Shown: positions 1 through 22,219 of the stretch, one piece after another
Position numbering within the stretch: position 1 is the first letter of the stretch
How the letters are laid out: the number at the start of each line of letters is the position of its first letter
IMG/VR virus record: IMGVR_UViG_2681813227_000011
Direction: 5' to 3' (one strand)
DNA from: a virus
Taxonomy: Duplodnaviria; Heunggongvirae; Uroviricota; Caudoviricetes
DNA length: 22,219 nt
Program-made: the position numbers and the translations under genes
Notes under the pieces: generated by a model
Seen by the model: the letters and a program-made list of their open reading frames with translations, nothing else
What the model was told of the DNA's origin: nothing
Databases searched by the model: none

Positions 1-131
1 GTGCAGCATCTTGCAGAGCATGGCATTAATACATCTAAGCGCTCGTGATTATAATATAATTACCTATATTAGCTCTGACCTGACAGTTACCGTTATTTAT
101 ACAGATATCTGTCAGATTACATCTAACCAAC

Positions 132-159
132 AAAAAACCGGAGCCGGACTCCGGTTTTT
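132..159 (-). terminator. Rho-independent terminator (bidirectional-looking hairpin)
   Basis: AAAAAA-CCGGAG-ccgga-CTCCGG-TTTTT: 6-bp GC-rich stem flanked by an A-run and a T-run, immediately downstream of the minus-strand ORF ending at 174. Confidence 0.6.
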
Positions 160-173
160 GTGAATCCGTCGGG

Positions 174-443
174 TTACTTCATCCCGCCAATATTTTCCCA
201 CGTCCCGTCAGCACGCAGGATTTGCAGCGGTCTTACCACACACTGTATCTGCTTTTTATCCGCATCCAGTATCACCACCTGCGTGATTACCCTGTCCTGC
301 TCCGGGATAATGCCATTCTCATCTGACTCCAGAATGTCTGCCGGTCCCAGTCGCAGCTGTGCTGTAAGTAACTCCCCGTGTTCACGGTCATCATGCTTTC
401 CGCAACCACACAGACGCTGCATAAGTTTTTTTAGTATGTTCAT
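174..443 (-). CDS. Small hypothetical protein (~89 aa from MNILKK), paralogous to the C-terminal domain of the upstream collagen-repeat protein
   Basis: ATG lies 1 nt after the stop of ORF 445..975 (TGAcATG). Its RLGPADILESDENGIIPEQD...LD...LQILRADGTW aligns with [20 protein letters not shown]...LD...[10 protein letters not shown] of the upstream protein. The longer track ORF 174..575 probably overextends the N-terminus. Confidence 0.35.
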   Translation of the reverse strand: MNILKKLMQRLCGCGKHDDREHGELLTAQLRLGPADILESDENGIIPEQDRVITQVVILDADKKQIQCVVRPLQILRADGTWENIGGMK

Positions 444-444
444 G

Positions 445-879
445 TCATTCTCCTGTTCTGCCTGTATCACTGCCCACTTCATCCAGCCCCTTAACATCCT
501 GCCACGGCCCGTCACCAAACCTGACCTGCAAATGCCGAAACAGCCCCTGAACCTGTGTGGCATCTTTGGGGTCAAGAAAGGTCAGTCCGGTGATGAGCGC
601 ACCATCTGTATCCGGGAACCAGCCATGGCTGTTTGTCTCAATAATGCTCGCCGGCCCCAGACGAAAACGGATTTGTGTCTCCCCCGGGTCGCCCTTCGGT
701 CCCTGAGGTCCGGTTGCCCCCACCGGGCCAGCCGCACCTGTTTCTCCTTTCGGTCCCTGTGGGCCTGCCGGGCCTGCCGGGCCTGCCGGGCCTGCCGCAC
801 CGGTATCTCCCTTTGGACCCTGTGGACCTGCATTTCCCGTATAGCGCGGCGATTTTTTTGATACCGATTTGCATTTCAT
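445..879 (-). CDS. Collagen-like (Gly-X-Y) repeat protein, phage tail-fibre-like; possibly 5'-truncated
   Basis: About 20 uninterrupted G-X-Y triplets ([53 protein letters not shown]) followed by a ~70-aa globular C-terminus. The track ORF opens at 975, but 880..975 overlaps the direct-repeat region; start is uncertain (ATG near 879). Confidence 0.5.
762..797. repeat. Perfect 9-bp tandem repeat (GGGCCTGCC x4), in frame within the collagen-like gene
   Basis: Direct reading of gggcctgccgggcctgccgggcctgccgggcctgcc; encodes (AGP)n on the minus strand. Confidence 0.8.
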
Positions 880-925
880 TTGATACCGCTGAAAAACGCC
901 GATACGCAACTTATTTGATACTAAA
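855..925. repeat. Direct repeats of TTTGATAC(CG) (3 copies) in the gap between mom and the collagen-like gene; candidate prophage right-end or transposase-binding repeats
   Basis: TTTGATACCG at ~857 and ~879, TTTGATAC at ~914, plus CGATAC at ~900. Function inferred from position only. Confidence 0.3.
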
Positions 926-967
926 TCGGCGCTTTTCTTTTGAGTTTTAGAATGAGTTTTTAAGCGC

Positions 968-1705
968 TCATTCACTCTCTTTCAAACCAGTTTTAACTGT
1001 TTGTGGTTTTGGGTAAGGCTGGACTTTGAATAGCTTTGTGTTGAGGCGTTTTCTGGCCCTCTTGTTCAGAAACCGGATGTAACGAAACTGTCGGAACTTA
1101 TGAACACTGGCTCTGTCAATATTAGCCCTCAGATGTTCACCTCGTTGTCCGCCTCGTTTAATGGCATTCCTGCAAATCTCGTGATACCACTCGCCATCAA
1201 GTTCATAGAATATTGATTCATGGCTGCCTACATAATCAAAATTGCTTGCCTGATACACGACACCAAGACAGCCACAACGCTCATCTGCAAACGACTGAAC
1301 CCACTGTACCTGCGGATAAAGCTGCCTGATTAGCTTGAGCGCGTAACTGATTGCCCTTGATTCGGAGTTTCTCGGCATACAGTCATGCAGCCATAGCCGG
1401 TTAAGCTCCATATATTCTCGGTTCTGCGTACCCGTTACGACGCGTGCACCACTGTTTGGGTTAAGGGCGTAACCCCATTGCATTACGCCAACAAGTTCCC
1501 GTCCTGAAAATATGCCCAGATGAAGGTAGGAGTTATTTACGAAACGGTGGCTGTAATGTTTATTGACGATGACCAGTCTGGCCAGCCAGCAACTTATTGT
1601 CTCAACCCGCAACTCACGGGAGCCATAACCAACGATATTGTCGTTATAGCGAATAAGTTCAGGCGTGCTGATGATACGGGATGTGACTTGCTTTCTGTTC
1701 CCCAC
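968..1705 (-). CDS. mom: Mom-like DNA modification protein (anti-restriction adenine modification)
   Basis: ~230-245 aa ORF immediately downstream of and overlapping a Com-like zinc-finger ORF, positioned after the invertase as in phage Mu. Identity rests on synteny; exact start is uncertain. Confidence 0.55.
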
Positions 1706-1859
1706 GACAGGATTTCCTTGTGTATGTGGGGTGCTCTGTGGCGCTCGGAGATGTGATTTGATTGAGGGTTTTACAGCGCGGACATTTTACTTCCAGATAA
1801 CTGAAACTGGCCCGTGCCAGTAGCTTATTGCAGTGTCGGCACCGTATGTTTCGATACAT
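1659..1859 (-). CDS. com: Com-like zinc-finger translational activator of mom (start at internal MYRNIRC)
   Basis: [30 protein letters not shown]: CxxC-16-CxxC zinc finger in a ~66-aa protein resembling Mu Com as I recall it; its 3' end overlaps the mom start. Confidence 0.6.
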
Positions 1860-1904
1860 GGCCGCATAACCTCCTGCTTTGTTGTTGATGCCTTTTTCAT
1901 GCAA

Positions 1905-2082
1905 TCGATCGACAAAAACGATCGATTCGATTTGTTTAATTGATACAACAAATAGATTTAAAAGTCATCAACAATGATTCAGGGCGGTGATTATTTACTT
2001 AAAGAAAACGAAGACTTAGGTGGTGAAAACGATCATAAAATGATCATTTTATTGACTTTTTATCCAGTGAAGGTAGGATCGC
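1905..2082 (-). promoter_or_regulatory. Candidate com-mom promoter/regulatory region with clustered GATC (Dam) sites and a perfect 18-bp palindrome
   Basis: GATC at ~1907, 1920, 2031, 2042 and 2077 (5 in ~175 bp). ATAAAATGATCATTTTAT at ~2035-2052 is a perfect palindrome centred on a GATC. The region is AT-rich and lies upstream of com. Confidence 0.4.
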
Positions 2083-2345
2083 GCGTATATGTAGTATGTT
2101 TCAAATCAACAGGATACTACATAAAAGGGAAACCCAGCATAGCTGGAACTATGCTGGGCCGATTTAGACAAGTTTGCATCAATGCTTTACTTCGGGACTA
2201 CATAAATGGCGACTCAGATAGCGCGAACTATTCTGGGTCAATCTGTAAAAACTTGCATCAATGCTTCACTCTGAGCTCGTGGTGTATCCTATGATATTCC
2301 CCGGTCTCCTGTAAAGCAGAGATGCATCTGTTCAGGCAGGAGAAA

Positions 2346-2552
2346 ATGGATAAACTGACCACCGACCAAAAGTTACAGGCTGCGCGAATTGCAGCTGATA
2401 TCACAATTGCAGCAATGACATCCACCAGTTGTGTCTTTACCTCTTTTCATACAGCCGGTGATTCATCAGCTATGCAATTATGGAACGCGTGCTTTTCTGA
2501 TGTAATTCGGGCAATCAGCGAGTCAACTGACCCTCACGAACCGCAAAAATAG
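2346..2552 (+). CDS. Hypothetical small protein (68 aa from MDKLTTDQ)
   Basis: AGGAG Shine-Dalgarno 4-5 nt upstream of the ATG at ~2346; a hydrophobic stretch (IAADITIAAMTST). Converges on and overlaps the next ORF. Confidence 0.3.
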   Translation: MDKLTTDQKLQAARIAADITIAAMTSTSCVFTSFHTAGDSSAMQLWNACFSDVIRAISESTDPHEPQK

Positions 2553-2715
2553 CGCATCTTGGGGTACACAGGATCTGCATCGCTATCCACATTGCAGTGG
2601 TGAAGTTTCTATCCTGTAATGTATTTTCATCAAGTCCTGAACGTAGCGCATTGATAATTTCTGCGCTTAATATTTCCAGACCTTTGGTATCGGGCTGCTT
2701 TTTGTTCTTCTCCAT
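2515..2715 (-). CDS. Hypothetical small protein (66 aa)
   Basis: GAGG Shine-Dalgarno ~8 nt upstream of the ATG (agaggaaataatcATG). No recognisable family. Confidence 0.4.
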   Translation of the reverse strand: MEKNKKQPDTKGLEILSAEIINALRSGLDENTLQDRNFTTAMWIAMQILCTPRCAIFAVREGQLTR

Positions 2716-2789
2716 GATTATTTCCTCTGACTGGTATATACATCGCTCATGAAAATCAAACCGACAGGAGAAGCTGTCGGTTTGTATTG

Positions 2790-3035
2790 TTACATCATGG
2801 CACTGTCAGTTCCGGGCTGAACCGGCTCTGGTTGCTCTACGGGCTGAGGCTCATTCTCCGTGCTGTTTTCAGCCGGAGAATGGCCAACCATTCGGGCCAG
2901 CACTTCATCAACATATGCGTCGATTTGTGCCTCAAAATCCTTGCGAACCTGCGCCTTCAGCACGCGGTTCACTTCTTCAGAATAAAGTGCCTGTTTGACA
3001 AGCTCTTCAGTAACCGTGCCTTTAATCTCTGGCAT
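2790..3035 (-). CDS. Hypothetical acidic small protein (81 aa from MPEIKGTV)
   Basis: Strong Shine-Dalgarno (aaaaGGAGaatattcATG) at the internal start; the longer track ORF 2790..3146 is probably overextended. Acidic Pro/Glu-rich C-terminus. Confidence 0.45.
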   Translation of the reverse strand: MPEIKGTVTEELVKQALYSEEVNRVLKAQVRKDFEAQIDAYVDEVLARMVGHSPAENSTENEPQPVEQPEPVQPGTDSAMM

Positions 3036-3252
3036 GAATATTCTCCTTTTGCAGGTATATTGCCCCGTTATCAGAGCGGGTCGGGTCGTTTGGGGATGAC
3101 GGTGCCTGTGCTGTTTTACTGAGTTTTTCAGCTGCCGCATCATCAATTTTACGGCGAATATAATTTCTGATGACCTTATAACCGCCGCTCACCAGATATA
3201 ACGCACTGACCACAGCGCAGAAATAAAGCAGCATTGTATGAACGAATGTCAT
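3022..3252 (-). CDS. Hypothetical small membrane protein (76 aa, one predicted N-terminal transmembrane helix)
   Basis: LLYFCAVVSALYLVSGGY hydrophobic helix followed by a basic stretch; its stop overlaps the start of the next ORF by ~14 nt, suggesting a two-gene operon. Confidence 0.45.
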   Translation of the reverse strand: MTFVHTMLLYFCAVVSALYLVSGGYKVIRNYIRRKIDDAAAEKLSKTAQAPSSPNDPTRSDNGAIYLQKENIHARD

Positions 3253-3366
3253 ATAACCTTACCTTTGATATTGACTACATAATTCGTTATCGGGTAAAAA
3301 CATCGAAGCGACTGATAACCACTCCTTCGGGAGTATTTTTATTTTCCTTTATGGGTTAGGTAGCTC

Positions 3367-3400
3367 CCGCCAGCCATATCATGACCGGCGGGATTTTTTT
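3367..3400 (+). terminator. Hairpin plus T-run (terminator-like in plus-strand polarity)
   Basis: CCCGCC-N15-GGCGGG followed by TTTTTTT, at the 3' end of the esterase gene. Polarity is opposite to the surrounding genes, so its role is unclear. Confidence 0.3.
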
Positions 3401-5438
3401 ATTCTGTTACCGCTTTTTTCACTTCCACCACAATGCTGTCAATCAGCACCGGGTAAGTTGCATTTTTGGTGATATCCGTTACGCGGAGTTTGTCCACCGG
3501 GAAAGTTCCTACTGGTGACTGCGTCAGGGTAAACGCGGCACCATCCTGACCATCAATAACCGGAATAACCTGAAGGCTGTTATTTCCTGCAAAACGGAAG
3601 GCCAGCGTATGCCATTCATTATCAAATGCACCAAAGGTTCCCAGTTTCTGGTTATTTGTTGCCACTTTTGCATTGTGGTACATCACATTCAGGTCTTTTG
3701 CGTCTGTCTGGATGTAGAACGATGCCAGCAGATTATTCCCTGCATCCCCTGTCAGGGTGACACCCTGCGGCAGAGAGGAAACCGGCCAGTAAAGCGCCAT
3801 GACATACTGGTTTGCCACCAGGTCGCCCGGTACTTTAAAACGACAACTGATTAAACCACCATTTTTCAGCAGTTCAGCACCAGTACCGGCATCATGATCC
3901 AGATACCAGGATGATTTACCTGTTTCCTTGGTCAGTTTCATTGCCTTACCACCTGTGCCTCCTGCATCACTGATAATTTCAGCTTTACCGCCAGCCGGCT
4001 CCCAGCCCTGGGCTTTCAGATTTCCTTCTGACTCACTGACACGGTAAGACAGCAGTGTTGTGGTTACTGCTTCAGTTTCTGAAGGTGACGGCACTGGTGC
4101 TTCAGTTTCAGAAGATGGAACATCGGCTTTTACTGTGGTTCGCCCCGCATGAGTCAGAACTGCCGTGGCCAGACGGTCGGAAATAATCCCACGACGTGCC
4201 CATGAACTGAAATGGCTGGCCCGGTCCGCAGATGTCCAGGTGGCGGCACTGTTACGCCACGTTGAGCCGTAATAACCAATGGATTCAATATCCGGGTCTT
4301 CTGCCGGATTGTTGGTGGGTACATTCGCGCCATTTTCATCTGTCATTAATGGGACGAAATGAATGTTTTTATCTGTTTTATTTTTGTAGCCGTCATAGAT
4401 TGCCTGGTATGCCTGTTCGTTTTTCTGTTTCCAGAAATACGTGGTATCACCACAAATCCACGGAACGCCAGCAGCACTGCCACCGGTACACTGTTCCGCC
4501 TGTTCAGCCAGGTCTGCGCGGAATTTTTCCACCATCGCCAGAAACAGCGCAGAATGCTCCGTCGGCTTCGCATCAATATCAAACTCGCCCTGCATCCACA
4601 CCACAGCAAGCAGGCGGTTTTTCGGGTTCTTCGCCAGTGCCGCTTTTGTCCGGCTGATTAAGTCCTTATACAGCGGCTTATCCACACCCCAGCGGGCTGA
4701 GTCCTCTGAAGCACCCGTGCTGTCACTGTACGTGCCGTCAGCACCCGCCGTGAATGCAGAACCACCACGGCAGCAGGGAACCAGCAGAATCCCCGCATCT
4801 GCCGGAATAAACGGCAGCAGTTTTTTGGCAATGTGAAGCCCCTGACCCACGGTGCCATATTGCCCTTTAGCCACATCCGCTTTCGGGTGATTTTTTCCAC
4901 TCATATCCTGCACATCATGCAGACAGTGGTCGGCCAGAATGATGTCGTTATACTGACAGGCTTTACCTCCCGGCGTGACTGTACTGCGACGGGCTAACTG
5001 CATAATACGCGGTTCGGGGCGGTCATATGTCTCCGGCAGTGGCAGACCTTCACCGTAAGCCATACCGTTTGACTGACCAGCAAGAACCACCACGTAATAC
5101 CAGGAAGGGGAGCTGGAAGCAGTTTCATTTCCTGACGGACGGGTATGTGTTTCAGCATTATCCCAGTCTGACGGTTCAGCAGTACCGGCAACATCAGCAC
5201 TTAACGGAATGACCGCACCAATACCCGCTCCGGTAATTTCCACACTCGGATCACCGGATACTGGCCTTACCCACAGGCAATCCCGGGTATTAAAACTGAT
5301 GAGACAGTCAGCAAATGTCATTCCTCCTTTTGTTTCGGCCGGAGGAAAGGGAGCCTCAAGAAATGCCGCTGTACCACCGGAAACTTTAACAGTAAAGTTT
5401 CCGGGCATTGATGATAGTTGAACCCATTTGGACGTCAT
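3399..5438 (-). CDS. Prophage-type sialate O-acetylesterase (NanS-p-like): SASA/SGNH esterase domain plus C-terminal lectin-like domain
   Basis: VVVLAGQSNGMAYGEG matches the GQSN(M) catalytic-serine block of the sialate O-acetylesterase family. A Thr/Glu/Pro/Ser-rich linker and a ~200-aa C-terminal domain follow. 679 aa. Confidence 0.7.
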   Translation of the reverse strand: MTSKWVQLSSMPGNFTVKVSGGTAAFLEAPFPPAETKGGMTFADCLISFNTRDCLWVRPVSGDPSVEITGAGIGAVIPLSADVAGTAEPSDWDNAETHTRPSGNETASSSPSWYYVVVLAGQSNGMAYGEGLPLPETYDRPEPRIMQLARRSTVTPGGKACQYNDIILADHCLHDVQDMSGKNHPKADVAKGQYGTVGQGLHIAKKLLPFIPADAGILLVPCCRGGSAFTAGADGTYSDSTGASEDSARWGVDKPLYKDLISRTKAALAKNPKNRLLAVVWMQGEFDIDAKPTEHSALFLAMVEKFRADLAEQAEQCTGGSAAGVPWICGDTTYFWKQKNEQAYQAIYDGYKNKTDKNIHFVPLMTDENGANVPTNNPAEDPDIESIGYYGSTWRNSAATWTSADRASHFSSWARRGIISDRLATAVLTHAGRTTVKADVPSSETEAPVPSPSETEAVTTTLLSYRVSESEGNLKAQGWEPAGGKAEIISDAGGTGGKAMKLTKETGKSSWYLDHDAGTGAELLKNGGLISCRFKVPGDLVANQYVMALYWPVSSLPQGVTLTGDAGNNLLASFYIQTDAKDLNVMYHNAKVATNNQKLGTFGAFDNEWHTLAFRFAGNNSLQVIPVIDGQDGAAFTLTQSPVGTFPVDKLRVTDITKNATYPVLIDSIVVEVKKAVTE

Positions 5439-5537
5439 AATAATCAGCCTGTTCCTGAATAAACTGAATTATCATATCCACAGACCGATAAACGCCATTT
5501 TGCGTTAATTCAGTAAAGGCCCAACAAAGAGAGCGTC

Positions 5538-6098
5538 TTATTTTTCCGAAACGCTCGCAGGATAATAACGATAAAGGGTTGAAAGACCGATATCAAAAAT
5601 AAGTGCCACCTGTCTTCGACTGACACCCCCGGCCAGTAAACGCCCGACCTGCTCGTATTGTTCCTGCGTGAGACGGCGGGGTCTGCCGCCGGTTCGTCCC
5701 CTTTCACGGGCAGCTGCAAGACCAGCCCGTGTCCGTTCGACAATTAATTCACGCTCCATTTCTGCCAGCGCACCCATTATGTGAAAAAAGAAGCGCCCCA
5801 TGGGGGTTGACGTATCAATGTTGTCAGTAAGACTACGAAAATTTATCCCCTGTTGCTGTAATTCATCTGTCAGCGCAACAAGGTGGCGCATACTGCGCCC
5901 CAGCCTGTCCAGTTTCCAGACCATCAGCGTGTCACCGGGTTTTAGTTTCTTCAGTGCCCGCTTCAGTCCCGGCCGCTGTGTCGTTTTACCACTCATTTTG
6001 TCTTCAAAAATCTGCTCACATCCTGCACATTCCAGCGCATTTCTTTGTAAACCGGTGTTCTGGTCATTTGTTGATACGCGTATATAGCCAATCAGCAT
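5538..6098 (-). CDS. gin: Serine DNA invertase, Gin/Pin/Cin/Hin family
   Basis: N-terminus MLIGYIRVSTNDQNTGLQ (catalytic Ser in the resolvase/invertase motif), C-terminal helix-turn-helix, 186 aa, adjacent to an invertible tail-fibre segment. Confidence 0.9.
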   Translation of the reverse strand: MLIGYIRVSTNDQNTGLQRNALECAGCEQIFEDKMSGKTTQRPGLKRALKKLKPGDTLMVWKLDRLGRSMRHLVALTDELQQQGINFRSLTDNIDTSTPMGRFFFHIMGALAEMERELIVERTRAGLAAARERGRTGGRPRRLTQEQYEQVGRLLAGGVSRRQVALIFDIGLSTLYRYYPASVSEK

Positions 6099-6152
6099 GT
6101 ATTTACCTTCCTTAAAAAGAGGTGGAAAAGCCTTTTAAAGCAGATATACGGC

Positions 6153-6178
6153 ATCCCTGAAACCTCGGTTTACGGGAT
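6153..6178. other. gix-like recombination site (left, invertase-proximal)
   Basis: ATCCCTGAAACCTCGGTTTACGGGAT: inverted counterpart of the site at 7579..7604 with central AAACC-TC-GGTTT. It is ~55 bp upstream of the invertase start and directly follows an in-frame stop. Confidence 0.65.
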
Positions 6179-6532
6179 ACGGTAAACAGGGCCGCGAATG
6201 CCCTGCCATCAAACGGTACGGCTGTTGCAGCAAGCAGGCTGGCAAATGCCCGCAGAATCAATGGTGTCGCCTTTGACGGCACGCAGGATATAAACATTAC
6301 GTCAGGAATGCCGGAATCAACGGCCAATCAGCGTTATGTTACAGGGGTAAGACTGGGAGCGCAGGCATTAAGCGGCGGACTGGAATATAATTACTCCCTG
6401 TCATCAGGAAATGTGATTACCGGTTTTAAGACTGACGGAGACTGGGAAATGCGTGGTGGTGATGACCGTGTTTATTACAGACAGATACAATATTGTATTA
6501 ATGGGCATTGGGTATCCGCTGCAAGTATTTAA
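6161..6532 (+). CDS. Silent alternative tail-fibre C-terminal cassette (Sv'-like; no start of its own in this orientation)
   Basis: Plus-strand frame translates to NLGLRDTVNRAANALPS...RYVTGVRLGAQ...YYRQIQYCINGHWVSAASI, parallel to the C-terminal 127 aa of the expressed fibre (NLGLRETVNKAADALPS...RYVQNVQLGAQ...YYRPVQIYINNAWRTVSSV). A TGA sits immediately upstream. Confidence 0.7.
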   Translation, partial: NLGLRDTVNRAANALPSNGTAVAASRLANARRINGVAFDGTQDINITSGMPESTANQRYVTGVRLGAQALSGGLEYNYSLSSGNVITGFKTDGDWEMRGGDDRVYYRQIQYCINGHWVSAASI

Positions 6533-6653
6533 TTAACGGGGGCATAGCACACAGCAGCCAGCATCTGAAATATGCGTTATTTCAGACAAGCATTGCCTGT
6601 ATATGGCGATAGTATTATTCCTGTTTTTATCATTGATTTACATGGTGATGTTT

Positions 6654-7175
6654 ATGCAACTGATTAATGTCAAACGATATTACCCGAAAGACAAACCCTA
6701 TGGTGAGGATGTTCAGTATTTCCAGAGTGAGGACGGAAGGGATTTTTATGAATCTATCCCGCTTTTTACAAAGAAATACAAACTCTGTATTTCGCCTGTA
6801 ACGGGTATTATCTGCTCTGTTGCTGAAGATGTCTCTGCTTTATATCCGGCAGGTTTTACTGTTGTTGAAGTGGACGAACTGCCGGAAGGTGTGAATATTG
6901 ACGGTAACTGGCAGTTTTCTGATGGCCTGATATCAAAGGTGCCGGTAAACTGGAAGACGGTTGCTGAAAAGCGTCGCTCATCGCTGCTCCAGGAAGCCAA
7001 CGAAACCGTGGATGACTGGAAAACAGAATTAAAACTGGACATGATTAGCGATGAAAATAAATTACAGCTGACGCGCTGGATGGCGTATATCCGACAGCTT
7101 AAAGAAATGCACTTTAATGATATTGCCAGTGAGGGGCATTACCAGGCGATTCCCTGGCCGGAAAAACCGGAATAA
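6654..7175 (+). CDS. Tail-fibre assembly protein (Mu U / lambda Tfa family), co-oriented with the silent cassette
   Basis: ~174 aa from MQLINVKRYYP. The C-terminus LTRWMAYIRQLKEMHF...AIPWPEKPE follows the Tfa pattern as I recall lambda Tfa. The track start at 6603 adds an implausible hydrophobic leader. Confidence 0.7.
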   Translation: MQLINVKRYYPKDKPYGEDVQYFQSEDGRDFYESIPLFTKKYKLCISPVTGIICSVAEDVSALYPAGFTVVEVDELPEGVNIDGNWQFSDGLISKVPVNWKTVAEKRRSSLLQEANETVDDWKTELKLDMISDENKLQLTRWMAYIRQLKEMHFNDIASEGHYQAIPWPEKPE

Positions 7176-7180
7176 TTCAG

Positions 7181-7203
7181 AGGGTGCATTCAGCACCCTT
7201 TTC
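7181..7203 (+). terminator. Hairpin plus T-run between the convergent Tfa and tail-fibre genes
   Basis: AGGGTGC-attca-GCACCCT-TTTT in the 34-bp gap between the Tfa stop (7175) and the tail-fibre stop (7210). Confidence 0.5.
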
Positions 7204-16298: not shown

Positions 16299-17798
16299 TC
16301 ACAAAATGAAACGGATCTGTGCTGCCAGGAAGCGGAACTGGTTAACCAGATCCGGCGTGCATAACACGTCAAGACGGTTTCGATCTGACGCATTACGCTC
16401 CACAAGCAGATTCTTTTTAAAGGTGTCCAGATTTTCGACCAGCCCGAGTTCCACCCACTCTTCACCCAGCGAAATTAACTGAAGCTTCATGATCTCCGGC
16501 GTCACGATATTCTGACCGGCACGAACGGGCGTCCCGTCATCAGCCAGTTTATGGCGCGGAAAACGTTGTGTGATAAAAGTACGCAGGGAATAACGCAGCC
16601 AGGAGAGGGTGTAGATGGTTTCCACATCCAGATAGCTGGGATCACTTTCGCCGTACACGTTCTGGCGATACATGGTCACCTGACGTTCGATCTGAACCAC
16701 ATCACCGGCAGCCACACTGACCGTGGCAATCCCTCCCCACAGCAGACTGTTACGCTCTTCACGCGTCAGACGATCGGCCGGGGCCGGGGCCATGCGTGAC
16801 GGAAGCGCCAGCGTCTGAAGCGGACGCGCAGGATCTGCCCCCAGAGACGGCGCACAGGTGGCGCAGACCGCCGCTGCCCAGAGGTAATCCGGTTCAGGGG
16901 CTTTGGGAATGAATGTGCAGGTCGCCAGAAAATCATTGCGTTTTGCCCCGAATGCCTGCACCTCACCAAACGTGCCGGTATGCGCCATCCACAGCACACC
17001 GTCAGACATTTTGGCCGGTCCCCAGCGTTTCAGAAGCTCATCACTGATGATTTTCAGGTTTGCATCATCCTTATAGGGCATGACGACATAGTTGTACTGG
17101 CGATCGCCCATACCCGCCACGCTTCGGGTGATATCCGGGTTAGTGGCTTTTGTTTTGGGATACCCAAGTTCAATGGTCAGTCCACCCGGTGTGGTTTCTC
17201 CGTCATGATAATTAACACGGATATCATGTACGGAACATTCACCGGTAAAACGGGCATTAATTCCCATACTTCCCTTGAGTCCGCTGGCGTTATCTGCTAC
17301 CTGACCTGCATAAGCACTGAAGGGCGCATCAGCATCGGCATTAATAACAGAGACCAGAGCGTCAATAAGCTCCTTACCCTTCTGCCCTTTCGTGACAGCC
17401 AGCAGATAACGCCGACCGCCGATATAAATGTGCAGAACACCATCCTGAGAGGCGGTGCCAATTATATTCATGAGACATGCCTGAGCCTGACCGGTGCCGC
17501 TCCCCTGAGCAATGGCATACAGTTCAGCATCAGGATTGATGGCGATAAATTCCGCCACCATCAGGGCAATCATGGAGCCGCGCCCCCAGAATTCTGTTGC
17601 CTGAGACGCACGGGTGATCCTGACCGGAACATCCAGAACACCGGCACCGTCCACGGCATTCTCTTTCATTCTCGCCTGACCAAACAGCAGCACACACTGA
17701 CGCTGTGCCGGAGTGCCGGTGACAGCCATGGAGTTATTAAACTCAACCTCAATCAGCGGTATACGGCGGTCATTACCGATCCCGTCAAAATTAATCAT
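16299..17798 (-). CDS. L: Contractile tail sheath protein (Mu L-like)
   Basis: 499 aa, conserved size and position upstream of the tube gene. Confidence 0.85.
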   Translation of the reverse strand: MINFDGIGNDRRIPLIEVEFNNSMAVTGTPAQRQCVLLFGQARMKENAVDGAGVLDVPVRITRASQATEFWGRGSMIALMVAEFIAINPDAELYAIAQGSGTGQAQACLMNIIGTASQDGVLHIYIGGRRYLLAVTKGQKGKELIDALVSVINADADAPFSAYAGQVADNASGLKGSMGINARFTGECSVHDIRVNYHDGETTPGGLTIELGYPKTKATNPDITRSVAGMGDRQYNYVVMPYKDDANLKIISDELLKRWGPAKMSDGVLWMAHTGTFGEVQAFGAKRNDFLATCTFIPKAPEPDYLWAAAVCATCAPSLGADPARPLQTLALPSRMAPAPADRLTREERNSLLWGGIATVSVAAGDVVQIERQVTMYRQNVYGESDPSYLDVETIYTLSWLRYSLRTFITQRFPRHKLADDGTPVRAGQNIVTPEIMKLQLISLGEEWVELGLVENLDTFKKNLLVERNASDRNRLDVLCTPDLVNQFRFLAAQIRFIL

Positions 17799-18040
17799 TG
17801 CGGTTTCTCCTTATCGGATGCCGGTTGGGCGACCGGTTTTTCTGTCGCAGTCGTTGCATCCGCAGATACAGCCGGAGCCTCTTCAGCGGCTTTTTCAGCC
17901 TGAATGACATCGCCGTCATCAAGACGCCGACACCAGAACGGCGTAAAGGGCTTTTCCTCCCCCTCCTGTGCCAGCGGGCGCATTGTGTCGGGATCACGAA
18001 TCAGGCGTCCCGGCGCGGGTTTGATAAAGATGGTTTTCAT
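17795..18040 (-). CDS. Small head/neck protein (DUF2635-like, Mu gp38-like)
   Basis: 81 aa, ATGA overlap with the sheath gene, acidic Ala/Glu-rich C-terminus. Confidence 0.55.
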   Translation of the reverse strand: MKTIFIKPAPGRLIRDPDTMRPLAQEGEEKPFTPFWCRRLDDGDVIQAEKAAEEAPAVSADATTATEKPVAQPASDKEKPQ

Positions 18041-18601
18041 TTACAGTTCCTCCGGCGGTTCGACCGCCGTTGTCGTGTTCCCCGGCAAATCAATATGTGC
18101 CTCAAACGGCGGCGTACCGGGCGGCTCCACAAAGGTTTCGTAATGACGCAGGAAGTCGTCCAGCGAGCTGATATCGGTCAGCGGTGCGATCATTTCCTCG
18201 CAGGAGAAATAAAGCGCATACATCACCGCACCACTGTCCGCCTGGGTTTCGGTGTAACCGTTGACCGCCTTTTCAAAGTAAAGCGGTGAGGTTTTTTCTG
18301 TTCTGAAGCCGTTAAGCACGGCAATCAGCCGGGCCACAATCTGATACAATCCGGGACGGCTGGCCTCACGCCCGTTGAGCATGTCGCCGATGACGTAGAA
18401 CACCCAGTGACTGACCAGGCGACCACGGGTACGGCCTTCACCGGCACCCAGCCAGGCAACGTAGATCGCCGGGGCGTTAATCAGCATGGTGCGCAGTACG
18501 CTGTCGCTCCAGTCGCCGGGATGCGTGTCAACAGACACCAGTTCATTCCCGAAATACTCACGGATACGGGCGATGTATGCCTGTTCGGTTTCCGTAATCA
18601 T
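18041..18601 (-). CDS. Head-tail joining/neck protein (Mu gp37-like)
   Basis: 186 aa, translationally coupled to its neighbours; assigned by synteny. Confidence 0.6.
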   Translation of the reverse strand: MITETEQAYIARIREYFGNELVSVDTHPGDWSDSVLRTMLINAPAIYVAWLGAGEGRTRGRLVSHWVFYVIGDMLNGREASRPGLYQIVARLIAVLNGFRTEKTSPLYFEKAVNGYTETQADSGAVMYALYFSCEEMIAPLTDISSLDDFLRHYETFVEPPGTPPFEAHIDLPGNTTTAVEPPEEL

Positions 18602-19017
18602 ATGAAGCCCTTCTGGTTGCGCCCGAATACCGCTGCATCAGACTGAACCTGTGGTAAATCCCCGGATTCAGGGGCCGCTCCGTTCGTATCCACACCTACC
18701 GGCACATTGCCGTTCATGACATCTTTCAGCCAGGCCAGCGCCTCACGGTAACGGTCACGCGCCTGATCTGAGGCTCGCTGATCGCACAGGTAATAAAAGG
18801 CAATCGCGCAACAGTGCTGAACAAGAACGGCCGGAATAACCTCCAGCGGCAGCGTGTAACGGGCGGACAGATAGCTGTCGATAAGGGCTGACGCATCTGT
18901 CAGCGCCCGGTTCAGCTTGCGCGTATCCGGCTCATCCGAACGGGGCACAGCCAGTAACGGCCTGAGCAAATCCTCGCGGTAACGCGCCCGCATATCGGTT
19001 TCAGTGGCGTAATTCAT
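18598..19017 (-). CDS. Head completion/connector protein (Mu gp36-like, DUF1320-like)
   Basis: 139 aa, ATGA overlap with the next gene; assigned by synteny. Confidence 0.6.
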   Translation of the reverse strand: MNYATETDMRARYREDLLRPLLAVPRSDEPDTRKLNRALTDASALIDSYLSARYTLPLEVIPAVLVQHCCAIAFYYLCDQRASDQARDRYREALAWLKDVMNGNVPVGVDTNGAAPESGDLPQVQSDAAVFGRNQKGFI

Positions 19018-19370
19018 GCACGGGCCTGTTTCGCTTTGTTACCGGTCTTTTTCCAGGGAGCATCCTGTCCGGCTTCGGCTTCGGCTTCGGCTAAATCTGT
19101 ACCGGCCACTGCATGAACCACACCCGCCACGCTCCCCGCATCATCAGCAGACGTCTGTAGTATTCGCACAGTGAGGCATGGCTCCGCCTCCAGTCGGGCA
19201 AGCTGCTCCGGGGTGACCTCAACCTGCTGACGTCCACGCGTGAACAGAAACCCCGCACGACGAAACGCCGAACGACTGCAACGCACTTCTGCCAGCACCG
19301 TGACAGAATTGTCACCACTGACCTGAAGACCTGAATCATCTGTTGCTGCCACAGTGTGATGTTCATTCAT
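19014..19370 (-). CDS. Small head protein (Mu gp35-like), hypothetical
   Basis: 118 aa, GGAGG Shine-Dalgarno upstream, directly after the major capsid gene. Confidence 0.55.
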   Translation of the reverse strand: MNEHHTVAATDDSGLQVSGDNSVTVLAEVRCSRSAFRRAGFLFTRGRQQVEVTPEQLARLEAEPCLTVRILQTSADDAGSVAGVVHAVAGTDLAEAEAEAGQDAPWKKTGNKAKQARA

Positions 19371-19413
19371 ATTTGCCCTCCGCAGGGGCCGGGCCGCAAG
19401 CCCGGCTCACCGT

Positions 19414-20361
19414 TTACAGATAATCCGCGACAACCAGCTCCAGCTTGCCCTTCATCTCGTTAGAGACGGTTGCGTTTCCGTCTGCGAACAGTTCACGCTC
19501 CAGCAGCTGCACCGCCTGTTTTTCCAGCGAGGTGGGGACAACAATATGGGTGGGTTTAATGCCGAGTTTGCGGCCACCGTCAGCGGTAAATTCGCGCATG
19601 GCTGACCAGCCGTGCCACAGTGCATCCAGCGTCAGCGGTGACTGCATCATGTAGGCCATCTGCCAGAAGCCGTAGCCCACATTGCGACGGGCGGATGCAC
19701 CAAACACAAATTCGTTATCGGTGAATGCGCGGCCTTCATCGACTTTGGTCTGGGCAACCAGTTCAGCCTTACGGCGATCCTGATAAATCAGCGGTTTTAC
19801 CGCGCGGGAGCAGTCAAGCAGATACCAGGCCGGACCGCTGTAATCAGCCTGTGCGCCGACAGAGCCGGTTTTTGCCACAAACATATTGCTGACCATCTGC
19901 GCATCCCCGGAGCCATCCACTTTGGGGTAAACCGGATGTTCGGTATCAAAGAAGTTCTGACCGTCATAGCAGGCCGCACTGATCCCGTCACGCAGGGCAG
20001 CAAAGACCAGCTCATCCGGTTGTACCGCCGCAGCGCGCCCCATCTCCTGGAACAACGGGGAATAAATACCGAGGTTGTCGTCTTCGAAGTCATCGCGGCT
20101 AATGGCGACAGTGCCTTCAAAAGTTTTGTTCACGATGGCATAGCCATAGGCTTTCATCTTCTCGATGACGCGGGAGCCGATCCACTCACGGAACTGCGGG
20201 AACTGCCCCAGCCAGCCGTAGGTGTTGGATTTCGATGTGGAGGGCACGGTCATCGCAATTTTTTTGTACTGCGACGGGGCCATGGACATCCCGGCCTGAA
20301 AATCAGAACGGTAGCCCGTCATCAGGGCGGTGATCATCGCCGGTGTAATCGGGGTAGGCAT
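19414..20361 (-). CDS. T: Major capsid protein (Mu T-like)
   Basis: 315 aa, directly downstream of the protease/scaffold gene with an ATG/stop overlap; typical Mu-type capsid protein size. Confidence 0.85.
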   Translation of the reverse strand: MPTPITPAMITALMTGYRSDFQAGMSMAPSQYKKIAMTVPSTSKSNTYGWLGQFPQFREWIGSRVIEKMKAYGYAIVNKTFEGTVAISRDDFEDDNLGIYSPLFQEMGRAAAVQPDELVFAALRDGISAACYDGQNFFDTEHPVYPKVDGSGDAQMVSNMFVAKTGSVGAQADYSGPAWYLLDCSRAVKPLIYQDRRKAELVAQTKVDEGRAFTDNEFVFGASARRNVGYGFWQMAYMMQSPLTLDALWHGWSAMREFTADGGRKLGIKPTHIVVPTSLEKQAVQLLERELFADGNATVSNEMKGKLELVVADYL

Positions 20362-21485
20362 TATTGCATTTCCTCTTTCATTTTCAGGAACTCGGCTTCG
20401 GTTTTACCCAGCAGTTTGGCGGCCGCGATATCTTCAGCCGACAGCACAGCGGTGGCAGTCTTTTTATCCGGCACGGTCACGGTGTCGGTCTGAAGGCCGG
20501 TCAGGGCCGCAACCGGCTGGCGGGCGTCAAGCTGTGCAGAAAGTGCCGCCACGCCAATCTGCCCGCCCAGTTGTTCCAGATAGCCGCGTTCACTTTTGAA
20601 GATGCGTCCTTCGGACTCGGCCTTGTCCAGCAACTGCTCCAGCGTGGTGCTGCCGTGCTGCGCCGACAGCGCAACGTATTCGGTACGCAGGGCGTTATAC
20701 GTTTCAACGGGCACGTATTTCGTCAGGTCAATACTGCCGCCAGCCGGTGTGCCTTTTGCAGTTTCCAGCTCTGCCGACAGACTGGCGACCTGTGTTTTCA
20801 GGTTGTCGTGTGCATCCGCACGGGTTTTGATCCCGGTGAGGGCAGACAGCGCTGCCGTGCCCAGCTCCGGCGTAAATTCGTCACCGTCAGCCACGGTCAG
20901 ACCGAGCGCCGTCAGCAACTGGCGTAATTGCTCATTCATGGAGGTATCCTTTAAAGGAGGGTTTAAGGCGTTATAAAGGTCATCCGCCGACAGTGCGGCG
21001 ACAGGATTCATGCCGGTCAGACCGGGGTCACCGGTAATAGCCAGCATCCGAAGTTCGACAGGTTCGCCGGTGCTCTCGTCATAGCCAATCACCGGTGAAA
21101 ACCAGGGGAATTCGTTATTACGCAGATGTTCAAGGGCCGGAGGGTTCCACTTCGGGCGCACCTCGAAACCTCGCTCTTCACTGAAGCGAAAATTCTCCGG
21201 TGAGGCCATCACAAAACCGGCAGCCGGTGCCGGATGTCCCTCAATCAGGGTCTGGTGGTTGTAGTCAATTTTCACCGGCTGATTGAGCGCCACAACACGG
21301 GAGACCATGCGCTCAACGGCTGCATGGTTGATCAGCCAGCCCTCGGCCGGTTTTTCCGGGAGACCGTCACGGGCCTTTACCCGACCGGCTGGCATGATCT
21401 GACACCAGTCACCGTCCCCGTCTGCGGACAGGCTGATGGCATTCAGAATGGCATAAGCAAGTTTGGGCGTGTTTTTCGTCTTCAT
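20361..21485 (-). CDS. I: Head maturation protease/scaffold protein (Mu I-like)
   Basis: 374 aa; the C-terminal third is an Ala/Leu/Glu-rich predicted coiled coil (scaffold-like); it immediately precedes the capsid gene. Confidence 0.8.
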   Translation of the reverse strand: MKTKNTPKLAYAILNAISLSADGDGDWCQIMPAGRVKARDGLPEKPAEGWLINHAAVERMVSRVVALNQPVKIDYNHQTLIEGHPAPAAGFVMASPENFRFSEERGFEVRPKWNPPALEHLRNNEFPWFSPVIGYDESTGEPVELRMLAITGDPGLTGMNPVAALSADDLYNALNPPLKDTSMNEQLRQLLTALGLTVADGDEFTPELGTAALSALTGIKTRADAHDNLKTQVASLSAELETAKGTPAGGSIDLTKYVPVETYNALRTEYVALSAQHGSTTLEQLLDKAESEGRIFKSERGYLEQLGGQIGVAALSAQLDARQPVAALTGLQTDTVTVPDKKTATAVLSAEDIAAAKLLGKTEAEFLKMKEEMQ

Positions 21486-21661
21486 TCCGGCAGCATAGGC
21501 CGGGAATTTTCAGGGCGGGTTTTGCGGGATTTCAGGAAGTGCTTTCAGGGGAAAAATACAAAGGCGCTTCACGCAGATTTTAAAGCCCGTTAAATTCAGG
21601 TTAGAAAATCACGACACGCGCCTGAAGGGGGTAAGGTAATGCATTTGCATACCTTAAACAA
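21486..21661 (-). promoter_or_regulatory. G-I intergenic region: candidate late promoter with dyad-symmetry elements
   Basis: Only substantial non-coding gap (176 bp) in the morphogenesis operon. Contains the near-perfect palindrome AAGGTAATGCATTTGCATACCTT and CCTTAA-N4-TTAAGG just after the G stop. Confidence 0.35.
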
Positions 21662-22135
21662 TTAAGGCGTTTCTGTGGCCTTTTTAAAGCGTTTTCTGAT
21701 TTCGTCCATGATCTCCTGCTCTGCCACCTGATCAAAGCCCATATACGGACGTGCACCAATGGCCGCCGGTCCAGGCGGCATACCTGGCAGGCCCCCCCAC
21801 TGATGAATGGCCGCATAAGGCTCATTTGATCCAATCAGCGCCCAGGTATCGCCATAATCCGTGGTCAGGCGTCGGGCCAGATCGCCGTTCAGCGTCAGGA
21901 TTTTGCCGGGCATGTATCCCTTACGGGTACGCCACTTGCGGTAAGGATCTGACCAGTCATGCCAGCGTTCGCCGTCCGGCTCTTTTTCCTGTTCAAACGC
22001 CATTTCTGACGATGACAGAAGGCTGGACGCCACACTGCGGGTCAGGTCTTTTCCACCACCCACAAACTGAAGCCGGGCAAAGACCCGCTGGAGACGCGTA
22101 ACGTCAACAACGACAGCGGCATCAATGGATGACAT
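21662..22135 (-). CDS. G: Virion morphogenesis protein (Mu G-like)
   Basis: 157 aa, GGAGG Shine-Dalgarno upstream, positioned upstream of the I-like gene as in Mu. Confidence 0.7.
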   Translation of the reverse strand: MSSIDAAVVVDVTRLQRVFARLQFVGGGKDLTRSVASSLLSSSEMAFEQEKEPDGERWHDWSDPYRKWRTRKGYMPGKILTLNGDLARRLTTDYGDTWALIGSNEPYAAIHQWGGLPGMPPGPAAIGARPYMGFDQVAEQEIMDEIRKRFKKATETP

Positions 22136-22219
22136 ATTGCCTCCGCATAAAGGATGAATATAAAATAAACAGGCGGTCAGTGTACGCTTAACTTGTAGTG
22201 GTCAAGTAATATTGGCCAC

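Follow-up and report, generated by a model that had tools for sequence, protein, structure and literature searches.

The sequence between mom and a tail-fibre remnant in DNA near-identical to that of Escherichia coli OkiPb01711: a probable right end of an Sp18-type Mu-like prophage with three predicted transposase sites

What is the short sequence that separates mom from a 'collagen' gene in this DNA, and do the repeats in it mark the end of a transposable prophage? The window analysed here (the whole stretch of 22,219 nt, IMG/VR record IMGVR_UViG_2681813227_000011) is 99.9% identical over its full length to DNA of OkiPb01711 (E. coli; bovine, Okinawa), and the genes of interest here all lie on its minus strand. 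The last gene before the sequence in question is mom (adenine-modification protein; 968–1705, minus strand, stop codon at 968–970), the product of which is 80% identical to Mu Mom (Pfam family Mom, E = 8e-77). Just upstream of mom is com (1659–1859, minus strand; Pfam Zn_ribbon_Com, RefSeq Com family protein), the translational activator of mom. A preliminary description had placed a candidate prophage right end at 855–967. Our comparisons make it very probable that an E. coli transposable prophage, Mu-like and of the Sp18 type, has its right end (attR) in window 840–967 and that the repeats there are transposase sites.

The boundary can be placed to the base. When the first 2.4 kb of the window were compared with phage records (megablast), bases 1/128–840 shared 97–98% identity with tail-fibre genes of Stx and other lambdoid phages, and from base 840 on the matches were restricted to regions annotated as 'inserted Mu-like phage'; the proposal of a Mu-like right end between mom and the collagen gene is borne out, with lambdoid similarity stopping and Mu-like similarity starting at 840. 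In GenBank LC727895, the 'inserted Mu-like phage' feature ends at the base equivalent to window 840. Phage Evi, which has an unbroken tail-fibre gene, reads ...catttcccgTCAGACC where the window reads ...catttcccgTATAGCG, and the two diverge exactly at 840; in this prophage-free comparison the repeat sequence is never contiguous with the tail-fibre gene.

The sequence from 839/840 onward recurs in E. coli genomes beside unrelated genes: bcsA, a DUF2207-domain gene, paaA, a fimbrial usher gene and hyfE. Aligned together with the tail-fibre junction, these six junctions are the same from T840 inward and different outside (base 839 reads g, g, g, c, a, g across the six). T840 is the terminus again in two more complete copies and in 13 mom-anchored, metagenome-derived viral contigs, which add 13 further distinct flanks. 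More than 20 independent insertions have a common sequence from T840 inward and diverge outside it, so that the sequence sits at a phage/host junction with a host side that varies from insertion to insertion. The prophage terminus is T840, 15 bp outside the start first proposed (855): the right end stands, its exact start does not. The terminal 17 bp (840–856, plus strand) read 5'-TATAGCGCGGCGATTTT from the outside in, with T840 as the first base common to all independent insertions. The same 17-nt offset, with a T(A/G)T(A/T)GCGCG start, is found in six other enterobacterial genera and in Yersinia phages (see below).

Three copies of the 8-mer TTTGATAC follow the terminus on the plus strand, at 857–864 (R1), 879–886 (R2) and 914–921 (R3), which puts them +18, +40 and +75 from the terminus. 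CG comes next after R1 and R2, and TA after R3, as had been described. The repeat unit extends to about 16 nt (the GCGATTTTTTTGATAC family), and the spacings are 22 and 35. Each copy is a predicted transposase-binding site. The only other TTTGATAC in the 22 kb, on either strand, is at 19943–19950 (minus strand). In 100 shuffles that preserve dinucleotides, TTTGATAC occurred on average 0.53 times per window (2 at most), and none of the 100 had four or more copies. From this rate, about 0.0014 copies are expected per 113 nt on one strand, and the probability of three by chance is about 1e-10.

Seven complete copies of the prophage, about 39 kb each, were compared. Genes at their far end encode a repressor, a Ner-like protein, a 695-aa protein assigned by Pfam to Mu-transpos_C and HTH_Tnp_Mu_1, and a MuB-type ATPase (Phage-MuB_C); the complete copies thus have both a MuA-family transposase and a MuB-type ATPase. 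The transposase shares 22% identity with MuA (E = 2e-15), and HTH_Tnp_Mu_2, the family of the MuA end-binding domain, was not detected in it by Pfam. The termini of the complete copies are 5'-T(G/A)TAACCAGGTGAATCATTTGATAC... and ...GTATCAAAAAAATCGCCGCGCTATA-3'. All E. coli copies have ...TA-3' as their right terminus, and the left terminus is 5'-TG in five of the seven complete copies and 5'-TA in the other two (the termini of the relatives are TA or TG); none of the complete copies has the TG...CA pair of terminal dinucleotides.

All seven complete copies are flanked by a perfect 4-bp duplication (GTGA, CGAG, CCCA, TTAG, CAGG, TGCT and GGCG), and the empty sites in K-12, at paaA and hyfE, have a single copy of the 4-mer. 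Duplications of 5 or 6 bp were sought with all one-base shifts of the boundaries, and such a length is possible in one copy out of seven (the one in paaA), by coincidence. The depositors of LC727895 annotated a 4-bp 'duplication due to insertion of Mu_JNE122137', and both the position of the Sp18-type end and the 4-bp duplication are therefore already present in GenBank annotation. The preliminary description had expected TG...CA ends and a 5-bp duplication; this family has T(G/A)...TA ends and 4 bp instead. According to a 2021 survey, TG–CA had been kept in all Mu- and B3-like phages described until then, the duplications are 5 bp for Mu and 6 bp for B3, and the TA–TA ends of Leptospira elements were called unusual (PMC8705779). 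The standard check for a Mu-like end (TG...CA plus a 5-bp duplication) would miss or misplace Sp18-type ends.

The repeats occur at both ends of the complete copies. TTTGATAC is found at +18/+40/+75 from the right terminus and at +18/+113/+165 from the left one, with all copies pointing inward, so that the two sets are in inverted orientation, and the left set lies beside the MuA/MuB-type gene pair. Six of the seven or eight TTTGATAC copies in a complete element are at its two ends, and only one or two are elsewhere in the 39 kb. The claim of three transposase-type repeats at a Mu-like right end is thereby supported at the sequence level. One of the copies elsewhere, at window 19943–19950 (about 19.97–20.48 kb in L008–L012, L020 and L021), is kept in all seven complete prophages, at almost the exact middle of the genome and inside the major head gene. 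Mu has a strong gyrase site near its genome centre. The mid-genome TTTGATAC may be a coincidence within a conserved coding region.

The same arrangement is found outside E. coli. The same 8-mers were found by blastn at +18/+40/+75 in the Yersinia pestis phages vB_YpM_Tongde, vB_YpM_5 and vB_YpM_6, inward of a terminus that reads 5'-TAAAGCGCGC. When species-representative genomes were scanned, 15 loci were returned, from Leminorella, Sodalis, Klebsiella, Limnobaculum, Arsenophonus and Edwardsiella; the scan demanded three 8-mers at this spacing, and the conservation of the repeats among these loci is partly by construction, but that of their offset from the terminus is not. In all 15 loci a T(A/G)T(A/T)GCGCG block starts exactly 17 nt before the first repeat. 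The flanks upstream of the block differ between copies within one genome, and the spacers between the repeats have diverged.

Two further searches, one anchored on mom and the other on the transposase gene, were made without the repeat and are hence free of that bias. The ends found beside mom fall into three classes: Mu-type ends (...GCCGCTTCA, without TTTGATAC), TTTGATAC-type ends, and ends that have TTCAAGAT at exactly +18/+40/+75. True Mu-type ends (...CGTGCGCCGCTTCA) adjoin other mom homologues and are without TTTGATAC. In the transposase-based search, three forward copies lie 5' of the gene at almost all loci that have 1.2 kb or more of sequence upstream (at two E. coli-type loci one of the three deviates from the exact 8-mer). 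Transposases at TTTGATAC loci share 79–99% identity with the query, which was taken from a complete E. coli copy, and those at TTCAAGAT loci share 72–77% with it; the one exception to this pairing is a match that covered residues 1–189 only. The mom-carrying TTCAAGAT sister lineage (right ends L094, L097 and L102; left ends L154, L157, L158, L162 and L164) has the right terminus 5'-TAAAGCGCGG and three copies at its left end as well, and two contigs join a TTCAAGAT right end to a TTCAAGAT left end, with TTCAAGAT three times at each. Across these loci the end motif switches together with the transposase lineage, by sequence comparison, at fixed positions.

How such an end might be used can be outlined by analogy with transposition of the Mu type. 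R1–R3, at +18, +40 and +75, would be binding sites for the phage's own MuA-family DDE transposase, and so would the three copies of opposite orientation at +18, +113 and +165 of the left end. With all six sites occupied, the transposase would form a synaptic complex, which would nick at the terminal A-3' and join both ends to the target with a 4-bp stagger. The other strand of the element ends ...GCGCTATA-3', the complement of T840 being the 3'-terminal A that would be joined to the target. A search of the literature returned no binding or cleavage experiment on an Sp18-type transposase, and both the binding and the chemistry are predictions from sequence.

It is at this step that an alternative reading has some room. 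The sequence could be a right end in which TTTGATAC has a different role, for instance in binding one of the host factors IHF, HU or Fis or a protein for packaging or regulation, with the transposase reading other bases, e.g. the terminal 17 bp. Compatible with this are the predicted status of the contact between transposase and TTTGATAC, the second conserved feature of the end, that is, the terminal T(A/G)T(A/T)GCGCG block, and the failure of Pfam to detect the family of the MuA end-binding domain. A host factor would leave unexplained why TTTGATAC gives way to TTCAAGAT together with the transposase lineage, at fixed positions and in hosts of the same order; a motif that changes with the transposase lineage while keeping its positions is what is expected of transposase sites, and this argues against a host-factor site. 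The layout of six sites, with an equal end-proximal offset at both ends and 22 bp between R1 and R2, is moreover that of the Mu transposase sites. A packaging signal in triplicate at both ends would be unexpected, since Mu packaging starts at the left end. We regard this reading as improbable, and take the repeats as probable transposase sites.

Much less survives of the idea that there is no element boundary here and that the repeats are part of the 'collagen-like' gene, either of its 5' coding sequence or of a 5' regulatory region (as promoter or operator iterons). The idea has in its favour an open frame (445–975, minus strand) that runs from the repeat region into a sequence of GXY-type repeats. 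The intact gene of Evi, however, parts from the window at exactly base 840, beyond which it still codes for tail fibre; the tail-fibre remnant is annotated in RefSeq as a pseudogene without its N-terminus; the stretch 840–967 accompanies mom into unrelated loci; and a promoter scan did not find a sigma-70-like promoter in 780–1050. We give this idea almost no weight. From the junction comparison with Evi and the RefSeq annotation it follows that the 'collagen gene' of the preliminary description is the 3' part of a lambdoid side tail-fibre gene (445–839, minus strand, with collagen-like GXY repeats; 97–98% identity to its lambdoid relatives), and that past 839 the frame stays open as an artefact of reading across the junction of the insertion. 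Judged from these comparisons, a Mu-like phage has entered a resident lambdoid prophage at its side tail-fibre gene, and the upstream part of the window (1–839) represents the 3' remnant of that gene. That the repeats are a functionless chance or low-complexity feature of the AT-rich spacer downstream of mom is hardly credible for a region that is indeed short and AT-rich, but whose repeat count was reached in none of the 100 shuffles and whose repeats have identical positions in phages with diverged spacers and are mirrored at the left end.

How close is this end to that of Mu? In Mu, too, mom is the immediate neighbour of the right end (its stop codon is 115 bp from the end, against 128 bp here). 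Both right ends have three repeats in their outermost 80 bp or so, a first core that starts about 20 bp in, and a distance of 22 bp between R1 and R2. The conserved CGAAA cores of the right end of Mu are at 22, 44 and 56 (the last one inverted), and those of its left end at 22, 127 and 159/167; the left end has three more sites both in Mu and here, with L1 about 100 bp from L2/L3. The repeat consensus, however, is TTTGATAC here and ...CGAAA(A/G) in Mu. Mu also has an inverted R3, a CA-3' terminus and a 5-bp duplication, against a direct R3, TA-3' and 4 bp here. Homology of the sites with the Mu right end was considered and rejected: a global alignment of the two ends scored z = 1.1 against shuffles, and blastn (word size 11) against 50,697 phage records gave no match to Mu or D108. 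The absence of sequence homology with the Mu end fits a transposase with no more than 22% identity to MuA. The analogy with Mu would thus be one of architecture, not of site homology: this end has most of the architecture of a Mu-type end, and lacks homologous sites, CA-3' and the 5-bp duplication.

A motif, TGAAAAACGC (890–899), had been described as loosely reminiscent of the Mu right end, and it has 9 nt in common with Mu R1. This likeness does not hold up, given the z of 1.1 for the alignment with Mu; as a Mu-type site, TGAAAAACGC was rejected, being absent at that position in the relatives and forming one (the outer) arm of an inverted repeat. The resemblance to Mu R1 is best taken as coincidence, because the motif is not conserved in the relatives. 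The inverted repeat of 13 bp (891–903 and 925–937; 92% complementary) encloses R3 and, read in the sense of mom, is followed by a U-run, which makes it a candidate intrinsic terminator of mom (891–937, minus strand). The mom-sense fold has a 13-pair stem followed by UUUUU, present in the minimum-free-energy structure, and the whole 136-nt stretch folds better than all of 200 shuffles (z = -3.7). A simple scan for the terminator consensus made no call on the 891–937 hairpin, the loop of which is 21 nt; its one terminator-like match, at 950–973 (plus strand), overlaps the mom stop codon on the wrong strand. An Rfam search of 700–2400 gave nothing notable. The hairpin that encloses R3 is absent from the other genera, which have different hairpins just inside R3. 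Its long loop and its lack of conservation make the terminator reading a weak one, but no other is as economical, and most likely the 891–937 hairpin, with TGAAAAACGC in it, is the terminator of mom.

The element belongs, by sequence, to a known family, and its right end is in that respect ordinary and already known. Sp18 of E. coli O157:H7 Sakai and its STEC relatives (e.g. Mu_JNE122137 in the Stx phage LC727895) have the same terminal sequence, and the family shares the gene order mom, com, DUF826/DUF1378/DUF6645, invertase and tail genes. Window 832–22197 aligns with a copy of the family in O157:H7 (L012) in three collinear blocks at about 98% identity. Sp18 itself is described as intact, packaged and not circularised (PMC2669165); its location varies and is often within other prophages (PMC7430833, PMC10132054), and the family likewise inserts at variable loci, other prophages included (PMC10132054, PMC7430833). 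Compared with the family, the copy in the window is truncated by an IS at 22197 and is sited in a lambdoid tail-fibre gene beside tccP/espJ.

Records derived from virions, with host DNA outside the terminus, are available for the three Yersinia pestis phages (classified as Muvirus in the NCBI taxonomy). They share about 77% identity with the E. coli end across the repeats, but their spacers have diverged and their left-end spacing is 104/42, not 95/52. The L1–L2 spacer of one of them (vB_YpM_5, L019) resembles that of Mu (L017), with CCGGGAGGA..GGAT..CGGGAT.TGATGGGAT, and the transposase-site motif differs; on this comparison the ends seem mosaic, with a Mu-like spacer and non-Mu binding sites. 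Non-canonical TA–TA termini, instead of TG...CA, have been reported for transposable prophages of Leptospira (Olo Ndela et al. 2021, PMC8705779); those elements, however, have B3/Tn552-type transposases and 6-bp duplications, whereas the transposase here is of the MuA type, the duplication is 4 bp and the left terminus is TG or TA.

In the literature searched we found no published account of the Sp18 ends, the duplication length, the TTTGATAC motif or the TTTGATAC/TTCAAGAT switch. Only the switch is modestly new, and it is a property of the family and not of this locus. It is an evenly balanced question, in our judgement, whether the Sp18-type phages and their enterobacterial relatives form a distinct MuA-like branch, apparently undescribed in print, that has a 4-bp stagger, tolerates TA-3', keeps an 8-mer core fixed at +18/+40/+75, and has switched its specificity from TTTGATAC to TTCAAGAT between transposases of about 75% identity. 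If true, such a natural swap of specificity could serve to dissect the way in which Mu-type transposases recognise their ends. Sp18-type prophages are the commonest Mu-like prophage family of pathogenic E. coli. For locating their ends, the lineage-specific 8-mers at fixed positions are a simple sequence signature, and they offer a testable hypothesis on end recognition by a transposase so distant from MuA.

The annotation of this locus can be settled on three points: the boundary is at 840, the tail-fibre gene is broken by the insertion of a phage into a prophage, and the Mu-like copy is a truncated remnant. What survives of the Sp18-type prophage is its right 21.4 kb (840–22197, minus strand), from mom to a virion-morphogenesis gene, collinear, at about 98% identity, with the complete O157 prophage L012. 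An IS3-family element cuts the prophage at 22197/22198, and collinearity with the complete prophages stops at 22197. Beyond the cut, OkiPb01711 has IS3-family and IS30 transposase genes (L001 25236–27302) and then lambdoid lysis genes; its annotation includes no A, B, repressor or left end, and the left 17 kb are missing. In the 49 kb examined, neither the lambdoid morphogenesis genes nor the part of the tail-fibre gene for the N-terminus came to light, and both were presumably lost too. A left end and a duplication for the window's own copy were looked for and do not exist, as a result of the IS-mediated deletion. The copy is an immobile remnant that cannot transpose, because the left end and the transposition genes are lost. 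By analogy with the 4-bp duplications of the complete copies and the GenBank annotation, the four target bases that adjoin the terminus (CCCG, 836–839) would be the duplicated 4-mer, had the left junction survived. In Sp18-type prophages, RefSeq annotates a 'tRNA-OTHER' between the head-morphogenesis and virion-morphogenesis genes (e.g. L008 26231–26315 and L009 21861–21948, and other complete copies), and it is at this spot that the IS truncation falls in the window.

Some smaller features of the window were also observed. Tandem units of GGCCTGCCG are found at 780–797, in the collagen-like part of the tail-fibre remnant, and the offset between window and L001 coordinates shifts by 9 bp upstream of 940; the GGCCTGCCG repeat is the likely site of this 9-bp difference in copy number. 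In all Sp18-type copies, genes of the DUF826, DUF1378 and DUF6645 families are found between the invertase gene and com (about 2500–5438 in the window, with the DUF6645 gene at 3399–5438, minus strand). Genes of these three families are typical of lambdoid prophage late regions. The DUF6645 gene shares 78% identity with a second copy in the neighbouring lambdoid prophage (L001 29133–30808), and the module looks like one exchanged between Mu-like and lambdoid phages. A gene for a Gin/Hin-type recombinase (5538–6098, minus strand) adjoins tail-fibre and tail-fibre-assembly genes of the opposite orientation; this region (5538–7175) is the invertible host-range segment of the Sp18 family, the orientation of which varies among the complete copies.

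Follow-up and report, generated by a model that had tools for sequence, protein, structure and literature searches.

The window, the whole 22,219-base stretch of viral DNA that was analysed, encodes on its minus strand two overlapping genes that match the com and mom families of phage Mu (Table 1). A module of this kind had been proposed in an initial annotation, at exactly 968-1859; the strand, which was not given there, is minus. The placement of the module downstream of a cargo insertion was also correct: gin and com are about 3.7 kb apart, and the cargo fills the space between them. The gin-com gap in Mu is 94 bp.

Table 1. Features of the com-mom region, in positions of the window.
Feature	Position	Strand	Description
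Right end (attR) of the Mu-like prophage	840..967	minus	mom is the last gene before it; mom stop at 968
mom	1705..968	minus	GTG start, 245 aa; GNAT-fold, tRNA(Gly)-dependent adenine-modifying enzyme (by homology)
Translation-inhibition hairpin (predicted)	1700..1731	minus	CCCCAC (1731..1726) pairs with GUGGGG (1705..1700) and holds the mom GUG
Predicted Com-binding hairpin	1732..1743	minus	Inside the com coding region; carries CC-ACA-GAG (1741..1734)
com	1859..1659	minus	ATG start, 66 aa, stop TGA; C4 zinc-ribbon translational activator (by family)
Shine-Dalgarno of com	1870..1875	minus	AGGAGG, 10 nt before the ATG, read from the sequence
Palindrome AATCGATCG-N7-CGATCGATT	1903..1927		Contains Dam GATC sites at 1907 and 1920; the com ATG is 43 nt downstream
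Terminator-like hairpin	2131..2160	minus	13-bp stem and T-rich tail, separating the cargo genes from the com promoter region; from a consensus scan
Cargo genes	2790-5438	minus	SASA esterase/DUF6645 (NanS-p-like) gene, 679 aa, 3399..5438; DUF1378 gene; DUF826 gene
gin	5538..6098		DNA about 75% identical to Mu gin

Com and Mom proteins

Com matched the Pfam family PF10122 (Zn_ribbon_Com) with an E-value of 3.3e-12 and 46.1 bits, against a cut-off of 22.9, and belongs to that family. Mom matched PF25680 (Mom) over the full profile (1-202 of 202) with an E-value of 8.1e-77 and 257.9 bits, against a cut-off of 27.1. Both matches lie above the curated cut-offs and are far beyond chance. NCBIfam held no model that matched Mom or Com.

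Mu sequences were taken from NC_000929 (com 35768-35956, mom 35877-36602). In pairwise alignment, Com is 46% identical to Mu Com, and its four cysteines (C7, C10, C26, and C29) align with C6, C9, C26, and C29 of Mu. The C4 zinc finger described initially is therefore present, but the spacing given for it, CxxC-16-CxxC, is that of Mu; here it is CxxC-15-CxxC, which is common to many other Com lineages in viral-contig loci. RefSeq lists the product as WP_001443803.1, from a com CDS at the corresponding position of a 99.9%-identical genome. Gene com lies upstream of its target gene and overlaps it by 47 nt, in agreement with the overlap first noted between a zinc-finger ORF and an ORF of about 240 aa, which has 245 aa. 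Of 80 viral-contig loci collected for their close Mom relatives, 70 could be anchored, and each of these has a Com-like ORF before mom.

Mom is 79% identical to Mu Mom in pairwise alignment. The only solved structure that matches it is PDB 8BV8, "Methylcarbamoylase mom" (E-value 3.4e-125). Mu Mom has a GNAT fold and transfers glycine from Gly-tRNA(Gly) to adenine N6 in double-stranded DNA, followed by an on-base rearrangement (PMC13219725). Its essential residues are R111, S124, D149, and R151, and W48, H58, Y59, Y159, and W181 are important (PMC13219725). All nine are invariant, as R103, S116, D141, and R143, and as W40, H50, Y51, Y151, and W173, respectively. An HTH-like insertion that is required for activity in Mu Mom (PMC13219725) aligns without gaps and is largely identical (about 175-209 in Mu, about 167-201 here). 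Com and Mom were thus both recovered on alignment to their Mu counterparts, the check first suggested for the module, with the cysteines and key residues kept. Mom differs from Mu Mom in 21% of the sequence, in the N-terminal 15 residues and by a 12-residue C-terminal extension. The Mom family is broad, and its distant members are annotated as acetyltransferases.

The GTG at 1705 is the first ATG, GTG, or TTG after the preceding in-frame stop, so the mom ORF has no upstream start. Its context is GTG GGG AAC, versus GTG GGA AAA in Mu. The Mu record starts mom at an upstream ATG, and the GUG is codon 11 of that ORF. The physiological Mu start is the GUG, which lies within a translation-inhibition structure (PMC6483171), and Mu Mom tolerates loss of its first 10 residues (PMC13219725). 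Short plus-strand ORFs inside mom and com, such as 1520..1756 and 1665..1823, were set aside, the stretch being explained by the two strong family matches.

RNA elements in the leader

The mom initiation region was folded, as had been proposed at the outset for a Com-dependent hairpin. The translation-inhibition hairpin was found as the minimum-free-energy structure of the region, at -14.3 kcal/mol, with a conserved Com-target motif directly 5' of it. A Shine-Dalgarno-like AAGGA (1719..1715) sits in its loop. Mu folds likewise, with CCCAC and GUGGG paired around the mom GUG.

Com of Mu recognizes 5'-CC(N)2-3GAG-3' in a hairpin loop with a closing C-G pair (PMC6483171). The window sequence GAGCGCCACAGAGCAC, directly 5' of the start-codon hairpin, aligns with the Mu Com target GAAUGCCUGCGAGCAU. 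The predicted Com-binding hairpin matches the Mu 19-mer Com target GAAUGCCUGCGAGCAUCCC column for column and keeps both CC(N)3GAG and the loop-closing C-G pair. Its outermost pair is a C.A mismatch in the window lineage, and its predicted stability is low.

Nine distinct leader lineages of Mu-like com-mom were aligned and examined for covariation. Their consensus places the start-codon hairpin immediately after a small hairpin, and compensatory changes occur in four of the nine pairs. All three pairs of the Com-target hairpin show such changes. In the start-codon stem, five pairs are invariant and one covaries (C-G in five lineages, U-A in four). Compared with shuffled sequence, the leader hairpin energies gave z-scores of about -1 to -1.9, which are not significant; the start-codon hairpin of the window gave about -1.1 to -1.5. 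The argument for these elements therefore rests on conservation and covariation, not on thermodynamics.

More distant leaders are organized differently. In lineage L079 and in Pseudomonas phage JD024, an AUG start is sequestered in hairpins of unrelated sequence. In lineage L040 the Shine-Dalgarno sequence is hidden rather than the start codon. JD024 (NC_024330) has an unannotated Com-like ORF (MFDVRCGGCNRLLARASGFQHLQIKCPRC...) in a 300-nt "gap" upstream of its mom-like gene (L006, about 472-650), and a long hairpin covers the mom AUG. In Aeromonas phage pAEv1818, no Com-like CxxC..CxxC ORF was found in the 300 nt upstream of mom, and mom is located after the antiterminator Q gene.

An "EHPT" motif (Com residues about 40-47; window 1726-1741) is conserved within the otherwise variable Com tail. 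Its codons, GAG CAC CCC ACA, coincide with the Com-target motif and with the 5' arm of the start-codon stem. Since it is encoded by exactly these RNA elements, its conservation probably serves the RNA rather than the protein.

Upstream region

Mu mom is controlled by C, Dam, OxyR, and Fis (PMC3378877, PMC4461284), and Mu Pmom is strictly C-dependent (PMC4461284). The Mu counterpart of the upstream palindrome is AATCGATCGGTAATACAGATCGATT, and the two GATC sites are spaced 13 bp apart in both phages. On this alignment, the palindrome is the counterpart of the Mu Pmom Dam/OxyR control region, and it presumably binds OxyR. The GATC sites at 1907 and 1920 are homologous to Mu sites 2 and 3; Mu site 1 has no counterpart here. 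Window 1-3900 has six GATC sites, and five of these fall within 1907-2080, three of them at 2031-2080. A remnant of ATCAATTAA, the end of Mu gin, lies just upstream of the palindrome. An imperfect 24-nt inverted repeat (1873-1896 and 1960-1983) flanks the palindrome.

In a Mu-type Pmom, the C site overlaps a poor -35 element and is followed by a T-run spacer. A C box of this type (ATAACC-like) was sought as CATAACCCC with at most one mismatch; the three hits were all on the opposite strand and below chance expectation. A sigma-70 scan of the minus strand at 1860-2130 found no promoter upstream of com. No convincing motif in common emerged when the com upstream region was compared by eye with the probable I and P promoter regions of the phage. 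The palindrome lies 43 nt from the com ATG, 27 nt closer than in Mu (70 nt). With this shorter distance and no recognizable C box, the promoter geometry differs from that of Mu. The C protein of an intact relative shares just 39% identity with Mu C and may therefore recognize a different site.

The terminator-like hairpin would probably insulate com-mom from read-through. A 53-nt direct repeat (2139-2191 and 2218-2270, 77% identity) overlaps this strong hairpin.

Prophage ends, cargo, and truncation

Three copies of TTTGATAC lie in the right end, at 857-864, 879-886, and 914-921 (repeat family D3), and are probable transposase-binding sites. Gene mom is thus the last gene, beside a right end with repeats. 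This end coincides with the annotated Mu-like insertion end in the Stx phage LC727881, where similarity runs from 839/840 of the window (L001 4798/4799). In O157 genomes that carry the prophage elsewhere, the match begins at about 838-840.

The Mu-like insertion truncated a lambdoid tail-fibre gene, which lies beyond 840. ORF 445..975, which abuts mom, was considered as a downstream gene and rejected. Its first ~45 codons cross the prophage end and the rest is the truncated tail-fibre gene; with the Mu-like phage inserted in that gene at 840, the ORF is a chimera of the two. Two ORFs on the minus strand of 174-975 are of the lambdoid "phage tail fibre C-terminus" type, and one of them contains collagen-like GPAGPAG repeats.

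The cargo is shared with the intact relative (94.6% identity) and with the O157 copies and is therefore a standing feature of the phage lineage. The same trio of genes is also found in the late region of a neighbouring lambdoid prophage (L002 45467-46191), which suggests that the Mu-like phage acquired its cargo from a lambdoid phage.

The match between the window and the intact relative stops at 22197. The remaining ~22 nt (22197-22219), TGTAGTGGTCAAGTAATATTGGCCAC, form an IS3-family terminal repeat. Escherichia coli OkiPb01711, whose genome is 99.9% identical, has IS3/IS30 and lambdoid lysis genes after this IS3-family end, and no Mu genes, so the Mu-like phage lacks its early region, C, and its lysis, terminase, and portal genes. 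A tblastn search with Mu C and Mor as queries found no homologue in the 22-kb window or the 46-kb locus that matches it (L002); within these two stretches, the prophage does not encode its own activator C. The intact relative has a C homologue, the one with 39% identity to Mu C, at L004 28699-29109, about 7 kb past the break-off point. With the prophage truncated and C not in the window, expression of com-mom here is doubtful, and this copy is probably orphaned from its activator.

Distribution and variants

The chromosome of E. coli OkiPb01711 matches the whole window at 99.9%, and RefSeq annotates both coding sequences exactly. A 1.1-kb com-mom query was covered over at least 80% of its length in 226 of 5,426 complete E. 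coli genomes, usually at 99% identity or more, and com-mom DNA is 99-100% identical in 158 records. The com-mom of the window is 100% identical to the OkiPb01711 copy and 99.6% identical to copies in other genomes. The copies occupy many different chromosomal insertion sites, as expected of a transposable phage. In the closest genome, NZ_AP042673.1, the com-mom query matches two chromosomal places, which may point to a second Mu-like prophage or a fragment of one. The closest genome differs from the window by nine bases across positions 1-6200.

RefSeq product names for mom are "protein mom", "Mom family adenine methylcarbamoylation protein", and "tRNA(Gly)-dependent adenine aminoacyltransferase Mom"; the neighbouring gene is annotated as a Com family protein. 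At the corresponding position, Mom and its regulators are encoded by Mu-like phages, Sp18 among them (PMC3299994). Given this mention and the many annotated E. coli copies, the module is already known; it is an ordinary, well-characterized com-mom module of the Mu type.

A different gene follows the same leader in some genomes. In LC727881, com and the leader are 96% identical to the window up to and including GTGGGGAACA (LC727881.1 L001 4963-6214 compared with window 1692-1930). Across LC727881 and 10 complete E. coli genomes, attR, com, and the leader are 93-96% identical up to GTGGGGAACA, after which comes not mom but a 350-aa C5-cytosine methyltransferase (TIGR00675, E-value 7e-40). It begins at the same GUG as mom, and the LC727881-type leader retains the Com-target motif as well as an intact start-codon hairpin. 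The breakpoint between the mom and methyltransferase variants coincides with the 3' border of the regulatory hairpin. Among complete E. coli genomes, 226 have the mom variant and 10 the methyltransferase variant. A methyltransferase also replaces mom after com in FluMu (hin1523), Pnme1 (nma1821), and Hia5, which have N6-adenine methyltransferases, and in phage B3 (PMC3299994). One com-leader cassette placed before either Mom or a C5-cytosine methyltransferase is an E. coli example of the known right-end modularity of Mu-like phages.

Interpretation

The com-mom of the window is very likely an orthologue, preserved intact, of the com-mom operon of phage Mu. The module first proposed for this locus is upheld by the agreement of the Pfam matches, the Mu alignments, the gene order and overlap, the RNA elements, the GATC sites, and the position at the right end. 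The sequence predicts functional Com and Mom proteins. From it we infer their biochemical activity, the dependence of mom on Com and the control of the operon by C, Dam, and OxyR.

By analogy with Mu, the operon would be transcribed late, from a weak promoter that needs activator C, and the upstream GATC sites would hold the promoter off through Dam methylation and OxyR. The mom GUG would be locked in the mRNA hairpin. Com, translated first, would bind the CC-N3-GAG hairpin directly 5' of it, so that the start hairpin opens and mom is translated. Mom would then transfer glycine from Gly-tRNA(Gly) to adenine N6 in double-stranded DNA. The product would rearrange to N6-carbamoylmethyl-adenine, and many restriction enzymes would be blocked.

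Whether this copy can be expressed is a separate matter. The chance is about even that the genes are an intact but silent relic, with expression impossible after IS-mediated loss of the early and middle region with C, and with no anti-restriction capacity left. The window leaves the intact relative at 22197 for TGTAGTGGTCAAGTAATATTGGCCAC, and in OkiPb01711 IS3/IS30 and lambdoid lysis genes follow. Neither C nor Mor was found in the window or L002, a C homologue is present in the intact relative, and Mu Pmom depends strictly on C (PMC4461284). However, com-mom is identical to the OkiPb01711 copy and nearly so to the others, and neither a frameshift nor a stop interrupts it; the genes thus show no sign of decay. 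Just 22 nt of the IS lie inside the window, and the rest of the source prophage is outside its view. The second match in the closest genome could also be a Mu-like prophage that provides C in trans. Since the prophage is interrupted by an IS3-family element and lacks C, the operon is probably silent in this copy unless another Mu-like prophage supplies C. The anti-restriction capacity first suggested for the module accordingly needs a qualification: it is encoded, but it may not be expressible from this copy, with C absent from the window and the 46-kb locus. A silent copy concerns functional status and not identity, and is thus compatible with orthology to the Mu operon. That com-mom has been kept intact because it is still used, with C supplied in trans by a second Mu-like prophage and Mom modifying the DNA of co-induced prophages, is improbable. 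Such a second prophage could supply C in NZ_AP042673.1. If this were so, co-induced lambdoid or Stx-type phages of the same cell would be Mom-modified and would gain a wider host range.

Other readings concern the proteins themselves. Divergence of Mom to another chemistry or another donor (a different aminoacyl-tRNA or an acyl-CoA, for example), without the Mu modification, would fit the 21% sequence difference, the altered N-terminal 15 residues, the 12-residue C-terminal extension, and the breadth of a family whose distant members are annotated as acetyltransferases. It is nevertheless very unlikely. All nine residues identified by mutagenesis are kept, the HTH-like insertion is present, and the Mom of phage D108 also has 245 aa. 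Enzymes at 79% identity usually retain their specificity, and Mom is well inside that range. A role for Com as a DNA-binding transcriptional regulator, in place of a translational activator, is hardly credible. It comes solely from the RefSeq product name "Com family DNA-binding transcriptional regulator", which conflicts with the experimental literature on an RNA-binding translational activator. Mu Com was shown by experiment to bind RNA, with its target defined (PMC6483171), and to activate translation (PMC3378877), and the RNA target motif and start-codon hairpin are kept here and across lineages. An orthologue of the Mu operon, with Com acting on the mom leader, remains the best explanation. 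As com-mom is a classic, intensively studied phage anti-restriction system, the locus has little significance beyond its correct annotation.

Comparison with known systems

The window shares with Mu and with D108/SfMu the order gin, com, mom, and right end, and the overlap of com with mom. It also shares with Mu the key Mom residues, a C4 zinc-ribbon Com, a GUG-start hairpin after a CC-N3-GAG hairpin, and a pair of GATC sites 13 bp apart. The cysteine pairs of Com are 15 residues apart, versus 16 in Mu, and its tail is longer. The com-mom overlap of 47 nt compares with 80 nt as annotated in Mu, or about 50 nt counted from the Mu GUG. The loop of the start-codon hairpin has 20 nt, versus 11 nt in Mu. 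Upstream, two of the three Mu GATC sites are kept, at a shorter distance from com and with no recognizable C box, and Mom has its 12-aa extension at the C-terminus.

A Mu-like prophage of Shiga-toxin-producing E. coli (O157:H7 lineage), reported under the name Sp18 in strain Sakai (PMC3299994), has the same com-mom and the same cargo between gin and com as the window. Unlike the O157:H7-lineage copies, the copy in the window sits in a lambdoid tail-fibre gene and is truncated by an IS3-family element. In FluMu, Pnme1, Hia5, and B3, a com homologue and leader likewise precede the last gene at the right end; the enzyme encoded there is a methyltransferase, whereas that of the window is a genuine Mom.

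Follow-up and report, generated by a model that had tools for sequence, protein, structure and literature searches.

The GATC cluster upstream of com-mom in an Sp18-type Mu-like prophage of Escherichia coli: a probable shortened Dam/OxyR operator and a separate putative outward promoter

The 486 bp that separate the com ATG (1859, minus strand) from the ATG of a small plus-strand gene (2346) in an Sp18-type Mu-like prophage of Escherichia coli probably constitute a divergent control region, in which a cluster of GATC sites is the sum of two separate elements. Element 1, at approximately 1903-1953, is likely a shortened Dam/OxyR operator of the kind described at Mu Pmom, agn43 and P22 gtr, and element 2, at 2031-2080, seems best read from its sequence as a sigma-70 promoter that faces away from com and toward the divergent gene. 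The Dam/OxyR operator of Mu, agn43 and gtr is known; new here are its shortened, gtr-like version at com-mom and the separate outward promoter. The operon's product Mom protects phage DNA broadly from restriction enzymes but is toxic to make at the wrong moment, and the control of mom in phage Mu is a textbook case of methylation-dependent regulation. All positions refer to the window, which is the whole stretch of DNA that was analysed (22,219 nucleotides; IMG/VR virus record IMGVR_UViG_2681813227_000011).

The com-mom operon and its GATC-dense upstream region

The DNA of the window comes from the late region of an Sp18-type Mu-like E. coli prophage. Its segment 1850-2340 is 100% identical to E. 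coli OkiPb01711 and is present in 233 of 5426 complete E. coli genomes. The RefSeq annotation of OkiPb01711 shows, on the minus strand, the Mu gene order with virion morphogenesis, head, tail, baseplate and tail fibre genes and a Gin-type recombinase, beyond which lie DUF6645, DUF1378, DUF826, a small hypothetical gene, com and mom. The same arrangement terminates an intact Mu-like prophage in FORC_069 that is inserted in a fimbrial usher gene, and the two genomes together therefore identify the window as the natural right end of an Sp18-type Mu-like phage. Similar to Mu, a com-mom operon with a weak promoter occupies the right end of the genome; unlike Mu, a 3.6-kb lambdoid-type module lies between gin and com. 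The operon is genuine by its Pfam matches (Table 1), and the N-terminus of its Com protein can be aligned to Mu Com. Since com and mom are both on the minus strand, the GATC-dense region is upstream of com only when read from right to left; read in this way, it begins 44 nt upstream of the com ATG, and its description in the sequence-only reading as the control region of com holds. A literature search on the Sp18-type mom promoter, maps of unmethylated GATC sites and momP2 found no data on this locus.

Table 1. Features of the com-mom control region and its neighbourhood, with positions in the window
Feature	Position	Strand	Description
mom	968-1705	-	245 aa; Pfam Mom PF25680, E 8e-77; RefSeq Mom family protein; regulated payload
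com	1659-1859	-	66 aa zinc ribbon; Pfam Zn_ribbon_Com, E 2e-12; first gene of the operon
com Shine-Dalgarno AGGAGG	1870-1875	-	read in sequence; invariant in Sp18-type relatives save one sequence
Candidate com-mom -10, CATCAA	1885-1890	-	TATCAT or TATCAA in relatives; predicted start near 1878
Inverted repeat AATCGATCG-N7-CGATCGATT	1903-1927	none	holds GATC III (1907-1910) and GATC II (1920-1923)
Possible second OxyR half-site ATTTGTTGTATCAAT	1939-1953	-	GATC-less; 31 bp centre to centre; weak part
ORF 1974-2294	1974-2294	+	open reading frame; judged not to be a gene
AT-rich block	2031-2052	none	GATC 2031 and 2042, 11 bp apart, and palindrome 2035-2052; upstream of the plus-strand -35
Sigma-70-like promoter	2052-2079	+	-35 TTGACT (2052-2057), 16-bp spacer, -10 TAGGAT (2074-2079)
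Inverted repeat TATGTAGTAT-N16-ATACTACATA	2088-2123	+	at the predicted plus-strand transcript start; RNA hairpin or operator
Intrinsic terminator	2122-2160	-	hairpin at about 2133-2158, then TTTCCCTTTT; predicted to insulate com-mom from upstream transcription
Unannotated gene	2346-2552	+	68 aa; own AGGAG ribosome-binding site; likely target of the plus-strand promoter

Five GATC sites are found where the sequence-only reading had counted them, at 1907, 1920, 2031, 2042 and 2077. Two of these are contained within GATCATAAAATGATC (2031-2045), and the 18-bp palindrome it described, ATAAAATGATCATTTTAT at 2035-2052, is indeed identical to its own reverse complement. A local mononucleotide model (33% G+C) predicts 0.5 GATC sites in 178 bp, and in no other 178-bp interval of the window are these sites so dense. 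When the 77 sites of the window were placed uniformly over its 22 kb, at least five fell within some 178-bp interval in 17% of trials; the same test within the GATC-poor first 8.9 kb (nine sites, five of them in the cluster) gave 0.01%. The significance of the density thus depends on the background that is chosen, and GATC-free regions have been noted in prophages in a methylome study (PMC6602927). Conservation is the stronger argument: among 13 distinct Sp18-type sequences the two longest invariant runs are 2023-2054 and 1907-1931.

The proximal GATC pair and the com-mom promoter

The two GATC sites nearest to com, which are Dam targets at 1907 and 1920 and are 13 bp apart, are invariant in all 13 Sp18-type sequences. 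The ATCG-N7-CGAT core that they share, ATCGACAAAAACGAT at 1908-1922, has the form of one half-site for an OxyR dimer; the window contains no other match to this form. Read on the com strand, the sequence is ...tatcaattaaacaaatcgaatcGATCgtttttgtcGATCgattgcatgaaaaaggcatcaacaacaaagcaggaggttatgcggccATG, and its Mu counterpart reads ...GATCgaatcaattaaatcGATCggtaatacaGATCgattatgccccaataacc...; alignment of the window to the Mu Pmom region finds both AATCGATCG and GATCGATT kept, so that GATC II and GATC III stand in a like context, AATCGATCG-N...-GATCGATT, at an identical 13-bp spacing. Mu Pmom has three sites, GATC I-III, spaced by about 18 and 13 bp, whereas the window lacks site I and reads TATCAAT instead. 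The agn43 (flu)/IsrC locus has the same ATCGATCG-N7-CGATCGAT core, which in agn43 of K-12 reads tatcGATCgtttatatcGATCgata. Rfam gave no match for the whole window at the gathering score; when 1500-3500 was rerun at E up to 10, the sole informative match was to IS102 (agn43), at 18.8 bits against a threshold of 46, a similarity at the DNA level only that arises on the agn43 leader because agn43 shares this core. By sequence, the proximal pair is homologous to GATC II and GATC III of Mu Pmom and to agn43. The inverted repeat at 1903-1927 was also considered as a plus-strand terminator and rejected, as nothing upstream on that strand needs termination and conservation across loci concerns the GATC pair and not a stem.

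The distribution of the pair was examined in com-mom loci collected from one genome per species, IMG/VR and E. coli genomes, counting a pair when two GATC sites at 13-bp spacing lay no more than 150 nt from the com ATG. Of 49 distinct sequences upstream of com, 38 have the pair, which accompanies 13 of 20 distinct Com N-termini. Twenty sequences have the long geometry of Mu, with GATC III at -76 to -93, and 17 have a short geometry, with GATC III at -51 to -57. Members of the short class include the window, an Edwardsiella locus, the loci L057 to L059 and one locus of a P2-like prophage, in which com lies ahead of a DNA methyltransferase and three GATC sites are found at -82, -64 and -51. All three sites of the Mu arrangement are present in Mu, L007, L009, L019, L021 and L031. 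In the L029 type, homology to the window stops near 1954-1960.

OxyR sites pair two half-sites, about 22 or 32 bp apart, into a tetramer site, and the possible GATC-less partner of the core, ATTTGTTGTATCAAT, scores 7/10 against ATAGnTnnnAnCTAT. The half-site pair of the window scores 14/20 at 31 bp, the same as Mu, and agn43 scores 16/20 at 32 bp. However, 14/20 is not above shuffled sequences, 20% of which reach it (P 0.2), and the case for element 1 therefore rests on homology. In geometry the site resembles P22 gtr, where a 13-bp GATC pair is one OxyR half-site whose methylation abolishes binding, with GATC3 starting at -46 and GATC4 at -33 (PMC2909390). The P22 sequence agrees with this layout (GATCgcttgtatcGATC, with TACACT 21 nt further on). 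By our reading the window would have the same plan, with the 13-bp pair as a half-site approximately 20-21 bp upstream of the -10 and overlapping the -35, and a GATC-less half-site about 31-32 bp upstream.

This geometry depends on where com-mom transcription starts. The predicted -10, CATCAA, lies 20 nt past the G of GATC III, and the gtr -10 of P22 lies 21 nt past GATC4; with the -10 at 1885-1890, the positions of the two GATC sites would be about -45 and -32, which differ from those of gtr by no more than 1 bp. TTGTCG-19-TATCAT, whose -10 falls at -31 relative to the ATG, is the best minus-strand match of FORC_069 and L040, and other short-type loci have TATACT, TATAGT, TAGATT or TATCAT 11-13 nt downstream of GATC III. 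Nevertheless, the hexamer in the window is very poor and falls in 1885-1902, the most variable stretch of the region in the Sp18-type comparison, and the true start could be elsewhere. A sigma-70 matrix found no strong promoter on the com strand. It also missed the known Mu Pmom and is therefore blind to activator-dependent promoters, which makes this negative uninformative. A promoter for com-mom is nevertheless expected close by. All 13 Sp18-type variants keep the minus-strand terminator hairpin, with stems of differing sequence, and so do L057 and L058, two diverged relatives whose Mom is about 80% identical; as the hairpin would insulate the operon, com-mom needs a promoter of its own between about 2122 and 1860.

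The sequence-only reading had also drawn on the activation of Mu mom by the late activator C, and this part of the analogy has no support in the sequence. Mu late promoters, with positions taken from the Mu annotation, have the common box ATAACCCC, and in Pmom a box of this type lies at about -50 to -35, between GATC III and the -10; neither this box nor the T6 tract of Mu Pmom is found on the com strand upstream of com in the window. The Sp18-type phage has one Mor/C-family gene, located just ahead of its lysis genes, and its Plys and PI promoters have in common tCCGCAAAwCC followed 27-29 nt later by TTAyGCT. The corresponding late box CCGCAAAWCC, which is derived from these two promoters only, was likewise not found on the com strand upstream of com. 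Furthermore, GATC III is 51 nt from the com ATG, compared with 78 in Mu, so that a C site plus a core promoter cannot fit; for the same reason the operator of the window would overlap the core promoter and not lie upstream of an activator site. By sequence, and unlike Mu, the region offers a C-type late activator no site and no space, and an activator site of an unrecognised kind may exist upstream of com.

The OxyR binding and Dam dependence of element 1 are predicted from its sequence. Reduced OxyR on unmethylated 1907 and 1920 would cover the -35 region and keep com-mom off, Dam methylation of the two sites would exclude OxyR and allow the weak promoter to be transcribed, and the Com that is then made would permit translation of mom. 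In P22 gtr a second GATC pair (half-site A), 64 bp upstream, provides the alternative ON state (PMC2909390). The window has no second pair, as its distal GATC sites have the wrong spacing and distance, and phase variation is therefore not predicted by the architecture alone. On this prediction the locus would resemble agn43, where a single OxyR site represses and Dam methylation blocks its occupation. In agn43 three GATC sites lie at or downstream of the start, whereas the two in the window are probably upstream of it.

That last difference disappears if the com-mom promoter is upstream of the pair, which would then be in a transcribed leader with OxyR blocking from downstream as in agn43. We consider this arrangement unlikely. 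Its promoter could be, for example, ATGACT-17-TATCAA, with the -10 at 1940-1945, or a -10 of AATGAT or TATGAT inside the palindrome. In its favour, the three GATC sites of agn43 are all at or after the start, ATGAC(T/A)-17-TATCAA is kept in the L029 type past the strongly homologous part, and minus-strand matches are found at TTCACT-17-AATGAT (score 6.6) and TTGATG-17-TTGTAT (score 4.7). However, these hexamers are weak and without a conserved final T in the -10, other short loci have their good -10 sequences after GATC III and not before it, and the match to the gtr geometry favours a -10 downstream of the pair.

The distal GATC sites and a probable outward promoter

The three GATC sites further from com are spaced by 11 and 35 bp and lie 108-167 bp upstream of the proximal pair. 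The last of them (2077-2080) overlaps the end of the -10 of a putative plus-strand promoter, for which a start is predicted near 2085-2087. A consensus scan picked out this promoter-like site; with a PWM score of 11.3 it ranks first in the region and is one of the top five when both strands of the whole window are scored. At the same place L057 has TTGACT-17-TAAGAT and L058 has TTGACG-16-TATAAT, with unrelated spacers, and in both the promoter is followed by the same two hairpins. In the first of these, the inverted repeat at 2088-2123, the stem is invariant and the loop has diverged across six lineages. Transcription from the plus-strand promoter would thus proceed toward the divergent gene, and the transcript would begin with a structured leader that is conserved. 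Both in most relatives and in the window, about 260 nt of this transcript would precede any gene.

The GATC sites are less constant than the hexamers. L057 keeps the site in the end of the -10 and a site 6 nt before the -35, both of which are missing from L058; the palindrome is confined to the E. coli lineage and is kept in neither relative. With L058 lacking the GATC sites of element 2 and L057 lacking the palindrome, their regulatory role is uncertain. Nor does the palindrome recur: no further copy with three or fewer mismatches is found in the window, and none is found in a complete related prophage, so it is not a repeated operator or late-activator site. Dam-sensitive promoters of the IS10 pIN type carry GATC in core elements. 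By analogy, the window (TAGGATC) and L057 (TAAGATC) are like this type, with GATC on the 3' end of the -10, while L058 (TATAATC, without GATC) is unlike it. A promoter that faces away from mom is also found inside the mom control region of Mu, where the overlapping promoters momP2 and momP1 compete for RNA polymerase (PMC4287176, PMC3378877). Unlike momP2, the plus-strand promoter of the window has no overlap with the com promoter. Its distance to the com ATG is approximately 170-200 bp, and it seems to drive a separate, conserved transcription unit.

Dam may influence the plus-strand promoter, with Fis or SeqA as possible further modulators. The 15-bp core at 2031-2045, GATCATTTTATGATC, is a perfect fit to the Fis consensus GNNYAWWWWWTRNNC (P 0.027), and the longest invariant run of the Sp18-type comparison (32 bp, P 0.011) encloses the AT-rich block. 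Scans with Fur, CRP, IHF, Lrp, H-NS and LTTR consensus sequences were unremarkable (P at least 0.13), and that for ArgR gave a nominal P of 0.04, with 14/16 at about 2051-2068. SeqA prefers hemimethylated GATC pairs on one helix face, and by analogy the two sites 11 bp apart would suit it. On these grounds the block could be mainly a Fis or SeqA site that silences mom, and not chiefly part of a divergent promoter, and Fis is known to repress Mu Pmom through five sites from -123 to +3 (PMC3378877). This is distinctly unlikely. Relative to the putative com start, the site would fall at about -160, removal of the distal Fis sites of Mu (-123 and -98) leaves repression unrelieved in vitro (PMC3378877), and the Fis consensus is loose, with three matches in the window against 0.78 expected. 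In addition, the palindrome is lost in L057 and L058, whereas the adjacent promoter hexamers are kept. For element 2 we continue to favour the outward promoter, and the roles suggested for Fis and SeqA, like both transcription starts, are predictions.

Alternatively, all five GATC sites and the palindrome could form one extended Pmom of the Mu type, with OxyR on the unmethylated cluster and a late activator to turn it on, which is how the sequence-only reading had interpreted them. We regard this as improbable as a whole, even though part of it stands: a real com-mom operon lies downstream, two of the five sites are homologous to sites of Mu, and gtr phase variation uses two GATC pairs about 64 bp apart (PMC2909390). 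The five sites are nevertheless not one cluster. Only sites II and III correspond to Mu, site I being TATC, and the distal three, at spacings other than 13 bp and far from the proximal pair, include no good OxyR half-site by consensus scoring. Both these three sites and the palindrome are absent from the com-mom loci of the L029 type, L006, L031 and Mu. Furthermore, the distal sites coincide with the conserved promoter hexamers of the opposite strand, and there is no C box and no Sp18-type late box to receive a late activator.

Coding sequence offers another account of the distal sites, as ORF 1974-2294 overlaps them, has a PHROG match (phrog_26524, 6.5e-35) and 32 database homologues, and coincides with a RefSeq pseudogene. 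That it is a real gene, and the GATC sites merely part of its sequence, is highly improbable. Changes among relatives at codon positions one, two and three number 12, 11 and 13, without third-position bias, and 26 are nonsynonymous compared with 10 synonymous. A 1-bp deletion shifts the frame in two of the 13 sequences, and one has a stop codon. The homologues are close E. coli relatives only, with variable C-termini that end in different frames, and L057 loses the protein similarity while the DNA elements persist. The ORF is not coding, as the sequence-only reading had suspected, and is spurious in the annotation. By the same test two neighbours are real genes. The unannotated 2346-2552 (+) is open in five variants, with 17 synonymous and 11 nonsynonymous changes and 18 of 28 at the third codon position, and the annotated 2515-2715 (-) has 15 synonymous and five nonsynonymous changes. 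For the small divergent proteins, Pfam, NCBIfam and PHROGs returned no specific family. Most Sp18-type phages, like L057 and L058, instead have a gene for a 53-56-aa zinc-ribbon protein in the slot at 2346. As the content of the slot changes at a junction near 2328, the shared left side should hold the promoter of the divergent gene. Finally, the cluster can hardly be a functionless chance feature of an AT-rich intergenic region. Five sites in 178 bp are not rare when the whole window is taken as a uniform background (P 0.17), but they are rare against the GATC-poor local background (P 1e-4); moreover, different genera keep the pair, and the invariant runs are centred on GATC sites.

Implications for com-mom control

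For annotation, the analysis removes a spurious ORF and indicates, on the divergent side, an unannotated gene whose promoter and leader are conserved. More broadly, the Dam/OxyR operator travels with com as a conserved module, in Mu-like and P2-like prophages of several genera and in two geometries. In the short geometry there is no space for the Mu activator, and the layout is similar to that of the phase-variable gtr promoter. Prophages of pathogenic E. coli have this geometry; about 4% of complete E. coli genomes carry Sp18-type Mu-like prophages, which are common in EHEC. Should com-mom be gated by OxyR and Dam alone, the expression of Mom in lysogens becomes a testable question.

A bolder possibility, to which we give little weight, is that Sp18-type com-mom has been freed from the late activator and that an OxyR/Dam operator of the gtr/agn43 style acts over its core promoter. 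If this is true, some lysogens of a population could turn Mom on by an epigenetic switch, or oxidative or Dam perturbation could do so, and the small divergent zinc-ribbon gene, with its own Dam-marked promoter, would belong to the same switch. Host and prophage DNA in Mom-on cells would then bear the Mom adenine modification outside the lytic cycle.

The putative transcription unit divergent from com

Downstream of the plus-strand promoter lies a leader with two conserved hairpins, which has no match among Rfam families. The stem of the first, TATGTAGTAT-N16-ATACTACATA, is invariant while its loop is divergent; the second (2133-2158) carries compensatory changes and also serves as the minus-strand terminator. 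A second, degenerate copy of this terminator hairpin is contained within a direct duplication; in approximately 225 of the 235 E. coli records that match, the duplicated segment is present as a single copy.

Beyond the leader is a 68-aa gene that the annotation lacks; it has a ribosome-binding site of its own, and its product belongs to no Pfam or NCBIfam family. The changes within it are synonymous in 17 cases and nonsynonymous in 11, and 18 of 28 fall at codon position 3, a substitution pattern that shows purifying selection. Its 3' end overlaps the annotated gene 2515-2715 on the minus strand by 38 bp.

Upstream of the terminator (2160-2131) there is a minus-strand promoter-like site, from which an RNA of approximately 150 nt antisense to the plus-strand leader could arise; in the one-repeat variants, the antisense RNA from the corresponding site could be approximately 76 nt. 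In addition, 2175-2190 and 2254-2269 are both complementary to 2311-2326, a stretch directly ahead of the 68-aa gene's ribosome-binding site.

A conserved zinc-ribbon protein of 53-56 aa with the pattern MDKE..CPxC...GKTY.PK...CPxCSP, which cannot be assigned to any described family, occupies the slot divergent from com in diverged relatives and in most Sp18-type phages. From approximately 2328 onward in the window, this gene has been exchanged for other sequence.

Features of the window and of related loci
Feature	Location	Strand	Remarks
Leader with two hairpins	2088-2160	+	downstream of plus-strand promoter
79-bp direct duplication	2139-2191 and 2218-2270		77% identical over 53 nt
Promoter-like site TTTACA-18-TAGGAT	2286-2315	-	PWM score 9.2; kept in Sp18-type relatives
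68-aa gene, unannotated	2346-2552	+	AGGAG ribosome-binding site; divergent from com
Zinc-ribbon gene of the slot	E. coli loci L032, L038, L040; diverged relatives L057 795-980, L058 742-903	- (L057, L058)	
Sp18-type late promoters	window 21485-21662; locus L112 14550-14622, 22606-22784	- (window)	common box
Cut-off by IS3-family and IS30 elements	window 22202 onward; locus L003 22202-24268		
com homologue	locus L031 2442-2740		E. coli 2014C-3075, P2-like prophage; before DNA methyltransferase, not mom

Late promoters and prophage architecture

The Sp18-type late promoters that precede the lysis genes and the head protease have in common the box tCCGCAAAwCC, followed 27-29 nt on by TTAyGCT. This box is distinct from the Mu C box, and presumably it is where the only Mor/C-family activator of the Sp18-type phage acts. 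The activator gene and the early region are absent from this strain's Mu-like prophage copy, which is truncated by the IS3-family and IS30 elements just past the virion morphogenesis gene.

GATC sites number only 9 in the 8.9 kb of 1-8890, whereas the other 13.3 kb of the window holds 68. Contained in this GATC-poor zone is a lambdoid-type DUF6645/DUF1378/DUF826 module, inserted in the Mu-like prophage between the Gin-type recombinase and com, and a second copy of which lies approximately 22 kb away in the host lambdoid prophage.

com and its operator in a P2-like prophage

The com homologue of the P2-like prophage has a complete three-GATC operator at -82, -64 and -51, with TATCAT 11 nt downstream. 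Given that com precedes a DNA methyltransferase gene here with the full operator, the com gene plus its operator is a module that moves between phage types and payloads.

Follow-up and report, generated by a model that had tools for sequence, protein, structure and literature searches.

Two apparently unrelated accessory modules, one of them a putative convergent two-gene system, in the cargo DNA of a defective Mu-like Escherichia coli prophage

Small genes and flanking features between gin and com

The window, that is the whole stretch of 22,219 nucleotides that was analysed, carries a defective Mu-like prophage of E. coli. This element is enclosed by a lambdoid prophage and its copy is truncated, the early and middle regulatory genes being missing. 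In its cargo region, between gin and com, lie four small ORFs (Table 1), whose coordinates, lengths and strands, as given in the initial annotation, agree with the ORF list, as does the 3' overlap of the two convergent genes, called here MDKLTT and MEKNKK. Direct reading of the sequence also located the Shine-Dalgarno motifs attributed to all four: AGGAG 3 nt before the MDKLTT start, GAGGA 7 nt before the MEKNKK start, AAGGAG 7 nt before the 81-aa ORF and TAAGG preceding the 76-aa ORF. The 81-aa ORF is acidic, as had been noted (pI 4.4), and the 76-aa ORF is the only one of the four with a hydrophobic segment of transmembrane grade. The view that this cargo region has no counterpart in Mu holds as well, the region being mosaic and exchangeable.

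Table 1. Features of the cargo region and its flank, with positions in the window
Feature	Position	Strand	Remarks
AT-rich flank	1905-2345		GC 0.39; between com/mom promoter side and cassette
ORF1974	1974-2294	+	
Palindrome	2021-2066		contains GATC
Terminator-like hairpin	2131-2160	-	
Imperfect direct repeat	2139-2191 and 2218-2270		79-bp spacing
Module B, convergent pair MDKLTT/MEKNKK	2346-2715		
MDKLTT gene	2346-2552	+	68 aa ORF
3' overlap of convergent genes	2515-2552		38 nt
MEKNKK gene	2515-2715	-	66 aa ORF
Terminator-like hairpin	2757-2784	both	11-bp stem
Module A, small genes DUF1378 then DUF826	2790-3252	-	
DUF826 gene	2790-3035	-	81 aa; PF05696, phrog_311
DUF1378 gene	3022-3252	-	76 aa in the window; PF07125, phrog_494
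NanS-p-type esterase	3399-5438	-	SASA and DUF6645 domains; PF03629, PF20350

The lower GC content ascribed to the four ORFs was found (0.464 for positions 2300-3260 versus 0.536 for the entire window and 0.555 for 6100-22219), and the cassette formed by the convergent pair reaches 0.436; the most AT-rich DNA, however, lies outside the four ORFs, in the flank that precedes MDKLTT. This flank is common to both types of cassette found at the site, the pair and a zinc-ribbon ORF that fills the slot in its place in most genomes. ORF1974, located in the flank, was considered as a fifth gene and rejected. PGAP flags it as a frameshifted pseudogene, its downstream reading frame differs among near-identical variants, frameshifts or stops interrupt it in two loci (L003, L007) and it is deleted in two others (L008, L009), while a terminator hairpin lies inside it; it is probably not a gene.

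The four ORFs had been put forward together as one undescribed toxin-antitoxin, exclusion or defence system, a reading favoured by their adjacency, their lower-GC cargo position and their good ribosome-binding sites. Their distributions, however, are separate: the esterase, DUF1378 and DUF826 genes occur as a trio in roughly 200 E. coli genomes that do not have the convergent pair, and distant Mu-like phages carry the pair with neither DUF1378 nor DUF826 alongside. Moreover, the hairpin at 2757-2784 divides DUF826 from MEKNKK, recombination breakpoints fall between the two halves and even between DUF1378 and DUF826, these two genes belong to a lambdoid esterase trio (see below), and none of the PADLOC-DB v2 defence-protein models matched any of the six proteins tested, at E values up to 1. 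A single system made of all four ORFs is already contradicted by the distribution data and we give it next to no credence. As judged from sequence comparison, the four ORFs fall into two adjacent accessory modules that are unrelated to each other, and four adjacent small genes should no longer be misread as one novel system.

The esterase-linked genes DUF1378 and DUF826

Although none of the four proteins had been considered recognisable, the 76-aa ORF matches PF07125 (DUF1378) at 4.9e-38 (129.6 bits, cut-off 25), with residues 1-58 of the 59-position profile covered, and the 81-aa ORF matches PF05696 (DUF826) at 2.9e-15 (56.6 bits, cut-off 25) and phrog_311 at 8.8e-30; the description remains valid for MDKLTT and MEKNKK. 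DUF1378 has an N-terminal signal-anchor helix (hydropathy 2.02, residues 3-21) followed by a basic stretch, and DUF826 is helical in its N-terminal half and ends in a tail rich in Pro and Glu.

The length of 76 aa and the 14-nt overlap with the DUF826 gene are both present in the window, but they are the product of a strain-specific 1-bp deletion (GGGG to GGG at 3078-3080), either genuine or a sequencing error in the homopolymer, which no sequence shows apart from the window and the genome record identical to it. All five other loci with this exact stretch have GGGG and a DUF1378 of 60 aa ending in NDPTPL, and one contig among the GGGG alleles carries an MDKLTT/MEKNKK cassette 100% identical to that of the window. 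In GGGG alleles the DUF1378 stop lies about 36 nt before DUF826, with no 14-nt overlap; the ancestral 60-aa gene would end at about 3072 in the window, where PGAP flags the DUF1378 gene as a pseudogene. This frameshift artefact is hereby corrected.

The order Q ... esterase, DUF1378, DUF826, holin is identical in phage PhiR12_2, in EDL933 and in the lambdoid prophage that surrounds the Mu-like element. DUF826- or DUF1378-domain genes have been annotated between nanS-p and S in some Stx2a phage genomes, and NanS-p has been proposed to give a growth advantage to Shiga-toxin-producing E. coli (PMC10462455). This was the one relevant paper found in the literature that names both families, and none was found that ties nanS-p to Mu-like phages. 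By profile matches and gene order, DUF1378 and DUF826 can be recognised as a known, uncharacterised module, normally following the esterase gene in Shiga-toxin-type prophages. When the window is compared with the lambdoid/Stx nanS-p segment (the L0105 region of 933W), the three families, their order, their orientation and their own ribosome-binding sites are the same, and the esterase carries SASA and DUF6645 in both; as there, it stands immediately upstream of DUF1378 in the same orientation. The differences are that the window trio belongs to a Mu-like phage and lies between gin and com/mom, with gin upstream in place of the antiterminator Q; that DUF826 is followed by a terminator hairpin and another cassette, beginning with MEKNKK, instead of holin S; and that DUF1378 is frameshifted at its last two codons.

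The late operon of lambdoid/Stx-type prophages, in which it directly precedes the holin, is the probable source from which the trio was copied. The intact transplant of the trio, with the holin left behind, into a Mu-like phage argues that DUF1378 and DUF826 are tied to the NanS-p esterase and not to lysis. Since it was the esterase and not the holin that they accompanied, we infer that they would assist the esterase or have an envelope function in late infection, outside the lysis machinery. A different interpretation is that the two proteins are associated with lysis, for instance as modulators of holin timing, and that in the Mu-like phage they are non-functional passengers. Their position immediately upstream of the holin in the lambdoid late operon is in line with this, and so is the nature of DUF1378 as a small single-pass membrane protein, a class to which many lysis regulators belong. 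Nevertheless, about 200 genomes retain both genes intact in Mu-like phages with no adjacent holin, and their alleles co-vary with the esterase allele; we consider a role in lysis unlikely. As DUF1378 and DUF826 are widespread uncharacterised genes, the transplanted trio is a clue to what they do.

The convergent pair and its cassette

MDKLTT and MEKNKK occupy a cassette with sharp boundaries, of which MDKLTT is the first gene, the left junction falling after GCAGAGATGCAT at about 2329. The hairpin at 2757-2784 was assigned to this cassette because the alternative one has a different hairpin. MEKNKK is co-directional with the phage genes, while MDKLTT lies on the strand antisense to that of gin, esterase, com and mom. 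The initial annotation had described the site and shape as those of a phage moron. The insertion between conserved genes, the patchy presence and the deviant GC content fit this description, and a terminator-like hairpin is present. No canonical promoter was found close to MDKLTT or MEKNKK in the window, where the sole plus-strand candidate lies about 270 nt upstream; a promoter-like site occurs at the two distant loci L011 and L043 (see below). For MEKNKK, no convincing sigma-70 promoter was found between the hairpin and the start codon, either by eye or by prediction, and an Rfam scan of positions 1800-3500 gave only chance-level matches.

Both proteins are soluble. MDKLTT is acidic and predicted to be a helical hairpin, whereas MEKNKK is predicted to form a small bundle of helices and has the conserved core NFxxAMW[IL]AMQxLCxP. 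The structure prediction that had been suggested as a check yielded models but no informative fold match: the AlphaFold2 model of MEKNKK (pLDDT 72.7) had no PDB match in Foldseek and only chance-level matches in BFVD, and the single-sequence model of MDKLTT (pLDDT 66, two helices) was too weak for a structure search. Neither protein had a significant match in Pfam, NCBIfam, PADLOC or PDB sequences.

The pair is rare: of 5426 complete E. coli genomes, 17 have it. A word-index search recovered only E. coli proteins, at 82% identity or more, a tblastn search against GenBank phages found nothing for MDKLTT, MEKNKK or the Kosakonia homologue, the JGI metagenome scan returned the E. coli type only, and among GTDB species representatives the Kosakonia locus alone was recovered. 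HMMER, run over all 1.84 billion representatives, gave only two distant relatives of MEKNKK, both marginal and both in Mu-like phages. Further pattern scans of IMG/VR added one MDKLTT-type and one MEKNKK-type locus; the members of the MEKNKK type found beyond the two HMMER relatives are those in L043 and L052. Two distant Mu-like phages also have the pair, one of them a Kosakonia sacchari prophage and the other on a Logan contig; in both it sits between DUF1804 and the large terminase gene TerL, a site other than that of the E. coli phages, with its orientation relative to the late genes preserved. In Kosakonia, the start of the MEKNKK-type gene overlaps the end of the DUF1804 gene. At the distant loci (L011 and L043), MDKLTT-type homologues of 88 and 94 aa, both of which match phrog_25148, face the MEKNKK homologues convergently, with 3' overlaps of 26 nt in L011 and 29 nt in L043; their homology to MDKLTT is seen by BLASTP at 4e-7 over LTTDQ.lQ.ARIAAD. 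No relation was found when the MDKLTT and MEKNKK families were compared as possible paralogues.

Purifying selection acts on both genes (dN/dS about 0.05-0.2), within E. coli as well as between L011 and L043. Among E. coli alleles, dN/dS is 0.05-0.13 for MEKNKK and 0.08-0.20 for MDKLTT outside the overlap; in the overlap, substitutions are silent for MEKNKK and modify the C-terminal tail of MDKLTT. It might be objected that MDKLTT is a chance ORF and MEKNKK the sole gene, since PGAP does not annotate MDKLTT, its tail is unconstrained, and it has been lost in 3 of the 11 distinct cassette alleles (deleted or with the start codon gone), all 11 of which keep MEKNKK intact. The dN/dS of MDKLTT in E. 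coli and that of 0.15 between its distant homologues (L011 versus L043), which hold the same convergent position, speak against this reading; it is already effectively refuted on sequence grounds, with hardly any probability left to it. The anatomy and reality of the pair are well supported and we hold them with high confidence: MDKLTT and MEKNKK can be regarded as a genuine two-gene cassette, moving as a unit among Mu-like phages. What survives of the proposed undescribed system is this conserved two-gene unit, and not the four ORFs together.

MEKNKK-type genes are also found alone or facing a DUF4145 gene, while the searches run found no MDKLTT-type gene without an MEKNKK-type one. MEKNKK-type genes are without exception co-directional with the phage late genes and MDKLTT-type genes opposed to them, although both this orientation rule and the asymmetry of loss are drawn from three independent pair lineages, a very small number. 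The MEKNKK-type gene may be the resident of the DUF1804-TerL junction and the convergent gene an unrelated insertion, a view that L012 and L052 fit. The DUF4145 protein that replaces the MDKLTT type in L012 was compared with it, and no relation was found.

Possible roles of the pair and comparison with known systems

For the pair we tentatively propose, well short of an even chance, a prophage effector with a late antidote. MDKLTT would be made by the resting prophage during lysogeny, as a moron product, and MEKNKK would be made with the late genes and would bind or counteract it, convergent transcription across both genes helping to hold the two states mutually exclusive. The pair might thus be an effector and its antidote, perhaps serving the prophage in defence or exclusion while making it immune to its own effector. 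It should be noted that the window copy is truncated and devoid of its early and middle regulatory genes, so that such late expression cannot occur in the window prophage itself. At L011 and L043, no terminator was predicted within the late operon, and a sigma-70-like site, TTAACG-17-CATAAT, lies just upstream of the MDKLTT-type gene; this site overlaps the start of a divergent gene, therefore its conservation may reflect coding constraint.

The two genes could instead encode independent small accessory proteins, for example with anti-defence or host-modulating roles, that happen to occupy one cargo slot, their overlap being due to genome compaction. Small, soluble and mostly acidic proteins, as these are, are typical of phage accessory and anti-defence genes; MEKNKK-type genes exist without an MDKLTT-type partner, E. 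coli alleles can lose MDKLTT and keep MEKNKK intact, and the overlap shows no extra nucleotide conservation with respect to its flanks. On the other hand, the two have changed place jointly, their site in the E. coli phages being an entirely different one, and their mutual arrangement has been kept across lineages with near-saturated synonymous sites. We judge independence rather improbable.

A switch at the RNA level was also evaluated, similar to a type I toxin-antitoxin or antisense system, in which the 3' ends of the transcripts would pair and one protein would be a toxin. All three lineages retain a convergent 3' overlap, and the same geometry is used by the prophage type I systems txpA/ratA, bsrG/SR4 and fst/RNAII. 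However, purifying selection acts on both ORFs, which code for proteins, the overlap lacks additional conservation, Rfam gave no match, and neither family has a hydrophobic membrane-toxin segment: the maximum 19-residue hydropathy is 1.23 for MDKLTT and 1.53 for MEKNKK, even lower in their homologues, and thus always below 1.6. An RNA-level switch appears very unlikely. The original assignment to toxin-antitoxin, exclusion or defence functions found no support in PADLOC, Pfam or NCBIfam, none of which gave a match for the pair. Neither pair protein has a membrane-toxin-like segment, and the convergent arrangement is not that of a co-directional type II operon.

Considered as a whole, the explanation of modules A and B offered here seems to us about evenly balanced between right and wrong, a judgement that blends the reality of the pair with its mechanism. 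That the pair would be a new two-protein module of Mu-like phages, composed of an antisense-transcribed effector (for exclusion, defence or toxicity), a late antidote and a switch by convergent transcription, is a speculative suggestion and more probably wrong than right by a wide measure. Overall, MDKLTT/MEKNKK is a modest lead and a putative system. It is a small and testable one, being rare and conserved, free of known domains, lost asymmetrically and constant in its orientation to the late genes, and it would be cheap to clone and to assay for toxicity, interaction and phage exclusion.

Phage morons, in the sense of Hendrix and colleagues, are reportedly self-contained units of promoter, gene and terminator that have been inserted among the conserved genes of a phage. 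Module B resembles them in its place between conserved genes, its deviant GC content, the alternative cassette that can take its slot, the terminator hairpin at its end and the orientation of one of its genes against phage transcription; it differs in being a convergent two-gene unit with overlapping 3' ends and a promoter that is only putative. With the type I toxin-antitoxin loci named above the pair shares its convergence, its short 3' overlap and its prophage location, but both its partners are conserved proteins and there is no hydrophobic toxin peptide. As in type II toxin-antitoxin systems, or in a prophage defence gene with its inhibitor, two small proteins travel together, of which one is sometimes missing and the other never. 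The pair is convergent, however, unlike the co-directional type II operon, and it has no known toxin, antitoxin or defence domain and no DNA-binding features. Finally, in Pseudomonas Mu-like phages, anti-CRISPR and aca genes are small, often acidic accessory genes inserted in the late operon. The pair, too, consists of small accessory proteins encoded in the structural/late region of Mu-like phages, but at a different insertion site, with no helix-turn-helix gene of the Aca type and no similarity to known families.

Two separate modules in the four-ORF block

The window corresponds to the right-hand part of an E. coli Mu-like prophage and runs in the reverse direction (see the table). In the region between esterase and com, the initial annotation had described four small, unrecognisable ORFs as one moron-like block. 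The four ORFs, their 38-nt and 14-nt overlaps and a Shine-Dalgarno motif for each were found as described, and the GC content is indeed lower (0.464 in 2300-3260 vs 0.536 in the window). The observation as a whole is nevertheless only partly confirmed, and its interpretation partly supported. Both ORFs of the minus-strand "operon" proved recognisable: they encode DUF1378 (PF07125, 4.9e-38; also phrog_494) and DUF826 (PF05696, 2.9e-15; also phrog_311). Half of the block is a known but uncharacterised module (Module A), separate from the convergent pair formed by the 68-aa MDKLTT and 66-aa MEKNKK ORFs (Module B); that all four adjacent ORFs form one four-gene system is very improbable.

Features of the window and of compared loci
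Feature	Coordinates	Strand	Remarks
Collagen-repeat ORF with prophage tail-fibre C-terminal domain	445-975	-	PF06820, PF01391; just beyond mom
mom	968-1705	-	
com	1659-1859	-	
ORF1974	1974-2294	+	phrog_26524 match
MDKLTT	2346-2552	+	Module B
MEKNKK	2515-2715	-	Module B
DUF826	2790-3035	-	Module A
DUF1378	3022-3252	-	Module A
SASA/DUF6645 esterase	3399-5438	-	past cargo region, counting from com
gin	5538-6098	-	beyond esterase
Alternative-cassette ORF	L003 4367-4537	+	slot equivalent to window 2330-2790; 56 aa, basic
DNA cytosine methyltransferase	L008 and L009, 3668-4874	-	after Com
DUF4145 protein	L012 5259-6116	-	285 aa
MEKNKK-type frame	L052 2833-3087	+	

The 76-aa length of DUF1378 and the 14-nt overlap, both present in the window, arise because a G-run (3078-3080) has lost 1 bp. 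GGGG is found in all five other loci with exactly the same stretch, one of which carries a pair cassette 100% identical to that of the window; there DUF1378 has 60 aa and stops about 36 nt before DUF826. The window gene is flagged as a pseudogene by PGAP; since the frameshift replaces just the last two residues of DUF1378, the protein may still work.

Lambdoid prophages arrange these genes as Q ... esterase, DUF1378, DUF826, holin S, as seen in phage PhiR12_2, in EDL933 and in the prophage that neighbours the Mu-like element in its own genome, and some annotated Stx2a phage genomes have DUF826- or DUF1378-domain genes between nanS-p and S (PMC10462455). In Mu-like phages the same trio sits between gin and com, without holin, and the DUF1378-DUF826 stretch is present to at least 80% in about 200 complete E. 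coli genomes. A single hydrophobic helix at the N-terminus of DUF1378 gives way to a basic stretch; DUF826 is acidic (pI 4.4). Because the holin was left behind when the trio moved, and the trio has remained intact, we infer a link of both proteins to the esterase rather than to lysis, which is mildly favoured; a lysis-related role, to which the adjacent holin S of lambdoid phages would point, is unlikely but of appreciable probability.

Prophage setting and the region upstream of com

Positions 1900-3400 match E. coli OkiPb01711 (NZ_AP042673.1) at 100% identity. There, as seen over 2612000-2637000 of that record, the Mu-like element is a remnant, cut by IS3/IS30 just past the virion-morphogenesis gene; it has no early region and no lysis, terminase or portal genes, and this truncated copy cannot run the late programme. 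About 22 kb from it, in the same orientation, the surrounding lambdoid prophage has a set of its own (esterase, DUF1378, DUF826 and holin), an obvious exchange partner for trio alleles. Alignment of variants revealed recombination breakpoints within the trio, as expected from exchange with co-resident lambdoid prophages; strain 48, for instance, has the same DUF826 and different esterase and DUF1378 alleles. The insertion site of the Mu-like phage seems to be a tail-fibre gene of another prophage, in the vicinity of tccP and espJ, because fibre domains lie beyond mom and the adjoining fibre gene is truncated according to PGAP.

ORF1974 is probably not a gene, because of frameshifts, discordant frames, deletions and a terminator-like hairpin: PGAP annotates it as frameshifted, near-identical variants run on in differing frames, frameshifts or stops occur in two of the compared loci (L003 and L007), it is deleted in two others (L008 and L009), and a minus-strand hairpin with a 13-bp stem lies inside it (2131-2160). 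We take 1905-2345 to be a regulatory or leader region common to both cassette types. It adjoins the com/mom control region, rich in Dam sites; two palindromes upstream of com (1903-1927 and 2021-2066, the latter inside ORF1974) contain two GATC sites each. In Mu the mom promoter region is under Dam/OxyR control, and by analogy the palindromes are consistent with such a region. An imperfect direct repeat (2139-2191 and 2218-2270; copies 77% identical, 79 bp from start to start) expands and contracts through recombination, since only one copy, a hybrid, is present in Z869-type and L005-type alleles.

In L008 and L009 a DNA cytosine methyltransferase gene stands where Mom is otherwise found; the Com-controlled modification gene is swapped in some Mu-like prophages with the MEKNKK gene.

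A convergent gene pair mobile between sites in Mu-like phages

The pair cassette (2330-2760) is carried by 17 of 5426 complete E. coli genomes. Between the same junctions most Mu-like prophages of this type have a zinc-ribbon ORF of 56 aa on the plus strand, accompanied by a different hairpin; in L003 this ORF has two CPxC motifs (zinc-ribbon-like) and an AAGGAG ribosome-binding site. Outside the overlap, dN/dS among three E. coli allele groups was 0.08-0.20 for MDKLTT and 0.05-0.13 for MEKNKK, and MEKNKK is intact in all 11 distinct cassette alleles. The first 37 codons of MDKLTT are absent from two alleles, where DNA between GGTGATT repeats has been deleted, and a third allele lacks the MDKLTT start codon; these losses might suggest a non-coding stretch, to which, given the dN/dS values, we attach hardly any credence. 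Both are real genes.

In an exhaustive HMMER scan only two distant relatives of MEKNKK came up (E about 4e-4, 36-43% identity), both in Mu-like phages and at a different site, between a DUF1804 (gp27-like) gene and the large-terminase gene. At one distant locus (L011) the MEKNKK-type gene overlaps by 26 nt a convergent 88-aa partner, whose N-terminus LTTDQRIQVARIAAD matches MDKLTT (BLASTP 4e-7); both MDKLTT and this partner match phrog_25148. A prophage of Kosakonia sacchari SP1 provides a third instance of the pair, in which the two genes overlap by 29 nt and the MEKNKK-type start overlaps the DUF1804 stop. Between the L011 and Kosakonia pairs dN/dS was 0.15 and 0.20, and synonymous sites were close to saturation. 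The pair is coding; it is conserved as one unit and moves from site to site among Mu-like phages.

The MEKNKK-type gene is oriented like the late genes in each of the three lineages, and the MDKLTT-type gene opposite to them. Just upstream of the latter, the L011 and Kosakonia loci have a promoter-like site (TTAACG-17-CATAAT), which overlaps the start codon of another gene; no terminator was predicted within the operon at either locus. The searches run found no MDKLTT-type gene without a MEKNKK-type neighbour, while the MEKNKK-type gene faces a zinc-ribbon/DUF4145 protein in L012 and is alone in L052.

The L012 protein (draft genome GCA_006647045.1), with an N-terminal zinc-ribbon-like region before its DUF4145 domain, occupies the slot held elsewhere by the MDKLTT-type gene and is a candidate prophage defence gene. 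The L052 frame runs on in frame directly from the DUF1804 stop codon, and no ATG, GTG or TTG precedes a remnant of 31 aa; the copy may be decaying, have an unusual start or be expressed by read-through.

Proposed role of the pair

Proteins of both families are soluble, for the most part acidic, and lack any transmembrane-grade segment. AlphaFold2 predicted MEKNKK as a small helical bundle (pLDDT 72.7) and MDKLTT as a helical hairpin (pLDDT 66), neither with informative fold matches, and the pair had no significant match in Pfam, NCBIfam, PADLOC, PDB-sequence or Rfam. From gene arrangement in three lineages only, the MDKLTT-type protein would be a moron product expressed from the prophage, and the MEKNKK-type protein its late-expressed partner or antidote, convergent transcription keeping the two states apart. 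The MEKNKK-type gene may also be simply resident at the terminase junction; two independent accessory proteins, as its occurrence without an MDKLTT-type partner might indicate, are a serious though rather unlikely alternative to a partnership, which the conserved pairing favours. An RNA-level, type I-like switch, conceivable from the overlapping convergent genes, is quite improbable given the coding constraint on both. The pair is real, rare and functionally opaque, and is best filed as a new member of the phage moron/accessory-cassette class.

Follow-up and report, generated by a model that had tools for sequence, protein, structure and literature searches.

The 679-aa open reading frame on the minus strand at 3399–5438 is confirmed, by sequence comparison, as a member of the NanS-p family, and it opens a module of three genes (nanS-p–DUF1378–DUF826) located between gin and com in a Mu-like prophage. 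The window, by which we mean the whole 22,219-nt stretch of DNA analysed, covers the right end of this prophage. We consider it probable that the gene encodes the Sp18-family version of a NanS-p-family sialate 9-O-acetylesterase, carried in an old module, expressed late and released by lysis. The gene and its domains are laid out as follows.

3399–5438, minus strand: Mu-type nanS-p gene, 679 aa, an ATG-to-stop ORF with Pfam SASA and DUF6645 domains, 3PT5 and 6YP6 matches, and ECs4993 as orthologue
5199–5438, minus strand: N-terminal domain, aa 1–80, modelled as a cupin-like all-beta barrel, in place of DUF1737
5103–5198, minus strand: linker 1, aa 81–112, with SSSP at aa 108–111, placed from low pLDDT, poor conservation and the position of the motif
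4134–5102, minus strand: SASA/NanS catalytic domain, aa 113–435, placed from Pfam, 3PT5 and the sequence blocks
3399–4064, minus strand: lectin-like jelly-roll domain (DUF6645), aa 459–679, placed from 6YP6 and Pfam matches

The reading frame is intact and contains the GQSN block named in the initial annotation, at aa 121–124. Many database entries of the esterase start at M11 and give 669 aa; the 679-aa start is backed by the conservation of residues 1–10 in divergent alleles, where W5 is invariant. Pfam placed PF03629 (SASA) at aa 116–312 (E 5.5e-12, over the gathering score) and PF20350 (DUF6645) at aa 524–642 (E 4e-70). Against PDB sequences, aa 104–428 aligned with NanS/YjhS (3PT5, E 1.4e-118) and aa 459–674 with the C-terminal domain of NanS-p (6YP6, E 2.9e-112), in agreement with the lectin-like C-terminal domain proposed earlier. 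The closest named relative is ECs4993 of Sakai prophage Sp18 (99.4% identity), annotated solely as a 'hypothetical protein'. NanS-p of Stx2 phage 1717 (gp44) is 78% identical across residues 102–673 of the window protein, a lambdoid allele with DUF1737 (P0075) shows 90% identity across 91% of the query, and some 300 records of Stx phages matched at 78–81% nucleotide identity. With the NanS-p lectin domain and all the catalytic blocks present as well, the label of NanS-p-like sialate O-acetylesterase stands. No hydrophobic leader or signal peptide was found in the esterase (maximum Kyte-Doolittle value 0.85 over 15 aa).

Using the block definitions given for 3PT5 (PMC10792757), with which the window protein agrees, we located Block I at aa 121–125 (GQSNG, including Ser123), Block II at aa 224–229 (RGGSAF), Block III at aa 282–287 (MQGEFD) and Block V at aa 408–411 (SHFS, including His409 and lacking Asp). 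GQSN and (H)QGE are features of the SASA family (PMC9487903). The domain is predicted to be of the SASA/CE6 SGNH type, in which Ser123 would be the nucleophile, His409 the base, and Gln122 together with the MQGE block the SASA-type oxyanion hole; the DUF6645 domain would bind carbohydrate in the manner of a lectin. The same blocks (GQSN, RGGSAF, MQGEFD and SHFS) recur with little or no change in chromosomal NanS (YjhS, 3PT5), a single-domain protein of about 326 aa from the nanCMS operon, whereas the window protein is phage-borne and has additional N- and C-terminal domains.

The catalytic domain shares 81% identity with lambdoid alleles, 70% with the Mu type-B allele and about 66% with chromosomal NanS, the last figure read by eye from the PDB-search alignment. 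On the strength of its identity to lambdoid NanS-p and to chromosomal NanS, we infer that the enzyme acts on Neu5,9Ac2 and O-acetylated mucin glycans; esterase activity of lambdoid NanS-p on both Neu5,9Ac2 and mucin O-glycans has been reported (reviewed in PMC8065619). A receptor-modifying SGNH esterase directed at another acetylated glycan (O-antigen, capsule, colanic acid or acetyl-xylan) is highly improbable. Acetyl-xylan esterases do occur among SASA-family members (PMC9487903), LPS de-O-acetylation has been raised as a possibility for NanS-p (PMC8065619), and aa 210–349, within the SGNH region, gave weak PHROG matches to 'tail protein' (E 4e-5) and 'tail fiber' (E 0.03). Against this reading stand the lambdoid identity of the catalytic domain and its end-to-end alignment (E 1e-118) with NanS 3PT5, which is reported to be most active on 9-O-acetyl Neu5Ac (PMC9487903). 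Moreover, the window esterase has no tailspike-like domain, and neither the anchor or beta-helix fusion nor the tail-module location of a tail-associated SGNH depolymerase applies to it.

The sialate esterase sits in the following genetic setting at the right end of the prophage.

5538–6098, minus strand: gin-type DNA invertase (Pfam Resolvase and HTH_7), directly upstream of the esterase across a 99-bp gap
3022–3252, minus strand: gene for a small membrane protein (DUF1378), second in the module (Pfam DUF1378, E 4.9e-38)
2790–3035, minus strand: DUF826 gene, 81 aa, third in the module (Pfam DUF826, E 6e-15; PGAP coordinates)
2757–2784, no strand assigned: terminator-like G+C-rich hairpin with an 11-bp stem, 6 nt past the DUF826 stop, marking the module end
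968–1904, minus strand: com–mom operon (Pfam Zn_ribbon_Com and Mom)
1659–1859/1904, minus strand: com (Zn_ribbon_Com)
968–1705, minus strand: mom (Pfam Mom)
840–922, no strand assigned: right end of the Mu-like prophage; homology with other insertions begins at 839/840, and LC727881, with its end annotated, served for comparison

The right-end genes of the window comprise the gp45–gp48 baseplate genes, the invertible S/U fibre segment with gin, and com–mom (Pfam and PGAP names), the Mu gp47/gp48-type baseplate genes lying further upstream (Phage_Mu_Gp48, Pfam). With Mu and SfMu (S-U-gin-com-mom) the element shares the invertible tail-fibre segment, gin, com, mom, a GATC cluster immediately upstream of com, and repeated transposase-site-like sequences at its end, here three TTTGATACC/T repeats at 857–865, 879–887 and 914–922. 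The earlier placement of the gene between the invertase and com–mom of a Mu-type phage agrees with these Pfam neighbours, although the esterase does not adjoin com: the interval holds DUF1378, DUF826, a 66-aa ORF and a frameshifted ORF on the opposite strand. In Mu-type phages gin and com are adjacent (82 bp apart in SfMu, which lacks the module), whereas the window prophage has about 3.7 kb of extra genes between the two.

The window is collinear with Sp18, sharing its neighbours from ECs4992 (gin) to ECs4998 (mom), and represents another Sp18-type copy. It differs from Sakai Sp18 in having a frameshift near the 3′ end of DUF1378 (76 aa against 60, by comparison with ECs4994), which PGAP calls a pseudogene in an identical genome, and a frameshifted ECs4996 homologue. 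The insertion sites also differ, being sorM in Sakai Sp18 and a lambdoid side-tail-fibre gene near espJ/tccP in the window, and flanking genes vary among genomes, as would be expected if the phage is transposable; the window does not extend to the left end of its prophage or to the target duplication.

The initial annotation viewed the esterase as cargo acquired laterally, and expected that the same gene in the same place in related Mu-like phages would argue otherwise. In close relatives this is what we observed. The layout was identical in all 34 of the 34 IMG/VR contigs retrieved via the N-terminal domain, and 29 of the 32 complete ORFs at these loci encode a full-length esterase. The same position is occupied in Sakai Sp18 and in E. 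coli prophages from mouse, human-commensal and wastewater sources not annotated as STEC. The type-A N-terminus occurs in 205 genomes and type B in 28, together matching the 233 genomes with this com–mom end, counts that fit every Sp18-type prophage carrying the nanS-p module. The Sp18-type family is present in about 4% of complete E. coli genomes and is widespread in bovine and human STEC. Further afield, a distant homologue, readable to the contig end only (153 aa), follows gin in a Mu-like prophage of Salmonella, and in Edwardsiella, Pantoea and other Mu-like prophages gin or a tail-fibre assembly gene directly precedes com/mom. Empty gin–com junctions are found in SfMu and other genera, whereas Sp18-type prophages appear all to carry the module. 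Lateral acquisition holds in so far as the module is absent from those phages, and fails as a recent event: the module appears to be accessory only on the wider Mu-like scale, and old and fixed in the Sp18-type lineage.

These observations bear on whether the gene is a recent moron from an Stx-type lambdoid phage, expressed from the prophage in the lysogen, as first proposed. The enzyme body is 78–90% identical to lambdoid alleles, the module is missing from Mu, SfMu and other-genus Mu-like prophages, the esterase has a GC content of 0.51 against 0.54–0.59 in the structural core, and constitutive read-through is conceivable since no terminator follows gin. Base composition, put forward as a means of detecting foreign origin, did not do so: GC and GC3 fail to separate the esterase from gin, S, U, com and mom. 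The module is apparently in every Sp18-type prophage examined, including those of hosts not annotated as STEC, and is diverged in Salmonella; the N-terminal domain, DUF1378 and DUF826 have diverged too far from the lambdoid versions for recent capture; and sigma-70 sites occur at chance level. The 'recent' part of this explanation is largely refuted, and we regard the explanation as a whole as improbable. Identity to lambdoid counterparts is 53% for DUF1378 and 36–47% for DUF826 compared with 78–90% for the esterase, suggesting an old module with a refreshed esterase body.

The esterase alleles are mosaic. The C-terminal domain of one allele (L001) is 94.6% identical to that of Stx2_14040, compared with 83% for the window allele, and type C combines a type-A N-terminus with 67–68% identity in the catalytic domain and 38–45% in the C-terminal domain. 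It appears that recombination with lambdoid nanS-p, of which the same hosts carry many copies, keeps swapping the catalytic and lectin domains, while aa 1–80 stay Mu-specific. Linker 1 has a dN/dS near or above 1 in distant comparisons, and purifying selection acts on the N-terminal domain.

The lambdoid NanS-p architecture assigned at first holds for the SASA and lectin domains, but the N-terminal DUF1737 has been replaced. Database relatives form two groups, one with PF08410 (642–651 aa, lambdoid) and one without it (669–691 aa, Mu-type). Pfam gave no PF08410 (DUF1737) match in the window protein, and BLASTP detected no similarity between its aa 1–101 and aa 1–59 of gp44. Lambdoid DUF1737 has about 57 aa forming one helix and three strands; the Mu-type counterpart is an unrelated all-beta domain of about 80 aa, cupin-like in a model built with a 12-row alignment (an AF2 run on the single sequence of aa 1–115 gave pLDDT 44 and was discarded). 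A word-indexed search and an exhaustive phmmer search of 1.84 billion representatives yielded no relatives of the domain beyond its own gene family, and tblastn against 50,697 phage records likewise returned the same gene family only. Pfam at E <= 10 and PHROG gave no structural assignment, a weak match to phrog_4772 (E 0.006) leading to a family without annotation. A 1445-aa repetitive Ala/Gly-rich protein (P0005) was set aside as a possible relative, its match looking compositional. In the databases searched, the domain was seen solely in Mu-like prophages.

This replacement raises the question of whether the esterase is a virion component, its N-terminal beta-barrel docking onto the head, sheath or fibre of the Sp18-type particle and the enzyme serving the phage more than the lysogen, in mucus retention or in de-O-acetylation of surface glycans en route to the receptor. 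According to a preprint on phi24B, gp84 (NanS-p) is a capsid-decorating protein bound via DUF1737 (cryo-EM and proteomics; 10.64898/2026.04.10.717836), and it is exactly DUF1737 that is swapped for a Mu-like-only domain, kept under purifying selection, while the enzyme body is shared and exchanged as in modular fibre and spike proteins. The candidate promoter motif described below is also common to lysis and head operons. On the other hand, we sought covariation of the N-terminus with head and baseplate candidates and found none: type-A and type-B N-termini differ by 40%, yet in the same prophages identity is 98% for the major head protein and 99–100% for the baseplate proteins. An N-terminus linked to a phage-specific flank would remain phage-specific for that reason alone, the gene follows gin outside the structural operons, and we found no virion proteome for an Sp18-type phage. 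On balance we judge a virion role unlikely, though the strongest of the alternatives. The broader proposal that NanS-p proteins are modular virion-displayed enzymes, with the N-terminal domain a phage-type-specific docking module and the cupin-like one suited to a Mu-like contractile-tailed particle, is speculative and unlikely. On this view DUF1737 is matched to the T=9 capsid of podoviruses of the lambdoid group, e.g. phi24B, and the cupin-like domain would be a docking (or additional glycan-binding) module not described before, mounting the same mucin-sialate esterase on its particle.

For expression of the esterase, late in lytic growth and with release by lysis as we prefer, two elements upstream of the gene are relevant.

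5471–5512, minus strand: candidate late (Mu C-type) promoter, with TGAATTAACGCAAA at 5512–5499, a 22-nt spacer and a -10-like TATGAT at 5476–5471
5448–5456, minus strand: Shine-Dalgarno-like AGGAACAGG, read from the sequence and ending 9 nt before the ATG

The Shine-Dalgarno-like AGGAACAGG is kept in types A, B and C. The candidate promoter, a motif picked out after inspection of the sequences, resembles the conserved element of Mu Plys and PI. In a 49-kb Sakai stretch, of which Sp18 makes up 38 kb, just three genes have its exact core upstream: lys, the protease/scaffold gene I and ECs4993. Type-B alleles are preceded by the same promoter-like architecture. Upstream of nanS, only the first half of the motif is conserved; the motif was not found upstream of com or the tail genes, and an exact copy is missing upstream of the protease gene in the type-B prophage. 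Sigma-70 consensus promoters did not exceed chance (7 sites against 8.8 expected), and no terminator was predicted in the 99-bp gin–nanS gap, so that transcription running on from gin in the lysogen is another possibility. The motif suggests late-lytic expression of the esterase from its own promoter and, taken together with the lack of a signal peptide, release by lysis.

During lytic growth, nanS-p would be transcribed from this late-activator promoter, and the enzyme, having no signal peptide, would leave the cell upon phage lysis. Outside the cell it would take 9-O-acetyl groups off mucin sialic acids, and surviving lysogens could then use these sialic acids via sialidases and the Nan pathway. 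We infer late expression, lysis release and host benefit alike; Sp18 is reportedly not induced by mitomycin C (PMC2669165), which bears on how often release would occur.

The Mu-type protein and lambdoid NanS-p share the SASA domain, the interdomain linkers, DUF6645 (79–95% identity) and the lack of a signal peptide, and DUF1378 and DUF826 genes follow in both, as in Stx2_14040, phage 1720a-02 and Stx2-1717. Late-gene control is known for lambdoid NanS-p and probable for the Mu-type copy, by a C-type activator here versus Q antitermination there. The host phage is a Mu-like transposable myovirus rather than a lambdoid one, its nanS-p is found between gin and com rather than between stx and the lysis cassette, and the module ends at a hairpin instead of running into holin S. 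The occurrence of the esterase, DUF1378 and DUF826 together across phage types hints that the two small proteins may work with the esterase. In the literature searched we found no link between nanS-p or an O-acetylesterase and an E. coli Mu-like prophage, nor any mention of ECs4993; the sole match for 'Mu-like' with 'O-acetylesterase' was an Acinetobacter genome paper.

For few EHEC prophage genes has a metabolic role been demonstrated, and NanS-p is one of them. A transposable phage family carries its enzyme body as well, there joined to another N-terminal domain that is under selection and probably transcribed from a late promoter of its own. Surveys or qPCR aimed at the DUF1737–SASA junction will miss the Mu-type copy and so undercount nanS-p. 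Now that a 2026 preprint makes the NanS-p N-terminal domain a capsid anchor (10.64898/2026.04.10.717836), this natural domain swap lets the role of the N-terminus be probed, be it anchoring, glycan binding or neither. If docking proved true, two unrelated gut E. coli phage morphotypes would each have built the enzyme into both late regulon and particle, which would point to a phage-level function of NanS-p in mucus, beyond nutrient release for the lysogen.

The esterase gene is a 679-codon ORF without interruption on the minus strand (window 3399–5438). Pfam searches of its product placed a SASA sialate-acetylesterase domain at residues 116–312 (E = 5.5e-12) and DUF6645 at residues 524–642 (E = 4e-70), while comparison with PDB sequences matched residues 104–428 to chromosomal NanS/YjhS (3PT5, E = 1.4e-118) and residues 459–674 to the crystallised NanS-p C-terminal domain (6YP6, E = 2.9e-112). 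All four NanS sequence blocks (4/4) were found in the protein:

aa 121–125, GQSNG
aa 224–229, RGGSAF
aa 282–287, MQGEFD
aa 408–411, SHFS

They agree with those given for 3PT5 (PMC10792757) and with the SASA-specific GQSN/(H)QGE oxyanion arrangement (PMC9487903). The domain matches, PDB alignments and blocks thus confirm the initial annotation of a NanS-p-like SASA esterase with a GQSN motif and a lectin-like C-terminus. Most database entries annotate the start at Met11 (window 5408, 669 aa) rather than at window 5438 (679 aa). We favour the longer form because residues 1–10 are conserved across alleles, W5 being invariant. In the first linker, SSSP at residues 108–111 (nt 5106–5117) adjoins the start of the catalytic domain, and SSP-containing linker motifs are proposed self-processing sites in a phi24B preprint (10.64898/2026.04.10.717836). 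The window allele belongs to type A of the Mu-type esterases; type-B alleles do not keep this SSSP (they have SSSEP), and the second linker (aa 440–458) carries PSPS instead.

The neighbourhood bears out the proposed Mu-type setting between an invertase and com–mom:

5538–6098, Gin-type invertase, upstream of the esterase gene on the coding strand
3022–3252, minus strand, DUF1378 gene, downstream of the esterase gene
2790–3035, DUF826 gene, downstream of the esterase gene
2757–2784, strong hairpin, downstream of DUF826
968–1904, com then mom, downstream of the esterase module

Beyond gin lie the invertible tail-fibre segment and then Mu gp48/gp47-type baseplate genes. The segment (6100–8175) holds fibre gene S (7210–8175, minus), an assembly gene opposite to S (6603–7175, plus) and an alternative fibre C-terminus (6308–6532, plus); it is seen in both orientations among related prophages, with fibre identities from 45% to 100%. 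The DUF1378 gene is frameshifted near its 3' end, giving 76 aa and an overlap with DUF826, where Sakai ECs4994 has 60 aa; PGAP calls it a pseudogene, and residues 1–58 are unaffected. A G+C-rich hairpin (CCCGCCAGCC...GGCGGG, about 3360–3395) separates the esterase stop from DUF1378; it has a T-run on the plus strand only, so that it would stop transcription in the opposite direction and not the esterase transcript. Small genes at 1974–2552 (plus) and 2515–2715 (minus) separate the module from com: a frameshifted, opposite-strand homologue of ECs4996 (154 aa, Cys-rich C-terminus, phrog_26524, unknown function) and a 66-aa ORF without family match, both present in some Sp18-type prophages only. 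Just upstream of com, a near-palindromic GATC cluster (GAATCGATCGTTTTTGTCGATCGATT, 1905–1935) is reminiscent of the region under Dam/OxyR control in the mom operon of Mu.

Homology to other copies of the element ends at window 839/840, beside three TTTGATACC/T repeats. Positions 1–839 are part of a lambdoid side-tail-fibre gene that was split by the Mu-like element. The split gene has a collagen-repeat region along with a Phage_fiber_C domain, and in NZ_AP042673, a near-identical genome, it lies near espJ and truncated tccP. The Mu-like prophage thus sits inside a lambdoid prophage's fibre gene, a phage within a phage. The Stx phages LC727881 and LC727895 likewise carry an 'inserted Mu-like phage'. 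The layout is that of Sp18 of O157:H7 Sakai, with ECs4992 (invertase), ECs4993, ECs4994–4996, com and mom. Sp18 is reported to be a seemingly intact Mu-like phage that mitomycin C does not induce (PMC2669165). ECs4993 (2040 bp, annotated 'hypothetical protein') is 99.4% identical to the window protein, which NCBI names sialate O-acetylesterase or DUF6645 protein. The window gene is not a new sequence: the Sakai genome has included it, as ECs4993, since 2001. Our literature search found no paper tying it or ECs4993 to nanS-p or treating its domain replacement.

The esterase had been proposed to be laterally acquired cargo, and this held only in part. In SfMu the gin–com spacing is 82 bp, whereas the window has the module between them; mom-carrying Mu-like prophages of other genera, Edwardsiella and Pantoea among them, have com/mom immediately after gin or after the fibre-assembly gene. 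The module is therefore extra to the basic Mu plan. Against recent cargo, the close relatives examined carry the gene at the same position: the 34 IMG/VR contigs retrieved with the N-terminal domain all (34/34) share the order gp47–gp48–S–U–gin–nanS-p–DUF1378–DUF826–com–mom. Since it is present across close relatives and absent from SfMu and the Mu-like prophages of those genera, the module is an insertion that is old and fixed in the Sp18 lineage. Full-length esterase ORFs occur in 29 of the 32 complete ORFs on these contigs. Among 5426 complete E. coli genomes, 233 have the com–mom end of the element, inserted at many sites unrelated to one another. A type-A N-terminus together with the gin junction was counted in 205 genomes and a type-B N-terminus in 28; these counts add up to the same 233, the sets having been counted separately and possibly overlapping. 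The hosts include cattle and human strains of O157, O26, O111 and O103 as well as isolates from mouse, wildebeest, pig, marmot, seawater and wastewater. Both gin and the alternative fibre segment are gone from a type-B prophage of E. coli M1 from mouse (L003, 13446–13750), which keeps a full-length esterase with its upstream motif; in E. coli SW070917 (L005, 7963–9169) a DNA cytosine methyltransferase directly follows com in mom's place, the esterase module being unchanged. In the type-B prophage of strain 23CRST047 (L067), IS66-family elements disrupt the DNA-circularisation gene and the early region (3448–5864, 27979–30001); this prophage is probably defective, yet its esterase is intact.

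Comparison of type-A and type-B prophages revealed a mosaic. Their flanks are 93–100% identical (mom 97%, major head protein 98%, gp47 100% in locus L004 and 93% in L003); the esterases share 59% identity in the N-terminal, 70% in the catalytic and 73% in the C-terminal domain, and DUF1378/DUF826 about 72%. The window catalytic domain is nearer to lambdoid alleles (81%) than to Mu type B, the lambdoid allele P0075 reaches up to 90% overall identity to the window esterase, and the C-terminal domain of one type-A locus (L001) is 94.6% identical to that of Stx2_14040. Type-C alleles combine a type-A N-terminus (97%) with a 67–68% catalytic and a 38–45% C-terminal domain, the latter still DUF6645 by Pfam. 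Lambdoid counterparts of DUF1378 and DUF826 are 53% and 36–47% identical to the window versions. On the simplest reading, the three-gene module has long been present in both phage types and the esterase body has been repeatedly exchanged among copies in the same host. No crossing of the N-terminus from one phage type to the other was seen; its linkage to the flank specific to each phage would account for this, and no functional argument is needed.

A sigma-70 consensus scan gave seven sites against 8.8 expected, nothing above chance, and no terminator was found between gin and the esterase gene. Upstream of the latter stands TGAATTAACGCAAA, and a 22-nt spacer separates it from TATGAT. The core of this element, TGAWWTNNCGCAAA, has exactly three sites in a 49-kb Sakai stretch that includes 38 kb of Sp18. 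All three are intergenic and lie on the coding strand; they precede lys, the protease/scaffold gene I and ECs4993, and each is followed by TAnnnT after 22–23 nt. Shuffled sequences gave 0.02 exact core matches, a contrast whose significance is overstated since the pattern was set after viewing the three sites. Type-B alleles have TGAATTTCCGCAAA at the same spacing, nearer still to the lys/I version. In phage Mu a related element, A/T-rich then TCCCGCACCT(G/C)CC, lies upstream of lys and I, the regions that hold Mu's C-dependent late promoters. From the motif common to the three sites and its relatedness to the Mu regions, we infer a late, activator-dependent promoter upstream of the esterase gene. 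Conservation before nanS is limited to the element's first half, no core copy was found before com or the tail genes, and the type-B prophage has no exact copy before the protease gene. A one-mismatch copy (TGAAATAACGCATA, 6571–6584, minus) inside the invertible segment, upstream of a 61–71-aa ORF and gin, may be due to chance. Because no hydrophobic leader was found in the window protein and a late promoter is likely, the esterase would be made during lytic growth and set free by lysis, as in lambdoid phages.

Window 3410–5093 is matched at 78–81% nucleotide identity by about 300 phage records, nearly all Stx-converting; the gene's first ~345 bases match only two, both an 'inserted Mu-like phage' inside Stx phages. 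Similarly, gp44 of Stx2 phage 1717 (aa 60–638) is 78% identical to window-protein residues 102–673 and has no counterpart of residues 1–101. Database relatives fall into a lambdoid class (642–651 aa; DUF1737, SASA and DUF6645) and a Mu-type class (669–691 aa; SASA and DUF6645 only). Judged by sequence, the window gene belongs to the NanS-p family in every respect but the N-terminal domain. It resides in another type of phage, and Mu-type variant of NanS-p is the most fitting name for it.

The N-terminal domain (aa 1–80) drew no Pfam match at a cut-off as loose as E ≤ 10 and, in four kinds of search, no significant match beyond its own gene family. The type-B version and one in a Salmonella Mu-like prophage (27–29% identical, fused to a GQSN esterase downstream of gin), together with non-synonymous change far below synonymous (pN 0.23 versus pS 0.77 for A versus B; dN/dS 0.09 for A versus C and 0.17 for B versus B; values like the catalytic domain's), show it to be a real domain. 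In phi24B, NanS-p/gp84 is reported as a capsid decoration protein binding via DUF1737 (10.64898/2026.04.10.717836), so that the domain replaced in the window protein is the very one credited with attachment to the lambdoid particle. DUF1737 (helix and three strands, according to that preprint) differs in fold from the cupin-like all-beta barrel predicted here, which may anchor the protein to the virion, act as a second module for glycan binding or have another role. Mounting of the esterase on the Mu-like particle by this barrel is allowed but not strongly favoured, since we found no covariation of the domain with head or baseplate proteins. Whether the N-terminal barrel puts the enzyme on the Mu-like particle is the point of greatest interest.
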